A stretch of DNA of 64,000 bases from a virus (lineage: Duplodnaviria; Caudoviricetes), in IMG/VR virus record IMGVR_UViG_3300032321_001270, positions 128,001 to 192,000 of that record; one strand, 5' to 3'. This document shows positions 1 to 64,000 of the stretch, piece after piece. Made by a program: the position numbers and the translations under genes. Numbering within the stretch: the stretch's first letter is position 1; each line of letters opens with the position of its first letter. The notes below the pieces were generated by a model. It was not told the origin of the DNA, searched no databases, and worked only from the letters and a program-made list of their open reading frames with translations.

Positions 1-560
1 TCATACTGCGTTACTGTTTCATTGCCGCAACCCACAGCAGGATTGAAGTCCGGGGCGGCTACAAAACGGTTGGCTACGCGACACGTGACGATAAGCGGGG
101 TTTTGTTATCTTTGCGGCCAATTCTCCGCAACTTTGCTTTCACATAACGATACTGCGCCGTGCTAATACGCGCGTAGCAGAACGGACAAAAATAAGACCT
201 GTTACACGGCCGAAACGTCTTGTCTTTTTTCCAGCGAAAGTACAAGAACGTAGGTCGGCAAAACAGGCAGCGTTGAAACGACAGCGCAAATTGTTTCAGG
301 TTAAAATCCGCTAAGTACGGATTTAACTCGCGACCACTGGGGTACCAAAGGTTTCGTGCCGCAAGATCTTTTAACTTTTGTGCCCAGCGTTTGCGCACCG
401 TGTTCGTGCGCCCGACGACAACCTTGTGTGTTTTGCTACCGTCGACGCCCAAAACAAAATGCTGGGCAAAAATATGCGACATCCTTCGGCCGATTCGCGC
501 AACGCGCCACACACGTAACCGATAGCGCCGCACATATGCCGCAAAGTCAAATACACTCAA
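1..560 (-). CDS. partial Cys-rich hypothetical protein (runs off left end)
   Basis: Manual translation from TTG at 560 (MSVFDFAAYVRRY...) is open to the window edge; contains CLFC and CNRSYFCPFC. Absent from the ORF track because it has no stop in the window. Confidence 0.6.
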   Translation of the reverse strand, partial: MSVFDFAAYVRRYRLRVWRVARIGRRMSHIFAQHFVLGVDGSKTHKVVVGRTNTVRKRWAQKLKDLAARNLWYPSGRELNPYLADFNLKQFALSFQRCLFCRPTFLYFRWKKDKTFRPCNRSYFCPFCYARISTAQYRYVKAKLRRIGRKDNKTPLIVTCRVANRFVAAPDFNPAVGCGNETVTQY

Positions 561-570
561 AGTGAATCTT

Positions 571-840
571 TCATTTTGTCCGCTCCAGCAGCGACCGCAG
601 CGTGGCGGGATCGCCGCATGTCTTGGCGTCAATCAGATCAGCGGCATTCTCAATCGCCTCCCGCTCCTCGTCGGTGAGCGAGGGCTGCGGCTGGCTGTAG
701 AGCGGAACCACCACGCCATTGCAACTCAGTGCAACGTCACCGGCAGTCGCGGCCGATGGGTAGACGAACTCGCAGTCGATCTCTTCGTTGTTGCCGCGCG
801 GCGTCACGGCCCATGCCACAGGCTCGTTTGTGTTGCTCAT
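571..840 (-). CDS. hypothetical protein
   Basis: MSNTNEPVAW start, ATGA overlap with the upstream MazG-like stop. Confidence 0.6.
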   Translation of the reverse strand: MSNTNEPVAWAVTPRGNNEEIDCEFVYPSAATAGDVALSCNGVVVPLYSQPQPSLTDEEREAIENAADLIDAKTCGDPATLRSLLERTK

Positions 841-1145
841 CTTGTCTCCTTCACAAAAATACCTTCTGGGGTTAACGTACCCTTGCGGTCTTTGATCTGC
901 TCGTACGCCATTGCAAGGCAGTATTCGGGTGTGATGCCGTGTAGCGCGCAATACAGAATCAGCGTCACGAGCACGTCGCCCACGCCGTCTACGATTTCCG
1001 TGCGATCGTTTTTAAGCGTCGCATCAGCCAGTTCGCCCAGCTCCGACATTGTCTTCATCAGCTGCGCGGTTGGGTTGCTGTTGGGGATAATCTGCCGATC
1101 CTTTGCCCACTGAATTACATTCTCTTCCAGTTCTTGATACGTCAT
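837..1145 (-). CDS. MazG-like nucleoside triphosphate pyrophosphohydrolase
   Basis: QLMKTMSELGELADA...EIVDGVGDVLVTL matches the EExxE / ExxD MazG-like all-alpha NTP-PPase pattern; typical C-terminal IKDRKG. Confidence 0.85.
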   Translation of the reverse strand: MTYQELEENVIQWAKDRQIIPNSNPTAQLMKTMSELGELADATLKNDRTEIVDGVGDVLVTLILYCALHGITPEYCLAMAYEQIKDRKGTLTPEGIFVKETR

Positions 1146-1371
1146 TCGAGCGTCCTTGTTGTCTAAGGTATTCCATCTGTTGCATTAATGCTTGATCGTG
1201 CAGCGATAGGAGTTCTAGTCCATACTCCTGCAGCTTGTGTTTCAATTTTTCGTATTCGGGGCGGAGGAGATTGAGCAACGCAAGAACGCTACGCATCTCT
1301 TGTGCGTTTAGCTCTCCCATCGCTAGCCGAATGGCCTGCCGGTCGCCGGCCCAAATAGGCTCAAGATTCAT
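1024..1371 (-). CDS. hypothetical protein
   Basis: MNLEPIWAG start; helical composition; the long 3' overlap with the MazG-like gene lowers confidence. Confidence 0.45.
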   Translation of the reverse strand: MNLEPIWAGDRQAIRLAMGELNAQEMRSVLALLNLLRPEYEKLKHKLQEYGLELLSLHDQALMQQMEYLRQQGRSNDVSRTGRECNSVGKGSADYPQQQPNRAADEDNVGAGRTG

Positions 1372-1855
1372 TTGCCGGCTGCGCCTCGTCAGCGGGATCC
1401 AGCGTATCGGGCAGGCTATCAAGCTTAGCCTGCTGTACGCCCATGCGAGCCTTGATCAGCTCCACTGCATGCTCAACGCTCTTGACCTCAATAAAGGGCA
1501 ACGTGGCCTGCAGGTGCTCCCACTTGGTTGGCCCGACGCCGGCGACGTTGATCTCGCCCGGCGCCTGATCAGCAAACTCTTCAAGATGCGCAATCGCGAC
1601 AGCCTCTTCGCGCGACGAGAACACAAGGATTTTGTTATCTATGTCGGAGAAGAATTTGACGCCGGTGTCATCGCAAATCACGTACTTCACCGCCGACTCT
1701 CCGGTATCGATGTAGCTGGCGGCTTTAGCGGCCGGAGCGTAGCTATTGCGGTTGCTCGGCGCGTCTGGGCTGTGGCAAGATTTAAACTTCTTGCCGCTTC
1801 CGCAGGGACACCGGTCGTTACGTTTGATAATGCTATTTTTGCGAATCGTCGTCAT
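1361..1855 (-). CDS. SEC-C (SecA Zn-binding) motif protein
   Basis: RNDRCPCGSGKKFKSCH is a canonical SEC-C motif. Confidence 0.8.
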   Translation of the reverse strand: MTTIRKNSIIKRNDRCPCGSGKKFKSCHSPDAPSNRNSYAPAAKAASYIDTGESAVKYVICDDTGVKFFSDIDNKILVFSSREEAVAIAHLEEFADQAPGEINVAGVGPTKWEHLQATLPFIEVKSVEHAVELIKARMGVQQAKLDSLPDTLDPADEAQPANES

Positions 1856-2126
1856 CGTTGGCCTCCGTGCTGGATACTGGACTCAGCGGCATGATCCGCC
1901 GACCCAAGTTTGGCATTGTCATCTTTTCTATCTTTGGCGCAAGACGAGCATAGTTCTCTTTAAACTGCGCCAACGATAACCCTGTCCGCGGTAGCGCTAT
2001 GTCTAACGTTAATGTCGGGCGCGCGTCCATGTTGTGCAGTGAGACGTTTAAAAGTATGCCGCCAAATAACTCGGCCACCGCATTTTGAAGCACGTGCATC
2101 GTGTCTTCGGGGTCGTCGTAGCTCAC
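1833..2126 (-). CDS. hypothetical protein
   Basis: GTG start in a GTGA overlap with the upstream stop. Confidence 0.55.
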   Translation of the reverse strand: MSYDDPEDTMHVLQNAVAELFGGILLNVSLHNMDARPTLTLDIALPRTGLSLAQFKENYARLAPKIEKMTMPNLGRRIMPLSPVSSTEANDDDDSQK

Positions 2127-2359
2127 AGGTACACCGTTACGGCAGCCGTGGTTTTGATACCCGTCTTGTCGACAACGGCCTGCCCGTGAATAAACGCGCG
2201 CTTGCCGACATAAGTGTCGCCGTTGTATATCACGCACGTATTTTCAGAATTTAGATAGTCAGGCAGAATGACCTTCTGCTTGCCCGCCGCAAGCGCCACC
2301 GTCTGCGGATTCGTTTCGCTGGGCTGCTGCGGAATCGTGACCACACCGGGCGTTGTCAT
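2123..2359 (-). CDS. hypothetical protein
   Basis: AAGGAG SD upstream of the ATG. Confidence 0.6.
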   Translation of the reverse strand: MTTPGVVTIPQQPSETNPQTVALAAGKQKVILPDYLNSENTCVIYNGDTYVGKRAFIHGQAVVDKTGIKTTAAVTVYL

Positions 2360-2787
2360 GGCGGGCTCCTTGGAAAAAGACGTTGTGGCAAACCTTGCCG
2401 ATCGGGCTGGTCAAAAGCGTGTTGAAGTCAAAAGCAGTTTCAGAACGCTCAGGGTGCTTTTTGGATTGCGTGTCCATGATTGGTCTCGCTGGTTGAAGCG
2501 CGGATTATGTTGTCATAATTGCGCCGGATTGCGTGTAAGGGGTAAAACGGTCAAAAAATCGCATCTAAGTAGTTGGCGCTATTGGGTTTGTGAAAACTCA
2601 TTTGAGCAATTTTTGTCCGATTTACTCGGACCTAGTGTAGGTAAACCTACAAGGAGGAAGACATTTTTTTGTGTGTTTTGAAACTGAGATGGATACTGTG
2701 TGATCGGGGGCTGTTTCAATAGGGTTTGGGATTTTGGGTAATTTGTGGTTACAGCCTGCTCAGTTTTGGATATCAAAAAAAGAGAAT

Positions 2788-2820
2788 GCGTAGGGGCGGG
2801 TTTTTAGCCCGCCCCTACGC
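2788..2820 (-). terminator. rho-independent terminator
   Basis: Perfect 13-bp inverted repeat GCGTAGGGGCGGG / CCCGCCCCTACGC, followed on the minus strand by ATTCTCTTTTTT, 21 nt after the 2842 stop. Confidence 0.8.
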
Positions 2821-2841
2821 GTAAAACAACAGTGTTGATCG

Positions 2842-3963
2842 TCAGCGTGTTATTCCTGCTGCACGTCGCTGGATTGGGACTGGCAGCGGGAAGCTGCCGT
2901 CGTGGTTGAGTGCCCGGATACGTCGGGACGTTGCTTCTTTGTGCTGCGCTACGTTGTTCCACGTGCGGATACACATCGCAAGCATGTCAATGCCTTCGAT
3001 CCGCGAGCCGTTTGGGCGGCTCTTATCTCGGATGATCTGCTCACGCAGCTGGTGCACCGGAGACTTCTCGTCAATGTTGGCACCCAGCGCTAGTCCGCGC
3101 ACAAAGCCGTTTGCCGCGGAGGTAGACTGGATTTCTGCGATGATGGCATGCACCGTAGCAATAACCGCCAAGGAAATCAGCGCTCGCGTCGTCGGGATGC
3201 CAAGGCCACTGCAGTATTCAACGGACGTCTGCAGCTGCGGAGACATCTGGAACAGTTCGAGGACGCGGTTGTTCGGCAACCGGTCACGCATGTTTTCCAT
3301 GTAGAACGGATTATCCGGCTCCAGTTCCTGCGTCAGATTTGCGTACTGCGTTTGCAACCGGATTGCGTGGCTCCAGACGCTCTCGTTGATATCCATCAGA
3401 TCAACTGCCGCCAAGCGCGCGCCAACATAAAGCGTGTCCTTGGTCGTGCGCTGGCGGCCGCAATCGAACGTGTCGAACACGCTCGGGTGCAGGCCAATGA
3501 TCGGAATCGACAGCAGGGGAGATACGAGCGTGTTGTTCGCTCTGCCGATTGCAAACGCGTTGATCACGCTTTGCAGCGTGTGCTGCTTATCCAGCAGCGC
3601 CGTGTTCGAAAACGGCAGCGTCGACGACAACCCGTTGAAACACCACTCGCCCTGCAAAATTGTCTGCGTCAGTTCGCGGACGTTGTTCTTGCTGGGCTTG
3701 CGGTTTACCGTGTTGTACGTCAGCAGCGCTTCGGCCACAACGTCGTCGATGACGATGGGCACAAAGGTATCAAAACGCTGCGGACTTCGCCGCGGATCGT
3801 TATCGGCCAGCGTGCGTCCTTCCGCGTCGACCGTCGGGCCGGGAATGGTAGCAGGCAACGTTCGCTTGGCCGGATCGCGCTGCTCGTGCAAGAGCATTTC
3901 CATCGCGAGCTGGTTCTGGTTATCGGGATAGGGCCAAAAACGTGTCTGTTCGTTCCTTGCCAT
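2842..3963 (-). CDS. ParB/Srx-like (DGQHR-type) domain protein
   Basis: NRKPSKNNVRELTQTILQGEWCFNG...LLDKQHTL...FDCGRQRT parallels the phage ParB-like NRxxS...W..NG...LDGQHRL...D.G..RT pattern; AAGGAG SD. Confidence 0.7.
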   Translation of the reverse strand: MARNEQTRFWPYPDNQNQLAMEMLLHEQRDPAKRTLPATIPGPTVDAEGRTLADNDPRRSPQRFDTFVPIVIDDVVAEALLTYNTVNRKPSKNNVRELTQTILQGEWCFNGLSSTLPFSNTALLDKQHTLQSVINAFAIGRANNTLVSPLLSIPIIGLHPSVFDTFDCGRQRTTKDTLYVGARLAAVDLMDINESVWSHAIRLQTQYANLTQELEPDNPFYMENMRDRLPNNRVLELFQMSPQLQTSVEYCSGLGIPTTRALISLAVIATVHAIIAEIQSTSAANGFVRGLALGANIDEKSPVHQLREQIIRDKSRPNGSRIEGIDMLAMCIRTWNNVAQHKEATSRRIRALNHDGSFPLPVPIQRRAAGITR

Positions 3964-3968
3964 TTTAT

Positions 3969-4310
3969 TTACTCCTTGGGTGACGAAACCGACTTGGGTA
4001 TCGGGATGAACGCAGACGCAATGACGCGCAGCTGCTGTCCATCAATTTCAACGGGTACAAGTTCGTCGTCGATAAGTTGACGCACGACTCTTGGGCCGCG
4101 TGTGTTTCCGCACAGAATGCTTTTTCCTGTGCTACTGGGTTTACGTTTGTCTTTGCCGATCAGCGGAATGCGCAACACAATGACGTCGTCTTCGAGTGTT
4201 GCGACAATCGTGCCAATCGGGCTTTTGCTCGGCATCTTACGTTCTTTGCCGCGCTTCACTGTGGGCTTTAACGAAATTTTTTCCACAAAGCACACTAACT
4301 GGTTAGGCAA
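3969..4310 (-). CDS. hypothetical basic protein
   Basis: ORF track; SSTGKSILCGNTRG resembles a small phage family. Confidence 0.6.
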   Translation of the reverse strand: MPNQLVCFVEKISLKPTVKRGKERKMPSKSPIGTIVATLEDDVIVLRIPLIGKDKRKPSSTGKSILCGNTRGPRVVRQLIDDELVPVEIDGQQLRVIASAFIPIPKSVSSPKE

Positions 4311-4632
4311 CTACTTCCGGTTCGTTGCTGGGTTTGGATTCTTCGGGCACTTCATACTCCGGTAGCATGTCGTACAGCCCCATCTCCATATCAAGGATCA
4401 GGCGGTCTGGTACGTCTGGCCCGCAGTAAATCATGCAGCGCATGTGCGGGTCGGCCGGCTTTCCGGCAATGTGCTCGTGGACCATGGCCCACGTAATAAC
4501 ATAGAACCGCCCGTCAGGCAGGCTGTTGACCAGATCCTGCGGCAGCGAGCGGTTGTAGTGCAGCACATCGCGCGAAAGGTGATTAATACGGTTGAGATAT
4601 TCTTTGTCGAGATATTTGTATTTTTGGGCCAC
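4303..4632 (-). CDS. hypothetical protein
   Basis: ORF track, operon packing. Confidence 0.65.
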   Translation of the reverse strand: MAQKYKYLDKEYLNRINHLSRDVLHYNRSLPQDLVNSLPDGRFYVITWAMVHEHIAGKPADPHMRCMIYCGPDVPDRLILDMEMGLYDMLPEYEVPEESKPSNEPEVVA

Positions 4633-4770
4633 TCAAACCTCGGTGTAGGCGACGCTCGAACCTTCGCCGTATTTTTTCACGGCTTTCTTTTCGGCTGCGT
4701 TGTGGCTGCCGGCTTTGATCAGCTCGGGCATTTCATTGCCCTTGGGGTCATACACGATGTACGTTTTCAT
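4633..4770 (-). CDS. small hypothetical protein (45 aa, MKTYIVYDPKG...)
   Basis: Manual translation; fills the gap, with an ATGA overlap on the upstream stop. Confidence 0.6.
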   Translation of the reverse strand: MKTYIVYDPKGNEMPELIKAGSHNAAEKKAVKKYGEGSSVAYTEV

Positions 4771-5030
4771 CGCTGTCTTGCCTGCTGGGCGTTGTGAAAC
4801 TTGATGATGGCGTCGGCAGCTTGGGTGGCTTCTTTGTCGCTATAGCCCTCCAGCTTGACGCGCTCCTTGGCGTACCGGTGCTCAAACGAACTCCGGGCGG
4901 GTTCAGGATTGAAATTGGCGCGATGCTCGCTGACTTTGCCAGAGAACATCATCGAAAACATCGTCCCCAGAACAAGGACAACAAAAAACACGGGCCAGAT
5001 ACTGCCATTGTTATTTTGTGTGTTGCTCAT
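4767..5030 (-). CDS. single-pass membrane protein
   Basis: Hydrophobic IWPVFFVVLVLGTMFSMMF segment. Confidence 0.65.
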   Translation of the reverse strand: MSNTQNNNGSIWPVFFVVLVLGTMFSMMFSGKVSEHRANFNPEPARSSFEHRYAKERVKLEGYSDKEATQAADAIIKFHNAQQARQR

Positions 5031-5302
5031 ACTTTGATCCTATTGTTGTGAATAGCCTCGACGGCTTTGGTTAGCTCTTGTATACGCTCGTGATCTTCAA
5101 ACATTCCGTCGCCTTCAGGCTGCGATTCATATACCGTGTCGCCGCCGCAATCTGGGACGTCGGCGCGAAAGTACCCGTGCCGAAGGCGCAGATACCCGAC
5201 CATCTCATTGTTGTCGTCGAAAACGTCATACTGCTCGGGGCACGCGAGGCTTGTCATCTTTAATGTGTATCCGTTGATCACAAGGTCGGCGCGGCTAATC
5301 AT
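5027..5302 (-). CDS. conserved phage hypothetical protein
   Basis: ACPEQYDVF...GYLRLRHG motif typical of a widespread phage family. Confidence 0.75.
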   Translation of the reverse strand: MISRADLVINGYTLKMTSLACPEQYDVFDDNNEMVGYLRLRHGYFRADVPDCGGDTVYESQPEGDGMFEDHERIQELTKAVEAIHNNRIKV

Positions 5303-5543
5303 CTGGGTGCACTCCGGTGATGTTGGGAAACTGGGCGCGAAACTGCCTGCCCGTCCAGAAAATATCTAAATCGCCGTCGGCTGCGCGTTCCATGTCGGAC
5401 TCCATCGGGTAATGGCGCAATACGCGCAACGCCCGCTGCCGAATTTCTTTTGGCACTTTTGGCGTTTTCTTGGGGTCCAATAGGTCGTAGAGAAATTCTC
5501 GTGCGTATCGCACAGCGCGAAAGCGCTCGTCTGGCATTGTCAT
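5295..5543 (-). CDS. BPSL0761-like protein
   Basis: MTMPDERFRAV...RALRVLRHYP signature. Confidence 0.7.
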   Translation of the reverse strand: MTMPDERFRAVRYAREFLYDLLDPKKTPKVPKEIRQRALRVLRHYPMESDMERAADGDLDIFWTGRQFRAQFPNITGVHPDD

Positions 5544-5553
5544 AGGTGCCCTT

Positions 5554-5889
5554 TCAATCGCGTAAATAACCGCCGGTACGTGCATCGTACGTGTACGACG
5601 GTATCTGCCAAGATTCGCGTTTCTGGCCGCAGTACCGCTGGTCGGCTTCTTTGGCTGACCAGCCGGCACGCGTTTCGGCCATGAGTTGTTCCAGCTCTTC
5701 TGGTGTGGGGTCAATGATCCGAGTTTTGCCGTTGTTGCCGTTTTCACGCGGCGGTAGCTTGTGTTGTTTTACAAGCCGGCGCAAATACGAATCACTAACA
5801 CCCAGCTGGATACAGATATCTTTGGTGTTAATTTCACTGCGCCAAAGTTTAAACAGCGTCGGAATCGGTACTTTCTTTCGCTGAGCCAT
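5554..5889 (-). CDS. putative HTH DNA-binding protein
   Basis: TKDICIQLGVSDSYLRRLVKQHKLP is HTH-like; followed by a DPTPEEL motif. Confidence 0.6.
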   Translation of the reverse strand: MAQRKKVPIPTLFKLWRSEINTKDICIQLGVSDSYLRRLVKQHKLPPRENGNNGKTRIIDPTPEELEQLMAETRAGWSAKEADQRYCGQKRESWQIPSYTYDARTGGYLRD

Positions 5890-6337
5890 CCGTGGTCTCC
5901 TCTGGTTCGTTTTCCAGCTCGTCTCCTGTGCGGCTCTGTATAGGCGTGTAACCGTGTTTTTCTGCTTTTGCCGGCGAGAGTGTTCGCAGCCAGAATCCTG
6001 TTGAACACAGCTGTCCGCGGTCGCCGGTGAGTTCACAGACCTTGTACGACAGGGCCTCGGCCATGGTGCATACAGCGCGTGTAAAATCGTCGCCGCCGTA
6101 ATGGTACAACCGCAGCCCGCCAAACTTCTCTTTAATTTGACTAAACCGAAACGGCGGTGTTTCTGGCGCGTACTCCATGTGATTTTGAATCACTTGGCAG
6201 GCTGTGTAGATCAAGTCAAACCAGCCGTCGTCGCAATCGCAGCCAAAACAGATCAGTGTTTCAGTGGGCGGTTTGTTGCGATCTCCAAATAGCTCTGGAA
6301 ACTTTGTGACCAATTGCTGCTCAAGTTCTTCTCTCAT
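5849..6337 (-). CDS. conserved phage hypothetical protein
   Basis: GW..LI...QIKEKFGGLRLY...CELTG signature. Confidence 0.75.
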   Translation of the reverse strand: MREELEQQLVTKFPELFGDRNKPPTETLICFGCDCDDGWFDLIYTACQVIQNHMEYAPETPPFRFSQIKEKFGGLRLYHYGGDDFTRAVCTMAEALSYKVCELTGDRGQLCSTGFWLRTLSPAKAEKHGYTPIQSRTGDELENEPEETTDGSAKESTDSDAV

Positions 6338-6632
6338 TTTTTCCGTCCTTGGGGGAGCGTTTCTTTGTTTTCTTTTTCGGCTTGTTCACCGTTTTTTCAA
6401 ACTTTTGCAATAACGCGTGTAGGGCGTCATGCACGTCAAATGTTTTATCTAGTTCGTCAAACGCGGCTGGCTCAGGAAGATACGGATCTTCGGTGCATTC
6501 TTTGAGGCTGGCGTTGTATTCGCGAATCAGCTCAATTTTGCGAGCCCCAAGGGCTGTGTTAACAACGCGCAGAGTTTCGTATACAAATTGCGCTTCTTGC
6601 GCTGTGAGTTTCATATTATTCAGCCATCGCAA
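6321..6632 (-). CDS. hypothetical protein
   Basis: ORF track, operon packing. Confidence 0.55.
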   Translation of the reverse strand: MRWLNNMKLTAQEAQFVYETLRVVNTALGARKIELIREYNASLKECTEDPYLPEPAAFDELDKTFDVHDALHALLQKFEKTVNKPKKKTKKRSPKDGKNERRT

Positions 6633-7140
6633 CGACTCTCCGTTTGGTTTTTCTCGACCCCAGCGCCACTGGTTCGACGTGCTTGAGCAATGACCCCGGA
6701 ATCAAAGCGGCCATGTGCCGCAGGAACGTCTGCTCAAATTCGACTTTGGTTAGGTTGTCGTAGCAGCCTGTGCCGTTTTTGTGGTATACCATGTCGCCCT
6801 TGTAGCGCAGCTGGCCTTCTTTGTCTATCAGGCACTTCCACTTCGCAAGGCAGCCGCTGCTGCGGCTCCAGACTTCTAGGCCGACAATCACGTCGTTTTT
6901 GCGGATGTACTTGCCGCATTTGCTGACGGGGATCTCTAGCTCTTCAAAGTCCTGATCGTAGTGCGTGACAATGATATCTTTGGCGCTGTCCCACACACCC
7001 GGAATGCACGTGTCCATGAAGGCCGTGTGCCGTCGGGCGATTACGTCATCTTTCTTCTTTTCTTTAGCCAGCAGTTCTTCGCAAATGGCGCGCTGGCTGG
7101 CCACGATCAATCCAAGCAGTTCATGATTTTGTTGTTCCAT
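6616..7140 (-). CDS. hypothetical protein
   Basis: ORF track; AAGGA SD. Confidence 0.65.
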   Translation of the reverse strand: MEQQNHELLGLIVASQRAICEELLAKEKKKDDVIARRHTAFMDTCIPGVWDSAKDIIVTHYDQDFEELEIPVSKCGKYIRKNDVIVGLEVWSRSSGCLAKWKCLIDKEGQLRYKGDMVYHKNGTGCYDNLTKVEFEQTFLRHMAALIPGSLLKHVEPVALGSRKTKRRVVAMAE

Positions 7141-7390
7141 GGTCGTCCTTTACGACATCCCACCCGATGTGTTTGAATACTTTTTTGGTGGCTTCAAAGT
7201 CTGCGTCGTCATCTTCTCCGGGCGCGATGAGCACAAGCCGCTTGGTTTTGTGCTCTACACGAAATATGGTGTGTGAGCGCGGAATGCCCCACACACCACC
7301 ATCGGCAATGATGCGCACGATGTTCTGGCACCACTCTAAAACTTCAGGCGCCGGATGATCCAGCTCAAAGCCGTTATTTAGCGCTACCAC
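7121..7390 (-). CDS. hypothetical protein
   Basis: GTG start with AGGAG SD; WGIPRS motif. Confidence 0.6.
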   Translation of the reverse strand: MVALNNGFELDHPAPEVLEWCQNIVRIIADGGVWGIPRSHTIFRVEHKTKRLVLIAPGEDDDADFEATKKVFKHIGWDVVKDDHGTTKS

Positions 7391-7871
7391 GTTTTCTCTC
7401 CTTGGCGGTGGCAACAGCTGTCGCGCGGAGATAGTCGCCCACCAGCAAGTCATGCCCAACTTCAAGGCTGGCAAACTGCCGAAGCGTGTCTTCCATATAA
7501 TCGTTGTCCATGGCAAGCACGTCGGGCCACGAAGCTGCTTCTTCGGCGTACAGCTGATCTGCGCCGTTTTCTTTGTACAGCCGGATGACCTCGTTGCAGT
7601 AAAACTTTTCTGCTTCGGGGCCGTGTAGAATCTTGGCTTCCACGGCGCTTTCTTCAGTATCGTCTTCGTCGTCGTAGGCTTCGGCGAGCCGGATCGAACA
7701 CAGGCAGCCAGAAAGCTGCGCAATGATCGTGGCTGTCATGTTGTCGGTTTGCTCGCCGCAAAAGCTACTCGCGAACGCGCGCAGCAGCAGCGTTTCCAAC
7801 ATGTCAGCGGTTACCGGCTCTTTGTTTGCGATCATGTACCGCAACCGCAGATCTTCTTTTTCAGCCATCAC
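7374..7871 (-). CDS. acidic hypothetical protein
   Basis: ORF track; GGAGG SD. Confidence 0.65.
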   Translation of the reverse strand: MMAEKEDLRLRYMIANKEPVTADMLETLLLRAFASSFCGEQTDNMTATIIAQLSGCLCSIRLAEAYDDEDDTEESAVEAKILHGPEAEKFYCNEVIRLYKENGADQLYAEEAASWPDVLAMDNDYMEDTLRQFASLEVGHDLLVGDYLRATAVATAKERKRGSAK

Positions 7872-8239
7872 GCCTCCGTTGGCACTGGGCCATCAAAGTG
7901 GTCAAAAATTGATTTCTTCCAAACCTCGGCCTGAAACCCGCGGCCGAACTTCGGCTCGGCTTCAATCTTGAGGTCGCGAACCATGCCGGACAGCACGTTG
8001 TAGCCGTAGACGCCGCGCATCTGGTTCACCGGCATTCCGGTTTTGTTATCAAAGATCGTCGACTTCGGGTTGCTGAAGTCGCTCTCAAACGTTTCGGTGA
8101 ACCGGTCCACGAGTGCCTGCGGCACTCCAACCTCGGAAAGCGCCGCCGGGTCAAAAATCCCGTGGCCGTCGCAAAGCTCCGCTGCGGCTTTGACGACCGC
8201 GGGCGGTACGTCGCTCCAGAGCATGTCAATGCTGGTCAT
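7868..8239 (-). CDS. hypothetical protein
   Basis: ORF track; ATGA overlap. Confidence 0.7.
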   Translation of the reverse strand: MTSIDMLWSDVPPAVVKAAAELCDGHGIFDPAALSEVGVPQALVDRFTETFESDFSNPKSTIFDNKTGMPVNQMRGVYGYNVLSGMVRDLKIEAEPKFGRGFQAEVWKKSIFDHFDGPVPTEA

Positions 8240-8487
8240 TCGTCTGTCTCCTCTTCTTGGTTGTCGTCGTAGTTTGCCTCGTCGGCCTCGTCAAGCCCCT
8301 CGTAGTCAAGGATGCAGTTGGCGCACACAAGCCGGTTGATCCACCGGTGGCTGTCGTTGACCTCGATCTGCTCGCCGCAACCGGCGCACGGAATAATCGT
8401 ATCACTGAGGTATTCGAGCAGTTTTTCTTCGTCGTGCAGCGCGTTGGTCAGCGCGCGATTGATGTCTGTGTCTTCAGCAGTGCTCAT
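8236..8487 (-). CDS. small Zn-ribbon protein
   Basis: CAGC...CANC; AAGGAG SD. Confidence 0.7.
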   Translation of the reverse strand: MSTAEDTDINRALTNALHDEEKLLEYLSDTIIPCAGCGEQIEVNDSHRWINRLVCANCILDYEGLDEADEANYDDNQEEETDE

Positions 8488-8498
8488 TGCTTTCTCCT

Positions 8499-8554
8499 TA
8501 AATGAAACCCGGGCGGTAGTTGTAGTGGCTACCGCCCGGGTGGGGATTCATTTA
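8499..8554 (-). terminator. terminator-like hairpin
   Basis: Perfect 13-bp IR 8507-8519 / 8529-8541 plus an outer 8-bp IR TAAATGAA / TTCATTTA; followed by TTCATTT on the minus strand. Confidence 0.65.
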
Positions 8555-8558
8555 GATA

Positions 8559-9206
8559 TCAGTCAAGAACGCGCGCGACGACGTTCTCTCGCGTCACCGT
8601 CCGCTGATAGGTGATCCGGTACGATCCCGGCGGAAGCAGCCAATCGCCGTGCTCCGGGTGCGTCACCGTGTTGGGCTCGGTCAGCGTGAAGATCGGGCCG
8701 GCAAACTGCAGCAGCGCGACGGCGTCAGAAATGTGCATATGCACACCGTCAGTCGTCGGGTTCTGCCGGCGATCTTCCCACTCGGCGTTACGCAGATCAG
8801 ACCGCCAATCGGGCATCGACGGCTTGATGTTGAATTGCGCCGCGATCTGCACCGCAACCTCATCGCTTTCGGCGTCGAGCGGCGAGTAAACAGTTACGCC
8901 GTTGCCGTGGGCGAGGCAGTGCCGGCTGCCTTTTGTATTACCCTCGGCAAGTTGCATCGGGAACGTCGGTTCCGACTGCCTATAGAGCATCGGCGCCTTG
9001 GTAACCGTATCAATCAGCTGAATATAGATGTCGCCCTGCCGAACGGCGTCGCCAATGCTGGCGGCTTCGGGAAACTGCTGGGGCGCGTCGTTCTTAATCT
9101 TTTCCACCGCCTCCTGCGCCTCGCGAAGCTGGCGGACGGCGGCGTTGTTCGTAATCGGGTTGTCGAGAACTGCAGTACTCATCTTTGTAAACTCCTTGGA
9201 AATCAC
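8559..9206 (-). CDS. RQGD-motif protein (usual partner of DUF6745)
   Basis: RQGDIYI...LAEGNTKGSRHCL...HPEHGDWLLPPGSYRITYQR. Confidence 0.75.
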   Translation of the reverse strand: MISKEFTKMSTAVLDNPITNNAAVRQLREAQEAVEKIKNDAPQQFPEAASIGDAVRQGDIYIQLIDTVTKAPMLYRQSEPTFPMQLAEGNTKGSRHCLAHGNGVTVYSPLDAESDEVAVQIAAQFNIKPSMPDWRSDLRNAEWEDRRQNPTTDGVHMHISDAVALLQFAGPIFTLTEPNTVTHPEHGDWLLPPGSYRITYQRTVTRENVVARVLD

Positions 9207-10636
9207 GATGCGCCGACCAACCGAATTGGGTTGGCGGCATAGGGAACACGGGTAGTATTACCGGAATCGGCCATCCACGCCTGAGCTTCCACGCAACTAC
9301 TGATGTTGCGCGGCACGCCCAGAAAATAACGCCGCCCGGTAGAGCGGCAGAACAATACCATGCGGTTTTGCCGGCTGGTCTGTGCGTCAGAATTAGGCGG
9401 GCCAACCAGCATTTCAATCGTGTTATCAATGTCGTTTACTCGGCGATCGAGCACCGGGCAATCGGCTTCAGCGATAAAGCGGTCCCAGCCAAACTTCTCG
9501 ATGGCGAGGCGGCGCGTTTCTTCGTTGCGGATCTTCAGGATGTGCTGCGTCGAGAGCTTTTGCGGCTCTTCAACGATAGTCCTGCCGCCCTCGTCCATAT
9601 AGTGGCCGTCGTTGAACCACAGAGCCGTGCCATCCGACCATTCCACAGCGGGACCAGTCGTGTTATGGAGATTGCCTTCTTCATTAACATGCATCTTCGG
9701 GCGGGCAGCCAAGATGATGCAGGACTGCTGGAACGCGGCAAACGACGTGCAGTGGTGAAACACTTCGTGCTCCCACGTCATTTCTGGATCGTCGATCTTT
9801 AGCATCCGACACAGAATCTCGGCGTCAATTGCCTTGGGCGTCGCTCCGAGAAACACCGTTCCGGTAGAGTCGCTATCTTCGGGCCGCAACAGATCAGAGA
9901 TATCTAAAGCCCGACGCAGGTCGCCGATGGCGCTGAGCGTCGTGTTGCTATCCCAGATCGCCTTGTTGGCAATCTCGTTCTGCTTGATTTGAGCTCTATG
10001 GGTGTCGTTGGTTATTGTACGTCCGTCCCAACCGCGACTCGTCGTTTGAACTGTGTCCAAACCAGTCGTGTCGTTGAGGGTCGAGCGCAGCATTTGCATA
10101 ACCAGCGTCAGGTCGTTCGTCCGGTAAGCAACCTGCACGTTGTTGCTGTCGTTATTCTGCCGGTTGCGCCACCACCGGCGCATGAGGCCGTTGGTCGTAG
10201 CAACAAGCTGTTCTCGGGACAGATACTCTTCTCGCACCGCCCGCAGCCACGTACGAGTGAACTCGTTGTTGGTCTGCTGCCACCAGCGTTCCCGTCCCGT
10301 GTTCCACCGGGCCAGCGAGTCCTTACGGATCCGGCCGAGAAAACTTCGCTCTATACCCAGCTCGCGGCAGAGCGTTTCGGCGTATCGTTTGGCCATGCGG
10401 CCGCGGGCAACCGACACGGCGATCATGAACGCCAGCGGCGACTGCACCGTGTGAAACGTGACGTCCATCTTCTTATAGCGATCGCTACGATGCGTGCCGA
10501 TGCCGTTTTCGTATGCCGCGCGCAGGCAGGTTTGCGCCTTTTCGATATTCGGGGTGCCTTCTGTCAGCGTCTGCACCCAACGTTCAATCGTGTTGTGCAC
10601 AATCGTGCGATTAACTTTGGAGATTTTGGACTTCAT
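9203..10636 (-). CDS. DUF6745 domain protein
   Basis: LHNTTGPAVEWSDGTALWFNDGH, IRNEETRRLAIEKFGW and CRSTGRRYFLGVP motifs. Confidence 0.75.
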   Translation of the reverse strand: MKSKISKVNRTIVHNTIERWVQTLTEGTPNIEKAQTCLRAAYENGIGTHRSDRYKKMDVTFHTVQSPLAFMIAVSVARGRMAKRYAETLCRELGIERSFLGRIRKDSLARWNTGRERWWQQTNNEFTRTWLRAVREEYLSREQLVATTNGLMRRWWRNRQNNDSNNVQVAYRTNDLTLVMQMLRSTLNDTTGLDTVQTTSRGWDGRTITNDTHRAQIKQNEIANKAIWDSNTTLSAIGDLRRALDISDLLRPEDSDSTGTVFLGATPKAIDAEILCRMLKIDDPEMTWEHEVFHHCTSFAAFQQSCIILAARPKMHVNEEGNLHNTTGPAVEWSDGTALWFNDGHYMDEGGRTIVEEPQKLSTQHILKIRNEETRRLAIEKFGWDRFIAEADCPVLDRRVNDIDNTIEMLVGPPNSDAQTSRQNRMVLFCRSTGRRYFLGVPRNISSCVEAQAWMADSGNTTRVPYAANPIRLVGAS

Positions 10637-10637
10637 G

Positions 10638-11024
10638 TCAATTTGTTACTGGAGTAGTGGTAGCGACAAAACCGCATGCTAATTCGTTTTCTAAATTTTT
10701 GCCTCGCCCGAACATCCACGAGTGTTCTGGTTTAATGCACTCAAACCAGTCGGCCATTGTGGGTATAAGTCCAAGGTCTTCTTTCACGTGCTGTTCCCCT
10801 ACGTAGCGCACTGGCACAACGCGGCCGTCGCTATTTGTGATCGTCTTACCGAAGATCTTTTCTAATAAGAAAATACCCTCAGAGTGGTGCCGCAGCGCAC
10901 GGTGCCGGAAATCAGCCATGTGCGCTTTGGACTCATCAAACCAGTCGTGGATTGGCTGGTAGTCTTCTACGCAGCCGCCCCACCTGCTAACTGATGACAG
11001 TGCGTGGTGATATGGATGTGCCAT
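10638..11024 (-). CDS. DUF6915 family protein
   Basis: HPYHHALSS..RWGG...IHDWFDESK...RHRALRHHSEG...GEQHVKED. Confidence 0.85.
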   Translation of the reverse strand: MAHPYHHALSSVSRWGGCVEDYQPIHDWFDESKAHMADFRHRALRHHSEGIFLLEKIFGKTITNSDGRVVPVRYVGEQHVKEDLGLIPTMADWFECIKPEHSWMFGRGKNLENELACGFVATTTPVTN

Positions 11025-11053
11025 TATTTACGCAACCTTCATGTTATTTGACT

Positions 11054-11554
11054 TCAACAGGTTGAAAATATTCGACGCCGCGCGTCTTCTCTGGCGACAA
11101 ACATTTCAATTGTTTCTCGCTTTTCTCGGCCGCCGTAGCCAAACCGGTCGTCAACCCAGCGGTCTAGGCCGTAGCCGCGCCATTCAATATCGACAGTCTT
11201 CTTGTTGACTTTGGTGACAACATAGTGCGCATATCCATCGCCTTTCGGCACCACAAACAATTTGCCGACTTGCAGGCCGTCGGGCAGGCTGTTTGCGTAT
11301 GCTTTTGCGCTGCGATAATGTTCTTCGACGTGCTGCGTGTATTCGTCCGGCGGTCGGAACGACATAGTAACCGGCGTTAAAACATCAACACTGACAACAT
11401 ATTGGTCTGGCGTTAGTGCGTCGTTAATAATTACTTGCCGGCCGGCGGCGTAATACTTGATTGATTCCGGGTCCCAGCGCGACACGATGCCGTATTGCAT
11501 GTAACCATTCTGCAGCCATTTCACCTGATACAGGTCGGGGATTGGGGTGTGCAT
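11054..11554 (-). CDS. hypothetical protein
   Basis: ORF track; GDGYAHYVVTKV motif. Confidence 0.7.
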   Translation of the reverse strand: MHTPIPDLYQVKWLQNGYMQYGIVSRWDPESIKYYAAGRQVIINDALTPDQYVVSVDVLTPVTMSFRPPDEYTQHVEEHYRSAKAYANSLPDGLQVGKLFVVPKGDGYAHYVVTKVNKKTVDIEWRGYGLDRWVDDRFGYGGREKRETIEMFVAREDARRRIFSTC

Positions 11555-11557
11555 GTG

Positions 11558-11767
11558 TTACTCGCTTGTGTAAAGGTCAAGAACGTGATGTAAATCGCTG
11601 TGCGTAGCTGACCAATCCATTTTGTCCTCAACGACTTCGGCGGCGTGTTCCCATTCGTCGTTATCTTCTCGATCAAACATATCTGCTGACCACCACGCAA
11701 GGATGATGCTTTTGGTGCCGCCGCGTTTGGCCGACTCTAGGTTTCTAATTGCGTCGTCAATCGTCAT
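11558..11767 (-). CDS. hypothetical protein
   Basis: MTIDDAIRNL start with GAGGA SD. Confidence 0.6.
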   Translation of the reverse strand: MTIDDAIRNLESAKRGGTKSIILAWWSADMFDREDNDEWEHAAEVVEDKMDWSATHSDLHHVLDLYTSE

Positions 11768-11951
11768 CGGACTCTTCCTCAAACGTGTCGTACGGGGCTT
11801 CGCACGCTTCGACCAGTTCTTTGTCAGATAACCTATTTACGCGTTCTAGCAGCGCCGCACGCAGTTGGGCGCCGGTAACGTCTTCTCCGGTCTCGTCTGT
11901 GCTGCCGGGAACCTCAAACCCGAATGTGTAGGCGTGATTGTATTTTGTCAT
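11757..11951 (-). CDS. hypothetical protein
   Basis: YNHAYTFGFEV...CEAPYDTFEE; GAGGA SD. Confidence 0.7.
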   Translation of the reverse strand: MTKYNHAYTFGFEVPGSTDETGEDVTGAQLRAALLERVNRLSDKELVEACEAPYDTFEEESDDD

Positions 11952-12199
11952 CAGTCGTCCTCGTTTTCTCCTTGATTAGCCAGCCGCGGGACGATGCGTT
12001 CGTGCTGTTCGTCGGGGTCTCCACTCGCGGCCAGCATGTTCTCCAAAACATCGATTTCTTCGTCAAACGCTTCATCCGCCAGATCCATGTGGGTGAGGAT
12101 TTTATCTGTCGTTTTGGGATATTCCGTTACCGCCACACGAATAAATTCAAGAACTGTGATCACGGCATGATGCAGATCAGGTGAAAACTTCTTGGCCAT
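11951..12199 (-). CDS. hypothetical protein
   Basis: TAATG overlap with the upstream stop. Confidence 0.65.
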   Translation of the reverse strand: MAKKFSPDLHHAVITVLEFIRVAVTEYPKTTDKILTHMDLADEAFDEEIDVLENMLAASGDPDEQHERIVPRLANQGENEDD

Positions 12200-12648
12200 T
12201 ACCACTCCGATTCGCTGGTATTTACGTCGTTGACGCGTTCGTTGTGGACCATCCGTACTTTTCTGGTCGCGGTGTCAATTGTGATTTCGCCGTAGCTGCC
12301 GTCATTGATTTCCCAGCCGCCGGGCAGCAGGTCAAAGAATGCGTCACGAAACCTTTCGTACGCTTTTTCTGTGATGAGTGACGTTGGTTCAACCTTGGGA
12401 TCTTTGACGTATCGCATTTTGAACATGTGTTCGTTTAAAACCCGCTTGCTTTGGCTGGTTGTGCCCATGCTCACAGCCTGATCCGCCCGCGCGATCGGGT
12501 CATCAAAACGAAACTGCACAAAGTTGAAATCGCCTGAGTCGCCGCTGCCTTCGTATTCAGCCGTAATAGACGTAACACCGATGGCCTCAAACAGCGGGCA
12601 AATCTCTTTGAGCGTGTCGGCCGGCGTTAAGGTTTTTGCTTTTGCCAT
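12199..12648 (-). CDS. DUF6878 family protein
   Basis: GVTSITAEYEGSGDSG and GWEINDGSYGEITID motifs. Confidence 0.8.
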   Translation of the reverse strand: MAKAKTLTPADTLKEICPLFEAIGVTSITAEYEGSGDSGDFNFVQFRFDDPIARADQAVSMGTTSQSKRVLNEHMFKMRYVKDPKVEPTSLITEKAYERFRDAFFDLLPGGWEINDGSYGEITIDTATRKVRMVHNERVNDVNTSESEW

Positions 12649-12657
12649 AAAATCTCC

Positions 12658-13167
12658 TCAGTAAGACGCCAAGACGGTGCAGGGTTTACCAGTCTGCTTT
12701 TCTTTCTCTTCCGCCAACGTCACAAAATCTCTAAACGATTGCGTAACCCGCTCAGTCATGTCAGCGGCGTCGTCCGGGTAGAGCCGATGCTGGCGTTCAC
12801 GCACGGCTTCCTCTACCGTCATTGGTCGCGTAGTGTCAGTCTGCACTTCTGGGCCGATAACGTCGGCGCCGGCTGCGCGCATCATGTTTATCATCTCGGC
12901 CGCGAGTGTGTGTCCGCTGCCGGAATCGTGTCTCGCCGGTTCTGTTACGCGGGTCAACCGCTCGCGCATCACAGCGGCTGGAATTGCTGCGCGGCAGTCA
13001 TCGGCCTCGAACGCCTCGCGCACGAGAATTCGAGTGGCATAAGGTCCGCCGTGGTAAGCCTCGCGCAGATACCCGACGTTTCCCGACATAATCGAAAAAC
13101 CCGTGGCCTGCGCTTTTTTTTCTTCTTCCTCCATCCCGTCCCACTCCAAATAGATATCAATACCCAT
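12658..13167 (-). CDS. hypothetical protein
   Basis: MGIDIYL...GYLREAYHGG; TAATG overlap. Confidence 0.7.
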   Translation of the reverse strand: MGIDIYLEWDGMEEEEKKAQATGFSIMSGNVGYLREAYHGGPYATRILVREAFEADDCRAAIPAAVMRERLTRVTEPARHDSGSGHTLAAEMINMMRAAGADVIGPEVQTDTTRPMTVEEAVRERQHRLYPDDAADMTERVTQSFRDFVTLAEEKEKQTGKPCTVLASY

Positions 13168-13397
13168 TACTTGTTTGCCTTTTGCCGTTTGATGGTGTCG
13201 AGCCAAGCAGCTTTATCTGTTTCTGCAACAGAAATTGCAGAGCTGCGGCTAGCCGTCAACTTGACGATTTTTTTGTTGTCGCATTTGCCGACGTTAGCAG
13301 CAGTCATGGCGATCATTTCAGCCGCCTTTCTGTCGGCAGCGTTGACAACAAATTGTTGGTTTTCGCTGTCGGTAATGTCGATGTGGTAATAAGGCAT
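13167..13397 (-). CDS. hypothetical protein
   Basis: MPYYHIDI start with GGAG SD. Confidence 0.65.
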   Translation of the reverse strand: MPYYHIDITDSENQQFVVNAADRKAAEMIAMTAANVGKCDNKKIVKLTASRSSAISVAETDKAAWLDTIKRQKANK

Positions 13398-13416
13398 GTG
13401 TGCTCCAGTTAAATGA

Positions 13417-13458
13417 GGAGGGCGCCGGGGCCGAAACCCCGACGCCCTCCATGGCGTC
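13417..13458 (-). promoter_or_regulatory. overlapping terminator-like hairpin and CsrA-type ANGGAN hairpin (putative RNA switch)
   Basis: 14-bp stem 13417-13430 / 13437-13450 with a UUCG-containing loop; alternative perfect 6-bp stem GACGCC-AUGGAG-GGCGUC at 13441-13458. Confidence 0.65.
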
Positions 13459-13484
13459 AAAAGTAGTTACCTAGAGACGATAGT

Positions 13485-13823
13485 TCACCGACAGCCGCAG
13501 CTGCTGCAACCACCGCGACAGGCGCGGCCGGCGCGAACAACGCGCACCGGAGCGGCGACGACCGCTACCGGAACTGCAATCGTCGCGCGGGTTACCTTCC
13601 GCGTCCGTTCAATCGTGCGGCCAAACAGGGCGGGACGGCTCGAACTGCGGCAAGAGCTTTCCGTGCAACAGGTGCCTTCGGCGCACGCCGTGACGGGCGC
13701 AGCCACAATTGCCGGCGCAACCACTACTGGCTGCTTCAGCACGCTCTGCGGTTCGCCGGCATCACCAGCGAGAGCCACGGACGAAACGAACGCCAGAACC
13801 ACCGCGACAAAACAAGACTTCAT
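13485..13823 (-). CDS. secreted Cys-rich small protein
   Basis: Signal peptide MKSCFVAVVLAFVSSVALA; CAEGTCCTESSC and CRGGCSSCGCR; AAGGAG SD. Confidence 0.8.
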   Translation of the reverse strand: MKSCFVAVVLAFVSSVALAGDAGEPQSVLKQPVVVAPAIVAAPVTACAEGTCCTESSCRSSSRPALFGRTIERTRKVTRATIAVPVAVVAAPVRVVRAGRACRGGCSSCGCR

Positions 13824-13892
13824 GTCAATCTCCTTGAACTACCGAACGAACGCTGCAGCACGCGCTGCAGCCACCCGACTGGTTGTACTACT

Positions 13893-13942
13893 TGTATAGC
13901 CAATCAGGATTTGGAATCAATCCCAATTTCAACCGTGAAATT
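13893..13942 (-). promoter_or_regulatory. putative sigma70-like promoter with operator-like IR
   Basis: Minus strand TTGATT-16 nt-TATACA (13920-13893); AATTTC-N6-GAAATT at 13925-13942. Confidence 0.4.
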
Positions 13943-13956
13943 AGGGTATTTTGAAA

Positions 13957-14229
13957 TTATGTGCCGTTTTGCACGACGCTCACGTTGTGTTGCGTCATTT
14001 TTTCGTTGAGCCATTTATCCTCGGCCGCCAACGCCGCCGCCCGACATTTAAACCCGGTGAACAGCGGACCGCCGACTGGCGACAGGTCTGCCATCCACTC
14101 TCCGGGCTTTTCTTCATTTGGTTCGACGTGGCTGGCCCTTTTGATATCAAGACTGCCCAGCGTAGACAAATCGATGTCTTCGCCGTAAAGGCACTGGGCG
14201 GTCCCATTTGGTCTGATGTAAATGTTCAT
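13957..14229 (-). CDS. conserved hypothetical protein (AAA module partner)
   Basis: LYGEDIDL..LG.L.IKRASHVEP...W.ADLSPVGGP pattern, recalled from planctomycete AAA/DUF1257 clusters. Confidence 0.75.
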   Translation of the reverse strand: MNIYIRPNGTAQCLYGEDIDLSTLGSLDIKRASHVEPNEEKPGEWMADLSPVGGPLFTGFKCRAAALAAEDKWLNEKMTQHNVSVVQNGT

Positions 14230-15188
14230 ACGCCACCCATAGACATGAGACGTCTGGCTGGGACAAGCGCATCCATATTGACCGGCTGCGTTGTGGGCAT
14301 CAGGTGGTTTAGCGCGCGGGCTCTTTGGCTCCGCGGTACATTATACGCCTGAAACTGATCGTATCGTTCAATGGTTGCCGCAGGGAATATTGCGTCCTCT
14401 GTGACCGAGATACGGTCGTAGCCGTTAGTGGATGTGGGCGGCCTGAAAATGATGCGGCCGCCAATCACCATGCAATGACCGCCAAATACCAGCAGCGCGT
14501 TGATCGACTCGACATTTGCAATGACAGCAAAGTCAACGACCTTGAGCCGATTTTCGTCAAGTAGCGATGTGTCTGTGTTACCTTTGTATAAAGACAGTTG
14601 ATGCAGTTTGCTGGAAAGCACCTGCGCGTTGCCGGCGACAGTGACGTAACCCTGTAGCGTAGATTTGCACACGTGTGCGTCGCCTGCAATATACGCAGCG
14701 CCCTCCATCGACGTCATCATGACAACCGCTTCGCCGGCAATCCTCGAATCGCCGCGCATGGTGCAGCTTTTAACCGTCGGGTTTCCGAGCACAATTGCAC
14801 GATCCTGCAACACAGTGGAGCCCAGTAGCGTTCCGCCAATTACTCGCGCCATATGCAGCACGCGCGAATCATCAGCCGCCCGCGCTTGACCACCAACATA
14901 CGCCGTGTTTGTTACTTTTACGCGATCAGTGAGATGGGCATAACCACAAACCTGCGCTTTGTGCGTAATCTCTGCTCTACCTTCTACTACTGCGTGGTGA
15001 TATACCTGCGCAAATTTATTTACAAACGCTGTATCAGCTACTTTGGCTGTATCTGCAACCCAGCCGCCGCCGTTGGCGTGCCGGTGCGCAAAAACTCGAC
15101 CAAGACCGTCTTTAAAATCGTGCTTGGACGCCCGTTTCTTTCGAATCTTCTTCGCGGTCGCCGTAGACGATGTTTCCTCCATTCTCAC
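14226..15188 (-). CDS. left-handed beta-helix (hexapeptide repeat) protein
   Basis: HRHANGGGWVADTAKVADTAFV followed by regular A.V.g.A.I hexapeptides. Confidence 0.8.
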   Translation of the reverse strand: MRMEETSSTATAKKIRKKRASKHDFKDGLGRVFAHRHANGGGWVADTAKVADTAFVNKFAQVYHHAVVEGRAEITHKAQVCGYAHLTDRVKVTNTAYVGGQARAADDSRVLHMARVIGGTLLGSTVLQDRAIVLGNPTVKSCTMRGDSRIAGEAVVMMTSMEGAAYIAGDAHVCKSTLQGYVTVAGNAQVLSSKLHQLSLYKGNTDTSLLDENRLKVVDFAVIANVESINALLVFGGHCMVIGGRIIFRPPTSTNGYDRISVTEDAIFPAATIERYDQFQAYNVPRSQRARALNHLMPTTQPVNMDALVPARRLMSMGGV

Positions 15189-16129
15189 TCCATTCGCATG
15201 ACGCGTCGGCGTGGCGCGTCGGTGATCAGGCTGTCGAGCGAAACCTTGAGATCGCTCATCTGAGTACGAAGGGTCTGCTGCATTTCTTCGTTCTTGCGCA
15301 GTTCCTTCGGGTCGACGCCGGCGACCAGCGCGTTGGCTTGATCAATCAACGCCTCAAGCTGCGCGTTCGACCGCACATTCATGTGACGGAAATTCTCGTA
15401 GAACTCTTTGAAGTTCTCGATTGTCGACGCGGTGAATACCTTTTTCTTGCCGTCCGGTTCTTCTGTGAGCCGCTCGATAAGATGCGTGACAAGGCCCTGT
15501 AGCGTTTCTGCAAACGCGTCTTCGGCCATAGCCACGGCATTCTCAAATCGTCGTTGCACGCGGTTCTGCTCAGCCTGATAGACCCCCGGGTTGAGCGCCA
15601 CAAGATAACGTGGCGGCTCGATCGGCGGGTACTCCCACGAGATATCAAAAACGCCTTCCAGCGTCGCCGGGTAATCGTTGGGATTAAACAGGCTTCCAAG
15701 CTTTTCGCGGGCGGCATTTTTGATGGCGTCGTACTCAAGCTGCAGGTTTGCCACAGCGGCTGCGAGCTGATCTTTGTATCCGCTCATCGTTTCTTCAAAG
15801 CGCGCGACGTCTTCCTGCTTAATCAACCGCGTACCCTCTTGTGGATACGGCAGCGTAATACCGCGCCAAAAAGTCTGCGCCTGACTCTTGATCGCGGTGG
15901 CCGCGCGGTAGGCCGGATGCTTGGTGTCAATCAGTCTCTTCGACGCGGTGACCAGATCAGTCGCGGCGTCGAACGTGTCGGCAGCCTGCTTGGTCTGCGC
16001 ATCTGAAAGCTTGCGCTGAGTGCCAAGCCACGAGAAGGAAAGCCGGACCGCGCCCATCGTCTGACGCAGATCGTTCGCTGTCTGCTCTATTGAATTTGTT
16101 TCTGGTGTTGTAATTTCTGTTGTAGACAT
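15185..16129 (-). CDS. conserved helical protein (DUF3150-like), AAA module partner
   Basis: AVRLSFSWLG..RKL...ASKRLIDT...TLPYP..G.RLI...LF...DYP pattern. Confidence 0.65.
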   Translation of the reverse strand: MSTTEITTPETNSIEQTANDLRQTMGAVRLSFSWLGTQRKLSDAQTKQAADTFDAATDLVTASKRLIDTKHPAYRAATAIKSQAQTFWRGITLPYPQEGTRLIKQEDVARFEETMSGYKDQLAAAVANLQLEYDAIKNAAREKLGSLFNPNDYPATLEGVFDISWEYPPIEPPRYLVALNPGVYQAEQNRVQRRFENAVAMAEDAFAETLQGLVTHLIERLTEEPDGKKKVFTASTIENFKEFYENFRHMNVRSNAQLEALIDQANALVAGVDPKELRKNEEMQQTLRTQMSDLKVSLDSLITDAPRRRVMRME

Positions 16130-16708
16130 TCAGTCTTCCTCGTCTTCGTTAACCATCTCGTCAATATTGAACATTGTCACAAGATCTCGTGGCAGCGTAC
16201 TTTCGACCGCGGCGACTGTGTCGGGTATTTCGTACTCCTGTATCGCGCCGTTGTCGTAGATGCCGCAGAAATTTAATCCCGGCTCAAAAAAGTACGCTTT
16301 GACATTAAAGCCGCGAGACTGTCGCATGTACTCAAAGAATTCAACCGGCGGGGACCACGCGGAATCAAACCGAAGATTTACACGAGTGGCTGTCGGTCGT
16401 AGCGCCTGCCGACGCGGAGCATCTTTTTCGCGGCCCACATCCCATTTTGTACCCCAGTGACCCACTTGCCATTCGTACCAGTTTCTAGCGCCGTAGAGCT
16501 GAATGTTTTGCTGCTCTTGCGCCTCTAACGTTATTTGCTCAGGCGATCCAGCCGGCCCAGCACAACCAGCTACGGTATTTTTTAGTTCTGGCGGGCACGG
16601 CATAAATGTGCCCATAAGTTGTCCGCTATTCCATGCGCGCACAATGTTATTTAATTCTTTCAGATCTTCGTGTTTAAACGTCACATAGTTGGTGCACCAG
16701 TTTGGCAT
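16130..16708 (-). CDS. DUF1281/YubB ferredoxin-like domain protein
   Basis: MPNWC.N, NWYEW...HWGTKWD, FDSAWSPP and FEPGLNFCG motifs. Confidence 0.85.
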   Translation of the reverse strand: MPNWCTNYVTFKHEDLKELNNIVRAWNSGQLMGTFMPCPPELKNTVAGCAGPAGSPEQITLEAQEQQNIQLYGARNWYEWQVGHWGTKWDVGREKDAPRRQALRPTATRVNLRFDSAWSPPVEFFEYMRQSRGFNVKAYFFEPGLNFCGIYDNGAIQEYEIPDTVAAVESTLPRDLVTMFNIDEMVNEDEED

Positions 16709-16722
16709 AGCGTCTCCGATCA

Positions 16723-16769
16723 GCAATCCGCAGCTGCGGGGCAGTGACGCCCCGCAGCCGCAGTATTGC
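16723..16769 (-). promoter_or_regulatory. long intergenic hairpin without U-tract
   Basis: Perfect 10-bp core 16733-16742 / 16749-16758, extendable to about 20 bp with G-U pairs on the minus strand. Confidence 0.6.
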
Positions 16770-16776
16770 CAATACT

Positions 16777-18261
16777 TTAGCCCTTGGCGGGCGCGGCCAC
16801 GCGGCGGCGACCGGCGACCGGCACAGCGGCCTTACCGACACGCGTATAGATACCGCGCGTATCCGCAGACAGGCAGCGGCCCTCGGCCCACTGGCGCAAG
16901 CGCTCGATCTGCTCAGCAGACGTAACCGAAACCGGAACCACGTTCTGCGCCGCTTCGACGAGCGGGATGTCGAGCAGCGCCGCCAGACGGCAGCAGCTCT
17001 TGATCTCGGCGCCAGTCCAGTTGGTGTCGTCGGGGCGCTCCTGTGAAGCGTCAACGCCAAACTGATTTAGATAGATATCCCAGATCGCCGACCGCTGGTC
17101 AGGGCCGGGCAGATCCACGAAGAAAATGCCGTCGAAACGCTCGGCGCGGGCGAACGGCGCGGGCAGCTGGCTCGCGTCATTGCAGGTGCCGATAAAGAAC
17201 ACGTCCGACGTGTGATCGTTCAACCACGTTAACAGCGTACCGAATAGACGCGCCGACACACCCGAGTCAGTCTGGCCGGAGCTACCGACGCCCGCCAGAC
17301 CCTTCTCGATCTCGTCGACGAACAGCACGCACGGCGCCATCGCGTCGACCTGTCGAAGCGCACGCCGCATGTTACCCTCGGACTCGCCCACGAACTTGCC
17401 CATGAGCGAACCGAAATCGAGCATGACGGTCGGACGACCTACTTCGTTACCAAGTGCCTTGGCAAACTGCGACTTGCCGCAGCCCGGCGGGGACAGCAGC
17501 AGTACACCCTTGGGGCGCTTGTCCACGTTCGTTTCGCCCTGACGCCGCATGGCGCGCAGGCAGAACGACTTGAGATTTTCAAGGCCGCCAAGGTTCTCGA
17601 AATTCGCGTCGCCGCGATACAGGGTCATGGTGCCGCTCTTTTCGAGCGTCTGCGCCTTGATGCCCCAGATCGTGTCCGGCGACAGTTTGTTATTACGCAC
17701 CAGCGACAGCGCGTACGCGTTCTCGGCCTCCTGCCGTGTCAGACCGCGGGAAGCGTCTACGACAGCGTCAACTTCCTGCGCGGTCGGCTTGGTAAACGCG
17801 CAGCCTTCCGGGAACAGATCGTTGCATACCGTCGTGAGCTGCGAGAGATCCGGCAACTCGTGATGAACCACCGTGAACAGCTTTTCAACCTCGGGCTGGA
17901 GCTGCAGAACCGGCGCCACAATGATGATGTGCTTGCCGTCGCCCTTGCCCTGCACAACCCGATTTGCCAGCGCCTGCAGAACCTCGGGGTTACCAAGGAA
18001 CCGGTGGAAGTTCTTCAGCACCAGAAGCATCGGCTGCTTCGGCTGCGGCTGGTCAAGAAACCGGAGAGCCTGCAGCGGGCCGGGAGCCGGAGCAATACCC
18101 GAATATAACTGGCGGTCGATGTCCCAGACGTCGAAGCCCCATTCCTTCTCTTCGGTTACCCTGCGAATCGACGCAATCGCATCGTCGCACTCCTGCGATT
18201 CAACCCAGATGCCGGAAAAGCCGGCGCAGACCAGCTCTTTGATTTCTTTTTCGAGTGACAT
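16777..18261 (-). CDS. Ycf46-type AAA+ ATPase
   Basis: Walker A SPPGCGKS, Walker B VLFVDEIEK, RAERFD arginine finger; inactive N-terminal domain as in Ycf46. Confidence 0.9.
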   Translation of the reverse strand: MSLEKEIKELVCAGFSGIWVESQECDDAIASIRRVTEEKEWGFDVWDIDRQLYSGIAPAPGPLQALRFLDQPQPKQPMLLVLKNFHRFLGNPEVLQALANRVVQGKGDGKHIIIVAPVLQLQPEVEKLFTVVHHELPDLSQLTTVCNDLFPEGCAFTKPTAQEVDAVVDASRGLTRQEAENAYALSLVRNNKLSPDTIWGIKAQTLEKSGTMTLYRGDANFENLGGLENLKSFCLRAMRRQGETNVDKRPKGVLLLSPPGCGKSQFAKALGNEVGRPTVMLDFGSLMGKFVGESEGNMRRALRQVDAMAPCVLFVDEIEKGLAGVGSSGQTDSGVSARLFGTLLTWLNDHTSDVFFIGTCNDASQLPAPFARAERFDGIFFVDLPGPDQRSAIWDIYLNQFGVDASQERPDDTNWTGAEIKSCCRLAALLDIPLVEAAQNVVPVSVTSAEQIERLRQWAEGRCLSADTRGIYTRVGKAAVPVAGRRRVAAPAKG

Positions 18262-18274
18262 GTGTTTCCTTTAG

Positions 18275-18466
18275 TTAGTTGCTCTCGGCGATCTGCTCGT
18301 CGTTGCTGGCGTTGTAGAACTCGCCAGTCAGCTGCTCATCAACCTTGGCGCCCAGCGCCTGCTCCAACGCGCGGGTCGCATCCTGACATGAACTACCGGT
18401 GTAGCCGCTCGTTTCGATCTTGGTGCCGCCCTTGGGGTCGACGATGATCTGGATAGTCTTGGTCAT
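18275..18466 (-). CDS. DUF2997 domain protein
   Basis: IIVDPKGGTKIETSGYTGSSCQDATRALEQALG...TGEFY. Confidence 0.9.
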   Translation of the reverse strand: MTKTIQIIVDPKGGTKIETSGYTGSSCQDATRALEQALGAKVDEQLTGEFYNASNDEQIAESN

Positions 18467-18468
18467 GT

Positions 18469-18834
18469 TCAGAAACCTCCCGTCAGATTGAGTTTGATGG
18501 AACCGTCCTGCAGCGTCTCTTCGTACACCGAATAGCCGCCCTTCTGAGCCTCGTAGATCGCCTTTTCAACCGCATACGCCTGCAGGAACTTGTCCAGCTC
18601 CGCCTGCTTGCCCCACGCGCCGTTGTAGTTGTCGTAGTTTGCGGCGCCGGTCTCGGTATTAAACACGGCCGGATACTGCCAGCCGGGAAGCTTTACAGCC
18701 ATGCCGTCGGCGCTCTGACCGGCGAACAGCACATGGTGCCCGGTCTTGGGCGCTTCCAGCCCTAGTCGACGGCACGCCGCTTCAACGGCCGCCGCATCCT
18801 TCACTTCCGTCTTGATCTGAACGATATGAGACAT
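18469..18834 (-). CDS. DUF1257 (Ycf35-like) protein
   Basis: MSHIVQIKTEVKD...YDNYNGAWG...FLQAYAVEK...GYSV.E....GSIKL. Confidence 0.9.
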   Translation of the reverse strand: MSHIVQIKTEVKDAAAVEAACRRLGLEAPKTGHHVLFAGQSADGMAVKLPGWQYPAVFNTETGAANYDNYNGAWGKQAELDKFLQAYAVEKAIYEAQKGGYSVYEETLQDGSIKLNLTGGF

Positions 18835-18836
18835 TG

Positions 18837-19157
18837 TTAGCCCCGTGTATCCTTTTTTGAAAGGTGATGTTGAAGTGCGCACATAATTGTGCTTTCAAAT
18901 TGTTCGGGCGAGATGTAATCAGTGCCCGCAAAGTATTCCAATAAAGCAACCGCCGTTTTGCGGTCATATACAAACTTAAATTGCCTCGGTCCGCGCGGCG
19001 TGTCTAAATGGTATTCCGTGATGTCGTGCAACGTCACGACTTCAGGAATGGCCAACACGTCGCTGTATTCGCGGCGCAGCCTGTCTAACGAGTCGAGCGC
19101 TGTTAAGATGCGCTCGCGATCTTCGTCTTGCAGTTTTTCTTCGTTGTATGGCGTCAT
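18837..19157 (-). CDS. hypothetical protein
   Basis: ORF track; ATGA overlap. Confidence 0.6.
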   Translation of the reverse strand: MTPYNEEKLQDEDRERILTALDSLDRLRREYSDVLAIPEVVTLHDITEYHLDTPRGPRQFKFVYDRKTAVALLEYFAGTDYISPEQFESTIMCALQHHLSKKDTRG

Positions 19158-19462
19158 CGGTACGCCACAACCTCGGCGCGTGTTTCAACCCAGACGTGCG
19201 CGCCACAAGAGAGCGGCGCGTCTGGCGAGTAGACAACCCGCGATTCTCCGCGGACGTCTACGTTTTTTGCTGCGTATGTTTTATTACGCCACTTTATGGT
19301 GAGCGGCGGTACGCGTATGTTTTGCTTTTTATTGTCTCGAATAATGTGCTGGTTAACGTGAATACGTTTAATTGTTCCAGCCGGCATCGTCATTTCATCG
19401 GCATCGCCCGGAAACCGGAGCGGAATGCGTGGTTCGAGCAGGCAGACATTGTCTGTCGCCAT
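19154..19462 (-). CDS. conserved phage hypothetical protein
   Basis: IHVNQHIIR.N...VYSPDAPLSCGAHVWVET signature; AAAGGA SD. Confidence 0.75.
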   Translation of the reverse strand: MATDNVCLLEPRIPLRFPGDADEMTMPAGTIKRIHVNQHIIRDNKKQNIRVPPLTIKWRNKTYAAKNVDVRGESRVVYSPDAPLSCGAHVWVETRAEVVAYR

Positions 19463-19510
19463 GGTCTGATCCTTTCGTCTGCAGAGGGCAGACAAGATAA
19501 AGATATCTAA

Positions 19511-19553
19511 CCCGCTGTGGTACCGGCCATCCGTGACCAGTACCTGCAGCGGG
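19511..19553 (-). promoter_or_regulatory. CsrA-type binding hairpin (CACGGAUG apex)
   Basis: About 17-bp stem (G-U pairs only on the minus strand) capped by C-ACGGAU-G. Confidence 0.65.
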
Positions 19554-19565
19554 CAGATAATACGC

Positions 19566-20390
19566 TCAGCGGCTCATCATTGCGCCGAGCTGCTTGTGCG
19601 CGGTGAGAATTTCACCGGCCGTGTCGTAGCAACCATCGCAGGCTTCCAGAAACGCTGTCGCCGCTTTGAGCTGCCCCATCGGCAACATCGTGGTCTTCGA
19701 CGGCGCCGACTCGACGGCCCGATGCTTCGGAGTAACGCGAGGAGCCTCGGCCGCGCCGACGCGCTTGCCCTTTGCCGCAACGAAACTCTTTTCTTCCGAT
19801 CCGGCCTTGACGCCGCGTTTGGTCGGCTTGACGCCGGCTTTCTTGAGCAACTGGCTCACCTGAGCCGGGCTCACAACAACGCGCTTCTTGGCGAGCGCCG
19901 CCACGATATCGACACCGCGCAGCGAGTCACCAGATTCCTGACGACGCTCGATTTCCTCGCGGATGTGATCGGCGCCACTCTTCTTATCAGCCATGGCATT
20001 CACTTTCTTTTTGGTGCCGGACGTTTCTTCGGCCGACACAGTGGGATCATCATCTTTGTCGCTCTCCACAACGGAGTCGACCTCATCATCGCTTTCGTCA
20101 ACTACCTCGTCGCCTTCTTCAGGTTCGTACTCAGTTTCGTCTTCGTCTTCTGTCGCGTCGCTTTCTTCAAGCTCAGCAGCTTCGACGTAGGCAGCTTCGT
20201 TATCATCTTCAAGGACCGCATCTTCTTCAAGCTCTGCATCGACGTCCAAGTCAATGTCGTCGTCTTCTTCGTTGGTCCGCATCCGTGGGGCCTTTTCTTC
20301 CTTCTTCTCTTTTGCTGGCTTGCTGGTAGATCCGGGCAGTGGTTTGCCCCACAGATTTGCGGGGCTGATCAGGTCATCAGCTTTCGCCAT
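19566..20390 (-). CDS. acidic N-terminus plus planctomycete-type basic nucleoid-like domain
   Basis: D/E-rich first half; KKSGADHIREE...DIVAALAKKRVVVSPAQVSQLLKK...LKAATAFLEACDG pattern; AGGAG SD. Confidence 0.7.
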   Translation of the reverse strand: MAKADDLISPANLWGKPLPGSTSKPAKEKKEEKAPRMRTNEEDDDIDLDVDAELEEDAVLEDDNEAAYVEAAELEESDATEDEDETEYEPEEGDEVVDESDDEVDSVVESDKDDDPTVSAEETSGTKKKVNAMADKKSGADHIREEIERRQESGDSLRGVDIVAALAKKRVVVSPAQVSQLLKKAGVKPTKRGVKAGSEEKSFVAAKGKRVGAAEAPRVTPKHRAVESAPSKTTMLPMGQLKAATAFLEACDGCYDTAGEILTAHKQLGAMMSR

Positions 20391-20496
20391 AACGCTCTCT
20401 CCTAGTGCGCCGCGGCCGAAAACACTTCGGCTGTCCTGCGGCTAAATGAAAAATACATCCCAGAAAACAAAAAGCAACTCAACAGCAAAAATGCCG

Positions 20497-20859
20497 TTAA
20501 TTACCTGTTTTATAGGCTTCGGGAATGTTGCCGTCGGCGTCCCGAAGTTTTCCGGCGTTTAGTTCTGGCCACTTCTGGTAAGAGTGGATTGCGCCGAGCA
20601 GGTTCCAAGAAGCGTGCGCCAAATGGTTTTCTGAACGATCGCCGTTTAAAAAACTGTAGATGTGCGCGATCGCATGATTCAGCAGGTCCGAAACTGGCAT
20701 TCCGTTTTCCCAGTTGTACGGACCAAATTTTTGCGCACCTTCGTGGTACGTTTCAGCTAAAGCGCGCAACGCCACCGGCGAGATCAAATCGTATCGTACG
20801 GCATCACAGTCTGCGCTTCGAACGGCGCCAGTGTCGTACTCATGTCGCGCCGCGGTCAT
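20497..20859 (-). CDS. dATP/dGTP diphosphohydrolase-domain (DUF5664) protein
   Basis: GAVR...RYDLISP.AL..LA.....GA.KFG..NWE.GM...HLAHA.WN. Confidence 0.85.
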   Translation of the reverse strand: MTAARHEYDTGAVRSADCDAVRYDLISPVALRALAETYHEGAQKFGPYNWENGMPVSDLLNHAIAHIYSFLNGDRSENHLAHASWNLLGAIHSYQKWPELNAGKLRDADGNIPEAYKTGN

Positions 20860-21160
20860 GGTCAACCTTCGTGGGTTTGAATGAGAAATAAAATCTCGGC
20901 TCGTCATTGAATGCGACGGTGCCGGCCAGCGCGTCACGTTTTCGAATCACGTGCACGTACGGCGGATCAAAGTGCGACACTTCGAATTCTTCTAGCAGTT
21001 GTTCGCTGTTCCACACCTGCTCGCCATATTGTTTTTTCAATACGTCTCGTATTTCGTCTGCGCCGCGTTTGGCTAATTGATCCTGCAGCACGTGAATCAG
21101 CGTCTGCCGCGCATTATCAAGCTTGATATGCGTTGCAAAATTTTCAACCTTGTTGGGCAT
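20840..21160 (-). CDS. conserved hypothetical protein
   Basis: YG.QVW...L..EFEV..F.PPYV.V.RK......F...PRFYF pattern. Confidence 0.7.
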   Translation of the reverse strand: MPNKVENFATHIKLDNARQTLIHVLQDQLAKRGADEIRDVLKKQYGEQVWNSEQLLEEFEVSHFDPPYVHVIRKRDALAGTVAFNDEPRFYFSFKPTKVDHDRGAT

Positions 21161-21545
21161 TTGTGGTGTCGTCTGGTGCAAGCTTGTCCAGTGCGTCTTT
21201 CTGTGTTTTGATTTGTTCGGCAACATGCGCAGCATACTGGTCAAGCATACGAATCTGGCCAACGAGATCTTTGTGCACATCGACGCTGAATAGCGACAGC
21301 CGCCTGAGCAAGCTCAGAAGACTGGATGTAAACGGCGGTTCTTTGATGCGCAGGCTAAGAATGCCGGGAGGCGCGTTCTCGGGCTGCGAGTTCCATAACG
21401 GAACTAATGCAATCCCGTGTAGTTCAGGTACAGCAGCTAAGAGCGCGTCGCAAAATTCTTCACTGCGTTTCATAAACTCGACGTCAAATGATAATCGCGT
21501 TTGCGCGTTTTCTGGTTGCTGATCTGTTTGCTGCGGCGCATCCAT
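21144..21545 (-). CDS. hypothetical protein
   Basis: ORF track; C-terminal coiled coil. Confidence 0.65.
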   Translation of the reverse strand: MDAPQQTDQQPENAQTRLSFDVEFMKRSEEFCDALLAAVPELHGIALVPLWNSQPENAPPGILSLRIKEPPFTSSLLSLLRRLSLFSVDVHKDLVGQIRMLDQYAAHVAEQIKTQKDALDKLAPDDTTNAQQG

Positions 21546-21561
21546 GTAGTAAAAATCCTTG

Positions 21562-21909
21562 TTATTGGGTATATCTCGATTCTTTCGGGAGAAGGCCGTC
21601 AAGCACGTTCCCGAGACGCGTGGCGGCCAGACTGTAGATCACCAGCCGGACGCACACGTCAAAAATACCGCCGATATTGTTTCCTGCCAAGAGCAGCAAA
21701 AACAGATAAAACGGCGCATGATATGACTTGCAGAACGGGCAGTTGATCAGTTCCAGTATTTTTCCGCGCAAACTGTCGTATGGGGTCACATCTTGCCACG
21801 CCTGCGCGTACGCGCGAGCTGTTTCAAAAATAGATCCCTTGTGCCAAACTTCAATAATTGCGCCTGCGGCCAGCGTGACTGCAAAAAAATCAAACAAAGT
21901 TATTGTCAT
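21562..21909 (-). CDS. DUF1360-like membrane protein
   Basis: Two hydrophobic segments and ELINCPFCKSYH, similar to the ELLxCPWC motif. Confidence 0.6.
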   Translation of the reverse strand: MTITLFDFFAVTLAAGAIIEVWHKGSIFETARAYAQAWQDVTPYDSLRGKILELINCPFCKSYHAPFYLFLLLLAGNNIGGIFDVCVRLVIYSLAATRLGNVLDGLLPKESRYTQ

Positions 21910-22088
21910 TGCCGCCTGCGTTTAGTTGATTCGGCTGTGTATCCGCCCATGAAACAGGCGCCGCTGTACACAACGCTTGCTGCAATCAGCAGACCAACTA
22001 TACCAATTTCTGGAAGGGCGCATACCCCGCCAATGAGAGCAAGTGCGGCGTATCCAGCGAATGTTGTATTTGGATCTGACCGTGCCAT
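21906..22088 (-). CDS. small membrane protein (holin-like topology possible)
   Basis: Two hydrophobic stretches and a basic C-terminus (KRRRQ). Confidence 0.55.
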   Translation of the reverse strand: MARSDPNTTFAGYAALALIGGVCALPEIGIVGLLIAASVVYSGACFMGGYTAESTKRRRQ

Positions 22089-22089
22089 T

Positions 22090-22314
22090 TTATGTCGCTT
22101 GGTTGTCGCCGTGCGGCCACACCTGTGTACGTGTAGTATCCGGCGCGGCAGGGTTAAACTGGTACTGGGGTAGCGGCAACGGTGCCTCAAGTTTAAGATG
22201 GTTTACGGCGTTATCGGAGATGTGCAGCTGCGGACCGGGCCCGCGGCGTGTACCTTCCGTATAGTTTTGTTTACGCTCTTGATACAGTTTTGCTGAACGT
22301 CCAACGTTGGCCAT
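22090..22314 (-). CDS. hypothetical protein
   Basis: GGAGG SD. Confidence 0.65.
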   Translation of the reverse strand: MANVGRSAKLYQERKQNYTEGTRRGPGPQLHISDNAVNHLKLEAPLPLPQYQFNPAAPDTTRTQVWPHGDNQAT

Positions 22315-22372
22315 AAAACCTCCAATAAGTGAGCGACCGGGTCACCGTTTAGTATACCCAGTTGCTCACCGT

Positions 22373-22537
22373 TCACTTGCGAGTAGTTTCTTTCATGGCA
22401 GCTGTGGCTACTTCACACATGTAGCCCAATACATTTGCCAATCCAGCGAGTCCGTAGACGAAAACACATCCCGTATATTTGAGACTGTCTTCGACCCACT
22501 GAAACTCCCACTCGTTACCCGGGTTATTGTGGTTCAT
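22373..22537 (-). CDS. small hypothetical protein (54 aa, MNHNNPGNEWEF...)
   Basis: Manual translation; TAGGT upstream; one hydrophobic segment; shorter than any ORF in the track. Confidence 0.5.
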   Translation of the reverse strand: MNHNNPGNEWEFQWVEDSLKYTGCVFVYGLAGLANVLGYMCEVATAAMKETTRK

Positions 22538-24446
22538 GGTTAAACCTAATAAAGCAATTAAAGCGCTTGATATGCCCTCCGCGGGCGTACAAACGCTTAT
22601 ACAAGAATTAATCTCAATCGACCCAACGGACGTGAAAGCTGTTCACGAGCGTGCGGTTGTTTTGCAGCATCTTGCAAACAAACATGCGTTTCCGTCGCTT
22701 GAACCCATTCTTCCGTTAGTCTTAAACCTTAATGGACGTCCGTACAGCCTACAGAACCATTTTCCGTTTGCCCCCCTATTCAGACTACTCACCCCTAAAA
22801 ATCAGGTGTGGTGTACAGGGCGGCAGGTATCAAAATCGACCAGCCTAGCAGCGCACGGAGTTGTAGTTGCCAACTCTATCCCGTTTTTCAAAACGTTATT
22901 TATCACGCCGCTCTATGAGCAGATTCGGCGTTTCTCGAACAACTATGTGCGCCCGTTTATTGACCAGTCGCCGGTGAAAGCGCAGTGGAGTGGTACGTCA
23001 ACTGAAAACTCTGTGTTGCAGCGTTCGTTCAAGAACAATTCAATGATGTTGTTCAGTTTTGCTTTGTTAGACGCTGACAGAATCCGCGGTGTTTCCGCGG
23101 ATCGTGTGTGTATTGACGAAGTGCAGGATATGGATCCAGATCACGTACCGATCATCCAAGAGACAATGTCTTACTCGCGCTGGGGGACTAGTTATTACAC
23201 GGGTACTCCAAAGACGCTCGATAACTTAATTTACGGTTTGTATAAACGATCCTCACAGGCCGAGTGGTTCATTCCGTGTCATTCTTGTAAACACTGGAAT
23301 ATACCAGCGCTTGAATATGACTTAAACGCAATGATTGGCCCATACAGCGATCACATCAGCGAGAAGTATCCGGGCACCGTATGCGCAAAATGTCAAAAGC
23401 CCGTAAGCCCACGACATGGTCGCTGGGTGCACAGATATCCCGAACGCCGCTGGCAGTTTGCCGGGTATCACGTACCGCAGATGATTCTGCCACTTCATTT
23501 CTCCGACCCTGAAAAGTGGTCTACGCTCTTGTTGAAACGAGAAGGCTTTGGGAACATGACCCAAGCCCAGTTTTACAACGAAGTTATGGGAGAAAGTGTT
23601 GATACCGGCCAGAAGCTCATCAGCGAAACTGATTTGAAAGCTGCGTGCGTACTAGACTGGGAAAACAAGAAAGAACCAGAACCCAAATGCTTCGCAAATC
23701 TGTCGCATTACAAACACCGCATTTTAGCGGTCGACTGGGGCGGTGGCGGAGAAGCCGGTATTAGTTTCACCGTGCTGTCTGTGCTGGGATTCCGGCCCGA
23801 TGGAACAATCGATGTGCTATGGGCCAAACGGTTGCTCATTGGTGGCGACCACTTGGCTGAAGCCGTTGAATGTATGCGCTGGTCTAACTTGTTTAATTGC
23901 GATTTTGTCGCTCATGATTACACCGGTGCAGGCACGGTCCGTGAGACGGTCATGGTGCAGGCAGGGTTTAATCTTGACCGAGTACTTGCGATGCGGCTCG
24001 TCCGTTCCGCGTCGCAAGATTTGATGGTGTATAAACCACCAACGGAAATCAATCACCGCGCACACTACAGCCTTGATAAGACGCGGTCGTTGCTGTACAC
24101 GTGTCAGGCTATCAAACTAAAGCAGATCCGGTTCTTCCAGTATGACTGGTCGTCGCAGGACTCGCCGGGTTTGATATCAGATTTCTTAGCGTTGGTAGAA
24201 GAAAAAGCCGAATCCCGATTGGGCGGCGATATTTATACCATCACTAGAAACACACTATTGACTGACGACTTTGCGCAGGCTGTCAACTTGGGGTGCGCGG
24301 CGTTGTGGCACGTAAACAACGCGTGGCCAAACTTCGCCGAGATTGCCGGCGTTGCTCGACTAAGCGCGCGCGCCGTACAAGCCGAGACGCCGATGGACGA
24401 CGACTGGGCTGACGACGCAATCGGCAACAACTATTTTGGTTATTGA
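22536..24446 (+). CDS. terL: terminase large subunit, gpA-like
   Basis: Walker A GRQVSKS, Walker B CIDEVQD, coupling motif TGTPKT, Zn motifs CHSC and CAKC, nuclease AVDWG. The start could alternatively be 22572. Confidence 0.9.
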   Translation: MVKPNKAIKALDMPSAGVQTLIQELISIDPTDVKAVHERAVVLQHLANKHAFPSLEPILPLVLNLNGRPYSLQNHFPFAPLFRLLTPKNQVWCTGRQVSKSTSLAAHGVVVANSIPFFKTLFITPLYEQIRRFSNNYVRPFIDQSPVKAQWSGTSTENSVLQRSFKNNSMMLFSFALLDADRIRGVSADRVCIDEVQDMDPDHVPIIQETMSYSRWGTSYYTGTPKTLDNLIYGLYKRSSQAEWFIPCHSCKHWNIPALEYDLNAMIGPYSDHISEKYPGTVCAKCQKPVSPRHGRWVHRYPERRWQFAGYHVPQMILPLHFSDPEKWSTLLLKREGFGNMTQAQFYNEVMGESVDTGQKLISETDLKAACVLDWENKKEPEPKCFANLSHYKHRILAVDWGGGGEAGISFTVLSVLGFRPDGTIDVLWAKRLLIGGDHLAEAVECMRWSNLFNCDFVAHDYTGAGTVRETVMVQAGFNLDRVLAMRLVRSASQDLMVYKPPTEINHRAHYSLDKTRSLLYTCQAIKLKQIRFFQYDWSSQDSPGLISDFLALVEEKAESRLGGDIYTITRNTLLTDDFAQAVNLGCAALWHVNNAWPNFAEIAGVARLSARAVQAETPMDDDWADDAIGNNYFGY

Positions 24447-24451
24447 CCGTT

Positions 24452-24775
24452 TTAATAGATGCGCCAACAGTATTTTTCTATCTTTTGCCGTAGCGCGGCT
24501 GAGTGCCGAATTGGAATGTCTTCAATGACATCAACTACGGCGCGCGCCGCTTTTTCAAGCGCCGCCGCAGCTTCGTCGCAATCCATTGACGACGCGTACA
24601 GCTCCCATGCGGCGCCTGTACGAGGAACAGCGGGTGATTTTCCGTCGAGGGCGGCGTCCAGTAATCTTTGAAATATTCCGTCCGGTTCTGAGTCTCGGGC
24701 GCCGTACTTGCTGTATTTTTCCTGTGTCGCCTCGAAAGCTTTGATCAGCGTATCAAGCTTTTCCAGCGGGGTCAT
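24452..24775 (-). CDS. hypothetical protein
   Basis: YSKYGARDSEPD motif; ATG refined. Confidence 0.65.
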   Translation of the reverse strand: MTPLEKLDTLIKAFEATQEKYSKYGARDSEPDGIFQRLLDAALDGKSPAVPRTGAAWELYASSMDCDEAAAALEKAARAVVDVIEDIPIRHSAALRQKIEKYCWRIY

Positions 24776-25229
24776 CGTATTCGCTGACAACGTGCATACC
24801 CTTTTCAGTAACCGAGAAAGCAAAAGCATCTTTCTCGAAATCATATTCGGCGTCGAGGAGTCCTTGTTTCACGCCAGCCGCCATGACGTTCGACAGCAAC
24901 CGGGCACCGAGAGCGCGGAACAAACCAAGCATCTTTTCTTTGTACTCTTCAAACGAGTTGGCGCCGATGCCGTACATACCGTCATGCGAAACATCGCTAA
25001 GCTCTTTTACGATGTTTTCAACCTCCCAAATCTCTAAGAACTGACGCTGATGCTCTATTGCGTCAGTTACGTTTTGACCACTCACGTGAGACAGAAAATG
25101 GCCAAACACGCACAGAACGTGATCGCGTAAACCTTCGATTGAGTTGCACACGTGGTGCTGCACGTCGTCATCGTCGTCACCGGCTTTGTTTTCAAAATCC
25201 TCAAACATTTGAACCTCACTTGGTTTCAT
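24753..25229 (-). CDS. hypothetical protein
   Basis: ORF track, ATG refined. Confidence 0.6.
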   Translation of the reverse strand: MKPSEVQMFEDFENKAGDDDDDVQHHVCNSIEGLRDHVLCVFGHFLSHVSGQNVTDAIEHQRQFLEIWEVENIVKELSDVSHDGMYGIGANSFEEYKEKMLGLFRALGARLLSNVMAAGVKQGLLDAEYDFEKDAFAFSVTEKGMHVVSEYDDPAGKA

Positions 25230-25527
25230 TGCTGAGCCGGGCACGTGCCAGCGCGGCATCATACGAGCCGCGGGCCAAAATACGATTCTCGACGGCGATG
25301 CGCAACTGGGCGAGATAATCGGCGTACTGGCTGTCACCGTGAACACCGGCCTCTGCGCTGGAGAAGCTGTGCGGCTTGCCGGTCAGCGGGTTGTCTCCAG
25401 CGCTCATGATGCGGCCGATGGCGCCAAACTTGACATTGTGACGGTTGTCTTCCATTTCCATCTCGGTCTTGACGGCGACAGCCAACCGCTGGGCTGCTGT
25501 CTCAATTTCTTTTGCAAAATCAGCCAT
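25216..25527 (-). CDS. hypothetical protein
   Basis: AAGGAG SD; NPLTGKPHSFSSAE motif. Confidence 0.7.
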   Translation of the reverse strand: MADFAKEIETAAQRLAVAVKTEMEMEDNRHNVKFGAIGRIMSAGDNPLTGKPHSFSSAEAGVHGDSQYADYLAQLRIAVENRILARGSYDAALARARLSNETK

Positions 25528-25798
25528 TATCAGTTCTCCTTGCAAGGTGGTCCCGCACCGCGGTCAAATCGCGGATAGCGGTGTCGATCATGTGCACGGC
25601 TTCTTCTCGGTCGCCGGCATCGGACATTTCAAATATCAAAAACGCGAAGAGAGTGTCGCCACACTGGCGAATTGCGTTTTTGCTTTGGCGGTTGATGTAG
25701 TCGTGAAAGGACTCGCCAACTTCCGGCGGATCTATGCCTAGCAGATCTGAAACCGGGTATGAATCGTAAACTTCTTTTGGTATAACTGGGTTACTCAT
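25520..25798 (-). CDS. hypothetical protein
   Basis: CGDTLFAFL..E motif; GAGGA SD. Confidence 0.7.
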   Translation of the reverse strand: MSNPVIPKEVYDSYPVSDLLGIDPPEVGESFHDYINRQSKNAIRQCGDTLFAFLIFEMSDAGDREEAVHMIDTAIRDLTAVRDHLARRTDNG

Positions 25799-26000
25799 CC
25801 TCTTTCCATCGTTGACGCTCTTTCCGGGTTGGAATGCGTTTGGGGAATTTTTCCGGGTGACACAGCTGGCATGAGGCGCGGTTACAGCCGTTGTGGGTTT
25901 TGCGGTAACGACCCGGTGCGCCGTATTCTCCGCCGTTTAGCTGGCGGGCTTCTTCCCGGCGGCGGAAGATGATGTGTTTTTCTTCGTGGTAGCGTTTCAT
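25791..26000 (-). CDS. small basic Cys/His protein
   Basis: GCNRASCQLCHPEK. Confidence 0.6.
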   Translation of the reverse strand: MKRYHEEKHIIFRRREEARQLNGGEYGAPGRYRKTHNGCNRASCQLCHPEKFPKRIPTRKERQRWKEDE

Positions 26001-26001
26001 G

Positions 26002-26442
26002 TTATGGATCGCAGTAAGTGACAACGTTGCAGCCGCATTTGCTCGCTAGCTTTATGACGTCATGTGCGTAGACAGCCACGACCTTGTTTCGGTCTATGTG
26101 TCCGGCCGCAATGAGCGCTGTCAGCCCAAGCTTTGCAATTCCGCGGCGGCGATAGTCTGGGTCAACAAAACATTCCACGGTTTGTACAATTGTCTGGCGC
26201 CCCTTGAATTTTTCAGGCCACGGGCGTGTACCCACCCAGCCAGCAAGTACATCATCCAGCCAGACTAGAGCTAGCGCCATTTCTGGGTGTGGGCCGGGTT
26301 CTGGCTCGCCGTACCGCTTGTGCAACTCTTTTTGAATCGAGCTGCTGCTGCCAGAATCAGGCCACGAAAGCCGCGACATAAGCGCGGTGACATCAATTAA
26401 CGCAAGCTTGTTGATGTCTTTGATTTTGATAACAAATTCCAT
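26002..26442 (-). CDS. GNAT family acetyltransferase
   Basis: Motif A FVDPDYRRRGIAK; GGAGG SD. Confidence 0.8.
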   Translation of the reverse strand: MEFVIKIKDINKLALIDVTALMSRLSWPDSGSSSSIQKELHKRYGEPEPGPHPEMALALVWLDDVLAGWVGTRPWPEKFKGRQTIVQTVECFVDPDYRRRGIAKLGLTALIAAGHIDRNKVVAVYAHDVIKLASKCGCNVVTYCDP

Positions 26443-26476
26443 GGGCAGCCTCCGCGCTTACCCATGAATTATACAA

Positions 26477-26549
26477 AGCCGGCGGTCGGACTCGAACCGA
26501 CGACCTACTGATTACAAATCAGTGGCTCTACCAACTGAGCTACACCGGC
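26477..26549 (-). tRNA. tRNA-Thr(UGU)
   Basis: Full cloverleaf: acceptor GCCGGTG/CGCCGGC, D arm GCTC/GAGC, anticodon stem ACTGA/TCAGT with loop TTTGTAA, T arm GTCGG-TTCGAGT-CCGAC. CCA is not encoded. Confidence 0.97.
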
Positions 26550-26555
26550 GTCACA

Positions 26556-27023
26556 TCAAACTGGTTCTGCTACCAACCCTGCGGGCCAGTAGTATGGCAG
26601 ATCAATTGGCTCTAGCCAACCAAACCGCGAATAGTGGCGATAGTCTTTTCGCAGTAGGTTGCTGCGGTGACTCGCGTGAAATGTTTCGTCGCCCACCCAC
26701 GGCGGGTAGCGATTAACTGTTATTTGTGCCCGCAACTGAACGTAGCTGCGCATGAATTGCGGGCACAGTGTGTCGTTGAAGCCGCGGTGAATCCACTCGC
26801 GGCAAACTACTATGGCGTATACAGTCAGCGCGGTTTCAAAACCCAACCACATTCGAACAGCCGGGTGATTGCGCCAGCTTGATGTGCCGGGCTCGTGCTC
26901 GCCGACTGGTACGCCCAAGCAGAGTAATATCTGCTTGCATTCAACCCTTTGCTTGCCTAGACGTTTATTATCCAAGCAGGCAGCCGAGGTTTTAAACCGC
27001 GGCAGCGGCAAAAAGGTTTGCAT
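26556..27023 (-). CDS. pyrimidine-dimer DNA glycosylase-like (MSMEG_6728/DenV family)
   Basis: MQTFLP...LDNKRLGKQRVE..QIL...HPAVRMW...SHRSNLLRKD...LPYYWP. Confidence 0.9.
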   Translation of the reverse strand: MQTFLPLPRFKTSAACLDNKRLGKQRVECKQILLCLGVPVGEHEPGTSSWRNHPAVRMWLGFETALTVYAIVVCREWIHRGFNDTLCPQFMRSYVQLRAQITVNRYPPWVGDETFHASHRSNLLRKDYRHYSRFGWLEPIDLPYYWPAGLVAEPV

Positions 27024-27032
27024 GTATGCCTA

Positions 27033-27371
27033 TTAGTCCTCGTCATCAAAATTGTCGTTCTCGTCTACTTCAAAGTTTTCGTCATATGACGGCTCGTCTT
27101 CATCTTCATCTTCATAGTCTTCGTCGTCGTCCCAGTTCTCATCGTCTTCATCGGTTTCTTCTTCGTCGTCTTCGTAGTCTTCGTCGTCGTCCTCTTCTTC
27201 TTCCTCGTCATCAAAGAAGTAGTTTGGTTTCGGCGTATCCATGAGACTGTCGTCGTCATCGTCTTCGTCGTCAACGAATTGCCATTCTTCTTCGATAAAA
27301 TCGTCGTCAAGGCCGTCGTCACGTTTCGATTTAGCGTCACGGCGAAAAGAAGCTGGCTCAAGATAGCGCAT
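27033..27371 (-). CDS. hyperacidic low-complexity protein
   Basis: About 64 of 112 residues are D/E by manual count. Confidence 0.7.
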   Translation of the reverse strand: MRYLEPASFRRDAKSKRDDGLDDDFIEEEWQFVDDEDDDDDSLMDTPKPNYFFDDEEEEEDDDEDYEDDEEETDEDDENWDDDEDYEDEDEDEPSYDENFEVDENDNFDDED

Positions 27372-27373
27372 AA

Positions 27374-30007
27374 TTATCCGATTTCCCGGGCGGCGTTTAG
27401 ATCAGACAACAAGTACTGGTCGCACAATTCTGTTGTTACAAGAATGCCGGGCATGCCGTGAACAATAGCTTCGCCTTTAAAAGCGTCGTTAGCCGTCAGC
27501 TGCTCGACAATCTGTAACCAGTTTGGTGGCAATGCTTTGCAACTATAAAAATAACGATCAATGGCCCTTTGATTCAACCACCAGTGTTCTTTTTTTCGCA
27601 AAATGTAATTTGTCGGTTGATCTTTTTTGCGCGGTTGCGGGAGTACGTCGATTTTTCCGGTTTGTATACCGGCGTAAACAGCGGCTAAAAACGCGGTATC
27701 AGCAGTGGTTTGCGTACTTAACCTGCCGGCGGCGTACTCCAGCTGGAACGTGGCGCCATACGCTGTGTTCAACCACTCCGAAACGTCTGCCAGTACCGCG
27801 AGGGTTGTGTTTTGGTCGAGGAGGCTGAGCCGCATCCTATTTTTGAGGGTGTGTTGGATGTACGCCGGCAGAACGTAACGTAGAACGGAAAAATCAGTTG
27901 ATTTGCTGCTCGCGCGACCGTCAACCACTTGCCACCCGTAACTTTGCGCGGCGGCCGCGGCGATTGAGGATAGTTTTACGAGTAGCGGGCGGTTGTGGCA
28001 TTTCGGAACGATTGGACTCACGCTTGTATCGTCAAACGTGCTCGATACAAATGTTGGCCACAGGCATTCGTTTGTTTTGTCGTAGATGTGTTTGCTGACG
28101 TCGGCGCGGCGCAAAATAGCTGCCTGCAAATGCTCGCAGCCCAGCATCTCACCAATTTTTACGGCAGTGTCGAAGTTTTCGCCTGTGACGGCGGTAGCAA
28201 CATGTTCGCGGCGCAAGATCGGGTTGATTAGCCCGGCGGCAACTGAAGCAAAAATACTCCACGTGAACGCATTCTCAGGACTGGGTGTGAGTAACGTTCG
28301 GATGCTTGGCGGGGCGACTTTTACCGGTTCAGGAAACGTCACGCGGCGGTGTTTTTTTGTAGGCGACAGCGTCTCTGCTGTTGTGCCGTCGTTTTTAATT
28401 TCGTAGTTAGCGAAACGAAAAACGTTTGCTTTGTCATCCCACCCAAGCCGATTTGAAACGTTGATGAATTCCGGGTTGTTCAGCTCTATGGATATTAAGT
28501 GGCTGCGCCGATTCCATGTTCGATCAAAAACCAGCAGTTTGCGATACTGCGCGACGTGTGCTTCCGCAAACGCTAATAATCCCATGCGCTCAATTTTGTT
28601 GGCGCTGTCTGAGAACGGGAACTCTTCGCCGGCAAGATAGATGACGCCGCTGTACGTTTTTTCGCCGTCGTCTGAATGCACGATCTTATTGATGACGACG
28701 TTCGCCGAGCATATGCGTTGATTCGTCACGCTCCACCAGCCGTCGCTACGCGGAGTGACCAACCAGCGCCACGACAGTTTTGGCGTCGTGGCCGACGGCA
28801 TGGTGTTCACCTGCGACAGCACGCGATCAGCAAATCCGGCAGAAAACCGTTCTGATATCTTTTTCAGAAACACGGTCAGTTTGTCCGGCGTGATCGTCAG
28901 GCGGGAGGCGAACGAGTGCGCGGCAATCTCGCTCATACTACTCATGGCGCGGTACAAGCTTGTTTGCCATGTTTCTGCGTTTACGCGCATGGCGGTGAGT
29001 CGGCTCAGCGCGTCTGTACTTAGCCGGCGCTGTAACCGCTGCGTCTGCGACATAATCGTTACGTAACCGCGGGCTGTGCAGGCGCGGCTTACAAGTTCTG
29101 GATTTATGGCGCGACTCTGGAAGATTCGGCTCAATGGCGGAAAAGAATGCCAGTTCAACCCGTAGCTGTTGGCTTCATGTCCGGTATAGCTGCACATTAA
29201 CGGGAGCAGGGGTAGTCCACGCTGCAGGTGCTCGCATTGCATGCTCAGCGCCCAGAACGGATTGTCGACAATGAACTGGGTATTTTTTAACAGCTCTCCG
29301 ACTGGTTGCAGCGCGGTCTTGAGCAGGAAGTACCCGGCTTCTGGTCGGCGGCGTTTGTACCCGGTGGTTGGCACGAAAGTTTGTTTGGCTTCAAACTCTT
29401 CGGTGTATTGCACAAGTAAGACGCCGGTAAGCCGTCCGGGCAAGTCGTAATATGGAAAGACAAGACTCGTGCCTTTTGGGCGGACGCTTCGCGGTTTTGC
29501 CCTGCCAAGCGCGCGGCAGATCTTTTCAATCTGATCCGGGTACGCCACGCCAACTAGTCCGGCCGCGTTGATCTCATGTTGCACGCCCAGCTCGCGGAGG
29601 CGGCACGCGATTAAGTCGTCGCTGTGGTTCCATATCTGCGCTTCGGCGTCAAACCAAAAGTTCTCTATTTCACGGTGCCGGGTTATGGCGCGGTCGTACT
29701 CGCCCGCCATATTGTCTTTTTCGCCGTGATTTACGAGATTTAGGTCAGCGAACCTGTTAAGCGCGTCGGGTAGGCTTGTATTCCATAATGACGCGCCAAA
29801 GGTTATGATATCTCCATGGACTTGACACGAATTACAGTGCAGCCATATACCGTCTGTGGCTAGGTCGTCAAACAGGTGCAGAGTATTCTGTTGACATAAC
29901 GGACAATTCACGACGGCCGGAAAAGTCACATTTTCTGGCGCAACGCCCAACGCCGATAGGGCGCTCACATGGTGTTGTCGGCTGACTAAACAGGTAGGAA
30001 AACCCAT
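27374..30007 (-). CDS. degenerate primase-helicase-like protein
   Basis: N-terminal CPLC...CNSC..HGD.I.F Zn domain, LVFPYYDLPGRLTG primase-like segment, RLGWDD DUF927-like segment; no intact catalytic motifs seen. Confidence 0.6.
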   Translation of the reverse strand: MGFPTCLVSRQHHVSALSALGVAPENVTFPAVVNCPLCQQNTLHLFDDLATDGIWLHCNSCQVHGDIITFGASLWNTSLPDALNRFADLNLVNHGEKDNMAGEYDRAITRHREIENFWFDAEAQIWNHSDDLIACRLRELGVQHEINAAGLVGVAYPDQIEKICRALGRAKPRSVRPKGTSLVFPYYDLPGRLTGVLLVQYTEEFEAKQTFVPTTGYKRRRPEAGYFLLKTALQPVGELLKNTQFIVDNPFWALSMQCEHLQRGLPLLPLMCSYTGHEANSYGLNWHSFPPLSRIFQSRAINPELVSRACTARGYVTIMSQTQRLQRRLSTDALSRLTAMRVNAETWQTSLYRAMSSMSEIAAHSFASRLTITPDKLTVFLKKISERFSAGFADRVLSQVNTMPSATTPKLSWRWLVTPRSDGWWSVTNQRICSANVVINKIVHSDDGEKTYSGVIYLAGEEFPFSDSANKIERMGLLAFAEAHVAQYRKLLVFDRTWNRRSHLISIELNNPEFINVSNRLGWDDKANVFRFANYEIKNDGTTAETLSPTKKHRRVTFPEPVKVAPPSIRTLLTPSPENAFTWSIFASVAAGLINPILRREHVATAVTGENFDTAVKIGEMLGCEHLQAAILRRADVSKHIYDKTNECLWPTFVSSTFDDTSVSPIVPKCHNRPLLVKLSSIAAAAAQSYGWQVVDGRASSKSTDFSVLRYVLPAYIQHTLKNRMRLSLLDQNTTLAVLADVSEWLNTAYGATFQLEYAAGRLSTQTTADTAFLAAVYAGIQTGKIDVLPQPRKKDQPTNYILRKKEHWWLNQRAIDRYFYSCKALPPNWLQIVEQLTANDAFKGEAIVHGMPGILVTTELCDQYLLSDLNAAREIG

Positions 30008-31181
30008 GACAAATATCCCGCTCGATCAGTCACACGATGTCAGTGGTTGCGAAACGCACCGGCTTACCACTCTGTACCCGCAGCCCGACTTTGTTAAAAG
30101 TGCCGCGCATGACAGACTCACCGGCGGCTCTGAGTTAGCACGCCATTTGTATGCTGATCAGCGCAATAAACTTTATCCGTGTCACACGGCGCCCGCAACA
30201 TGGATGTCCGCGCTTTTCTTCGCGGACAAGCAAGCGCAGTTTGACCCGCGCGACGCCGACACTATTAAAACTAGGATACACCAAGCGGCTGAATATTTTG
30301 GCATTGCCGGTGCTGTGGCGGAACTAGAAGAAAAGGTCGCCGCGGCCAACAGCCATGACATTAATGCGCTGCCAGACTCCGAGTTTGCGATTGTCTGGGT
30401 CAGCGACATGGGCGGTAAAGAACGGCACTGGCCGCTACGCAACGCCTCCGAAGTCAAGTTTGCCGCAGCCCACTTCAAGGAATTTCGCGACAACTTTGTG
30501 TTTGCCGACCGTCATATCATCGCCAGCAAAATCCTCGAAAAGGCGGCTGAATACAGCGCAGATGTTTCTGAGGCTGACGGCTCGCTTGAACTTGCTGCCG
30601 GCCTTGGTGCTTGTGCCGCCAAGGTTGCCAGCCAAATGCTTAAAGACCGCGTACGGCTCACCCAACGGCAGCACGCCGATCTGGCCGCTGAGTTGTCCAA
30701 GTTGGCTGAGGTCATTGACCAGAACCCCGAAAGGGCTCGCGAGGTTGAGACCCGGTTGAAGTTGGCGAGCGCGGTCGACAATTTTGATAGGAATACCCAG
30801 CTTTACCGGCTATACGACGCCGGCGGGCTTCCACGGCCTGAAGAAGTATTATTTGCAATCACCGAAAAGGTAGCCCGCGAGTTCATGAACCAGAACGTCG
30901 AAACCACGACCGGCAACGTCTACGCCCTCGAAGATCTTGAGAAGCTGGCGGTTGAAGACGTGCGTGAGTGGCTTGGCGACGAGTTCGCTGATGCCGTGAG
31001 CGCCGGCGGAGTGTACATGGACCGGGACAAGCTCGCGGCCATTGTGCCCACGCTTGACCGCGGTATGGCCGCCACGCTGGACCGACTGGTGCAGCAGAAG
31101 ACGGCCGGCGCTGTTGTTAAGTCAGCGGCGGCGGACAGTCTTCTTTCGCTTGAGCGCCTTCGCGAACTTGCCCGGGGCTGA
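30006..31181 (+). CDS. hypothetical protein with DUF6582-like motif (possible head/scaffold-associated)
   Basis: LPDSEFA...RHWPLRN..EV..AAAHF; related earlier segment KLYPCHT..ATW.SA..F; AGGA SD. Confidence 0.75.
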   Translation: MTNIPLDQSHDVSGCETHRLTTLYPQPDFVKSAAHDRLTGGSELARHLYADQRNKLYPCHTAPATWMSALFFADKQAQFDPRDADTIKTRIHQAAEYFGIAGAVAELEEKVAAANSHDINALPDSEFAIVWVSDMGGKERHWPLRNASEVKFAAAHFKEFRDNFVFADRHIIASKILEKAAEYSADVSEADGSLELAAGLGACAAKVASQMLKDRVRLTQRQHADLAAELSKLAEVIDQNPERAREVETRLKLASAVDNFDRNTQLYRLYDAGGLPRPEEVLFAITEKVAREFMNQNVETTTGNVYALEDLEKLAVEDVREWLGDEFADAVSAGGVYMDRDKLAAIVPTLDRGMAATLDRLVQQKTAGAVVKSAAADSLLSLERLRELARG

Positions 31182-31655
31182 AAGCTTTTTCTTAGGTTTT
31201 CGCTTTGGCTTTGGTTTCGACTGCGCAAACAATTTTGTAATACGCCCAAGCACGGCGTTCGCCGTCGTTTTTTTGTAGTCGACTTTGTCCCACGCTTGGT
31301 GCGTTTCTTTTGCCAGCCCGCGGCGGCTCGCTTCAAGGTCGTGAAACAGGCTGTACTGTGGGTTGTACCACTTGTAAGCGCTGCCCTTGCCCTTGCAGCT
31401 TACGTAGTCGCAAACCGAGATTTCAAAAACAGTGCTTGTCACACTGTCCATGATGATCTGCGCGCCGGCAATAAACCCGGTTGCGCGCGGGTCATCTTTT
31501 TGCGGACGCGGTCCGATGCGAGACGCGTCGATTATTACGGCGTTCCGCCCATAACAATCCCAGCAGTATTTTTCGGCGCTATCAATCGTGTACTTGCACG
31601 CTTGGAAAAAGCGTGCAAGTTGTTCAAACCCGCAGTGGTCAATTTTTGTCGACAT
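31122..31655 (-). CDS. hypothetical protein with basic tail
   Basis: Y.W.CYG..A and AYKWYNP motifs, AWD.VDY. Confidence 0.7.
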   Translation of the reverse strand: MSTKIDHCGFEQLARFFQACKYTIDSAEKYCWDCYGRNAVIIDASRIGPRPQKDDPRATGFIAGAQIIMDSVTSTVFEISVCDYVSCKGKGSAYKWYNPQYSLFHDLEASRRGLAKETHQAWDKVDYKKTTANAVLGRITKLFAQSKPKPKRKPKKKLSAPGKFAKALKRKKTVRRR

Positions 31656-31884
31656 GTGCGATATGTTTTATCCGTTTGACAAGTTCGCGCAACGCCGCAA
31701 GCGCTGGGTTTTCGCGAACCTTGGGCGTGAGAGCGCCCGGGTCGATGTTTTGAGATGAGAGGCCGCTAAGTTCTTCTTGGCGGCAAGATTCTAAATAGTG
31801 ATGCCAGTTATCGTAGGCGTCACGGTCTTCGTCTGATTCGTACGGTCTGTATGGTTCGTCAAGAAGTCTGTCGTTCCAACCCAT
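31639..31884 (-). CDS. hypothetical protein
   Basis: ORF track, operon packing. Confidence 0.6.
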   Translation of the reverse strand: MGWNDRLLDEPYRPYESDEDRDAYDNWHHYLESCRQEELSGLSSQNIDPGALTPKVRENPALAALRELVKRIKHIAHVDKN

Positions 31885-32053
31885 CTTTCTTTTTGTCCTC
31901 GTTTTTGACTAATAGTTCACCGCGCACGATGGACGTGGCTTTGGGCGCGGTTAAGCCGATCTTTACTCTATCGCCGGTAATCCCCAGCACTTTGACGACA
32001 ATGCCGTTACCAATTACGACTTCCTGTTCCTTCTTCCTTGAGAGTACAAGCAT
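31859..32053 (-). CDS. csrA: carbon storage regulator CsrA/RsmA
   Basis: MLVLSRKKEQEVVIGNGIVVKVLGITGDRVKIGLTAPKATSIVRGEL aligns with CsrA; the R6- and R44-equivalent RNA-binding residues are retained. Confidence 0.93.
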   Translation of the reverse strand: MLVLSRKKEQEVVIGNGIVVKVLGITGDRVKIGLTAPKATSIVRGELLVKNEDKKKDGLERQTS

Positions 32054-32063
32054 GATGGCTCCA

Positions 32064-32735
32064 TCATTCTGTTGCAGATTTTTGCAGTAACTCAACCACG
32101 GACTTCGTGTTGCCGTTTTGCAAATCTAACGCCGCGAGTTGTTTGATAAGTAATCCAGTTTTCAAACGAATTGACTGGTTAATGTCTTCTGTTTTTCCGG
32201 CCTCTACGTCATACACAGCGTTGAACATCTCAGGATCATCCGAGAAGTCTTGAATGGAGGGCGACACGCGGGCGGCTCTGAGTGCCACGCGCAGGATGTC
32301 GGGGGCGTTGATGATTCCTTCACTGTCGAGCACGGAACCGATGTAGGCGCGTATCTCATCTGTAAACGGTTCCGGGTCTTCATCGTCGGGCGGGGAGATT
32401 AGCAAGGCTTCTGTAATCCCCCACGCCACTTCTTCGGCGTCAGCGGGATCCCACATATCTGGTCGGTATGTGTCGCCGCCTAGAACGTTGCAAAAATTAA
32501 TGAAATCGGGCAGGCTTTTAAAGAACTGATCTGTGGTGAGAAGCTGAATGGCGACCAGCAGCTTGTCGAGTGACAACTGGGGAAGCTCGACGTCAAACTC
32601 TTCTTCAATTTCGAGGGTGATGGTGGCTGGGTCCCAGTGCAACGCTTCCATCCCAAATTTGTCAAGAAACAGCGTCAGTAGTACTGTCGCAAACGTCTCC
32701 CGGCTCTTCCACGCTTCCTGCATTATTTTTGACAT
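32064..32735 (-). CDS. conserved hypothetical protein
   Basis: ORF track; well-formed acidic helical protein. Confidence 0.75.
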   Translation of the reverse strand: MSKIMQEAWKSRETFATVLLTLFLDKFGMEALHWDPATITLEIEEEFDVELPQLSLDKLLVAIQLLTTDQFFKSLPDFINFCNVLGGDTYRPDMWDPADAEEVAWGITEALLISPPDDEDPEPFTDEIRAYIGSVLDSEGIINAPDILRVALRAARVSPSIQDFSDDPEMFNAVYDVEAGKTEDINQSIRLKTGLLIKQLAALDLQNGNTKSVVELLQKSATE

Positions 32736-33207
32736 TGAGGCCAGCCCTGTTCTCAATCAGCCGCACACCCCGGTGGCGCAGCTCGACTAGATTATACGCG
32801 ATTGTCTCTAGCGGCGTCCTTGGAAGAGTCGTAACCCGTTCTCCAGACTCAAGATCCGTCCAGCCAAATTGCCCGCTCCACGTGGCAAACCGCCCATCCG
32901 CGAAAGCGATCTGTTGGGCGCAGCACGGGTGGTTGTCTGCCGTCTCAGGCCAGTCTTCCATGTGCCGCGACGCCCACATCAGCTCTAGCAGCAGCAAGCG
33001 CTGTTCTGCAGACAGAAACGCAAGGTTTTCCATCATGTCAGCGATCAGGATGTAAAACACCGCATCTTCGGCAAGCGGGGCGTCTGGAGCCGGGGCCGTC
33101 TTTTTCATTACAGCCGAAAAAAGATTGCGTATTTGCAACTTGCTAAGTTTTACGACCCGCATTACCATATCGAGCGTCAGGTCTTTTTTCACTTCGGAGG
33201 TAGCCAT
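32662..33207 (-). CDS. hypothetical protein
   Basis: Protein-like segment from MATSEVKK; start uncertain (33207, 33219/33222 or internal). Confidence 0.6.
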   Translation of the reverse strand: MATSEVKKDLTLDMVMRVVKLSKLQIRNLFSAVMKKTAPAPDAPLAEDAVFYILIADMMENLAFLSAEQRLLLLELMWASRHMEDWPETADNHPCCAQQIAFADGRFATWSGQFGWTDLESGERVTTLPRTPLETIAYNLVELRHRGVRLIENRAGLNVKNNAGSVEEPGDVCDSTTDAVS

Positions 33208-33484
33208 GTCTGTTTCCATCATCGACAACCTTTCTAACATTACGTCTGGTCGCGCTGAATTCGTCGTCAGCGCCAATGGTATCGAAGAACTTCTGTCGTC
33301 GGCAACTGCAAACGTCGTGCTGCAAAAAGCTGCGGAAGCCGGACTGAACCGCCCGGGGGTTTCGAGCGCGAGCGGCCCATATCCGGTTGACGCTGACGGC
33401 AAGACCGACGACGAGTTGATGATGGGCAAGCGCGGCCCGGTCGCCGGTTACCGTCGAGATTTTGTTATCTTAGCTTCGATTTGA
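33206..33484 (+). CDS. hypothetical protein
   Basis: GGAGG-5 nt-ATG; GPYPVDADG motif; stop abuts the opposite-strand stop. Confidence 0.75.
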   Translation: MSVSIIDNLSNITSGRAEFVVSANGIEELLSSATANVVLQKAAEAGLNRPGVSSASGPYPVDADGKTDDELMMGKRGPVAGYRRDFVILASI

Positions 33485-33823
33485 TCAGGCGTCGTCTGGC
33501 CGGTCGACGATGAGCATATCCGTAGGTTTGCCGTTATCAAATCCGACAACGGCAAAACATATTGGTGTGCCGCAATCTATATCGAGTTTCTTGGCGGCAG
33601 CGTATGCGGCGCGGCGGCTCATTGACGTTGCCGCGTGGCACGCCGCGGTAAGTGTGCCAAATAGGCCGACAGGCACGTCGTCCATTGTGTGCCGCCAGAC
33701 GACAAGATAGCCCGACAGCGCGTGCTTCTTTTGGTACTCGGGGCCGTACGGATTCTTTTTTGGCGTACCGGAGGCGCGCGACGCGCGCCTCTTCTTTTGC
33801 GTTTTTGATATTTTTGTCGTCAC
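33485..33823 (-). CDS. hypothetical protein
   Basis: GTGA overlap; YLVVWRHTMDDVPVGLF. Confidence 0.65.
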   Translation of the reverse strand: MTTKISKTQKKRRASRASGTPKKNPYGPEYQKKHALSGYLVVWRHTMDDVPVGLFGTLTAACHAATSMSRRAAYAAAKKLDIDCGTPICFAVVGFDNGKPTDMLIVDRPDDA

Positions 33824-34293
33824 TCTTCTACTCCAAACGTGTCGATATGCGCCAACCGGGCGCAGTAGAATTCTGCGACCATCCCGGCTGCTTTTTGAAA
33901 CCGCTTGACGATATCCGGGATCACTTGCTCATTAAAGACGCGAATGATCACCTTACGAAACTTCGCGATTGCTTCTGGTGTGTAGCCTTCTTCGCGGGCT
34001 TTTTCTGCCGCCCGGCGGACATCTTGATTGCCGTCGAGCTGGACTTGGAGGAAGGCTGGGTTAAGAAATTCAATAATGTGGCCATACGTCTGACGAACTT
34101 CGTACGGGTACGTAACGTCAAACACGCCGGGCCCGGGCCATCGTTCTCCATCGATTATCTCCTCGGATAAATATCTCAGTTTGCCGAGCGTCCACCCGAA
34201 CGCAGCGGCATCGTCATTTGGGTCAGCCATTACAAAAGCTGGTTTTGGACCAGCCGGTGGCTTGTCGAGTTTTGCTTTGCTTTTGCGTGCCAT
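33820..34293 (-). CDS. hypothetical protein
   Basis: MARKSK start. Confidence 0.65.
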   Translation of the reverse strand: MARKSKAKLDKPPAGPKPAFVMADPNDDAAAFGWTLGKLRYLSEEIIDGERWPGPGVFDVTYPYEVRQTYGHIIEFLNPAFLQVQLDGNQDVRRAAEKAREEGYTPEAIAKFRKVIIRVFNEQVIPDIVKRFQKAAGMVAEFYCARLAHIDTFGVEE

Positions 34294-34412
34294 TGTGTAA
34301 TAGCTAAGGAAAATTGGAAAAGGTTTAGTTCTGACTGCGTAGCCGGGAATCACATCAGCCGTCATAAGACGAATAGATGTGTCCCGACTACACAGTCAGA
34401 ACACGCCGGAAA

Positions 34413-34787
34413 TTAATCTCCGGCGGTGCAGGCAAGGTACGCATGATATTGCGCAGTAACCTCAATACGAGGATCGATCTCTTTAAACACTGGCTCATCC
34501 TCCATGGATGCCAGTTCACCACGCAGCAATGCCGCAGTGTACTCGTTGTACAACCGCGCCATATGCCCGCGTAACTTTCGCGTGGTGCGCTTAAGCACAC
34601 GTTCCCGCAGAAACGCTGCTCGCTCCCAGAAGTTCGCTAGCCCCGAGATTTCATCTGCGAACTTCTCTGCAGTCCTGTCGAACAAACGATGCGCCTTTTC
34701 ATCTACGATCTGAAACTCCGGCGCTCGTTTCTTGCAACGAGTGGTGACTGCTAGGCGGATTTTCTCCGCGGTAGCCGAAAGAGACAT
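34413..34787 (-). CDS. hypothetical protein
   Basis: AAGGGAG SD. Confidence 0.65.
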   Translation of the reverse strand: MSLSATAEKIRLAVTTRCKKRAPEFQIVDEKAHRLFDRTAEKFADEISGLANFWERAAFLRERVLKRTTRKLRGHMARLYNEYTAALLRGELASMEDEPVFKEIDPRIEVTAQYHAYLACTAGD

Positions 34788-34792
34788 GCGTT

Positions 34793-35045
34793 AACTCCCT
34801 TGTAACGCGTGGAAAGGGAGCTACTGATACGATACAGTAGCGACAATAAATATGCCGCGTTTTTGGGAAAAATTTAGCGTCGTCTGGAATTCGCGAATTG
34901 CGAACATCGTTGCAATTAAACGACTTACGGCGCAAAGTATCGTGTTCTAGAAAATGGAAAATGCAACCGCCGCCCCGCGCTGACCTAGGGCATGGAGCCC
35001 GTTGGCCGCGTGGAACGCAGCCGTTCAGTCAGCGCAGGGCGGCGG
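34793..35045 (-). ncRNA. structured intergenic RNA / leader (three-way junction plus SD-sequestering hairpin)
   Basis: 18-bp stem 34967-34984 / 35028-35045 enclosing two hairpins; further hairpins at 34795-34820 and 34820-34841. Confidence 0.5.
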
Positions 35046-35075
35046 AAGATCGCAGCCTACACGTGGCAGGTGCGG

Positions 35076-35378
35076 CTAGAACGTGAGCTGTACAGTTTGC
35101 CCGCCAGCGTTCACATAGACCACGCGAATTTTACTGGCGTCAAGTAACGATTTGAGAAGTGTCTTTTTCTCGGAACTCATTCCGGCAAGGCACGATTTAA
35201 TTTGCGCCATCGCACTTCGTTGCTTTTCTTGTTTTTTACGGGCACATGCGCCACACCCGCCAGCCTCAGTGCGGAACAAATCTTTTTTGTTGAACAGGCA
35301 GGGAATGCTTTGCGCGTATTCCGGGTTGTTCATCATTGAGATAATTGTACTGTCTTCAAGTACTACCATGTCGCGCAT
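35076..35378 (-). CDS. Cys-containing hypothetical protein
   Basis: GGCGACA; GAGG SD. Confidence 0.7.
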   Translation of the reverse strand: MRDMVVLEDSTIISMMNNPEYAQSIPCLFNKKDLFRTEAGGCGACARKKQEKQRSAMAQIKSCLAGMSSEKKTLLKSLLDASKIRVVYVNAGGQTVQLTF

Positions 35379-35385
35379 AATAACC

Positions 35386-35913
35386 TCACGGTGAAACTGG
35401 CGCAGGACCGATCCATACCGCGCCGCCGGGCAGCAGGTGGTCTGCCGTGTCTAGCGTGCTCTTAAGCCGCTGAACATCCTCGACAACGTTTTCAATAAAT
35501 TCTTTAACTTCGGATCGCGACCTGAGCAGCACGTCTACGTAATTCAACCGGAACCACGCCGGACGGTCATTTGGAATCGGATCGTCTTCGGGATACTCTT
35601 CCAGATCCGTCGGCGAACAGACGTGGTCAAATGCGCCTACGCGGGCTTCGGCGCCCGGCTTGAGGGGCAGCAGTTGATAGGCGAAGATTTTATCGGACAT
35701 GTCTACGGGATCGCTCGCTGTAATGCGCACCCGAATGCCGTCTGTCGAATGGAAGTTGTAACGACTCACGCTCCATGTCAGTTTTACACGGCGACTGCTG
35801 GTAGACGGCGGCGGAGGATTTAACTCCGGCGTATAAAAATTGAGTCCCAGCGTATCCGGCAAATTGATAATTGGGTCAAGTGGGTCTGGTTCGCAACTTG
35901 AGCAGTTTGACAT
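35386..35913 (-). CDS. putative virion protein
   Basis: ORF track; position at the end of the tail module. Confidence 0.65.
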   Translation of the reverse strand: MSNCSSCEPDPLDPIINLPDTLGLNFYTPELNPPPPSTSSRRVKLTWSVSRYNFHSTDGIRVRITASDPVDMSDKIFAYQLLPLKPGAEARVGAFDHVCSPTDLEEYPEDDPIPNDRPAWFRLNYVDVLLRSRSEVKEFIENVVEDVQRLKSTLDTADHLLPGGAVWIGPAPVSP

Positions 35914-35916
35914 GAC

Positions 35917-36195
35917 TTATCCTTGTAGAGGCAAGACGCGCGCAGTGATGTTTACAGGCCCCGGGGTTGTCGAACGCACATAGGCCAGCGCCAAACCCTC
36001 GTCGTCTGTGATCCCCGGTTGTGTGATTTGTACGGTGTTGACGTCCGCTATGATTTCAGCCTGTCGCCCTGCTACCGGCCGATCCCAAGGATCTCGTAGT
36101 CTGATTTTGATGACAGCGGCGTGCGTACCGTCGGCCAACACATGCGGTTTTGCGCCGTGCAAAAGTTTTGAACGTTCTGGGCTGACGCAACTCAT
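35917..36195 (-). CDS. Big-1 (invasin-type Ig-like) domain protein
   Basis: ADGTHAAVIKIRLRDPWDRPVAG...TDDEG.A.AYVRSTTPGPVNITARV. Confidence 0.75.
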   Translation of the reverse strand: MSCVSPERSKLLHGAKPHVLADGTHAAVIKIRLRDPWDRPVAGRQAEIIADVNTVQITQPGITDDEGLALAYVRSTTPGPVNITARVLPLQG

Positions 36196-36560
36196 GGAAA
36201 CGTGTGCCTCTGGGGCGCGGAGCCGTCTGGGGGCGAGTAATATATTGTAACGCCAGTCGTTTCAATGTTAGGCGTTTTGGCTACAAATTGAATAAATTGC
36301 CGCATTGTTTCTTGGTCGTTTTCTTTGGCGTGCAGCAGTGCTTCGATAAATGCCGTCATGCACGGAGAAAGAACATTGTTGTCGGCGCGGCATCGGCAAC
36401 CGCGTTCGCTGGCTGATTTGTCGTAGGCGGCGCGACAGGCTTCAAACTGTGGTTGAAGATTTGCTAGTCCGGGAACAGCGTCAAAAAACGGCTGCTGTTG
36501 TGCAAACTGCATAATGTTATCGCGGCTGATTGAAATCATGCGTGTAATACGCTGCGTCAT
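36192..36560 (-). CDS. Cys-containing hypothetical protein
   Basis: RGCRCR; GAGGA SD. Confidence 0.7.
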   Translation of the reverse strand: MTQRITRMISISRDNIMQFAQQQPFFDAVPGLANLQPQFEACRAAYDKSASERGCRCRADNNVLSPCMTAFIEALLHAKENDQETMRQFIQFVAKTPNIETTGVTIYYSPPDGSAPQRHTFP

Positions 36561-36613
36561 AGATAGTCCTCGCGTAAGTGCGATCGCATTCTAGCCGTGT
36601 ATTAAAAACAACG

Positions 36614-37516
36614 CTACGCTAACGCCGCCGCTTTTATGGCGGCTCGTAGTGTCGCGTTAGTTTGAATTGCGGCAATAAGCTGCGCGATAGTCAGTTCACC
36701 TTGCGGACCTGTGGGGCCGGTTGGCCCTACGTTGCCGCACGGGCCTGTAGCGCCCGTATGACCGACACCTGACGCGCCTGTTGCGCCGTAGGGTCCGGTA
36801 GGTCCAGCTGGTCCGCGCGGACCTGTGGCGCCACGCGCACCTGTAGATCCTGTATCGCCTTTTGAGCCTCTGGAGCCCGCCGGCCCAGATGGTCCTTGCG
36901 GCCCCTGTCCGCCGACCGAGCCGGCAACGCCTTGCGGCCCCATTAAACCCTGCGGGCCAATTAAACCTTGTAGCCCCTGTGCGCCCTGCAGTCCGCGGTC
37001 TCCTTTCGGGCCGGTGGCTCCGCGCGGCCCTGTGGCCCCTGTAGCCCCGTTAACGCCCGTAATACCTCTGGGCCCTGTCGGGCCAGTCGCGCCTTTTGGG
37101 CCCGTTATACCGTTCGCGCCGGCCTTGCCTTGCGGCCCGGTAGCCCCCGTCGCGCCTTTGACCCCGGTTGCGCCGGTGGCTCCTTTTAAACCTGTTGCGC
37201 CGGTAGCCCCGGCGACACCTGTAGCGCCTGTCGCGCCTACCGGCCCCGTCGCGCCTTTCGCTCCAGTAGCACCTGTTTTTCCTTGTGGACCGCTAACACC
37301 AGTGGCGCCTTTAGGGCCAGTCATGCCTACATTGCCCTGCGCGCCTTGCGGTCCGCGGGCGCCAGCTGGCCCGGCAGGACCTTGCGGGCCGTCATTTCCT
37401 TGTGGGCCTTGTGGGCCAGCTGGACAGACGCCACAGCCGCCGCCGCTGTCGGCCATTGTGATGCCGTCGTACGGCACCATCTCGACTGGCGCGTCGTTAT
37501 TTAATGGGTCGGTCAT
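36614..37516 (-). CDS. collagen-like fibre protein
   Basis: About 80 contiguous Gly-X-Y triplets (GAT/GPT/GPQ). Confidence 0.9.
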
Positions 37517-37522
37517 GGTGGT

Positions 37523-40500
37523 TTAGTTATTTAAAACGGCGCGGACAGCGTTACGCAGGTTCGTGTTTGTATTCAATTGCGCGATAAACTCGTTTAAAAA
37601 CGCGCCCGAGCGGACTAACTCGGCAATATTGATGTTAATGTTTCCGTTAATCGCCGACGTGGTTGCTGTAATTGTGCCGCTACCCACGGCAGATGGTGTA
37701 AATGTAATTGTACCACCGGCGGGTATTACTCCGGTTGCACCTTGCGGACCCGCTGCGCCTGTAGCGCCAACATTGCCACACGGCCCTGTCGCACCTTCTG
37801 GACCCGTCGCTCCGGCGGTACCAGTGGCCCCCTGCGGGCCAGTAACGCCGCGTGGGCCTGCAACACCTGTTGCGCCGGCAACGCCTGTGGCGCCCTGTAA
37901 ACCGCGTTGGCCGGTTGTTCCCGCCGGTCCTTGTGGTCCCGTAGCGCCTTGAATACCTGTTGCGCCGATTTGACCGTTTTGACCGTTTTGACCGCTTGGC
38001 CCAGTTGCTCCGCGCGGGCCAGTAGCACCAGCCACGCCGGTTGAGCCTGTATCGCCCTTTGGGCCGGTGGCGCCGCGCAAACCCTGCGCGCCTGTAACAC
38101 CACGCGGTCCGGTTGGGCCAACCGGGCCTGTAATACCGCGCGGGCCGGTAGCGCCAGCTGCGCCCGTAGCACCAGCAGAACCAGCAGCGCCAGCAGCACC
38201 CGCAGCGCCAGCTGGGCCAGTTACGCCGGTCGCACCACGAGCACCTGATACTCCAGCGGCTCCAGCAGGGCCGACTGGACCAGTTGAGCCTGTATCGCCC
38301 TTGGGGCCCACAGGACCTATTGGGCCGGTTACACCGCGGGGACCGATCGGGCCTGTTACGCCTTTTTCGCCTTTGTCGCCCTTCTGGCCTTTCGCGCCAG
38401 TGGGTCCGGTATTGCCTGTATCGCCTTTGGCGCCGGCGGGACCTTGCGGGCCAGATTGACCGGGATCGCCTGTGCAACCAGTCGGACCCATCTCGCCTTG
38501 AGGCCCGATAATACTTGCACCCGGAAGACCCTGCGGCCCGATGTCGCCGTTCTCGCCTTTCTCGCCTTTCTCGCCTTTCTCGCCTTTCTCGCCTCTGTCG
38601 CCCTGATTGCCTTGCATGCCGCCAAAGCCTGCAGGGCCGCGCGGGCCTGCAGGACCAGCCGGACCTTGTGGCCCGCCGGCGCCGGCGGGACCTTGCGGAC
38701 CCTGTACGCCCGGTTCACCTTTTTCGCCTTGCGGCCCCTGTTGACCGACGCCGTCTTCACCCGGCTCACCCGGTTCTCCTTTGTCTCCCTTGTCGCCCTT
38801 CTCGCATGATCCGCTTCCACCGCCGCCGCTGCCACTGCCGCTGCCACTGCTCGTTGCAGGGCACTCGGTTGTGTTTAAGTCAATGTTGATGGTGAGCTGA
38901 CCTGTTTCCGTATCAACTTCAATGCTGCCGGTTCCGACACCGCTGGGTTTGATATTAACCGTGCCGCCCGAGATACCTGTCGGGATGTATGCATATCCTT
39001 GCACTTCATATTTGCACGTAGTTGTCTCAACGATGTCGACATGTATTTCCGGTGTGCCGCCGCCGTACGGTCGCATCTCCAAACTGGCGCCCGTAAACTC
39101 TGGTACGCACGGTACGGGTACGCCGATAGTTAACTCAATGTCGTACGTACATACGCCCGGCTCGTCACCGCTACTGCCGCCTACCTGTGACGGCGTGACG
39201 TAACCGTAACCATACGGATACTCAGATTCGACAACATCAATGTTGACCTCTATCTGCGGGCACGGTTGCGGCGGGCATTTAGGGATCCAGATGTACGGCG
39301 TTATTTTGAATTCGCATAGATCGAGCTGTTCAACAAGAATCTCTGCGCGCGGTTCTATGCCGCAACCAGTAAGAGCAATTCCCTCGCCGCCTTGAATTTT
39401 CGGGATGCACGGCTTCGGGATGCCGATATAAAACGGTATGACTACGTCGCAGTAGTAACCCTCGTCAAAATTGAATATCGGGGAACTGGCGAACGCATAC
39501 GGATCTGCCTGTGGTGGCAGAACGCGCATATCAACCATCATGGAGACAGTCGTGCACGGCGGCTTTGGAATCTGAATATCGATTTCAAAGTCAATCTCGT
39601 AGCAGCAAACCGGCGGATCATTTGTGCCGCGCTTTTCGTCGTATTCCGGGCATTTTTGAATTTCAAACTTGAACTTAGGTGGCACGTCATAGCCAACCTG
39701 ATGTTCAAGGTTTTTGACGCGTACTGTCGTGCACGGCGGCCGAGGTTGCGGAACGTCAACGTGGATATCAAATAGAAATGTGCATGACCCCGGATCATTA
39801 CACGTAGCCGGGGTTGTAGTTGCAATAAGATTGAAAAAACTCGGCGTATTGTTGAGCCGACCAGCCGGGCCATCTTTGTAATGGCTGTTGACGGTCATGA
39901 ACTTCATCAACGTCGGGCATTTTGGTCGCGGAATCGGAATAACTAGATCTAGGTAGACATTGAAATCGCATGTCTCTGGTTGATCGCAGCCCGAGGCCGG
40001 CGTCACTTCCGTGACAATTTCAAATTTAGACGACCCGCTTACACACGTAGTGCCGGTGTAACCAACTTTCTGGGTAAACGATTTTTTTGTAATTTTTATG
40101 CATGGTGGCGGCGGAATTGGCACCACAATTTCAAGATCGATATCAAAATCACACTGGTCTGGTGTGTTGCAATTACCGGGCGTAATAGTCGAGGTAATTT
40201 CAAACTTGTTCGATTTGCCCTGCACGCATGTCGAGTCAGCGTAACCACTCGTGACCTCAAACGAATTAACGTTGATATTTGGGCACGCTGGTTTTGGAAT
40301 CGGAATTGAAAGCGTCAGATCAAAATCAAATTCGCACTGATCGGGCGTATTGCACCCACCCGGGATTGAGCGCGATGTGATGGTGAAAGATGAGTCACCG
40401 CCCGCGCCGCACGTCGGGTCGTCATAGCCGACCGCAAGCTTGAACGTCGGCGAATTAAGAATTGGGCATGGCGTTCGCGGGATCGGTACAACAATTTCAA

Positions 40501-42064
40501 GATCAACATTAAACTCACACTGTCCCGGGTCGTCGCACGAGCCCGCGGTGTGGCTTGTTGTAATCTCAAATTTTGAACCACCTTGCGCGCACGTTTGATC
40601 GGCGTAACCTGTTGTGATTTTAAATGTTGGCGAATTGATGATTGGGCATGGCGGACGCGGAATTGGAATATTGATCTCTAACTCAACGTCAAATTCGCAC
40701 TGGTCGGGTGTCTTGCAGTCGCCGGGCGTGTGCTTAGGCGTGATAGTGAACTTTGAATCAGGCTGCGTGCAGTTCTGATCGTTGTAGCCGGTTTTTACAG
40801 TCAGTGCAGGTGAGTTGATGATCGGGCATGGCGGCCGTGGAATTGGGATATTGATTTCAAGATTAACGTCAAACTCGCACTGATCCGGCGTGTTGCAGTC
40901 GCCGGCCGTATGTTTTGTTGTGATCGTGAAAATCGAATCTGGCGGCACACAGGTTTGATCGTCAAAGCCGGTGTTCACTACAAACGTTGGCGAGTTGATG
41001 ATCGGGCAGGGCGGTCGCGGAATTGGGATGACGATTTCTAAGTCAAAATTAAATTCGCACTGGTCGGCGTTATTGCAGTCACCGGGTATAACGCGCGTTG
41101 TGATTTCAAACCGGTTCTCGCCCGTGATGCACGACGAGTCGTCATAACCGGAGGTAACTTTTAATACTGGCGGGTTGAGCGTCGGACACGGCGGGCGCGG
41201 TATTGGAATGGCAATCTGCAGGTCAACGTCAAATTCACATCGCGCGGGCGTATTGCAGTCGCCCGGTATTTCGCGGCTGGTGATATTGAAGTAGTTCTGT
41301 TTGCCCAACAAGCAATCGCCGTCCGAGTAACCACTGTCGACGGTAAAGTTTGTCAGGTTAATAAGCGGGCACGGCGGCCGAGGAATTGGCACCGCAATTT
41401 CAAGCTCTATTTCAAACCGGCACTGATCAGCGGTGTCGCAATCGCCGGCCGTGATTACCGGCGTTAACGTGAATTTGTTTTGCGCGTCCGTCATGCACGA
41501 GGAATCGGCATACCCAGAATTGACGGCAAAATTAGTAATGACGATTTGCGGGCACGGCGGTTTCGGCACCGGGATCTTTAGATCCAAATCAATGACAAAT
41601 TCGCAGCTGTCTGGCGTGGTACAATCGCCGGGCGTGATAATTGGTGTGATGCGTATTTCGCTGGTTTGCGTGACGCAATCCTGATAACCGACTTCCAAAC
41701 CAAACTCGCCGGCGGTAAGCGTGCTGCACGGTATGCGCGGAACAGGAATGTTCAGGTCGAGCGTGACTTCGTATTTACACGGATCGATATCTGTTTGTTC
41801 AATCTTGAGCTCGTTTTTAGCGGAGTCGCACGCGCCTGTTCCGCTGGTATCTACAAAGTTGACGCCCAGCGTCGTCACTGCCGAGAAGTCTGGGCAGCGA
41901 ATGCCCACTTCGGTCGGCGGCTCGCGCGGGATGATCGGCGCCTGACAGCCGTAGATCGGCGGCGGCAGCGGCGCAATCTCGCACACCGACGAAATAAAAT
42001 CGAAATCCGCTTTTGGTACGGGTTCGATCGGGCACTGCGAGTCTTTGAAAAGATTTTCAGCCAT
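37523..42064 (-). CDS. large fibre protein: Cys/Pro-rich tandem repeats plus collagen domain
   Basis: About 16 repeats ending in IPxPRPPC-like motifs, a GS linker, then about 120 Gly-X-Y triplets. Confidence 0.9.
38550..38594. repeat. perfect 9-bp tandem repeat (TTCTCGCCT)x5
   Basis: Read directly; encodes GEK collagen triplets. Confidence 0.95.
39060..41900 (-). repeat. ~180-bp coding tandem repeat array (60-aa Cys-rich unit)
   Basis: [30 protein letters not shown] recurs at about 180-nt spacing; units near 40500-41200 are most alike. Confidence 0.9.
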
Positions 42065-42065
42065 G

Positions 42066-42980
42066 TTATGTGCAGTTTACCTGCGCGTTTGGTTTCTTCT
42101 GCACCTTGATTGTTCCGTCGTCAATCAAAATGTTAATTCCAGCGCCGCCAATGATATTGATATTTGTACCGCCAACACCGTTTACTGTCGTGATGAGTTC
42201 GTCACAGGCCGGACCACCGCTAAAAAATTTGCTGTCTGCCGCGAGCGGTTCTGCCGGGTACAGCGGTATTTCGCTTCCGTGCGCACACAATTCTGCGCTC
42301 GTTGACCCGGCTCCAGCGCCTTTAGTCGCGCTGACACTCAACTCATTGGCGCGGTCTGTTTGTGTAATTAAGCAGTTATAACCTTCTTTGAGCCGAATGT
42401 CGCCCTTTATGCAGCGCGCATTTAGGATGATTGGCCGGTTATCGTTCGTGCCGGTGACGCCGCAAGCTGGCACACGAACGCGGTCGTAATTTCCAACACT
42501 GATTGAACGCAAATATGCCTTGTTTAAATTTTGAATAAGCGCCGGTTCAACGCGGTAATCATTGTCGGTAAAAGACCACGTGCCGGATGAAAAAACATCA
42601 CGAAGCGCGCCGAGCGGGCCGGTAGCAATAAACCCAGACCAAATTGGTTCTTCGGCGCATTGTTTGCTGTTAAGCGGCGCGGACTCGGCATACTCGTTTA
42701 ACCACTCGTTAGATTCTTGCTCGCGAAAAAATGACAGTGTGGCACTACTGGCATTTGTTTTAAACACAAACTCAAACACCGGCACCGTATCAACCACAAC
42801 GCTGTTAATTGCCGACAACCAAACGGTGTGCTGCGTCTCGTCAAAATACGCGTCGAGACCCATTACAAAACCGGCGTCAACAATTACGCTCGTTGGCAGC
42901 GGGGGCAATGTGGCTGGTTTGTCGTAAACGAACGGATACGCGCGGTATTCGTTATCGTTGTAAAATCCGGGACGAGGCAT
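42066..42980 (-). CDS. tail fibre/baseplate accessory protein, paralogue family
   Basis: FYNDNEYRAYPF ... GDIRLKEGYN ... ITTVNGVGGTNINI. Confidence 0.75.
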   Translation of the reverse strand: MPRPGFYNDNEYRAYPFVYDKPATLPPLPTSVIVDAGFVMGLDAYFDETQHTVWLSAINSVVVDTVPVFEFVFKTNASSATLSFFREQESNEWLNEYAESAPLNSKQCAEEPIWSGFIATGPLGALRDVFSSGTWSFTDNDYRVEPALIQNLNKAYLRSISVGNYDRVRVPACGVTGTNDNRPIILNARCIKGDIRLKEGYNCLITQTDRANELSVSATKGAGAGSTSAELCAHGSEIPLYPAEPLAADSKFFSGGPACDELITTVNGVGGTNINIIGGAGINILIDDGTIKVQKKPNAQVNCT

Positions 42981-43759
42981 TACACAACGCTCCTACCAAC
43001 GGTATCGACGACAATTGTCTCGCCGTCAACATAAATTCGCAACACGGCGTCGTTGACCAGTTGATTTGTAGCAGTAAACGTAAAACTGCCGTATTCGTCG
43101 GGGCCGCAGCCGTTGATGGTTTTTAAATAAGGTTTGGACGGAAAATTCTCGCCTTGCGGTTCACACAGGAATCTTTTAAATAGCGGGACGCCGATAATGT
43201 CAAATCGAATCACATGCGGGCCGTCTTGGCGCAGCACAACGCCTTGATCGCCAACCAGCCAGATGTCGCCTGTTAAGAACTGCTTTTTTTCTGTTTGGAT
43301 AGCGCGCACACCGGGTTCATTCGCCGGGATCACTACCGTAGATACAAACTCTGTTTCGCCCTGCGTAAACGGATAGGCGCCAATTGCCCACGCAGAAAAA
43401 CGCGCAAGCGCTATTGGAGTTGATAGCAACATTCCGGCCGGGCGACCATAGATATCTGAAAACAACAGTATCCCGTCCGCCGGTGGCGACAGCGGATTGT
43501 AACGCGAAAAAATTCGGCTTGTTAGATCAGAATCGCCAACCGTGATCGTGACTTGTTGCGCCGTTACGTCTATCGACGAGATATACGCGCGAGTACCACC
43601 ACCGATCGCAAAGAATGACGCGTCAATAAAAGTGTCTGGCGCAATTTGAATTGTTTCAGCTGCCGCGCTTTGCAGCGTGGCTGTATCTGCAAACGGGTAA
43701 CGTGACGTCAACTGTTCGTCGCGAAACTCTGGAAATAAAATACGCGCGTCGGTCATCAC
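42980..43759 (-). CDS. tail fibre/baseplate accessory protein, paralogue family
   Basis: SRYPF ... GDIWLVGDQG ... LKTINGCGPDEYGSF. Confidence 0.75.
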   Translation of the reverse strand: MMTDARILFPEFRDEQLTSRYPFADTATLQSAAAETIQIAPDTFIDASFFAIGGGTRAYISSIDVTAQQVTITVGDSDLTSRIFSRYNPLSPPADGILLFSDIYGRPAGMLLSTPIALARFSAWAIGAYPFTQGETEFVSTVVIPANEPGVRAIQTEKKQFLTGDIWLVGDQGVVLRQDGPHVIRFDIIGVPLFKRFLCEPQGENFPSKPYLKTINGCGPDEYGSFTFTATNQLVNDAVLRIYVDGETIVVDTVGRSVV

Positions 43760-45489
43760 TGCACCACAAATTTGTTAAAAAACGTATAAGACTGGTTTGT
43801 AAATAAACCAACAGAACCCGTAACCTCGCCGGGATTGGTGATGCTTGTGAAACCAGTTGCAGCGTGCGTGCCGTCAAGTTCTGATACAGAAAAATTTACA
43901 GTAAGCGCATTACCGTTGAGATTTAAACTTGTATACAGGCGATACCACGTGTTTACTTTTGCGTTGTAGTTTACCGACAGCTCTTCGGTAAATATGTCGT
44001 TGTTGTAACGCAGCACACGGATTTTTGCTCGGGTAGCATCAACAAGTACAACAAGGTACCGGGTAACGACTTGGTTTAATTCAAGTGTCTGCAAATAATT
44101 CAGCACAACGCCGCCGTTACGCGCGATGCCGTTCGTACCGATTTTGAATTCTGTCATGATTGTGCGACTTAGCGCCCAATCTGTTGCGCAGTTTTTCAGT
44201 GCCGCTACGTTCACTCCGCCTATGCCGGCGGAGGCGTATGTGCCGTGATTAGTCAGCGCGCTTCCGATATTTGGATTGAATTCTGCAATCGAGCAGTTTC
44301 CACAAACCGGCGGCGCTTTTGTTTCGGCGGCTGAGAACACCCCTGTTTTTGTTTCAAAGTAAGCGCTTGGCTGGCACGAGCTAAAGTCGGCACACAGCGG
44401 TATTGGAAGACACGCGTAATCGCGGTCTGTCAATGTTTCGTCAACAATAAGATCTATGGCTGTTGTCGGGTCCGGCCAGCAATATTCATCGATAACAATA
44501 TCGGTTTCGTTGTAATTGCTGCCTTCCCAGCGATATACCTTGTTTGTGTCAAACGCCAGATATAATTTATTTAGTTCGCCGGCTGGCGGAAAAGCTGCAA
44601 CATTAGCAAACGTATAAATGTTTTCGCCGGTGAGCGTGCAACACAAATCTTTGAACTCTTGCGGTTTTTTTGGTGTATTGGCAGCGCACACTGACGTCAG
44701 GCCAACATCTGTCACGATGTCGGCGCCACCGCAACCAGCGAAATTGATATTTGTAAAACCATCAAATACGATGTTGATGTTTCCGGCACAATCTGGCGCA
44801 ACACCGTTGATAGTTTCAATTGGTGTTTTTGGGCAGGTACCGCTTTCTGGTCGTTGGCCGCAGGGACCAATAAATGTCTGTAATGGGTTGTATTCGCCCG
44901 TGATTAACGCCGCGTCTAATCGAAATACAACAGCCGGGTAATCGACGCCCTCGTATTGAATAGTTTCGTATTTAGCGGTAACGGGCGAAGATCCTATTAG
45001 ATTGACGACGCCCTGTAGCGCTGTACCAAGATTTATTTTGCCGATAGTAGGGATCGGCAGTGGTCGGTAGGGGCGTGCGTTTCTAGTCTGAATTAGTGTC
45101 TGCGTTGGCCGACTATATCTACCGGCAAACGCTGTATCTACGCCGGGGCCAAAAGCAACCCAGCCAGAAACTCCCGGCACAAGTGGCGTCACACTGTAAT
45201 TAACATAAGGCGAAGCTGGTTGCGGTACAGACACCGCGCAGATTGTTTGCCCCTGCGTGTCAGCCGGTGATTCAACGACACCAAAAACGACTGTAACAAT
45301 TCCAGCAGATACAGTTAAACCCTGCACGTATAAATACTGACCGAGCGGCCGCGGAAACCTAATATGGCAATCAACAAGAATGTCGTCGCGAATAAATGCG
45401 CCGTTGTTGTCGAGACCGCTAGACAGATCGTCAAGCGGGTAGCGCCGCGTTGACTGGAGGTTGTACCAATTCTGGTTGCGTATAGACAT
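43756..45489 (-). CDS. tail fibre protein, paralogue family with C-terminal lectin-like beta-sandwich
   Basis: WYNLQSTRRYPL ... IETINGVAPDCAGNI; fibre module FPPAGELNKLYLAFDTNKVYRWEG; C-terminal GSVGLF..F.KFVV. Confidence 0.75.
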   Translation of the reverse strand: MSIRNQNWYNLQSTRRYPLDDLSSGLDNNGAFIRDDILVDCHIRFPRPLGQYLYVQGLTVSAGIVTVVFGVVESPADTQGQTICAVSVPQPASPYVNYSVTPLVPGVSGWVAFGPGVDTAFAGRYSRPTQTLIQTRNARPYRPLPIPTIGKINLGTALQGVVNLIGSSPVTAKYETIQYEGVDYPAVVFRLDAALITGEYNPLQTFIGPCGQRPESGTCPKTPIETINGVAPDCAGNINIVFDGFTNINFAGCGGADIVTDVGLTSVCAANTPKKPQEFKDLCCTLTGENIYTFANVAAFPPAGELNKLYLAFDTNKVYRWEGSNYNETDIVIDEYCWPDPTTAIDLIVDETLTDRDYACLPIPLCADFSSCQPSAYFETKTGVFSAAETKAPPVCGNCSIAEFNPNIGSALTNHGTYASAGIGGVNVAALKNCATDWALSRTIMTEFKIGTNGIARNGGVVLNYLQTLELNQVVTRYLVVLVDATRAKIRVLRYNNDIFTEELSVNYNAKVNTWYRLYTSLNLNGNALTVNFSVSELDGTHAATGFTSITNPGEVTGSVGLFTNQSYTFFNKFVVQ

Positions 45490-45492
45490 GGC

Positions 45493-47100
45493 TCAGCACG
45501 GCCCCTCGGTTTTACCGTCAGCATTACAGTGTAACGTCTGCACTGTCTCTGATACGGCCGCAGGTGGTGGAAAACCATCAGCGAGATTAACGCCGCAATT
45601 TGTCAGAATAGGCGAGTTATCGCTTAGGAGAGCTCCGGTTAAAACACCGGTAATTACATAAGGACCGCGGGCTCGTGTTTCAACCGACGGCGTTTGCGTG
45701 TCATCTAGTTGAGTAAATTTTACGCGAAATTGTACATAAGCAGACGACCCCGGTTTAAGTTGTGGAAATGCTGCTGTGTAGTTGCGCCCGTCGCTGCTGA
45801 CCGTGATGCCGATTGCGCCGCCGCGGATGCCGGGCGCGTACATAGCCGTGTGACCGCATTCTAATGACGGCGTCACGTGTACCGGTGTTTGTTGCCCCGG
45901 CAGCGCCACTAAATCACCGGATACGTCCAGAGTTACAGTCAGACGAGACGGATTAACACATGTTTCGCAGGGATTGCACAACATCATTACGACGTCCATG
46001 TATGCACAACGCTGCGGAACAAGAAACAGCCGTAGCGGACGTTGCACGCTGCATGCGCGCTGGTCAAGCCACCGCGCTATATTGTTTTCGTGCTCTGTGC
46101 GCACTTTGTCCGCCCGCTGGCCAATAAGCCGGTATCTGTAGCTCGTATCGTTCATGTATTTTGCTGTAGCGGCGTAGTCGTTGCAGCTGCAGCACGGCTC
46201 GCAGTCGGCGCCAATCTGCTGATGTGCTGTAGTAGAAGGATTTACCGCATACGGCGGCGATATCCCGACAGACACGGGGCGGCGGGCCCACAAGCAATCA
46301 GTGCCAGAAATTCGAAAATCGCCGTTGTCGCTGCTGAGTCCGTTAATTTTTGTAAGCGGTACACCTACGTTGCCGCCGCAATTTCCATATCGTCCCAAAC
46401 CGGTACCGGCAACAGCGGTAAAATTTATTTTTGTGTTGTTACGGAAGTTTTTTGTTTCTGCTGTACCGGCCACAATTTCTGTGTTGTACCCATTCACAAA
46501 TTTTATTGATTCGGTATACCGCGGACTGATTGCGTTGCCGTTGCGTACGCGTAGCGTTAACAACCGTTTAGGCATTTTGTAAACAGCGCGTTCATCTAAC
46601 CGCGCGTTCGACGGGGCGAGATATTTATCGTATTGCCGTCGCGTGTCATCATCTATTTGTTGGTTGTCGTCGTTTGGCCACGTGGTATAGGTAACAAGGC
46701 GGCATACAGCGCGCGCAGTCTTCCACTCGTAAATACGGTAATCGGCGCCCCACGCGCTGACGTTAAACAATACGTCCTCGTGATTTGTGTCAAGAATGAC
46801 GCGGTTATGGGAATCCACAACAACGATGTCTGCCGCGTGGACTGAAACCGGAAAACCGGGGGCTGGAGTATTCTCAACACATCCGATGCCGTATAGATAT
46901 TTAATTCGCAGCGGGTGGGTTGCTTTCGGGGCGCCGGAGTCGTATTCGCCAGCGTCGTCATACGACAGATGTAGGTCAGCGACAAGATATTGAATATCTT
47001 CTGACGGCGAGACTAAAGGATAATCTAAGCCGCTTTGCGGTTGCACTACGCCGAGCCCGCTGCGGCCGGATTTTGATGTGGTGTAGTCGGGGCACGTCAT
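45493..47100 (-). CDS. tail fibre/baseplate accessory protein, paralogue family
   Basis: DYPL ... IKFVNGYN ... LTKINGLSSDNGDF ... CEPCCSC. Confidence 0.75.
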   Translation of the reverse strand: MTCPDYTTSKSGRSGLGVVQPQSGLDYPLVSPSEDIQYLVADLHLSYDDAGEYDSGAPKATHPLRIKYLYGIGCVENTPAPGFPVSVHAADIVVVDSHNRVILDTNHEDVLFNVSAWGADYRIYEWKTARAVCRLVTYTTWPNDDNQQIDDDTRRQYDKYLAPSNARLDERAVYKMPKRLLTLRVRNGNAISPRYTESIKFVNGYNTEIVAGTAETKNFRNNTKINFTAVAGTGLGRYGNCGGNVGVPLTKINGLSSDNGDFRISGTDCLWARRPVSVGISPPYAVNPSTTAHQQIGADCEPCCSCNDYAATAKYMNDTSYRYRLIGQRADKVRTEHENNIARWLDQRACSVQRPLRLFLVPQRCAYMDVVMMLCNPCETCVNPSRLTVTLDVSGDLVALPGQQTPVHVTPSLECGHTAMYAPGIRGGAIGITVSSDGRNYTAAFPQLKPGSSAYVQFRVKFTQLDDTQTPSVETRARGPYVITGVLTGALLSDNSPILTNCGVNLADGFPPPAAVSETVQTLHCNADGKTEGPC

Positions 47101-47103
47101 ATG

Positions 47104-48045
47104 TCACCCCGTTGAACAACCAGAGTCGCCGAGCTGGCTACCGAGCACGACGAGGCTCATTTGCGTTACTTCAGATCCAAGTCGCGTGATAAAGTTCTGT
47201 AGCGTAGTGACGCCGTCGCCAAAGCGATTAATCTGGTCGACGATTGCGTCCAGCTCTGTGCAGCCACAACAAGGTTGCGCACACGTATCTGCAAATTTTA
47301 ATCCGTTACTCATCGGCGTAATCTGAATACAGTCGTCGGGCGCGATAATAAAATTGCCGTCTGAACTGCATACACCGTTGATACACCGAATACACTCGCC
47401 GGTTGTTGGTGTATCGCAGTAACACTCTTCATTCAGATTTGTGTTCGCAATAGCGTCAAAAACAATTTCTGTTTCAGCGCCAAAATTAGCGGCCGTAATC
47501 CGAATGTTGTTTCCGGCGACAAGCGTGACATCGCCGTAAATGGGAGCACTAAGTTCGCTGTTGTTTGAGACGCGCAGTCGGGTTACGGCCCGCAACATTG
47601 GCCGAATAGCGTCTGTCTCTAGCTCGCCGTCTGCGGGTTCAAACTCGTACAACCCCGGCGGAAGTAAATCAACCTCGTCTAGTACGCCGAGCACGACGCG
47701 GCCCACGCAGTCGTCGAAGTCGCCTAGACCGCCGAGCGCGTAAGACCGGTTTGGTTGATAGTTGCTGCGAATAATATTGGCAGCGGCGACGTCTACGGTT
47801 TGACCGCCAGCGGCATAGCCAACTGTGATATTAAAACCGGTTGGCGCAATCAGTATGCTTTTGATGTAAAAGTTATTTGGCGCAAACGACAGGCCAGAGT
47901 GGATAGGCAGGTACAAGCCAACAATAAAGCTGTCTGGCAGCCTAATCGTTTTGCTGACGTCTGTTTTTGTGGCGCGCTCTGTCAGCGGGTATGACCGCTG
48001 CGAGTTGTGATTGAGCCACTGTAGATTCCAGTTTCCAATTGGCAT
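47104..48045 (-). CDS. tail fibre/baseplate accessory protein, paralogue family
   Basis: WLNHNSQRSYPL ... GDVTLVAGNN ... IRCINGVCSSDGNF ... CAQPCCGC. Confidence 0.75.
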   Translation of the reverse strand: MPIGNWNLQWLNHNSQRSYPLTERATKTDVSKTIRLPDSFIVGLYLPIHSGLSFAPNNFYIKSILIAPTGFNITVGYAAGGQTVDVAAANIIRSNYQPNRSYALGGLGDFDDCVGRVVLGVLDEVDLLPPGLYEFEPADGELETDAIRPMLRAVTRLRVSNNSELSAPIYGDVTLVAGNNIRITAANFGAETEIVFDAIANTNLNEECYCDTPTTGECIRCINGVCSSDGNFIIAPDDCIQITPMSNGLKFADTCAQPCCGCTELDAIVDQINRFGDGVTTLQNFITRLGSEVTQMSLVVLGSQLGDSGCSTG

Positions 48046-48058
48046 GGCGGCTCACCTA

Positions 48059-49987
48059 TTATGTTGCGCTATAGACGATACCTGTGACGCGCAACACGCC
48101 AATTTCTCCGTATACGTTATCTTCTGTGCGTCCAATCGTGACGAGCACGGTGTCGCCTTCTTCCACAGAAAACTCCGCGCTGTCGCGCTGAATTGCGTGA
48201 TCGATGAACAAGTTAGCGCTCGAATCAAAAATCAGTGGTACGTCGGCTGTTTCCAGCTTTTCACCGTCTGTTGCCGTCGAAGCCGGTTCTGAAAGAATGC
48301 GGCGCGTCATATACAGCGACGGCATAACTTTACGTGCGCCTAGTGGTGCCGCGCCGCCGTCGCGACCAAATAGCTGCACGCGAATTTTCATCTTTAAGTT
48401 ATCGCCAATATTGCTTCCGGGCACGTTAAACCGCAACCGCAATAGCGCTTCTTGCCCGCTCGGAAAACCCAAGTACGGAATATCCATGTACAGGCGCTCA
48501 ACGGTGTCGCTAAGGCGAATAATTTGCGGTGAAATTTCGCGTTCAACCAGTTGATCAGTGTAGTCAATTTTCAAAATACCCTGATGCAGGGTAATCGGCG
48601 CGGTGGTAGTCAGATCGAACTGTTGCTTTTCGCTGGTTGTCAAGTTGCGCGGCGCACCACGAGAACCTGTAATTGAAATTTGATTTGATGTGGTAAAGGC
48701 ACCCTCGGCAATCCAACCGCGCGTTAACTGGTGCCGATTGATCACACCCTTAATAGCCTGTCCGCCGCTGGCTTCTTCCGCAGCAATTTGCAGATCCAAA
48801 TTTAACTGTAAGTCGCCAGTCGATGCCGGCATATCTGCGCAGTTTGTAATAGCAATCGGGCTGTTGACCGTGGCAGCAGCTGGTGTTGTTGTCGTGGCAA
48901 TGTTATTTGACGCAGCAACGTCTTTAACAACACTTGTCACTGACTTACGATCGTTGCCGACCAGCATGCGTAGGTAGACCACAGCGAGGCGCAGAGTTTC
49001 GTTGCGCGGGCACTCACCTGTCGGCGGCGGATCTTCTTCGGTGACTGGGGTTTCCGACCACGGTACGTCTCCCGTGCAATTGCTCATCCACCAAATGCCG
49101 TTGGTATCGCAAATTGCCAAGCCATTGCGGCCGAGCGGGATTTCTGTGGCGCCAACGTGGTCAGCTCCTTTGTCCCAGAGCATGGCCACTGATTGAATCG
49201 GCAGGGGCGGCCACACATTAGCCAGCGCTGAATGCTGGCTCAGGTTGTAACCAAACAGCGCGCCGTTCGGGGCCTTGCCGTTAAAAACAGAATGACTTGC
49301 TGGCAGCCATCCGGGCAACGCTGGGTTTGGGTTGGTAATAACGCGATGACTTGCGCCGTTATGAACGATTGCGGCTGTCGTACCGGCGGGCTGGGCAACA
49401 AGATCAAAACGATAGTGCGTGTGCTCGTCGATGAAGTCTCGAATGTGCGGCATAACCACAACGCGCGGCACACTGGAACAGTTATTTTTTGGTCCTTGTA
49501 CGTGGCAAACGCTAACGGTAACTGCCGGTTTCTGCCGGACTAGTTTTCCGGGCTCAGCCGACGACAGGTAATAACGCCCCGGCTCAATTGGGCCGTCGAT
49601 CGCGTTCTGCAAATCCGGCACATTAACAATGCCGCGCAACACGATATCGCCGAGCGTTTCAGATCGTTTGGTGAGGCAGATCCCGACGCAATCCGACGAC
49701 GGCTGAACTGCAAGCGCCTGCGTTTCGCTGTTGGTCGTTACGGCTGCCAGCGCCTTTTCGTAACGATGCTCGACCCAGTTCCAATACACCGGCTGGCCGG
49801 GAAGTACGTCTGAGCAAATCGTCGCGCCGTTGTCTACGAGCGCCTGCCCGAGAGCCGCTGCGTCGAGACGGTCTTTGAGATAGTCAGTGCGGTCCTCTAG
49901 CGTACGGTCTGGGCGGGAAACAATGCCCGCTTGGACCGGCTCGCCGGGATTGACGTGTTTGATATTATGCAGCCAGTTACCGGACAT
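48059..49987 (-). CDS. tail fibre / baseplate attachment protein
   Basis: N-terminal SRPDRTLEDRTDYLK, similar to the fibre NRPxxxLxxRTxYL anchor; GRYYLS...PG.L. Confidence 0.65.
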   Translation of the reverse strand: MSGNWLHNIKHVNPGEPVQAGIVSRPDRTLEDRTDYLKDRLDAAALGQALVDNGATICSDVLPGQPVYWNWVEHRYEKALAAVTTNSETQALAVQPSSDCVGICLTKRSETLGDIVLRGIVNVPDLQNAIDGPIEPGRYYLSSAEPGKLVRQKPAVTVSVCHVQGPKNNCSSVPRVVVMPHIRDFIDEHTHYRFDLVAQPAGTTAAIVHNGASHRVITNPNPALPGWLPASHSVFNGKAPNGALFGYNLSQHSALANVWPPLPIQSVAMLWDKGADHVGATEIPLGRNGLAICDTNGIWWMSNCTGDVPWSETPVTEEDPPPTGECPRNETLRLAVVYLRMLVGNDRKSVTSVVKDVAASNNIATTTTPAAATVNSPIAITNCADMPASTGDLQLNLDLQIAAEEASGGQAIKGVINRHQLTRGWIAEGAFTTSNQISITGSRGAPRNLTTSEKQQFDLTTTAPITLHQGILKIDYTDQLVEREISPQIIRLSDTVERLYMDIPYLGFPSGQEALLRLRFNVPGSNIGDNLKMKIRVQLFGRDGGAAPLGARKVMPSLYMTRRILSEPASTATDGEKLETADVPLIFDSSANLFIDHAIQRDSAEFSVEEGDTVLVTIGRTEDNVYGEIGVLRVTGIVYSAT

Positions 49988-50011
49988 CCTTGTCCTCCGG
50001 CAGTTAGTTGA

Positions 50012-50644
50012 TTACAGGAATGCGATATCCCAAGTGATGCCGATTTGCGACGACGCTTCCTTGGTCACCTGATTATTTTCGGCAAACACCGTGCGCGCAA
50101 AAACAACGTCCTTCGACCGGTCACTCATTACCGGCGCAGCCACTAATGCCGCCGCATAGACGCGGCTATTACTGCTGGCACGAAATGCTTTATTTTCGCC
50201 TTCGTACACCACGCGTGCTTCGGACGTTTGCGCAAAAAACGTTAATTGATTGCCAGATTGATTCACCGGCAGATTGGCCTCGTAGCCTGTAGACACGCTC
50301 AGCGCCGGTTCAATGGTCAGCGGCACGCGTATAAAATTTCGCGTTTCCGAGTCGACGAGCGAGTTGTAATACGATATGTCAGCGCTACGGCCAAGCGACA
50401 CGGGCGAGATGGTTAGTTCTGGGTCTAGGTTTTCGTACTCGATGTACATCGCCGAAATGTGGTAATCGAGGCGGTCTGGTTGGCGTTGGTAGCCGAGCTG
50501 CCTTGCGGCGATAAAACCCCAGCCGTATTGAATCTGGTTGGGCTGCGACCACAACGGCAGCTTCAGACCGGTTTTTTCATCTACACGCCACAAAGACACG
50601 TGTCCGCGAACGCCGAAGATAGGGTCAATGTTATCAGCAGCCAT
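50012..50644 (-). CDS. baseplate wedge / fibre-anchor protein
   Basis: NQI...G N-terminus, ends I.ITWDIAF; position after the wedge genes. Confidence 0.55.
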   Translation of the reverse strand: MAADNIDPIFGVRGHVSLWRVDEKTGLKLPLWSQPNQIQYGWGFIAARQLGYQRQPDRLDYHISAMYIEYENLDPELTISPVSLGRSADISYYNSLVDSETRNFIRVPLTIEPALSVSTGYEANLPVNQSGNQLTFFAQTSEARVVYEGENKAFRASSNSRVYAAALVAAPVMSDRSKDVVFARTVFAENNQVTKEASSQIGITWDIAFL

Positions 50645-50653
50645 TGTTCTTCC

Positions 50654-52381
50654 TTATTGACAGGTGCCAGACACCAGCCGAGCAGACGCGCCAAGATCTT
50701 GTACAAGTTCTACGGGTATGGCGTCTCCCAGCGGTTCTGCTCCGGTAAATTTCGAGATGGCCTCAGAAATGGCGTTTTCGGGGATTATGTTATCTTTGTC
50801 GGCAGTTAACTCGAAAATTACGATCATTGCCGTTTGCGGCGGCAATAATCTACGTAGGTGCCTAATATTGTACAATCCGAGCTGATTTAACCCTAGGGCG
50901 CTCACGGAAATTCTGACGACAAACACGTTATTGCGTAGCACATTTTCTACGAGAAAACGCAATGGGTTAATTGTCTTCGGTAAATGCGCGGCAGACGGCT
51001 CTGTTTCTGCGTTTGCGCGCCTGTCAAACAGGTGGGCTAACGTCCCAATACGGCGTTTTGCGGCGCACGGGTCTTGCGCTTTTCGTGCCGTCGCGGCAGC
51101 AATACCGCGGGCGTGTACTTCGTCAAAAAAGCGTTCGAGGTCGGCGGGGTAGCCGCCAAGTTGAAATTTTACATACGTATACCCGCTTGGGTGAGCTGTA
51201 TCAATCTCAAGCGGAACGACCTTGTTTTCGAACACAATATCGCCATAAAAACAAGCCGACAAGAAACCGCTATCGAGGGCAAGGGCGGCGATATTTTTTC
51301 GAACCGGCTGGCACGGCTCCATATTCGGATCGAGCAGCAAGTCGTCGTCGGTTTCGGTGGTGAGATTCTCCCACGCGCTATTGGTCAAGATATCGTTTGG
51401 GGGTGGGCAACAAATAACCGGCTGCGCGTTGTCGCTCCGGGCATAAACGTTACCGACAAAAAACTCGTGAATATCAACGCCGTATATTAATTGCGTACCA
51501 GCGGTGATAACCTGTTCAACTTCAACGCGCGGTACTGCGTTTTCTGTGAAACGGTAAACAGCTTTATCCGTGACTATGAGTAATCCGCGGGCGTCAGTGT
51601 CCACGAACTCCACGGTTTCGACCGGACCTACGCTTACCGGTATACCACAGATAGCCGCCAACGCGCTGTCAAGAATCGCCGCTGTCGCGCCGCCTTCTAC
51701 CAACCCAGAGATGATGGCGTTCGTCAAGTCTTTGTAACCTTGACTTGTTCGCAGCTTTACACCTACGGCATACGCAAACTGATTAAAAACGTTGTCGTAA
51801 TCAAACTTGCCGCAGAACGCCCATAGAGTAAGTTCCGTGTCGCCCGGATTGTCTGGCGCGACGCGTTTTGTAAACAGCGTGTTTGCAAACGGGTCTTGCG
51901 CAAAAACAATTACTTGACGGTCTAGGTCGATCAAGAAATCTGTATTTTTAATCAGCGCGCCAGTTGGAAACGTAATGCGATTAAACAGTTGGGTTACGTC
52001 CGCGAGATTGTCGGGGAGCGGGAACGAAAAAAACCGAGACGCGGGCGCGCGGTCAAAGCTTATCGTGTCATTATTAAAAGTCGTGGTTGTTTTATCGAAT
52101 CTGACGCTGCTCGTGCGCAGTGTGTTGCACTCTGATTTTTTGAGCACGACAGGCGATAAAAATTCAGTGTGAAACAGTGGCACATCGTACCGACTCATCG
52201 ACTCCACAGCTTCGATCAAATTTTGATAACTTTGATTGACAAGCTGTGCGGTAGCCAGCGTGTACGAGTGCACCTGATCGACGCCGTCGTAGAGCTTAGA
52301 CCAGAAGCTACCTAGCGCCGCGATAAGGTTGCGACTGCGGTCGAGGTCTGAGCCGGGATAGACAAACTCTGGTTTTTTCAT
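50654..52381 (-). CDS. baseplate wedge protein
   Basis: LGSFW N-terminus; follows baseplate J. Confidence 0.6.
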   Translation of the reverse strand: MKKPEFVYPGSDLDRSRNLIAALGSFWSKLYDGVDQVHSYTLATAQLVNQSYQNLIEAVESMSRYDVPLFHTEFLSPVVLKKSECNTLRTSSVRFDKTTTTFNNDTISFDRAPASRFFSFPLPDNLADVTQLFNRITFPTGALIKNTDFLIDLDRQVIVFAQDPFANTLFTKRVAPDNPGDTELTLWAFCGKFDYDNVFNQFAYAVGVKLRTSQGYKDLTNAIISGLVEGGATAAILDSALAAICGIPVSVGPVETVEFVDTDARGLLIVTDKAVYRFTENAVPRVEVEQVITAGTQLIYGVDIHEFFVGNVYARSDNAQPVICCPPPNDILTNSAWENLTTETDDDLLLDPNMEPCQPVRKNIAALALDSGFLSACFYGDIVFENKVVPLEIDTAHPSGYTYVKFQLGGYPADLERFFDEVHARGIAAATARKAQDPCAAKRRIGTLAHLFDRRANAETEPSAAHLPKTINPLRFLVENVLRNNVFVVRISVSALGLNQLGLYNIRHLRRLLPPQTAMIVIFELTADKDNIIPENAISEAISKFTGAEPLGDAIPVELVQDLGASARLVSGTCQ

Positions 52382-52383
52382 TG

Positions 52384-54099
52384 TTAGCTCGCCCAACCGC
52401 CTGATACAACGGAAATAGAGATATCTTCCGGTCGTGTTAAAAACGCGGTTGTGCGCCCGGTGACTAAACGCGCAACATCGTCCGGTATTTGCAGAATTGT
52501 ATTGTCTCGAATACGGGCGGTAGTGCCGTCAGGCCGCCGAATCCGACCGAACATGTCAACGCTACCGACGGCTTGACGCCCGCTCAAATACCTATGCACT
52601 ACGTTTGTGATAACAGACGCGTGCAACTGGCCAGAGAACCCAATCGCCCCAATGGCTGTGCTGATGCTTTTTTTGATAGCCTCAAGATTTGGCGCGGCTT
52701 CGGCAGCTGGCTTGCGGATTTCAAACGAAATCTTTGTAAAACACGGCACCGGCGCTTTAACCAGTATGTCAGTCGCACGCGGTCTCGTTTCTCGACCCGT
52801 CAAGTAGTCCTGCAGTTCGGCGATTAGCGGCATACCTACAGTTGTTACACCGTACAGCTTTTTTGTCTGGCCGGCGACGAGTGTCGGATTCGGCTGTATA
52901 TCGGTATTCACAAAACGAATAACCGCAGTTTGGTATCGCGTGTATGCACTTTCGGGTATGTACATGATGTCAGGCACAAAATCTAACTCTGAAAAATCGA
53001 CGTGGCGCGTGTCGAGCAGCACAGAGTAATTCACGGGTTGCGCCACAGTCGGATCGACGACACTGACAACTTCATAAAAACCCGGCGCGGCTTCGCGGTT
53101 GATCGACACCTGCCACACAGTGCCGGTCGTCGTTCCGCCCACCAGCGCGCGTTCAGCGCAGTCGCCCGAAGAGTTTGTTGGCGGCAAATATGGTTCGACG
53201 TACGTGGCCGTCAACATGTGTTCTTTTTCTTGCGCATACATATTGGTCTGCGCGTAAATATCTATTTTGCCGCCGCCTGATACAGGAAACAGCGTGTGTT
53301 GGTCGCGCTGCTGCTCAGCATCACCGCAGCCTAGAATCGATAGGTTTTTGATATTAGAAAATGCTGACTGCGTAGTCAGCGCGGCTTCGTAGCTTTGCCG
53401 GCTGCCAATTGTTTTGGCCGCCAGCCCGCTCGCCAACCGTTGTAGGTATTGAGAGTTTGTGGCCGCATCAGAACCTTCGATGAAGTCAGTGGCGGCGTAC
53501 GCGGCGGCGACATTATTGATCACGCTATTTGGCGTTAGGTTTACGCCGCGCTTAATGTTCCCAGCTGAGCCAACTGACAGCGCGATCACTGTGATTGTTG
53601 CGGCGAACGTTCCGTCGCCGACTGGAATCATTTTTCTTTGGTTTGTTTCTGTAGCCTTGTCTGCTGAAGCTGCAGAAAAAACAACAAACGAGTTTGTCGG
53701 CACAAAAACGACGCCGGCGTCTTCGGCAGCAAACCGTACGGCGCTGGAAATCTCTGTTCGTGTGTCGGAGTTGAAAATGATTGTTAGCGCGCCTGTTGCT
53801 GGCGTACCGTTGTCGCGCGTCAGGTTGAAATTGGACAGAACCTGATCAACCAAGTCGGCGTCAGCGAGTTCCGGGTTTTCGGTTATTTTGAGCAGGCTTT
53901 TGCTCTGCTGCACGCGGTCGATATTTTCTTGAATGGCGGCATTCAACAAGCCGTCAAAATAAAGCACTAGATCGTGAAATACGCCGCGCGTTAATTCCAC
54001 TTCTGGGTGACGTTCCGCCATAAGCTGCGACAACGTCGCAACCATTGCTTGCACCTTTTCTGGGTTTAACTGCGTCAGGCTTGAAATTTCAATTGGCAT
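52384..54099 (-). CDS. baseplate J-like protein
   Basis: DLV...N..LTRDNG.PATG.L.I, GSAGNI, G.DA.T...Y..RL, GGGKIDIY: baseplate J pattern. Confidence 0.85.
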   Translation of the reverse strand: MPIEISSLTQLNPEKVQAMVATLSQLMAERHPEVELTRGVFHDLVLYFDGLLNAAIQENIDRVQQSKSLLKITENPELADADLVDQVLSNFNLTRDNGTPATGALTIIFNSDTRTEISSAVRFAAEDAGVVFVPTNSFVVFSAASADKATETNQRKMIPVGDGTFAATITVIALSVGSAGNIKRGVNLTPNSVINNVAAAYAATDFIEGSDAATNSQYLQRLASGLAAKTIGSRQSYEAALTTQSAFSNIKNLSILGCGDAEQQRDQHTLFPVSGGGKIDIYAQTNMYAQEKEHMLTATYVEPYLPPTNSSGDCAERALVGGTTTGTVWQVSINREAAPGFYEVVSVVDPTVAQPVNYSVLLDTRHVDFSELDFVPDIMYIPESAYTRYQTAVIRFVNTDIQPNPTLVAGQTKKLYGVTTVGMPLIAELQDYLTGRETRPRATDILVKAPVPCFTKISFEIRKPAAEAAPNLEAIKKSISTAIGAIGFSGQLHASVITNVVHRYLSGRQAVGSVDMFGRIRRPDGTTARIRDNTILQIPDDVARLVTGRTTAFLTRPEDISISVVSGGWAS

Positions 54100-54106
54100 G
54101 TGTCAC

Positions 54107-54574
54107 CTATGGCAGCGTGGCTACCGGTAAAATAACGGCGCGCTCGTCGCCGGCTAAACTTGTAATCATAACACGCATGTTCAGATATCCCGGCAATATG
54201 GCAACAGACAGTAATTCTGCGTCATCAAAACGCTCGTCGTCTGGCATGCCGTCGTATTCTTCAGCTTGCAGTGTGACTCGTACGCGTAGATTTGCGGCAT
54301 TAAAACTTTGGGTAACGTCTAGTTGCGTGCGCAGCATTCCCTGCCGCAACAGCGTCATAAAGTCGCTGCCGCGGGCGGGCAGGCCGGGCATGGAACCTTT
54401 TTCAGTTAAAAATTCAAGCGCCCACCGCTGGGCCAGTTTTTGTATACCGGCGCAAATTTTGCCGCTGTTATCTTCGTCATATAGCACAAGTCCCAGCTTG
54501 CTCTCCCGTAACGTGTTAACGTTTTGCAAGGCGAGAAAGTCGTATTTACGCTCAGCGAAATCTTGAAGACCCAT
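54107..54574 (-). CDS. gp25/GP46-like baseplate wedge subunit
   Basis: GIQKLAQRW..EFLTEKGS....RGSDF. Confidence 0.7.
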   Translation of the reverse strand: MGLQDFAERKYDFLALQNVNTLRESKLGLVLYDEDNSGKICAGIQKLAQRWALEFLTEKGSMPGLPARGSDFMTLLRQGMLRTQLDVTQSFNAANLRVRVTLQAEEYDGMPDDERFDDAELLSVAILPGYLNMRVMITSLAGDERAVILPVATLP

Positions 54575-54581
54575 AAATCAC

Positions 54582-55103
54582 CTATGCCAGTCCGGCAGCT
54601 CCGCCGGGATTGATGTCGCCCGTAAAACCGTCAGATCCGCCGGCGGCCCCGGCGTCGATATGTGACTGAACATTGTCTTTGAAAAACGAGAAGACGCTCT
54701 TTTTTGCCATACCGTGACCGTGCAGCCGGCCGTGCATAAACGACATACAGCGAGCATAGCTAGCGTGCCGTGTCCGCCACGCCCGTTCCTCGACGGCCAT
54801 AAAGTCTGCCTGCCACTTCATGGCAATCAAATCACCCGTTGTCCCGCCTTGCTTTTCTGGTCCTGCAAGAACGCTTTCCGAGTAGATTTGATTGATGTTG
54901 TTTCTGTCCCAGCTGGGAAAGCTCATACCGGGGACGTCCATCAACTCTTTTGTTTTAATTTCATCGGGGGTGTGCCACGGCCGCCAATCAGTCATATAGG
55001 TGTCGAACACCTCGGCCATTTTTTTAGCCCGCTCTTCGAGTTGGTTGATACGGGCTTCAAATTTCCCGTCGACCTGTCCTTTACTTGCGCCAATGCCAGC
55101 CAT
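54582..55103 (-). CDS. hypothetical protein in baseplate cluster
   Basis: ORF track; AAGGAG SD. Confidence 0.65.
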   Translation of the reverse strand: MAGIGASKGQVDGKFEARINQLEERAKKMAEVFDTYMTDWRPWHTPDEIKTKELMDVPGMSFPSWDRNNINQIYSESVLAGPEKQGGTTGDLIAMKWQADFMAVEERAWRTRHASYARCMSFMHGRLHGHGMAKKSVFSFFKDNVQSHIDAGAAGGSDGFTGDINPGGAAGLA

Positions 55104-55118
55104 AGTTACGTCTTCTCC

Positions 55119-55940
55119 TTAAAATCCACCTTGGGTGTACTGTTTATCGAGCAGGGACTGAATCTTGGCGGCACGTTGGCTGACGGCACCCGGCGTGATA
55201 TTTAATCGGCGCGCAATGTCTTGCGTGCTGGCTTTACGCCGGCCATTACGTCCTAACGTCATATCGGCAATCAACTTGTCGACCGGCCCAAGATCGTCAT
55301 AGACAAAGTTGAACCATGCATCCGCAGAGCGTGTGCTGTTTGGAATGTTACTAGCTACATCGCCGCCGTACGCTTCATCGTCGCCAACTTCGCGCGTCGT
55401 CATGCCCTCGGATACCGGCTGGTTGAATGCGCGAATTTTTTGTATCCGTTTTTTTGACAACCCGGTTTGGTCCGCGAGTTCGTCGTCTGTCGGGTCGCGC
55501 CCAAGTTGATCGCGCAGTTCGCCTTCACTTTCGTTGAGTCGCGAATAATCCAAACCGACTTGCTCTGGGATAGTTATGATATTTTGTGCCTGCGCTGACA
55601 GTCGCCGTAAGCTCTGCAGTTGAGACAGAAGATGCGTGCGCACATTCCCGCGCTTGGGGTCGTACGTGTCGAGCGCTTTTAAGGCCATCATTTTCGCGCG
55701 AGACCGAATGGTTGGGCTCGCGTTCTGTCCGGCATAGCTCATGACGGCTGTGTCTATAACGGGCTGCAGCGTCCCCAACAACGCCGTATTCGTTTCGGGC
55801 GTTTTGGTCGTCTGCCACGTTTGGTACGCCGTATCAAAAGCTGAGCTGACACCTGTCGGTTTTTTGTCAGAAAAAGGGGCAGGAATATCGCCCAAAATGG
55901 ACGGCATGCCAGTAGGTTTTTTTACAGTATCGTTTTGCAT
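55119..55940 (-). CDS. sigma-70 family RNA polymerase sigma factor
   Basis: Region 2 KALDTYDPKRG, region 3 LGRDPTDDELADQTGLSKKRI, region 4 HTH STQDIARRLNITPGAVSQR. Confidence 0.85.
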   Translation of the reverse strand: MQNDTVKKPTGMPSILGDIPAPFSDKKPTGVSSAFDTAYQTWQTTKTPETNTALLGTLQPVIDTAVMSYAGQNASPTIRSRAKMMALKALDTYDPKRGNVRTHLLSQLQSLRRLSAQAQNIITIPEQVGLDYSRLNESEGELRDQLGRDPTDDELADQTGLSKKRIQKIRAFNQPVSEGMTTREVGDDEAYGGDVASNIPNSTRSADAWFNFVYDDLGPVDKLIADMTLGRNGRRKASTQDIARRLNITPGAVSQRAAKIQSLLDKQYTQGGF

Positions 55941-57580
55941 TATTCTGGTTTCCGTAATGGACCACCCGGCCATTTCGTGCCCTCTACGTACAGCGGCGCG
56001 TACTCTTTCGACACAAGCGTCGTGTCTTTGTCTTCTTCCTCAGTGCGCAGATACGACAGCGCAAACGACGTGCCGGCAAGCGCACGTTCAGCGTTAATTG
56101 CATACGACACTTGCGTTACTGCGCCAATCATCGACCCGTCTGACTGAATTTCTGACGTCGGCATTTCAATTTTAACAATACTGCCCGGTGCGATGTCGAA
56201 ACGTAATTTGCCGGATAGTTCGCCGTACCGCTGGCTTAAAAACTCGGTCTTGTAGAAATGTTCAGCAAAACGCGAGCACACCTTGTCCGACATGGCGTCT
56301 GCGATATCTGGAGCAGGTAACCAGTCAGGTGGTGGATTTTCTTCGCCTGTTTGCGGCGCTAAACAGCAGCCGCCGCGTTTGCCGTTCACGCTGGTTGTGG
56401 CCGCACTAAAAATAGGCCACGGCGACATGTTTGTCAGCCATGTCGGTAAATCTTTAAACAGCTTCAACCCGTCACGCTCTGTGTCGCCTTTTGGCGGATA
56501 CTGGCCGGCTGGCTGCGTGTAGCTATCGGTAGTTCGAACTTGCCCGCCAACTTCAAGCATTGGGTCGAGTTGGCTTGGCCAGAACACTACAACACTGTCA
56601 ATAAGCTGACTTAGCGACGCGTTAAAATTTGCGTAACTGTATTCGTCGCCTTTGATCACGTACTTTTGATTTCCGTCGTGTTGAAGCCCGCCAAAAAACG
56701 GAATCACACACGCATGTTCAATACTTGGGGATACCGCAAAGAAAAATTGTGGTGCATACTCCCCAACAAGTTTTCCCCAAAACGATGTGTAAGCAAACGA
56801 CTCCAGCGCGTCTTTTGTTAGCGCTGTACGCACCGATTGCTCAATGTTGTGCCCGGGTAAATCGGTCACGTCAATGGCTAGTGGTGTTGTTTGTACGGAA
56901 GCTGCTTGCGCGCCCATGGGGTCGCCTTTGGGCATTCTTTCAAGCGCTTTTAACGCAGCATTATTTGGTTTTGCTTGCGGTAGATCCCACTCAGCGATCT
57001 TTTTAAAGATAGGTTTGATGACCTTGGCCCACAGGTCGCTGCCGATGTTTGCTTTGGTAACAAGTTCTTCGTCAGAGTCGATCACTGGCACACTAGAGTG
57101 CGTAGTGCCCTCTGTCGTCTGCAGCGCCACGAAAGCCGCGTTGGTCGCCATCAGGAACGGCGCGTTTTGAAACCACTTGCCGTTGAGCGCCGACGAGTTA
57201 TTTAAGTTGTCGAGCCAGTGAATCAGCTGCACGACGTAGTTTGCGCTGTTGTGCGACCGTTGATATCCGACACCAGCCACCATACCTTCAAATATCAAAA
57301 ACCGGCCCGACTCCATTTTTGATGTTTTACCGGCTTCCGGTGTAATTGTGAGCCAGACTTTGGCTTCGTCGCGCGGCTTGATCTGTTTTCGCAGCGTATG
57401 AATCGTCGCTTCTTTTTGACGTCCTGTGCGCGCGTCGTGACCTACCGCCATAGTGAGTGACGCGGTCGGAATACTATTCAAACCGAAAGTAGCTGAAATC
57501 GCCACGATATCGTCGAACTTACGTCCGGCAATTTCGGCGTCTATTTTGAACTTTGAGTATACGTACGGAATTTCAGCCAT
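55940..57580 (-). CDS. baseplate hub protein (gp27/GpD-like)
   Basis: LNSIPTASL N-terminus, IFEG.V.G, RFDIAPGS.VKI C-terminus; position. Confidence 0.65.
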   Translation of the reverse strand: MAEIPYVYSKFKIDAEIAGRKFDDIVAISATFGLNSIPTASLTMAVGHDARTGRQKEATIHTLRKQIKPRDEAKVWLTITPEAGKTSKMESGRFLIFEGMVAGVGYQRSHNSANYVVQLIHWLDNLNNSSALNGKWFQNAPFLMATNAAFVALQTTEGTTHSSVPVIDSDEELVTKANIGSDLWAKVIKPIFKKIAEWDLPQAKPNNAALKALERMPKGDPMGAQAASVQTTPLAIDVTDLPGHNIEQSVRTALTKDALESFAYTSFWGKLVGEYAPQFFFAVSPSIEHACVIPFFGGLQHDGNQKYVIKGDEYSYANFNASLSQLIDSVVVFWPSQLDPMLEVGGQVRTTDSYTQPAGQYPPKGDTERDGLKLFKDLPTWLTNMSPWPIFSAATTSVNGKRGGCCLAPQTGEENPPPDWLPAPDIADAMSDKVCSRFAEHFYKTEFLSQRYGELSGKLRFDIAPGSIVKIEMPTSEIQSDGSMIGAVTQVSYAINAERALAGTSFALSYLRTEEEDKDTTLVSKEYAPLYVEGTKWPGGPLRKPE

Positions 57581-58466
57581 ATGTATGCGTTCTAACGCTT
57601 TCTATTCTGTAAATAAAAGCTGTGACTAAACCGGCCAGTCGGTAGGCCGGCAATGGGTGATCAAACCACATGTTTTTAAACGTAGCGTACGGTTCTTCGT
57701 CTGTCACCCCAAATAGCTCAAGAAACAGCGGTTCGCCGAGCAATTCTAGTGCTGGCAAAAGTGTTGTAATTGCCGGAGCTGGATTTGAGTCTAAAACTAC
57801 GTACCACCGACCCGTAAGTGTTAGCGGGTCGGTAGACAAGCGTTCCATACGTAATCGCACCTGTGTTTCAGGTAAGGTGATCGGGGGTAATTCGACGGCA
57901 AACTCCGCGGTAGTATCTGATTCAGGTGTGGAAACCGTTTGCGCTGTTAAAAATAATTCTGTGTCTGGTTCTAGTTCTTCTGTCACCACGCCGTTGCCCT
58001 CTTCAAGCGTCAAGTTGGCCAGCTGCTCGGCGGCTAGCGCATCTGGATTGGCGGGGTACAGACCAACTGTGTACAAACGTGTGGCGCGACCGATATTGTT
58101 ATTGGCCACAAAATCGCCGCCTACAGCCACAGACCTTTTTGCGCCGTCAACTTGCGTTATGCGTATCGCTGGCTGATATTTAAAAACAGTTTCTGATATC
58201 TCCGGCCAGTATGTTATGCGTGAATCAAGTTTGTATAGGTAGTCGGCCAGCGGCGTCTGATGTATGTAACTCAGAAGTTCGCGGCTGCGCAAATTTAAAA
58301 AGCGCTGGTCGGGATTGCTGCCAAATAGAATTTTACGGACGGTTTTTAGTGCAGTTGGAAGCACAAGGGGTCTGTATGAGTTGGAAATGTACTCATAGCC
58401 TGCTTGCTGTTTCTGCGCGCTTTGCGCCCAGATATTCAATAGTAGTGTGCGGCCGTGATTGATCAT
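57573..58466 (-). CDS. putative virion protein
   Basis: ORF track; tail module position. Confidence 0.6.
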   Translation of the reverse strand: MINHGRTLLLNIWAQSAQKQQAGYEYISNSYRPLVLPTALKTVRKILFGSNPDQRFLNLRSRELLSYIHQTPLADYLYKLDSRITYWPEISETVFKYQPAIRITQVDGAKRSVAVGGDFVANNNIGRATRLYTVGLYPANPDALAAEQLANLTLEEGNGVVTEELEPDTELFLTAQTVSTPESDTTAEFAVELPPITLPETQVRLRMERLSTDPLTLTGRWYVVLDSNPAPAITTLLPALELLGEPLFLELFGVTDEEPYATFKNMWFDHPLPAYRLAGLVTAFIYRIESVRTHTYG

Positions 58467-58468
58467 GA

Positions 58469-58927
58469 TTATTTCTTTGGCAGGATGTTAAAGCGCAACG
58501 ACCACTGCCCAACGAGTGTTTGCGGATCTTGAAGTTCGAGGCGCATACCTGTGAGAAACGCCCAAAAATTTGCATCTGGACAATCGCCAATCTGTACTGA
58601 CAAGTCGCCTTTTTCTTTAATGCGGTTGTCCTGATAGAACTTAAAAACATTGCACAGTTTTGCGTCTTCAGCGCCGGCGCATGTTTTTGTAAAACCAAAA
58701 CCAGACACTGTCAGCTCACCGATGCGATCGCCAAAAGCGTACACGTAAATAAAATCATTTACTGTGTGTAGAAACTGATAATTACCGTTTAACTCCATGG
58801 CAAATCCGGCCATTGGCGCAGTTAGTTTTCCTTTTGCGCCGTTGAATTTGATAGAGAATACAGATTCTTCGCTGCATCCTTTAATTTTTGCAACCGCACC
58901 CACGCACGGACTAAACACTGTTGGCAT
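58469..58927 (-). CDS. tail tube-fold / baseplate adaptor protein
   Basis: YVYAFGDRIGELTVSG motif; directly after the tape measure gene. Confidence 0.6.
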   Translation of the reverse strand: MPTVFSPCVGAVAKIKGCSEESVFSIKFNGAKGKLTAPMAGFAMELNGNYQFLHTVNDFIYVYAFGDRIGELTVSGFGFTKTCAGAEDAKLCNVFKFYQDNRIKEKGDLSVQIGDCPDANFWAFLTGMRLELQDPQTLVGQWSLRFNILPKK

Positions 58928-58930
58928 ATA

Positions 58931-61900
58931 TCACCTACCTTGCCGTGAGCCAGTAGCATTTGCCATGTCGACGGGTGGCCCACCGTCGGGCGTGTCTTCC
59001 ATACGCCGGCCGGAAGCTGCAAGCACAGCTTCAGACAGACCCTGCAGCACAAGTGTGCCGTTGATATTCATGTCGCCTCCGCCGGCCCCACCCATCCCAG
59101 CTGCTCGACGTTCTTGTTGAGCAACTTGATCTTTGAGGAAGTTGTAACGTACTTGATCCTTCTCGTCGGCGAAGTACTCCTGACCGTTCCAGCCGCGTTT
59201 CTTTTTACCTTCAAGGTCGTGAAGACGCTGCGTCGCTGCCTGCAGCGGATCTTCAGACCCAGCATTCAGCATCGCCTGTTCAGCCAACAACTTGATGTGC
59301 GGTTTCTGAACGACTTGCGAAACGCTACCGTCGGGGTTTGTGACGTTAACGCGTTTCGCGCCGTTCTTTTTGAAATCTGCTTTTTCTTGTGCCGTGCCGT
59401 AACGTTCGACGTCGAGAGCGGCCTGCTCTTCTGTGTAGTTTGGATTGTGCGGTATAAACACACGTTCAGATGCGTCCTGCGTGCCGCCAAACATAGTCCA
59501 CGTCGCTTCGCCGCGCACCTCGCGCATTGAGATATCTAAACCGGGCAGTTTGCCCTTGGCGCCAAACGGATCGTATGTTGTGATTTGATCGCCGGTTCGC
59601 GGCGCAGAAATGCTTTGCCGGCGAGACTGCAGCTCTTCCCACTGTTTTTGGTCTTCCGGGTTATCAAATTTTGTTTCTGTTCTTCCCCTGCCGCCAGCTG
59701 ACCAATACGTTTTGCCGCGTTTCTGCAACGCTGCCATTTCGGCGTCGACCTCTTTCAGCGCGTCAGCTTTGCTCGTTACGTGTGTTGTGGCTTGGCCGAC
59801 GCCGCCGGCAGAAACTGGTCCGCCCGTCGCTGGGCCGTGGCCGCGGCGATTGAGCTGTTGCACTTGCTCCGGCGTCAGATTCTGCGACGACACGCCCTGT
59901 TGCGCGGCGTTGCTTTCGTTGATCGCGTCTTTAATGCGTCCCACGTTTGCGCGTTCAGACTCGTCAAGACGCCACGAGTACAAGCCGTTTTGTGCGCTCT
60001 CTAGCGCCGCCATACCTTCACGCTGCGCTTCCGGCGTGAACTTTTTAAACAACGATACGGCGTCGGCGTTCGGTAGCGTTAGCAATAGCTGCCGTTTTGT
60101 TTTGTCCATCATCGCGGCTTTCATGCCCGCGCCAGACGGATCGGATCCGACCTCGTCTAATAGTTTTTGCTGTTCAGTCGTAACCTTATCGGTGGCTTCG
60201 GCCACACCCATGCCGCGCTCGCGCTTTGCGTTGTTAGCGCCAGTTAGAATATTGTTTAACCGCTCTGTCACTTTTTCTGGGTCAGAACCCATGACGGCGA
60301 CTAATTCTTTACGCGCCTGCGCCTGAGCCTCTTCGGGGTCCATACCCTGTAGTACAAATTGCTGCGCGAGCTGGGCTGTTATTTTTTTGCCCATAATCTC
60401 GGCGCGCTTTTCGGCTGTTTCTCCGGCGGTCCCGCCCATCTGGTTCACCGCGACTTCAGCTGCGGCGACGCTGATCATGCGCATGCGCTTTTTACGTTGC
60501 GTCTCAAACTGCGCGTCCGACATACCCTTTGGACGCAACTTCTCATATTCAGCGCGGTCGTAGCCTTGTTCCATCTTGTCATAGACGGCTTTGCCGACAT
60601 CGCCAACGACGGCATTAGCTTTCGCGGTTGGCCGCTTTTGCGCCTTGGCTACATCTTCCGGTGTTTGTTCAAGGCCGGCGCCAGCTAAACCACCAATGTC
60701 TTGCGCAACCCGCAACGATTGCGCGATGGCGCGCGCCTGCGCTTGCTTCTCGTCGCTAAGTCCGCCGCCAAACAACCCGCGCTTCATTTGATCTTCAAAC
60801 GACTTGGAGTCTGAGCTGAGCGCCGCGGTGGCAAACTTTTCAATCTGCTCTTTAGACGCCCCCGGCCCGAACATTTGCTCTGCCATGGCGCGAGCCGCAG
60901 CGTTTACGTCTTCTTTGTTACCGGTATTGAACCCCTTCATGATCAATTCGGCTTGTTTGCGCTGCTGCTCGCTTTGTTTCTTTTCAGCGTCAGTTGTGCC
61001 CTTGGCCGTATCGGCAGACTTCATGATGGCGCGATTTTTAATCTCGTCGATTTTGGCCGGGTCGAGCGGTTCTTTTGCATCAACCCCCGCAAGTTTTTTC
61101 AACTGCGTCGCCTCGGCGCCGGCAGGGTTTTTTTGCGCAGCTTCTGCCAGCTTTTCAATCTGGCTCGGCGTGATCGTCGCCTGCGTGTACATTTTGGCTG
61201 CTGCGACCAAACCTTCTTGCATATCTGGGGCGTAACTCTGCAGCAAGTCGTCTTCCGACGTAACATTAAAAATAGCTTTCAACGCGTCGGACCGCGTCCC
61301 GGCGTTATCGTCGGCGAGTTTTTCAAGCTCCTCGCCAACGCGCTGCATAGTTGTTGATTCTTTACCCTTGGCCGACGCCGCAAATCGTTTTGCTCGGCGC
61401 TGATTGACTACCATCTTTGTGTCGGCTTCAGACAGCGCGTCTTTGTCGTACTGTTGTTTCAACGCCTCTATGCTGACGCCAGTACGCTGCTGGGCGATCG
61501 CACTTGTTTCAGAATATGTTGCAAGCAAGTTGTCGCGGCGTTTTTCAGCCGTGTCGCCGTAAATAGCCTCAAAGTACTGATTAGCGGCCTTCTCCGCCGC
61601 GCCCTGTTTCATGTTGCCGCCAGCGCTGCTCTTGAAGTATTTAACTAACTCTTCTCGTCCGCGCTTCTCTAACGTTGCAACGCGTTCCTCAGAAGACATG
61701 TCGGCCGTCTCGTCGATCATTATGCCAGTCATCGCATACGACAACCCGCCGGCCAACGCCGTGTTTTTTGATCTAAAGTCTGCGTCTGACATACCCGCGG
61801 GTTTGAGCTTTTTAAACTCTGCGCTGCCCATGCGATCTTGAATAACACCCTCGTGCGCGCGCGACAAATTCCTCTGCAACTCAAAACGTTGCGCCTTATA

Positions 61901-63613
61901 GGCGTACCCGGCATTGAGATATTCTTCTGTACCAATCTGGTCATTTTGATAAGCGCGGAAAAGTCTGTCGTCCGCACCACCCTCGCGGGCCATGTTATAG
62001 ATGGCCTTCATGCCGCCACGACCTGCCTGCTCAGACAGGTTGTAAGATTTTCCCTTATACTCGTATGTGTCGGAACCGGTGCGATACGCCTGCATCGCCG
62101 CTTCAAGTTGTGTGCCTTTGTATTTGTCTGGGTTTTCAGACACCATGCGATTCAATACTGCCATGCCGCGGCCAACCGCGGAAGCGTCGGCACGGGTAGA
62201 CAAAGCGGCAGATCTCGATTCGGCTTCTGCGCGATTCAGCTTCCCGAAACCCGGCTTTTCAAACACACCCGCGTCGGCCATCGCTTGCCCGCGCATCAGA
62301 TCGCTAGTCATGCCTTTTTCGGCTGTTACTTCTGATAATCCAAGTTGCCGCGCCTGTGCTTTTTTCTCGTACATCAAGGCGTTTAGATTTTTCAGATCTG
62401 TATTTGAATCGCGCGCGGCCATACGCATCTCACGCACGAGCGATTCAACCTTACCGGCACCCATGCTGCTTTGCGCCCCGTTTGTCAGGTGCTGCAAATT
62501 TGCAATGAGTTCTTGAATCGGCGCGTTGGGGTTGCCGTTGTCGCCGAATATTTCACGAATAGCCGACACTGCGCCGTTGTATTCTTTGACAGCTTTTGAA
62601 ACGTTCTTAGCGTCGAGCGCGTTAGCGGCGAGACCGAACCCTTCCATCTGTTCGATTTCTTCGGCCGACTTTGCCCGTTTGTCGCCGGCTTTGTACTTGT
62701 CGATTTCCGAGAACGTATCGCCGAGGCGTTTTTTAAACTCGGGAAGTTTGTCCGCGAGCATAATTTTGCGTTCTTCGTCTGACGCGTTGGCGTAGTCGTA
62801 GTCGCGTTCCATTAGTTCTGAGTGGCCGAACTGCTGCGCAAGACTCGTCATGGTCTTGTCATCGCGCTTACCGCGGCCGATCGCTTTTACCCGGTCTGCC
62901 GGCTTGAGCGCGCCGATACTCTGCGGAAGCCGGCCTTGCTGAAACAACACGTCCATCATCTCGCCGCTGGCCACTGCACCAAACCCATGCATCTCGTCTA
63001 GATTGGCATCGGGTCCGTACAAGTTTTGATACATATTCTGCGAGAACTGCTGCAGCGATTCAGATGACATCCTGCGGCCGCCAGTTGCGGCGTCTGGCCT
63101 AAAAAAACCAACCCGCGAGGCGGCAGACGCAAGCGCGGTCGGATCGCCGCGCCGACCAAACATAATCCCCTCTAAATTTTCAGCACCAATCTGCGCGGCA
63201 GCAAACTGTTTAAATATCGGGTTATTCAGTACCGCAGCGCCGACATTGGCATGCTCTCGGTCGAGCCGCGTTAATTCTTGTCCGCCGTTAACAACCCGCT
63301 GAAACCCAAGCAATTTTTTAGCGACTTGCTCGTTGCCGGCCATATTAGCTGCTTGCACGGCGGCGGCACCGTGGCGCTGGTAGCGGGCTGCTGTATACTG
63401 GTCCAGCCGCGCTTGTCCGGGCGCCTGATGCGCCAAAAAGGCGTCCTCGCCGAACAGCCCCTGTACGATCCCGGGGCCGTATAAATTAGCCATATACCCG
63501 AACGCGTCGTCAACGTGGGCGGCGTTCTGAAACGGCGAATAAACAGGCGGTGCGTACGGATTATTGGTGTCGTTTTGTACGTACCCGGCGGCGCCGTACT
63601 GGCTTGCTTTCAT
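58931..63613 (-). CDS. tape measure-like protein
   Basis: 1560-aa Ala/Gln/Lys/Glu-rich helical protein upstream of tube-like and hub genes. Confidence 0.75.
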   Translation of the reverse strand: MKASQYGAAGYVQNDTNNPYAPPVYSPFQNAAHVDDAFGYMANLYGPGIVQGLFGEDAFLAHQAPGQARLDQYTAARYQRHGAAAVQAANMAGNEQVAKKLLGFQRVVNGGQELTRLDREHANVGAAVLNNPIFKQFAAAQIGAENLEGIMFGRRGDPTALASAASRVGFFRPDAATGGRRMSSESLQQFSQNMYQNLYGPDANLDEMHGFGAVASGEMMDVLFQQGRLPQSIGALKPADRVKAIGRGKRDDKTMTSLAQQFGHSELMERDYDYANASDEERKIMLADKLPEFKKRLGDTFSEIDKYKAGDKRAKSAEEIEQMEGFGLAANALDAKNVSKAVKEYNGAVSAIREIFGDNGNPNAPIQELIANLQHLTNGAQSSMGAGKVESLVREMRMAARDSNTDLKNLNALMYEKKAQARQLGLSEVTAEKGMTSDLMRGQAMADAGVFEKPGFGKLNRAEAESRSAALSTRADASAVGRGMAVLNRMVSENPDKYKGTQLEAAMQAYRTGSDTYEYKGKSYNLSEQAGRGGMKAIYNMAREGGADDRLFRAYQNDQIGTEEYLNAGYAYKAQRFELQRNLSRAHEGVIQDRMGSAEFKKLKPAGMSDADFRSKNTALAGGLSYAMTGIMIDETADMSSEERVATLEKRGREELVKYFKSSAGGNMKQGAAEKAANQYFEAIYGDTAEKRRDNLLATYSETSAIAQQRTGVSIEALKQQYDKDALSEADTKMVVNQRRAKRFAASAKGKESTTMQRVGEELEKLADDNAGTRSDALKAIFNVTSEDDLLQSYAPDMQEGLVAAAKMYTQATITPSQIEKLAEAAQKNPAGAEATQLKKLAGVDAKEPLDPAKIDEIKNRAIMKSADTAKGTTDAEKKQSEQQRKQAELIMKGFNTGNKEDVNAAARAMAEQMFGPGASKEQIEKFATAALSSDSKSFEDQMKRGLFGGGLSDEKQAQARAIAQSLRVAQDIGGLAGAGLEQTPEDVAKAQKRPTAKANAVVGDVGKAVYDKMEQGYDRAEYEKLRPKGMSDAQFETQRKKRMRMISVAAAEVAVNQMGGTAGETAEKRAEIMGKKITAQLAQQFVLQGMDPEEAQAQARKELVAVMGSDPEKVTERLNNILTGANNAKRERGMGVAEATDKVTTEQQKLLDEVGSDPSGAGMKAAMMDKTKRQLLLTLPNADAVSLFKKFTPEAQREGMAALESAQNGLYSWRLDESERANVGRIKDAINESNAAQQGVSSQNLTPEQVQQLNRRGHGPATGGPVSAGGVGQATTHVTSKADALKEVDAEMAALQKRGKTYWSAGGRGRTETKFDNPEDQKQWEELQSRRQSISAPRTGDQITTYDPFGAKGKLPGLDISMREVRGEATWTMFGGTQDASERVFIPHNPNYTEEQAALDVERYGTAQEKADFKKNGAKRVNVTNPDGSVSQVVQKPHIKLLAEQAMLNAGSEDPLQAATQRLHDLEGKKKRGWNGQEYFADEKDQVRYNFLKDQVAQQERRAAGMGGAGGGDMNINGTLVLQGLSEAVLAASGRRMEDTPDGGPPVDMANATGSRQGR

Positions 63614-63622
63614 ATGCCACCG

Positions 63623-63991
63623 TTAATTGCCGTGAAGTTCTTTGTAGCGTTTAATCAATTCCTGCGCCGAACTATCCAGTATTGTATCTTCTTGCACCGC
63701 CTGATTTGCAGCCGCGGTGTCGGTTTTATCGGCCACTAGCCACGGATACACCAATTTTTGAATAAGCTGTAACAGGTCGTTTGCGTGTTTTTTGGCGTCT
63801 TTAAAGCTATCTTCCGTCAGGTTGCCGTGAGATAACAGCGCCAGCCAATGCTTGTGCGCGACCGTCAGCAGTTCATAATCTTCCCGACGCTCCATTTCTT
63901 GCAGTAACAGTAAGTGCTTAATTCGCCATTTTCTGTCTTGGGGATCGGCACTGGTGTAATCAATTGCACCGGTGACGGCGGCTCGCACCAT
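63623..63991 (-). CDS. putative tail assembly chaperone
   Basis: Small helical ORF immediately upstream of the tape measure gene. Confidence 0.5.
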   Translation of the reverse strand: MVRAAVTGAIDYTSADPQDRKWRIKHLLLLQEMERREDYELLTVAHKHWLALLSHGNLTEDSFKDAKKHANDLLQLIQKLVYPWLVADKTDTAAANQAVQEDTILDSSAQELIKRYKELHGN

Positions 63992-64000
63992 TAAGGCCGC

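Follow-up and report, generated by a model that had tools for sequence, protein, structure and literature searches.

A conserved inverted gene tightly packed in a one-strand phage genome, with candidate expression signals inside its neighbours

A plus-strand gene encoding 92 amino acids (33206..33484) lies between two minus-strand genes with no intergenic DNA at its 3′ junction and probably none at its 5′ junction. The gene is real, it is inverted, its orientation is conserved among relatives, and so are the sequence-level signals associated with it. The window analysed here, a stretch of 64,000 nucleotides, corresponds to positions 128001–192000 of a single 205,188-bp phage-like contig from an uncultured phage, with about 234 genes on the minus strand and 5 on the plus strand. 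It is fairly probable that an old inversion in place was followed by compaction and that the small gene is now run from signals embedded in its neighbours; these signals would lie in the neighbours' coding sequences because compaction left no intergenic DNA.

The small gene and its inverted orientation

Several lines of evidence identify the 92-aa ORF as a genuine, strongly constrained protein-coding gene, as the first-pass annotation of this DNA had supposed when it described an inverted gene here. First, in a codon model fitted to 85 long ORFs, the ORF's own frame ranked best by more than 15 nats. Second, the encoded protein is 55–91% identical across 42 related IMG/VR loci, always above the identity of the divergent neighbour (35–63%), and its pairwise dN/dS is 0.13 vs 0.32 for that neighbour. 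Third, the protein has 22 invariant residues while the third codon positions use all four bases, with a mean of 1.38 bits; no codon has a third-position entropy (H3) below 0.5 bits. By the same measure, there is no nucleotide-level conservation of the kind that would mark a minus-strand promoter embedded in the small gene.

A simple codon-model gene call listed 4 plus-strand genes in the contig and left this one out, because the longest minus-strand ORF, which runs to 33429, overlaps it and the call is greedy. That minus frame is open over 32662–33429, and the plus ORF might accordingly be read as the antisense shadow of a longer minus-strand gene extending up to the TTG at 33429. This reading is highly improbable. 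In the codon model, the extension over 33208–33429 scores 15.8 nats better when treated as the reverse strand of a gene than when treated as coding sequence, substitutions follow the codon positions of the plus frame, and the minus frame contains stops in some relatives (in locus L005 it is open only from 3959). The protein family also stands alone, on the same strand as its neighbours, in other phage contigs, and together the codon model, the substitution pattern and the 116 clusters of the family refute the shadow.

These 116 clusters (at 50% identity) came from a profile search of 1.84 billion representatives. Nearly all members of the family are 87–100 aa long and share the motif RPGxS...GxYPVDxxG...YRxD. 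Pfam and PHROG searches with the 92-aa protein and 70 relatives gave no match, and a profile search of the PDB with the family gave nothing credible. An AlphaFold (AF2) model (pLDDT 83, pTM 0.73) predicts a small alpha/beta sandwich. Fold searches with Foldseek (PDB, BFVD), the ESM Atlas (features and shape) and VIA-align wide returned only weak, generic matches to alpha/beta sandwiches, the best at Z 7.3 and, with Foldseek, at E 0.14 or worse. At the nucleotide level, blastn of 31000–36000 against GenBank phages found no match.

The start of the gene is preceded by a strong Shine-Dalgarno sequence, GGAGGT (33196..33201, plus strand), which is conserved across loci. The spacing read earlier from the sequence is correct: GGAGG at 33196–33200, five bases, and ATG at 33206–33208. 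A 6-nt Shine-Dalgarno sequence is rare in this genome (8/197 genes). On the minus strand the same bases read as codons T3-S4 of an N-terminal extension of the divergent neighbour, and the third positions of these ACC TCC codons have an H3 of 0.34 bits. The GGAGGT would serve the small gene while doubling as codons 3-4 of the divergent gene.

Synteny had been put forward as the check on the inversion, and it agrees: the small gene is inverted against both flanks in 42/42 related IMG/VR loci, where the gene order is 230-aa gene (–), 181-aa gene (–), small gene (+) and convergent gene (–). The outermost of these minus-strand genes (32064..32735, about 223 aa from a conserved ATG) overlaps the 3′ end of the divergent neighbour by 74 nt. 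Its ATG at 32735–32733 is invariant in relatives, and its homologues there are 64–87% identical. Eight distant relatives (L014, L057, L058/59, L060, L061/62, L143, L144 and L145) have the small gene in the co-directional state, directly upstream of and on the same strand as the homologue (150–180 aa) of the 181-aa gene. In L014, for example, the small-gene copy is homologous to that of the window by hhalign (96.5%) and its neighbour is homologous to the 181-aa gene by BLASTP (2e-11). Stop and start overlap in several of these relatives, as TGATG in L014, and L058, L059 and L060 share the coordinates of the small gene's end and the neighbour's start. Such a stop/start overlap is the geometry of translational coupling.

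The history of the inversion was read from a tree of the 230-aa neighbour, chosen as the marker because the 92-aa alignment has too few columns. All 39 distinct inverted loci fall on one side of a single branch (SH-aLRT 98), so that one change of orientation suffices. In the tree of the 92-aa protein itself, the inverted loci do not form one clade, and the long co-directional branches sit in an unresolved polytomy. The co-directional state is probably ancestral, because it is found in several deep lineages and because these genomes are laid out on one strand. In the ancestor of the window's clade, we infer, a single small gene was turned around in place, and the formerly co-directional gene would now form a single-gene transcription unit on the opposite strand inside a long minus-strand array.

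An invertible DNA switch, in which a site-specific recombinase would use the palindromes as crossover sites, has in its favour the short palindromes at both ends of the small gene. It is nevertheless a most unlikely explanation. No inverted repeats were found flanking the small gene, which points to an old, fixed inversion rather than a switch; the clade shows one orientation in 42/42 loci despite deep divergence; the flanks appear adapted to that orientation, with a promoter-like sequence and an N-terminal extension in the neighbour; and no recombinase gene is present among the neighbouring genes scanned. Thus, the gene lacks both the flanking repeats and the two orientations of a Hin/Gin/Cin-type switch.

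Start and stop codons at the two junctions

At the 5′ junction, the small gene's ATG shares the tetramer CATG (33205..33208, both strands) with an ATG of the minus-strand gene. The in-frame relation claimed in the first-pass annotation is confirmed by simple arithmetic: the minus ATG is read from CAT at 33205–33207, and 33429 – 33207 = 222 nt, or 74 codons, which places it in the frame of the minus ORF 32662..33429. CATG is the sole way for two opposite ATGs to partly overlap. Both divergent partners are real coding genes on opposite strands, as judged from the codon model, conservation, dN/dS and homologues in other contigs.

Among the 42 loci, the junction reads CATG in 28, TATG in 13 and AATG in 1. 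CATG has been lost in at least four lineages, and the window's own nearest relatives carry TATG, the window being sister to the TATG group on the tree of the 230-aa neighbour. In these nearest relatives, the neighbour's only upstream ATG is 12 nt further in, and in the loci that lack CATG an in-frame minus-strand ATG occurs inside the small gene, at a distance of 11, 14 or 17 nt. Overall, an in-frame ATG of the minus gene is found 2–17 nt from the small gene's ATG in 42/42 loci.

The same head-to-head geometry, with zero spacer, is found at two other places in this genome, namely, at a 391-aa plus-strand gene (CATG at 30005–30008) and at the terminase gene (22535–22538), where relatives have either CATG or an abutting CATATG. 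Three zero-spacer junctions (the small gene, the 391-aa gene at 30006 and the terminase) show that zero-spacer single-gene inversions are recurrent in this phage group. The idea that CATG is a head-to-head rule therefore survives in part: the tetramer recurs at the two other junctions and is the majority state (28/42), but as a rule it is not supported, several lineages having lost it.

The base composition of the genome gives the palindromes no special standing. CATG occurs 727 times (observed/expected 1.18) and TGATCA 70 times (0.97), and the base that precedes an ATG start in this genome is most often C (52/152). Retention of the palindromes through restriction-site avoidance was considered and rejected, CATG, GATC and TGATCA all being present at expected frequencies. 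At such ordinary frequencies the palindromes alone mean little, and it is the arrangement that needs explaining. What goes beyond chance is the arrangement across relatives rather than the tetramer or hexamer themselves. CATG and TGATCA are simply geometric by-products, the shortest packing of two opposite ATGs or TGAs. The states of the junctions vary while the spacing stays near zero, so tight packing is general and the particular palindromes are not.

The divergent neighbour (32662..33207, minus strand; 181 aa if it starts at 33207) is supported by the codon model and by homologues that are 35–63% identical. Doubt about where this gene starts had been expressed from the beginning, and with reason, since ATGs at 33207, 33219, 33222 and 33168 are all present in frame. 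The starts at 33222 and 33219 have AGGT 5 and 8 nt upstream, respectively, and neither 33207 nor 33168 is preceded by a Shine-Dalgarno sequence. Across the family, the divergent gene's start probably overlaps the small gene, judging from the comparison of loci. The divergent gene would have gained an N-terminal extension of about 10 residues, and its new ATG would overlap the small gene's start by 2–17 nt, CATG being the 2-nt case.

The alternative is that no start overlap exists in the window: the minus gene would start at 33168, the in-frame CATG would be incidental, and a 37-nt spacer would be left, holding only the 5′ untranslated region and the Shine-Dalgarno sequence of the small gene. 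We regard this as possible but doubtful. Co-directional homologues of the divergent neighbour are about 10 residues shorter at the N terminus, beginning no more than about 4 residues from 33168, and the ATG at 33168 is present in 33/39 unique sequences. The stretch upstream of this ATG, the neighbour's N-terminal extension, has a dN/dS of about 0.7–0.8 and so shows no protein-level constraint. Furthermore, the ATG at 33207 lacks a Shine-Dalgarno sequence, and a C before ATG is common by chance.

These points are met by several observations. The ATG at 33168 belongs to a −10-like hexamer (described below), so that its conservation has another explanation, and it is replaced by AGT in the other six sequences, which still retain the gene. 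In L032 and L035, every canonical start within the first 20 codons is an ATG overlapping the small gene. Between the −10-like box and the Shine-Dalgarno sequence, loci differ in length by +3, +3, +6, +9 and +12, all multiples of 3, a pattern that by our estimate would be about 0.4% likely for a non-coding stretch, and the minus-strand frame through the junction is open in 39/39 sequences. Finally, 33168 is no better provided with a Shine-Dalgarno sequence than 33207. The turnover of start codons among loci was also considered as proof of an overlapping start and set aside as weak: antisense in-frame ATGs are likely, at about two in three by chance on a rough estimate, because the small gene's M-S-V-S-I codons are conserved.

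At the 3′ junction, the small gene's TGA (33482–33484) directly abuts the stop of the convergent gene (TCA at 33485–33487), forming TGATCA (33482..33487, both strands) just as the earlier reading had it. Thus, the stops of two real opposite-strand genes meet without a base between them. The convergent neighbour (33485..33823, minus strand, 112 aa) is recognized by the codon model and is conserved in one sub-clade only, where the core YLVVWRHTMDDVPVGLF...IDCxTPxCF of its protein is conserved in 16 unique sequences. Loci without the 112-aa gene have as convergent partner a second 181-aa gene, the one at 33820..34365. A scan lists a minus-strand promoter hit at 33540–33513.

Among the 42 loci, the two stops abut in 12, overlap by 4 nt in the manner of CTAG in 9, overlap by 8–37 nt in 16 and are separated by a gap in 5; 37/42 loci thus have no spacer here. 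The hexamer TGATCA is found in 11 related loci and is confined to one sub-clade. L021 has TGATCA, but the partner's frame continues to give a 37-nt overlap.

Promoter-like and terminator-like sequences within the neighbouring genes

The first-pass annotation stated that neither end of the small gene leaves room for a promoter or a terminator. This holds for intergenic DNA, which is absent at the 3′ junction and probably at the 5′ junction, but not for the signals, candidates for which lie inside the coding sequences of the neighbours.

Upstream of the small gene, a −35-like hexamer, TTGCTA (33140..33145, plus strand), falls in codons 21-23 (L-S-K) of the minus-strand gene, and a −10-like hexamer, TACCAT (33163..33168, plus strand), falls in codons 14-15 (M-V). 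The pattern TTG(C/T)(T/C)N-17 nt-TA(C/G/A)(C/A)(A/C)T is found upstream of the small gene in 39/39 unique sequences, the −10-like hexamer being TACCAT in 33, TAGACT in 4 and TAAACT in 2. The invariant plus-strand bases include exactly the TTG at 33140–33142 and the T, A and T at 33163, 33164 and 33168. In sequence, this is the layout of sigma-70-type promoters, with TTGnnn and TAnnnT 16–18 nt apart upstream of a gene. The hexamers match the sigma-70 consensus at only 8/12 positions, below the threshold of the consensus scan.

The conservation of these bases is seen at synonymous sites. The invariance of TTG 33140–33142 includes a synonymous third position of the minus gene. Among degenerate codons in codons 5-153 of the neighbour, the third position is invariant only in codons 15, 22, 23 and 139, and those of codons 15, 22 and 23 coincide, respectively, with the initial T of the −10, with the G of the −35 and with the base before the −35. 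In six sequences the amino acids differ (S-L for M-V, D for S), but the invariant promoter-like bases are the same. All four bases occur about equally often at the sixth −35 position, which is synonymous; because it varies freely, divergence is ample, and close kinship among the sequences does not account for the invariance of the other bases. Where the co-directional homologues have Pro or Ile, the divergent gene has the Lys codon from which the −35 TTG takes its TT, so that the motif looks acquired after the inversion.

Part of this conservation could reflect constraint on the protein (KLSKLQ) or a different constraint at the nucleotide level. If the host uses a sigma-70-type factor, which is assumed here, the conserved bases may be active as a sigma-70-type promoter, and TTGCTA-17-TACCAT (33140–33168), in codons 14-23 of the divergent gene, would drive the small gene.

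Downstream, a terminator-like hairpin with a T-tract lies on the plus strand at 33770..33800, within the 5′ portion of the convergent gene's coding sequence. The hairpin (33770–33792) has 10 bp with 8 G-C pairs and is followed by TCTTTTG; it folds at −23.1 kcal/mol (z −3.05). By sequence it therefore resembles an intrinsic terminator, in which a U-tract follows a G+C-rich hairpin on the transcribed strand, and it coincides with codons for the basic N terminus of the convergent gene's product. A hairpin and T-tract occur 240–370 nt past the small-gene stop in 16/17 unique sequences that have the convergent gene, the window included; in L028 only weaker terminator candidates were found. Two unrelated stems are used in two sub-clades (GAGGCGCGCG... 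and GCCGCGCTGCG...), and the terminator-like stem of L025 shows compensatory changes. Among loci without the 112-aa gene, a hairpin follows 33–69 nt after the stop in 7, and the rest have none by the criteria used. The hairpin and T-tract probably act as a terminator, and a terminator at 33770–33800, within the 5′ part of the convergent gene, would end the small-gene transcript.

Possible regulation and relation to known overlaps

Any regulatory consequence of the inverted layout would have to be deduced from the arrangement itself. One proposal is that the inversion has been kept because the opposite-strand unit controls its neighbours, with RNA duplexes or polymerase collisions making expression of the small gene and of the surrounding minus-strand genes exclusive in time. 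Several features fit. The predicted plus-strand transcript (about 33175–33800) would cover all of the gene at 33485..33823 and would be complementary to the 5′ end of the mRNA from the divergent gene, and the two ribosome-binding regions are complementary by construction. Orientation and zero spacing have been retained over saturated synonymous divergence (dS >1.4). Two different hairpins retain the putative terminator on the side of the convergent gene away from the small gene, rather than beside the small-gene stop. In addition, divergent overlaps are depleted in prokaryotes, which has been attributed to the genes requiring upstream regulatory elements (PMC2174442).

We nonetheless consider the proposal unlikely. 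The 112-aa gene is absent in about 25 loci, and a hairpin closely follows the stop in just 7 of these, so that no one gene would be covered in antisense throughout the clade. Moreover, CATG itself has been lost repeatedly, and a fixed inversion can persist without benefit. A stronger version, in which the inverted gene is a conserved timing device with a hidden promoter for the host polymerase and a transcript that silences the flanking minus-strand genes, is less likely still. If it were true, the 3′ untranslated region of about 300 nt and the complementary 5′ end would silence the flanks until the promoter shuts off, and the small gene, the 391-aa gene (30006) and the terminase would share one regulatory strategy.

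The preferred explanation, inversion followed by compaction, places the locus among known kinds of overlap, divergent and convergent, with unusually clear comparative evidence for embedded signals. In a survey of 58 prokaryotic species, divergent overlaps were the rarest of three classes (331 vs 1,890 convergent ones in the COG-annotated set; PMC2174442), and one published way for them to arise is 5′-end elongation that reaches a new start codon (PMC2716372). The present pair resembles described head-to-head pairs of prokaryotes and phages in that two real genes lie on opposite strands with 5′ ends that probably meet or overlap, so that initiation signals would lie in the partner's coding sequence. 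It differs in two respects. First, its history is readable: one formerly co-directional and probably coupled gene seems to have been inverted by itself, after which a new start was captured. Second, the overlap would be 2, 11, 14 or 17 nt among relatives, so that CATG is not fixed.

At the other end, TGATCA, CTAG and TTAA have already been described as minimal stop-stop forms, and rho-independent terminators are documented inside the partner's coding sequence at convergent overlaps in E. coli (PMC2174442). Nine relatives have exactly such 4-nt tail-to-tail overlaps (CTAG, TTAA, CTAA, TTAG), of which the window's TGATCA is the zero-overlap form. In contrast to those cases, the hairpin here lies about 290 nt into the partner, near the partner's start codon, so that the 3′ untranslated region would run antisense to nearly all of the partner gene. 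Transcriptional interference and cis-antisense RNA mechanisms have been described in general terms (PMC5423467, PMC4519249). Compared to embedded promoters and convergent interference units of that kind, the likeness lies in a −35/−10 pair within an ORF and in transcription units that face each other; the difference is that the present case offers the layout alone.

The locus reveals no new mechanism and is a tidy example of known gene packing. Its value is as a clean natural case of the after-effects of flipping one gene in a tightly packed, one-strand phage genome. After the flip, the neighbour appears to have acquired a promoter in its own codons, seen as invariant synonymous sites at TTG and TA...T, its start appears to have shifted, and a terminator would be encoded as a basic peptide segment. 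The locus is also a warning to gene callers, as the longest-ORF rule swallows the small gene in these genomes. Finally, it marks out a widespread family of phage proteins of about 90 aa that has no annotation, together with three embedded signals that can be tested.

Repeats and promoter-like sites around the small gene

The promoter-like region that precedes the inverted small gene (33206–33484, plus strand) is flanked by a perfect 9-nt inverted repeat, GAAAAAAGA / TCTTTTTTC, at 33116–33124 and 33182–33190, the second arm of which is the T-tract in the small gene's 5′ UTR. On the minus strand, a promoter scan returned a candidate site, TTGATA-16-TATGCT (33513–33540), within the 3′-terminal part of the convergent gene, which encodes 112 aa; this putative promoter would read into the divergent 181-aa gene across the antisense strand of the small gene.

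Ends of the neighboring genes

The 112-aa gene has a basic N-terminus (33760–33823 in the window; also L024, L026, L030, and L036 among the related loci), with the sequence KKRRASRAS, or KKxAAPRKxRSAA in another sub-clade, and because this N-terminus is encoded by the opposite-strand hairpin and T-tract, the peptide partly mirrors an RNA structure.

The 181-aa gene ends at 32662, and its end overlaps the start of the next gene on the same strand, the 230-aa neighbor, by 74 nt (32662–32735). The start of that next gene is placed at its invariant ATG, 32735–32733, rather than at TTG 32756, where its longest open reading frame opens. In loci L031–L035 and L043, the stop of the upstream gene falls about 12 codons earlier.

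Terminase start region

As at the small gene, a CATG, here at 22535–22538, forms the start of the plus-strand terminase large-subunit gene (PHROG 675) and is common to a 54-aa minus-strand ORF (region 22373–22538); in relatives, this junction is CATG, or CATATG with direct abutment. At 26002–27023, between the terminase gene and an 877-aa gene, a pyrimidine-dimer DNA glycosylase (PF03013, 2.9e-18) is encoded together with a GNAT acetyltransferase (PF00583).

The small-gene module in other relatives

In co-directional relatives, the module runs small gene, 150-aa gene, 250-aa gene, and then a 560-aa AAA ATPase (PF00004; L014:5104–6792 and L058:5450–7153), whose nearest homologue in the window (16777–18261) shares 26% identity and is 14 kb distant. 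In L057 (2860–4492), a distant relative of 211 kb, the small-gene homologue and the 162-aa homologue are co-directional with a 195-nt gap between them, and the homologue of the 230-aa neighbor is on the opposite strand from both. This arrangement is a different rearrangement of the small-gene module.

Follow-up and report, generated by a model that had tools for sequence, protein, structure and literature searches.

Tail fibres set the host range of phages and are prime targets for phage engineering, and few architectures of their shafts are known. The 64,000-nt window analysed here belongs to the genome of an uncultured 205-kb phage and contains a gene in which a long array of cysteine-rich repeats is fused to collagen. 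The questions raised by this locus are what kind of shaft such an array could build, and what its many cysteines are for.

Organization of the Fibre Protein

The fibre gene (37523..42064; this and all features below lie on the minus strand) is an open reading frame of 1513 codons plus stop. It is tightly packed, with the upstream gene 1 nt away and the downstream gene 6 nt away. The protein was found to consist, in order, of an N-terminal module, 17 repeat units, a Gly/Ser linker, 118 Gly-X-Y triplets, and a 66-residue tail. The first-pass annotation had described about 16 four-Cys repeats followed by a linker and about 120 triplets; that description holds, with ten of the 17 units being canonical four-Cys repeats.

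The N-terminal module (residues 1-56; 41897..42064) has conserved cysteines at positions 11, 28, and 40 and carries no signal peptide-like sequence. The 56-residue module is kept in 98 family members, in all of which the first repeat begins at residue 50-65, and it is 51-80% identical to the modules of the syntenic relatives. No match to it was found in Pfam or PHROGs. We infer that this module is the attachment end of the fibre.

The repeat units start, by their first cysteine, at residues 57, 113, 171, 232, 293, 353, 413, 473, 533, 594, 655, 716, 778, 837, 886, 935, and 986. The first unit (residues 57-112; 41729..41896) has three cysteines and lacks Cys38 (numbered by repeat column). It is followed by the ten canonical repeats of 58-61 residues each (residues 113-715; 39920..41728), by two array-end units that both lack the cysteine of the Cys20 loop (residues 716-836; 39557..39919), and by four degenerate units (residues 837-1068; 38861..39556). 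Three of the four degenerate units retain only the Cys1/Cys44-type pair, and the unit at residues 886-934 has four cysteines. The degenerate region ends in a conserved L-N-T-T-E-C-P module with Cys1068, which was found ahead of the collagen in 42 of 42 collagen-bearing homologues.

The Gly/Ser-rich linker (residues 1069-1089; 38798..38860) includes Cys1087 immediately before the collagen region (residues 1090-1447; 37724..38797), where the triplets fall in three runs of 6, 25, and 87 with two short breaks. This region belongs to the Pfam Collagen family (PF01391; E = 1e-47, 160 bits against a cut-off of 27.2), and the PHROG tail-fibre matches of the protein are confined to it. Against collagen-like tail fibres (PF01391; PHROGs 6320, 5073, and 819), the C-terminal third scores E = 1e-47 to 1e-73, and the two share an implied trimer and a gene in the tail module. 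These families match residues ~1090-1470 only; the 1068 N-terminal residues, and with them the repeat rod, are unmatched. The collagen region implies that the fibre is homotrimeric.

The C-terminal tail (66 residues; 37526..37723) has an amphipathic segment at its end and gave no family match in Pfam or PHROGs. The tails of the homologues are of several short types (27-79 residues) with a common ending, and the stand-alone collagen protein encoded by the next gene shares this ending. The tail may act as a trimer-nucleation element. A typical receptor-binding domain would not fit in it, and the adhesin role suggested at first is not borne out; only these 66 residues follow the collagen.

Limits of the Repeat Family

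The repeat array is far above chance expectation. Among the 684 full repeats of 71 homologues, retention is 98% for Cys1, 81% for Cys20, 90% for Cys38, 100% for Cys44, and 100% for Pro57, which bears out the four-Cys consensus first proposed. Tandem Repeats Finder gave a 180-nt period at 40629-41085 (2.5 copies, 76% matches, score 493), in agreement with the ~180-nt period noted earlier. The most similar copies do lie in the middle of the array, where the units at 353 and 413 are 77% identical in amino acids and 76% in nucleotides; the remaining core copies are 50-60% alike and the end copies 15-35%. A hidden Markov model built from nine copies found 14 units in the fibre protein and 3-26 in each of the 71 homologues.

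A search with the repeat profile matched only 89 protein clusters among 1.84 billion. The repeat part was compared with Pfam (E up to 10), PHROGs, NCBIfam, and a PDB sequence profile, and only noise was obtained (CLIP, E = 0.036; ephrin-B2, E = 0.07; and Antifungal_prot in the Pfam scan). Among 50,697 records of cultured phages no match was found by tblastn, nothing usable came from the ESM Atlas feature search, and a scan of genome contigs yielded a 3.9-kb MAG fragment only. No paper describing this repeat was found in a full-text literature search. As judged from these searches, the repeat appears to define a domain family that has not been described before and is restricted to a single clade of ~200-kb phages from the environment. 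The repeat family had not been recognised at first reading either, and it matched nothing in Pfam, PHROGs, NCBIfam, the PDB sequences, or the five structure libraries described below.

Cysteine Pairing across Repeat Junctions

The partners of the two variable cysteines were determined from their pattern of loss. Loss of Cys20 in repeat i goes with loss of Cys38 in repeat i+1: for 827 junctions the table is [[54,14],[15,744]], with an odds ratio of 191 (p = 2e-57), and 29 of the 827 junctions violate the rule. The odds ratio for the reverse direction is 0.99. The junctions that have lost both cysteines span 22 sequence clusters. Collapsing related junctions raises the odds ratio to 302 (p = 1e-18) at 147 clusters, and a grouping into 40 clusters gives 135; across subsets it ranges from 191 to 1100. 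Internal junctions alone give [[13,1],[7,600]] (p = 4e-21). The first unit has no Cys38 in 72 of 94 arrays, and several of the rule-breaking junctions have a new cysteine at column 53, adjoining the Cys20 loop. Pairing of Cys20 with Cys38 inside one repeat is weak (odds ratio 6.8) and is gone at the cluster level (odds ratio 1.0).

Direct-coupling analysis of 826 two-repeat windows ranked Cys20-Cys38' first among all column pairs, and the further cross-junction couplings R58-D42', Y15-P41', and R58-G36' mark the same interface. Couplings of identical columns in adjacent repeats (I52-I52' and C44-C44') are probably products of repeat duplication and not contacts. Cys1 and Cys44 are near-invariant and are too constant for a covariation test of their own pairing.

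The variable pair is thus predicted from covariation to join repeat i to repeat i+1, a signal that would be the same for a disulfide and a shared metal ligand pair, and for an intrachain and an interchain contact. The earlier proposal that the cysteines are paired is supported by both analyses, and its placement of the staple within the repeat gives way to a bridge between neighbours. Through this cross-junction pairing the stalk probably becomes a single cross-linked rod. The pair and the conserved inter-repeat interface argue for a rigid, non-extensible rod and against the extensible stalk that had been proposed.

Fold of the Repeat

An AF2 monomer model of three repeats (residues 353-532) is all-beta with three strands per unit (pLDDT 78), in keeping with the beta repeat of the first-pass annotation; its pTM is low (0.39), and by itself it shows no fixed inter-repeat packing. 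The couplings give a strand 2/3 hairpin (i+j = 77) and a parallel strand 1/3 pairing (j-i = 42-44). From the column frequencies, each unit has one acidic face and one hydrophobic face (columns 4, 6, 9, 11, 15, 27, 29, 46, 48, 50, 52, 54, and 56). A wholly hydrophobic sheet face must be buried, most simply against the other two chains of the putative trimer.

The three-repeat model was compared with the PDB, BFVD, and AFDB clusters by Foldseek, with the wide VIA-align set, and with the ESM Atlas, and no weighty match was obtained; the matches, none better than Z 3.3 or TM 0.47, were to other tandem beta arrays. Bacterial Ig-like domains (Big_1 and similar) were rejected, as they gave no Pfam match, Ig-type rows in the fold searches had TM of 0.2 or less, and the repeat is modelled with three strands per 60-residue unit and not as a seven-strand sandwich of ~90 residues.

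The known trimeric shafts of T4 gp12, gp34, and gp37 and the adenovirus triple beta-spiral are built from short beta repeats of ~15-40 residues whose alternating hydrophobic residues form the buried core among the three chains; the resulting shaft is thin and rigid, and its length grows with repeat number. The phage repeat differs from these in its 60 residues, its four-Cys pattern, and its Pro-rich connector, and no match to their entries was found in the PDB searches. The eukaryotic thrombospondin type 1 and EGF-like repeats likewise form extracellular rods of tandem ~40-60-residue units, whose long thin strands are held by conserved cysteine pairs. In both, every disulfide is closed within its own repeat and folding takes place in an oxidising compartment, whereas the phage protein is synthesised in a bacterial cytoplasm and one of its predicted cysteine pairs reaches into the neighbouring repeat; no Pfam match to either family was found in the phage repeat.

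A single-layer arrangement can also be considered, in which, instead of a trimeric prism, the chains are separate thin beta rods resembling the G5-E rods of SasG and Aap, three arms hanging from the collagen helix with purely intrachain Cys links. AF2 does model the units as separate three-stranded sheets, and G5-E rods are similarly long arrays of tandem three-stranded sheets with Pro-rich joins. Three of the weak structural matches are of G5 type (SasG E-G5 5dbl, Z 3.1 over 109 residues with rmsd 5.2; Aap 8deo, Z 2.3; RpfB G5 3eo5, Z 2.2), all of them far below the typical chance level of Z 7-8. When pieces of the repeat were scanned against Pfam at E up to 10, the G5 profile (PF07501) gave no match. 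The G5-E rods are monomeric and have neither cysteines nor a hydrophobic face, whereas every unit of the phage array has a uniformly hydrophobic face that a solvent-exposed single sheet would not retain. The adjoining collagen, moreover, forces three chains alongside each other. We consider the single-layer rod unlikely.

Chemistry of the Cysteine Pairs

Metal ions are known on the axis of trimeric fibres, as in the His-bound iron of T4 gp37. The cysteines of the present fibre could bind metal, with Cys20 of repeat i and Cys1, Cys38, and Cys44 of repeat i+1 holding Zn or Fe and the rod folding in the reducing cytoplasm. The coupling geometry puts all four cysteines near the junction, and cytoplasmic synthesis in a genome without a sulfhydryl oxidase would suit such a site. 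The cysteines are lost pairwise, however, and Cys1 and Cys44 stay at 98-100%, even in one relative with 20 consecutive units that retain only these two; two ligands are insufficient for a tetrahedral site, yet the two are conserved. The consensus, with cysteines at 1, 20, 38, and 44, has no CxxC or CPxC knuckle, and no zinc-ribbon or rubredoxin family was matched. This pairwise loss with constant retention of Cys1 and Cys44 favours disulfides over a four-Cys metal site, and metal binding is distinctly doubtful.

The redox genes of the phage were also surveyed. The 205-kb record contains no match to Erv1/ALR (PF04777) or DsbA (PF01323) at E up to 0.1, and its one thioredoxin (PF00085, E = 2e-10) lies far from the fibre gene. 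The lack of these homologues and the reducing cytoplasm count against the disulfide reading. A 100-residue protein with invariant cysteines 27, 42, 45, and 63 travels with the fibre gene (35076..35378; 93 homologue clusters) and was considered as a possible thiol oxidoreductase. Its AF2 model is confident (pLDDT 84), yet the structure searches returned no fold match, thioredoxin-like and Erv-like folds included.

It is also conceivable that the cysteines are only transient folding aids, reduced in the mature fibre, for which the Cys annulus of the P22 tailspike is the precedent (PMC3357383). Assembly in a reducing environment would fit this proposal. For such a purpose ~60 cysteines per chain in strict register, with directional coupling across 128 proteins, would be excessive, and the solved virions of Milano and Pam3 retain their tail disulfides; we regard the proposal as improbable.

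The premise that phage fibres are usually Cys-poor is dated. Disulfides within tail fibres, and others that join fibre N-termini to baseplate wedges, have been seen by cryo-EM in cyanophage Pam3 and Agrobacterium phage Milano (PMC9942802, PMC10811340). The Pam3 fibres are tethered via Cys28 and released by DTT (PMC9942802), and in Milano three disulfides lie within the short fibre gp31, whose N-terminal Cys38 is bonded to wedge proteins (PMC10811340). In the present phage the fibre N-terminus likewise has three conserved cysteines and the upstream adaptors are Cys-rich. The pairwise covariation to be expected of disulfide-cross-linked tail parts of the Milano/Pam3 type is present here as Cys20(i)-Cys38(i+1). 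The tails of Milano and Pam3 are assembled in the cytoplasm and contain many structural disulfides, whereas the bonds of the present phage are predicted from sequence. Their fibres have a few isolated disulfides and no sequence similarity to this one, in which a repeated module carries a junction-spanning pair. The staples are most likely disulfides formed after lysis.

Gene Neighbourhood

A Baseplate J-like wedge protein (52384..54099; PF04865, E = 2.2e-11) is encoded 10 kb upstream of the fibre gene on the same strand and marks the operon as a baseplate module. The five tandem genes directly upstream of the fibre gene (42066..48045), four of them Cys-rich (2.3-3.8% Cys) and two paralogous by tblastn cross-matches, are putative baseplate-periphery adaptors, and high Cys content is limited to the fibre and these genes. 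Downstream lie the 300-residue stand-alone collagen protein (36614..37516; PF01391, E = 5e-37), which is syntenic in the relatives, and a 122-residue four-Cys protein (36192..36560). The latter travels with the fibre gene, being syntenic in relatives L003-L008, and by position its slot holds 115- and 122-residue genes in L011 and L012; it gave no family match in Pfam or PHROGs.

Six viral contigs and one MAG fragment share the gene order at 47-90% identity, two distant members also retain it, and many other fibre relatives are located on ~200-kb contigs. The N-terminal module is constant among the relatives, whereas repeat number (3-26) and C-terminal modules vary; one homologue carries a pectate-lyase-like domain. 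Because only Baseplate_J among the neighbours has a recognisable family in Pfam and PHROGs, the gene can be assigned as a putative phage tail fibre by its position, which agrees with the original reading of a fibre with repeats fused to collagen. The sparse family matches of the neighbours and a C-terminal tail too short for the usual receptor-binding tip would also suit a head, neck, or whisker fibre or a non-virion secreted or surface protein, but such an identity is hardly probable given the fixed, translationally packed slot after the wedge and adaptor genes in 9 of 9 related contigs read, the N-terminus without a signal peptide-like sequence, and the collagen half, whose family matches are all phage tail-fibre PHROGs.

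Proposed Mechanism

Taken as a whole, the explanation that we favour, and hold to be somewhat probable, is that this protein is a long homotrimeric tail fibre made in the cytoplasm, with a rod that is stapled across its repeat junctions. The conserved N-terminus would dock through its three cysteines onto the Cys-rich adaptor proteins at the baseplate rim. The 17 units would make the rod, each a three-stranded sheet with strand 3 in the center, strand 1 parallel beside it, and strand 2 antiparallel on the opposite side. The hydrophobic faces of the three chains would be packed against one another, the acidic face would be salt-bridged, and the chain would advance by one strand length per unit. 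At each junction the Cys20 loop would cap the top of unit i, and the Cys38 hairpin tip of unit i+1 would pack onto it. Cys20 and Cys38 would staple every junction (11 in this protein), with Cys1 and Cys44 as a second pair at the base of the unit. Both pairs would close as disulfides once the virion meets oxygenated water, giving a covalently linked, rigid, protease-resistant shaft whose length is set by repeat number. The Gly/Ser linker would act as a hinge, beyond which the short C-terminal segment would nucleate a collagen triple helix ~100 nm long.

A further step can be proposed tentatively, as a plausible extension of this mechanism. The junction disulfides, each spanning ~78 residues and overlapping with the next, would form an interlocked ladder of ~28 bonds per chain. 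Such a ladder could not close until the virion has left the reducing cell, which would make oxidation a built-in maturation step. Its bonds may run between the chains of the trimer. Oxidation would harden the fibre, and perhaps also its connection to the Cys-rich baseplate adaptors.

The exact cysteine partners in this family could be predicted from sequence alone. If the ladder is true, how ~60 cysteines per chain remain reduced and correctly matched until release becomes a question of its own. The ladder would then provide a modular rod that is tunable in length through repeat number, would add to the recent cryo-EM evidence of disulfide networks that harden the tails of environmental phages, and would represent a new design principle for phage fibres.

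Architecture of the Fiber Protein

The source record has a length of 205,188 bp and is rated complete by CheckV; the window covers its bases 128001-192000. The fiber ORF at 37523-42064 on the minus strand is open and encodes 1513 residues; it is located 1 nt from the preceding gene and 6 nt from the following gene, and no signal-peptide-like N-terminus was seen in the protein. Using the sequence and a repeat HMM, the protein was divided into an N-terminal module (residues 1-56, with Cys11, Cys28, and Cys40), a first repeat unit with three cysteines (residues 57-112), 10 canonical four-cysteine units of 58-61 residues each (residues 113-715), two array-end units without the second cysteine (residues 716-836), and four degenerate units (residues 837-1068) that close with a conserved L-N-T-T-E-C-P module. 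Three of these four degenerate units retain only the first and last cysteines, and the unit at residues 886-934 has four. There follow a Gly/Ser linker (residues 1069-1089), a collagen region of 118 Gly-X-Y triplets in runs of 6, 25, and 87 (residues 1090-1447), and a tail of 66 residues (residues 1448-1513). The N-terminal 1045 residues contain 12.6% proline and 6.0% cysteine.

The repeat period was determined to be 180 nt using Tandem Repeats Finder. The most similar copies are found in the middle of the array, where units 353 and 413 share 77% of their amino acids and 76% of their nucleotides. The other core copies share only 50-60%, which argues that the array is old and maintained by selection rather than recently amplified. 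The first-pass annotation had described about 16 proline-rich, four-cysteine repeats fused to collagen, and every detail of that observation is borne out. Many long ORFs in other frames, on both strands of 36825-38889, overlap the two collagen regions; these are Pro/Ala/Arg-rich read-throughs of the Gly-X-Y repeat and appear to be composition artifacts rather than genes.

An Undescribed Repeat Family

The only Pfam match to the fiber protein is Collagen (E 1e-47), and all of its PHROG matches fall within the collagen region. When the separate pieces of the fiber were compared with Pfam (E up to 10), PHROGs, and NCBIfam, nothing real was found, and the repeat profile against all PDB sequences returned only ephrin-B2 (E 0.07). 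The repeat had been listed as an unrecognized family, and it remained without a match of weight in these four collections. There was also no tblastn match in 50,697 cultured phage records, and the repeat was not described in any paper located by full-text literature searches.

A word-indexed search identified 71 homologues, all metagenomic, most of which also carry collagen; many are on contigs of ~200 kb. The single-repeat profile (A2) matched only 89 of 1.84 billion representative proteins with E < 1e-3, and when 185,579 species genomes were scanned, the one match was a 3.9-kb MAG fragment. The repeat family is real, well-delimited, and undescribed, within a known kind of protein, the collagen-bearing phage fiber.

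The number of repeats ranges from 3 to 26 across the homologues, the cysteine pattern, inserted domains, and C-terminal modules also vary, and some homologues have no collagen at all. Such variation is typical of a host-interaction gene. Homologues P0017, P0065-P0069, P0074, P0079, and P0080 have inserts of 30-300 residues inside a repeat, in the interval from the first strand to the last hairpin, so that in some relatives the rod doubles as a scaffold for the display of extra domains; the inserts scanned in P0074 had no Pfam match. In P0002, a close homologue with repeats 88% identical, a pectate-lyase-like β-helix domain (PF12708, E 1e-17) is embedded in the collagen, suggestive of a glycan-degrading fiber variant.

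Gene Neighborhood

The gene order is retained in six viral contigs and the MAG fragment at 47-90% identity: a 642-residue gene, five tandem genes, the fiber, a 300-residue collagen gene, a 122-residue gene, a Big_1 gene, and genes of 175 and 100 residues. In the contigs of two distant members, one with only two cysteines per repeat and the other 3281 residues long, the fiber occupies the same slot. A Baseplate_J protein (PF04865, E 2e-11) is encoded 10 kb upstream of the fiber on the same strand. Given the shared slot, the gene order, and the nearby Baseplate_J gene, the family looks like a single orthologous fiber locus that belongs to one large-phage clade. The assignment of the protein as a tail fiber rests on gene position.

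The five tandem genes directly upstream of the fiber (42066-48045, minus strand) encode proteins of 304, 259, 577, 535, and 313 residues. Two of these cross-hit in tblastn, three start with an R-x-Y-P-(F/L) motif, and none has a family match of weight in Pfam or PHROGs; by eye, the C-terminal end of the 577-residue protein has the appearance of a lectin-type sandwich. The 92-residue ORF at 35917-36195 (minus strand) encodes a Big_1 Ig-like domain on its own (PF02369, E 2e-10) and is retained in most relatives, including one distant relative. A 284-residue sigma-factor-like gene (PHROG 351, E 3e-9) is found at 55119-55973 (minus strand) within the baseplate gene block. In L011, the locus of the two-cysteine relative without collagen, a Glyco_transf_9 (heptosyltransferase-type) gene is located two genes past the fiber (L011:14076-15965).

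Predicted Fold of the Repeat

Residues 353-532 were modeled with AF2 from three-repeat segments aligned in 77 rows (pLDDT 78, pTM 0.39). Each unit in the model has three long strands (~3-15, 26-34, and 43-56) and no helix. No match of weight was found in five structure libraries (best Z 3.3, best TM 0.47), and the weak matches are other tandem β arrays, such as cadherins, SasG G5-E, and SprB-type proteins.

Mean-field direct-coupling analysis of 1036 distinct repeats, numbered by consensus column, gave an antiparallel hairpin of strands 2 and 3 (pairs 24-53, 25-52, 26-51, and 32-45), which places Cys38 at the hairpin tip, and a parallel pairing of strands 1 and 3 (pairs 2-46, 4-48, 5-47, 7-49, and 10-51), which brings Cys1 alongside Cys44. 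The 14-25 loop is coupled with the end of strand 3 (D17-R58, Y15-R58, G14-V53, and E24-V53). From this pattern, strand 3 is central and its exit end is capped by the Cys20 loop. Column frequencies put the hydrophobic columns 4, 6, 9, 11, 15, 27, 29, 46, 48, 50, 52, 54, and 56 on one face; the opposite face is acidic (45, 47, 49, and 51), and its residues are coupled with the basic columns 26 and 32. Any sheet face that is hydrophobic throughout must be buried, and since collagen would hold three chains together, we infer that the repeat rod is most simply read as a trimeric prism.

Cysteine Pairing across Repeat Junctions

A set of 1041 full repeats, taken from 128 proteins of the family, was scored for cysteines in four regions and then at 827 junctions of adjacent repeats. 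Loss of Cys20 in repeat i accompanies loss of Cys38 in repeat i+1 ([[54,14],[15,744]], odds ratio 191, p 2e-57), and for the reverse pair, Cys38(i) with Cys20(i+1), the odds ratio is 0.99. Pairing of Cys20 with Cys38 of the same unit was rejected, as its odds ratio of 6.8 drops to 1.0 at the cluster level. The junctions with both cysteines lost form 22 clusters when grouped at 50% identity. After collapse of the junctions with the tested columns masked, the association persists in 147 clusters ([[20,4],[2,121]], odds ratio 302, p 1e-18) and in 40 clusters (odds ratio 135, p 8e-7), and it is also found at internal junctions only ([[13,1],[7,600]], p 4e-21). The co-loss is thus not a single inherited event.

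The array ends fit this rule as predicted: in 72 of 94 arrays, Cys38 is missing from the opening unit, which no other repeat precedes, and an array typically ends with a unit without Cys20 and then a unit without Cys38. One protein has 20 units in a row with Cys1 and Cys44 alone. Several exceptions to the rule have a new cysteine at column 53, beside the Cys20 loop, and this residue appears to be a rewired partner.

When 826 two-repeat windows were subjected to direct-coupling analysis, Cys20-Cys38' (the prime denotes the next repeat) was the strongest of all column pairs, and the next cross-junction couplings, R58-D42', Y15-P41', and R58-G36', belong to the same interface. The intra-repeat couplings were found independently in both window halves, and thus the analysis is stable. 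Applied to this protein, the rule gives 11 predicted links across junctions, with donors Cys79 through Cys674 (Cys372-Cys450 and Cys432-Cys510 are examples), and a predicted pair of the Cys1-Cys44 type in all 17 units, such as Cys353-Cys396. Covariation fits intrachain and interchain partners equally.

Chemistry of the Cysteine Pairs

The cysteines are probably bonded as disulfides rather than bound to metal. They are lost strictly in twos, Cys1 and Cys44 are kept at 98-100% even as the only cysteines left, and CxxC knuckles are absent from the repeat. Virion disulfides have precedent in phages Milano and Pam3 (PMC10811340, PMC9942802). However, synthesis of the protein takes place in a reducing cytoplasm, and homologues of Erv1/ALR and DsbA were not found in the genome; therefore, any bonds must arise spontaneously or after release. 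A single thioredoxin-fold gene (PF00085, E 2e-10) was found in the genome, outside the window, at 52407-52652 (plus strand) of the whole record, G000:C1.

In the solved Milano virions, disulfides are found within the fiber, an N-terminal cysteine of the fiber is bonded to wedge proteins, and contraction requires reduction (PMC10811340). The Pam3 fibers are tethered by disulfides and are released by DTT (PMC9942802). Cysteine makes up 4.4% of the fiber studied here, 2.3-3.8% of four of the five upstream gene products, and < 1% of most core baseplate gene products, a distribution that fits a strategy confined to the exposed periphery. With the fiber and the putative adaptors upstream both rich in cysteine, the three conserved N-terminal cysteines may be bonded to those adaptors, by analogy with Pam3 and Milano, where the bonding partner of the fiber is at the baseplate.

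Two small syntenic neighbors of the fiber in loci L003-L008, proteins of 100 (35076-35378, minus strand) and 122 residues (36192-36560, minus strand), have four cysteines each. Genes of similar size are found in the same slots of the distant loci L011 and L012, with a 100-residue gene in the corresponding slot of both, one of them a locus without collagen. Homologues of the 100-residue protein form 93 clusters that barely vary in length, and Cys27, Cys42, Cys45, and Cys63 are invariant in them, with one CxxC among these cysteines. The model of the protein is confident (pLDDT 84) and matched no known fold; therefore, a role as a dedicated thiol oxidoreductase is neither supported nor excluded. 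Its homologue P0170 is on a 202,923-bp contig labeled Sphingorhabdus sp. by NCBI, which is either a hint of the host or a binning artifact.

Functional Organization

Across 98 members, the N-terminal module is conserved, as is the point at which the first repeat starts; all parts beyond the repeats are variable. The tails after the collagen are of several types, only 27-79 residues long, and every one finishes in a similar amphipathic segment, an ending also found in the stand-alone 300-residue collagen gene downstream. The N-terminus would attach the fiber and the repeats would act as a rigid spacer, with the Gly/Ser stretch as a hinge, the collagen as a flexible rope, and the tail as a trimer-nucleation element. 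As rough estimates, the rod would be ~70 nm long, with each unit adding one strand length, and the collagen ~100 nm (354 residues × 0.29 nm). The main new result is the cysteine link predicted across every repeat junction, and this prediction is specific and testable.
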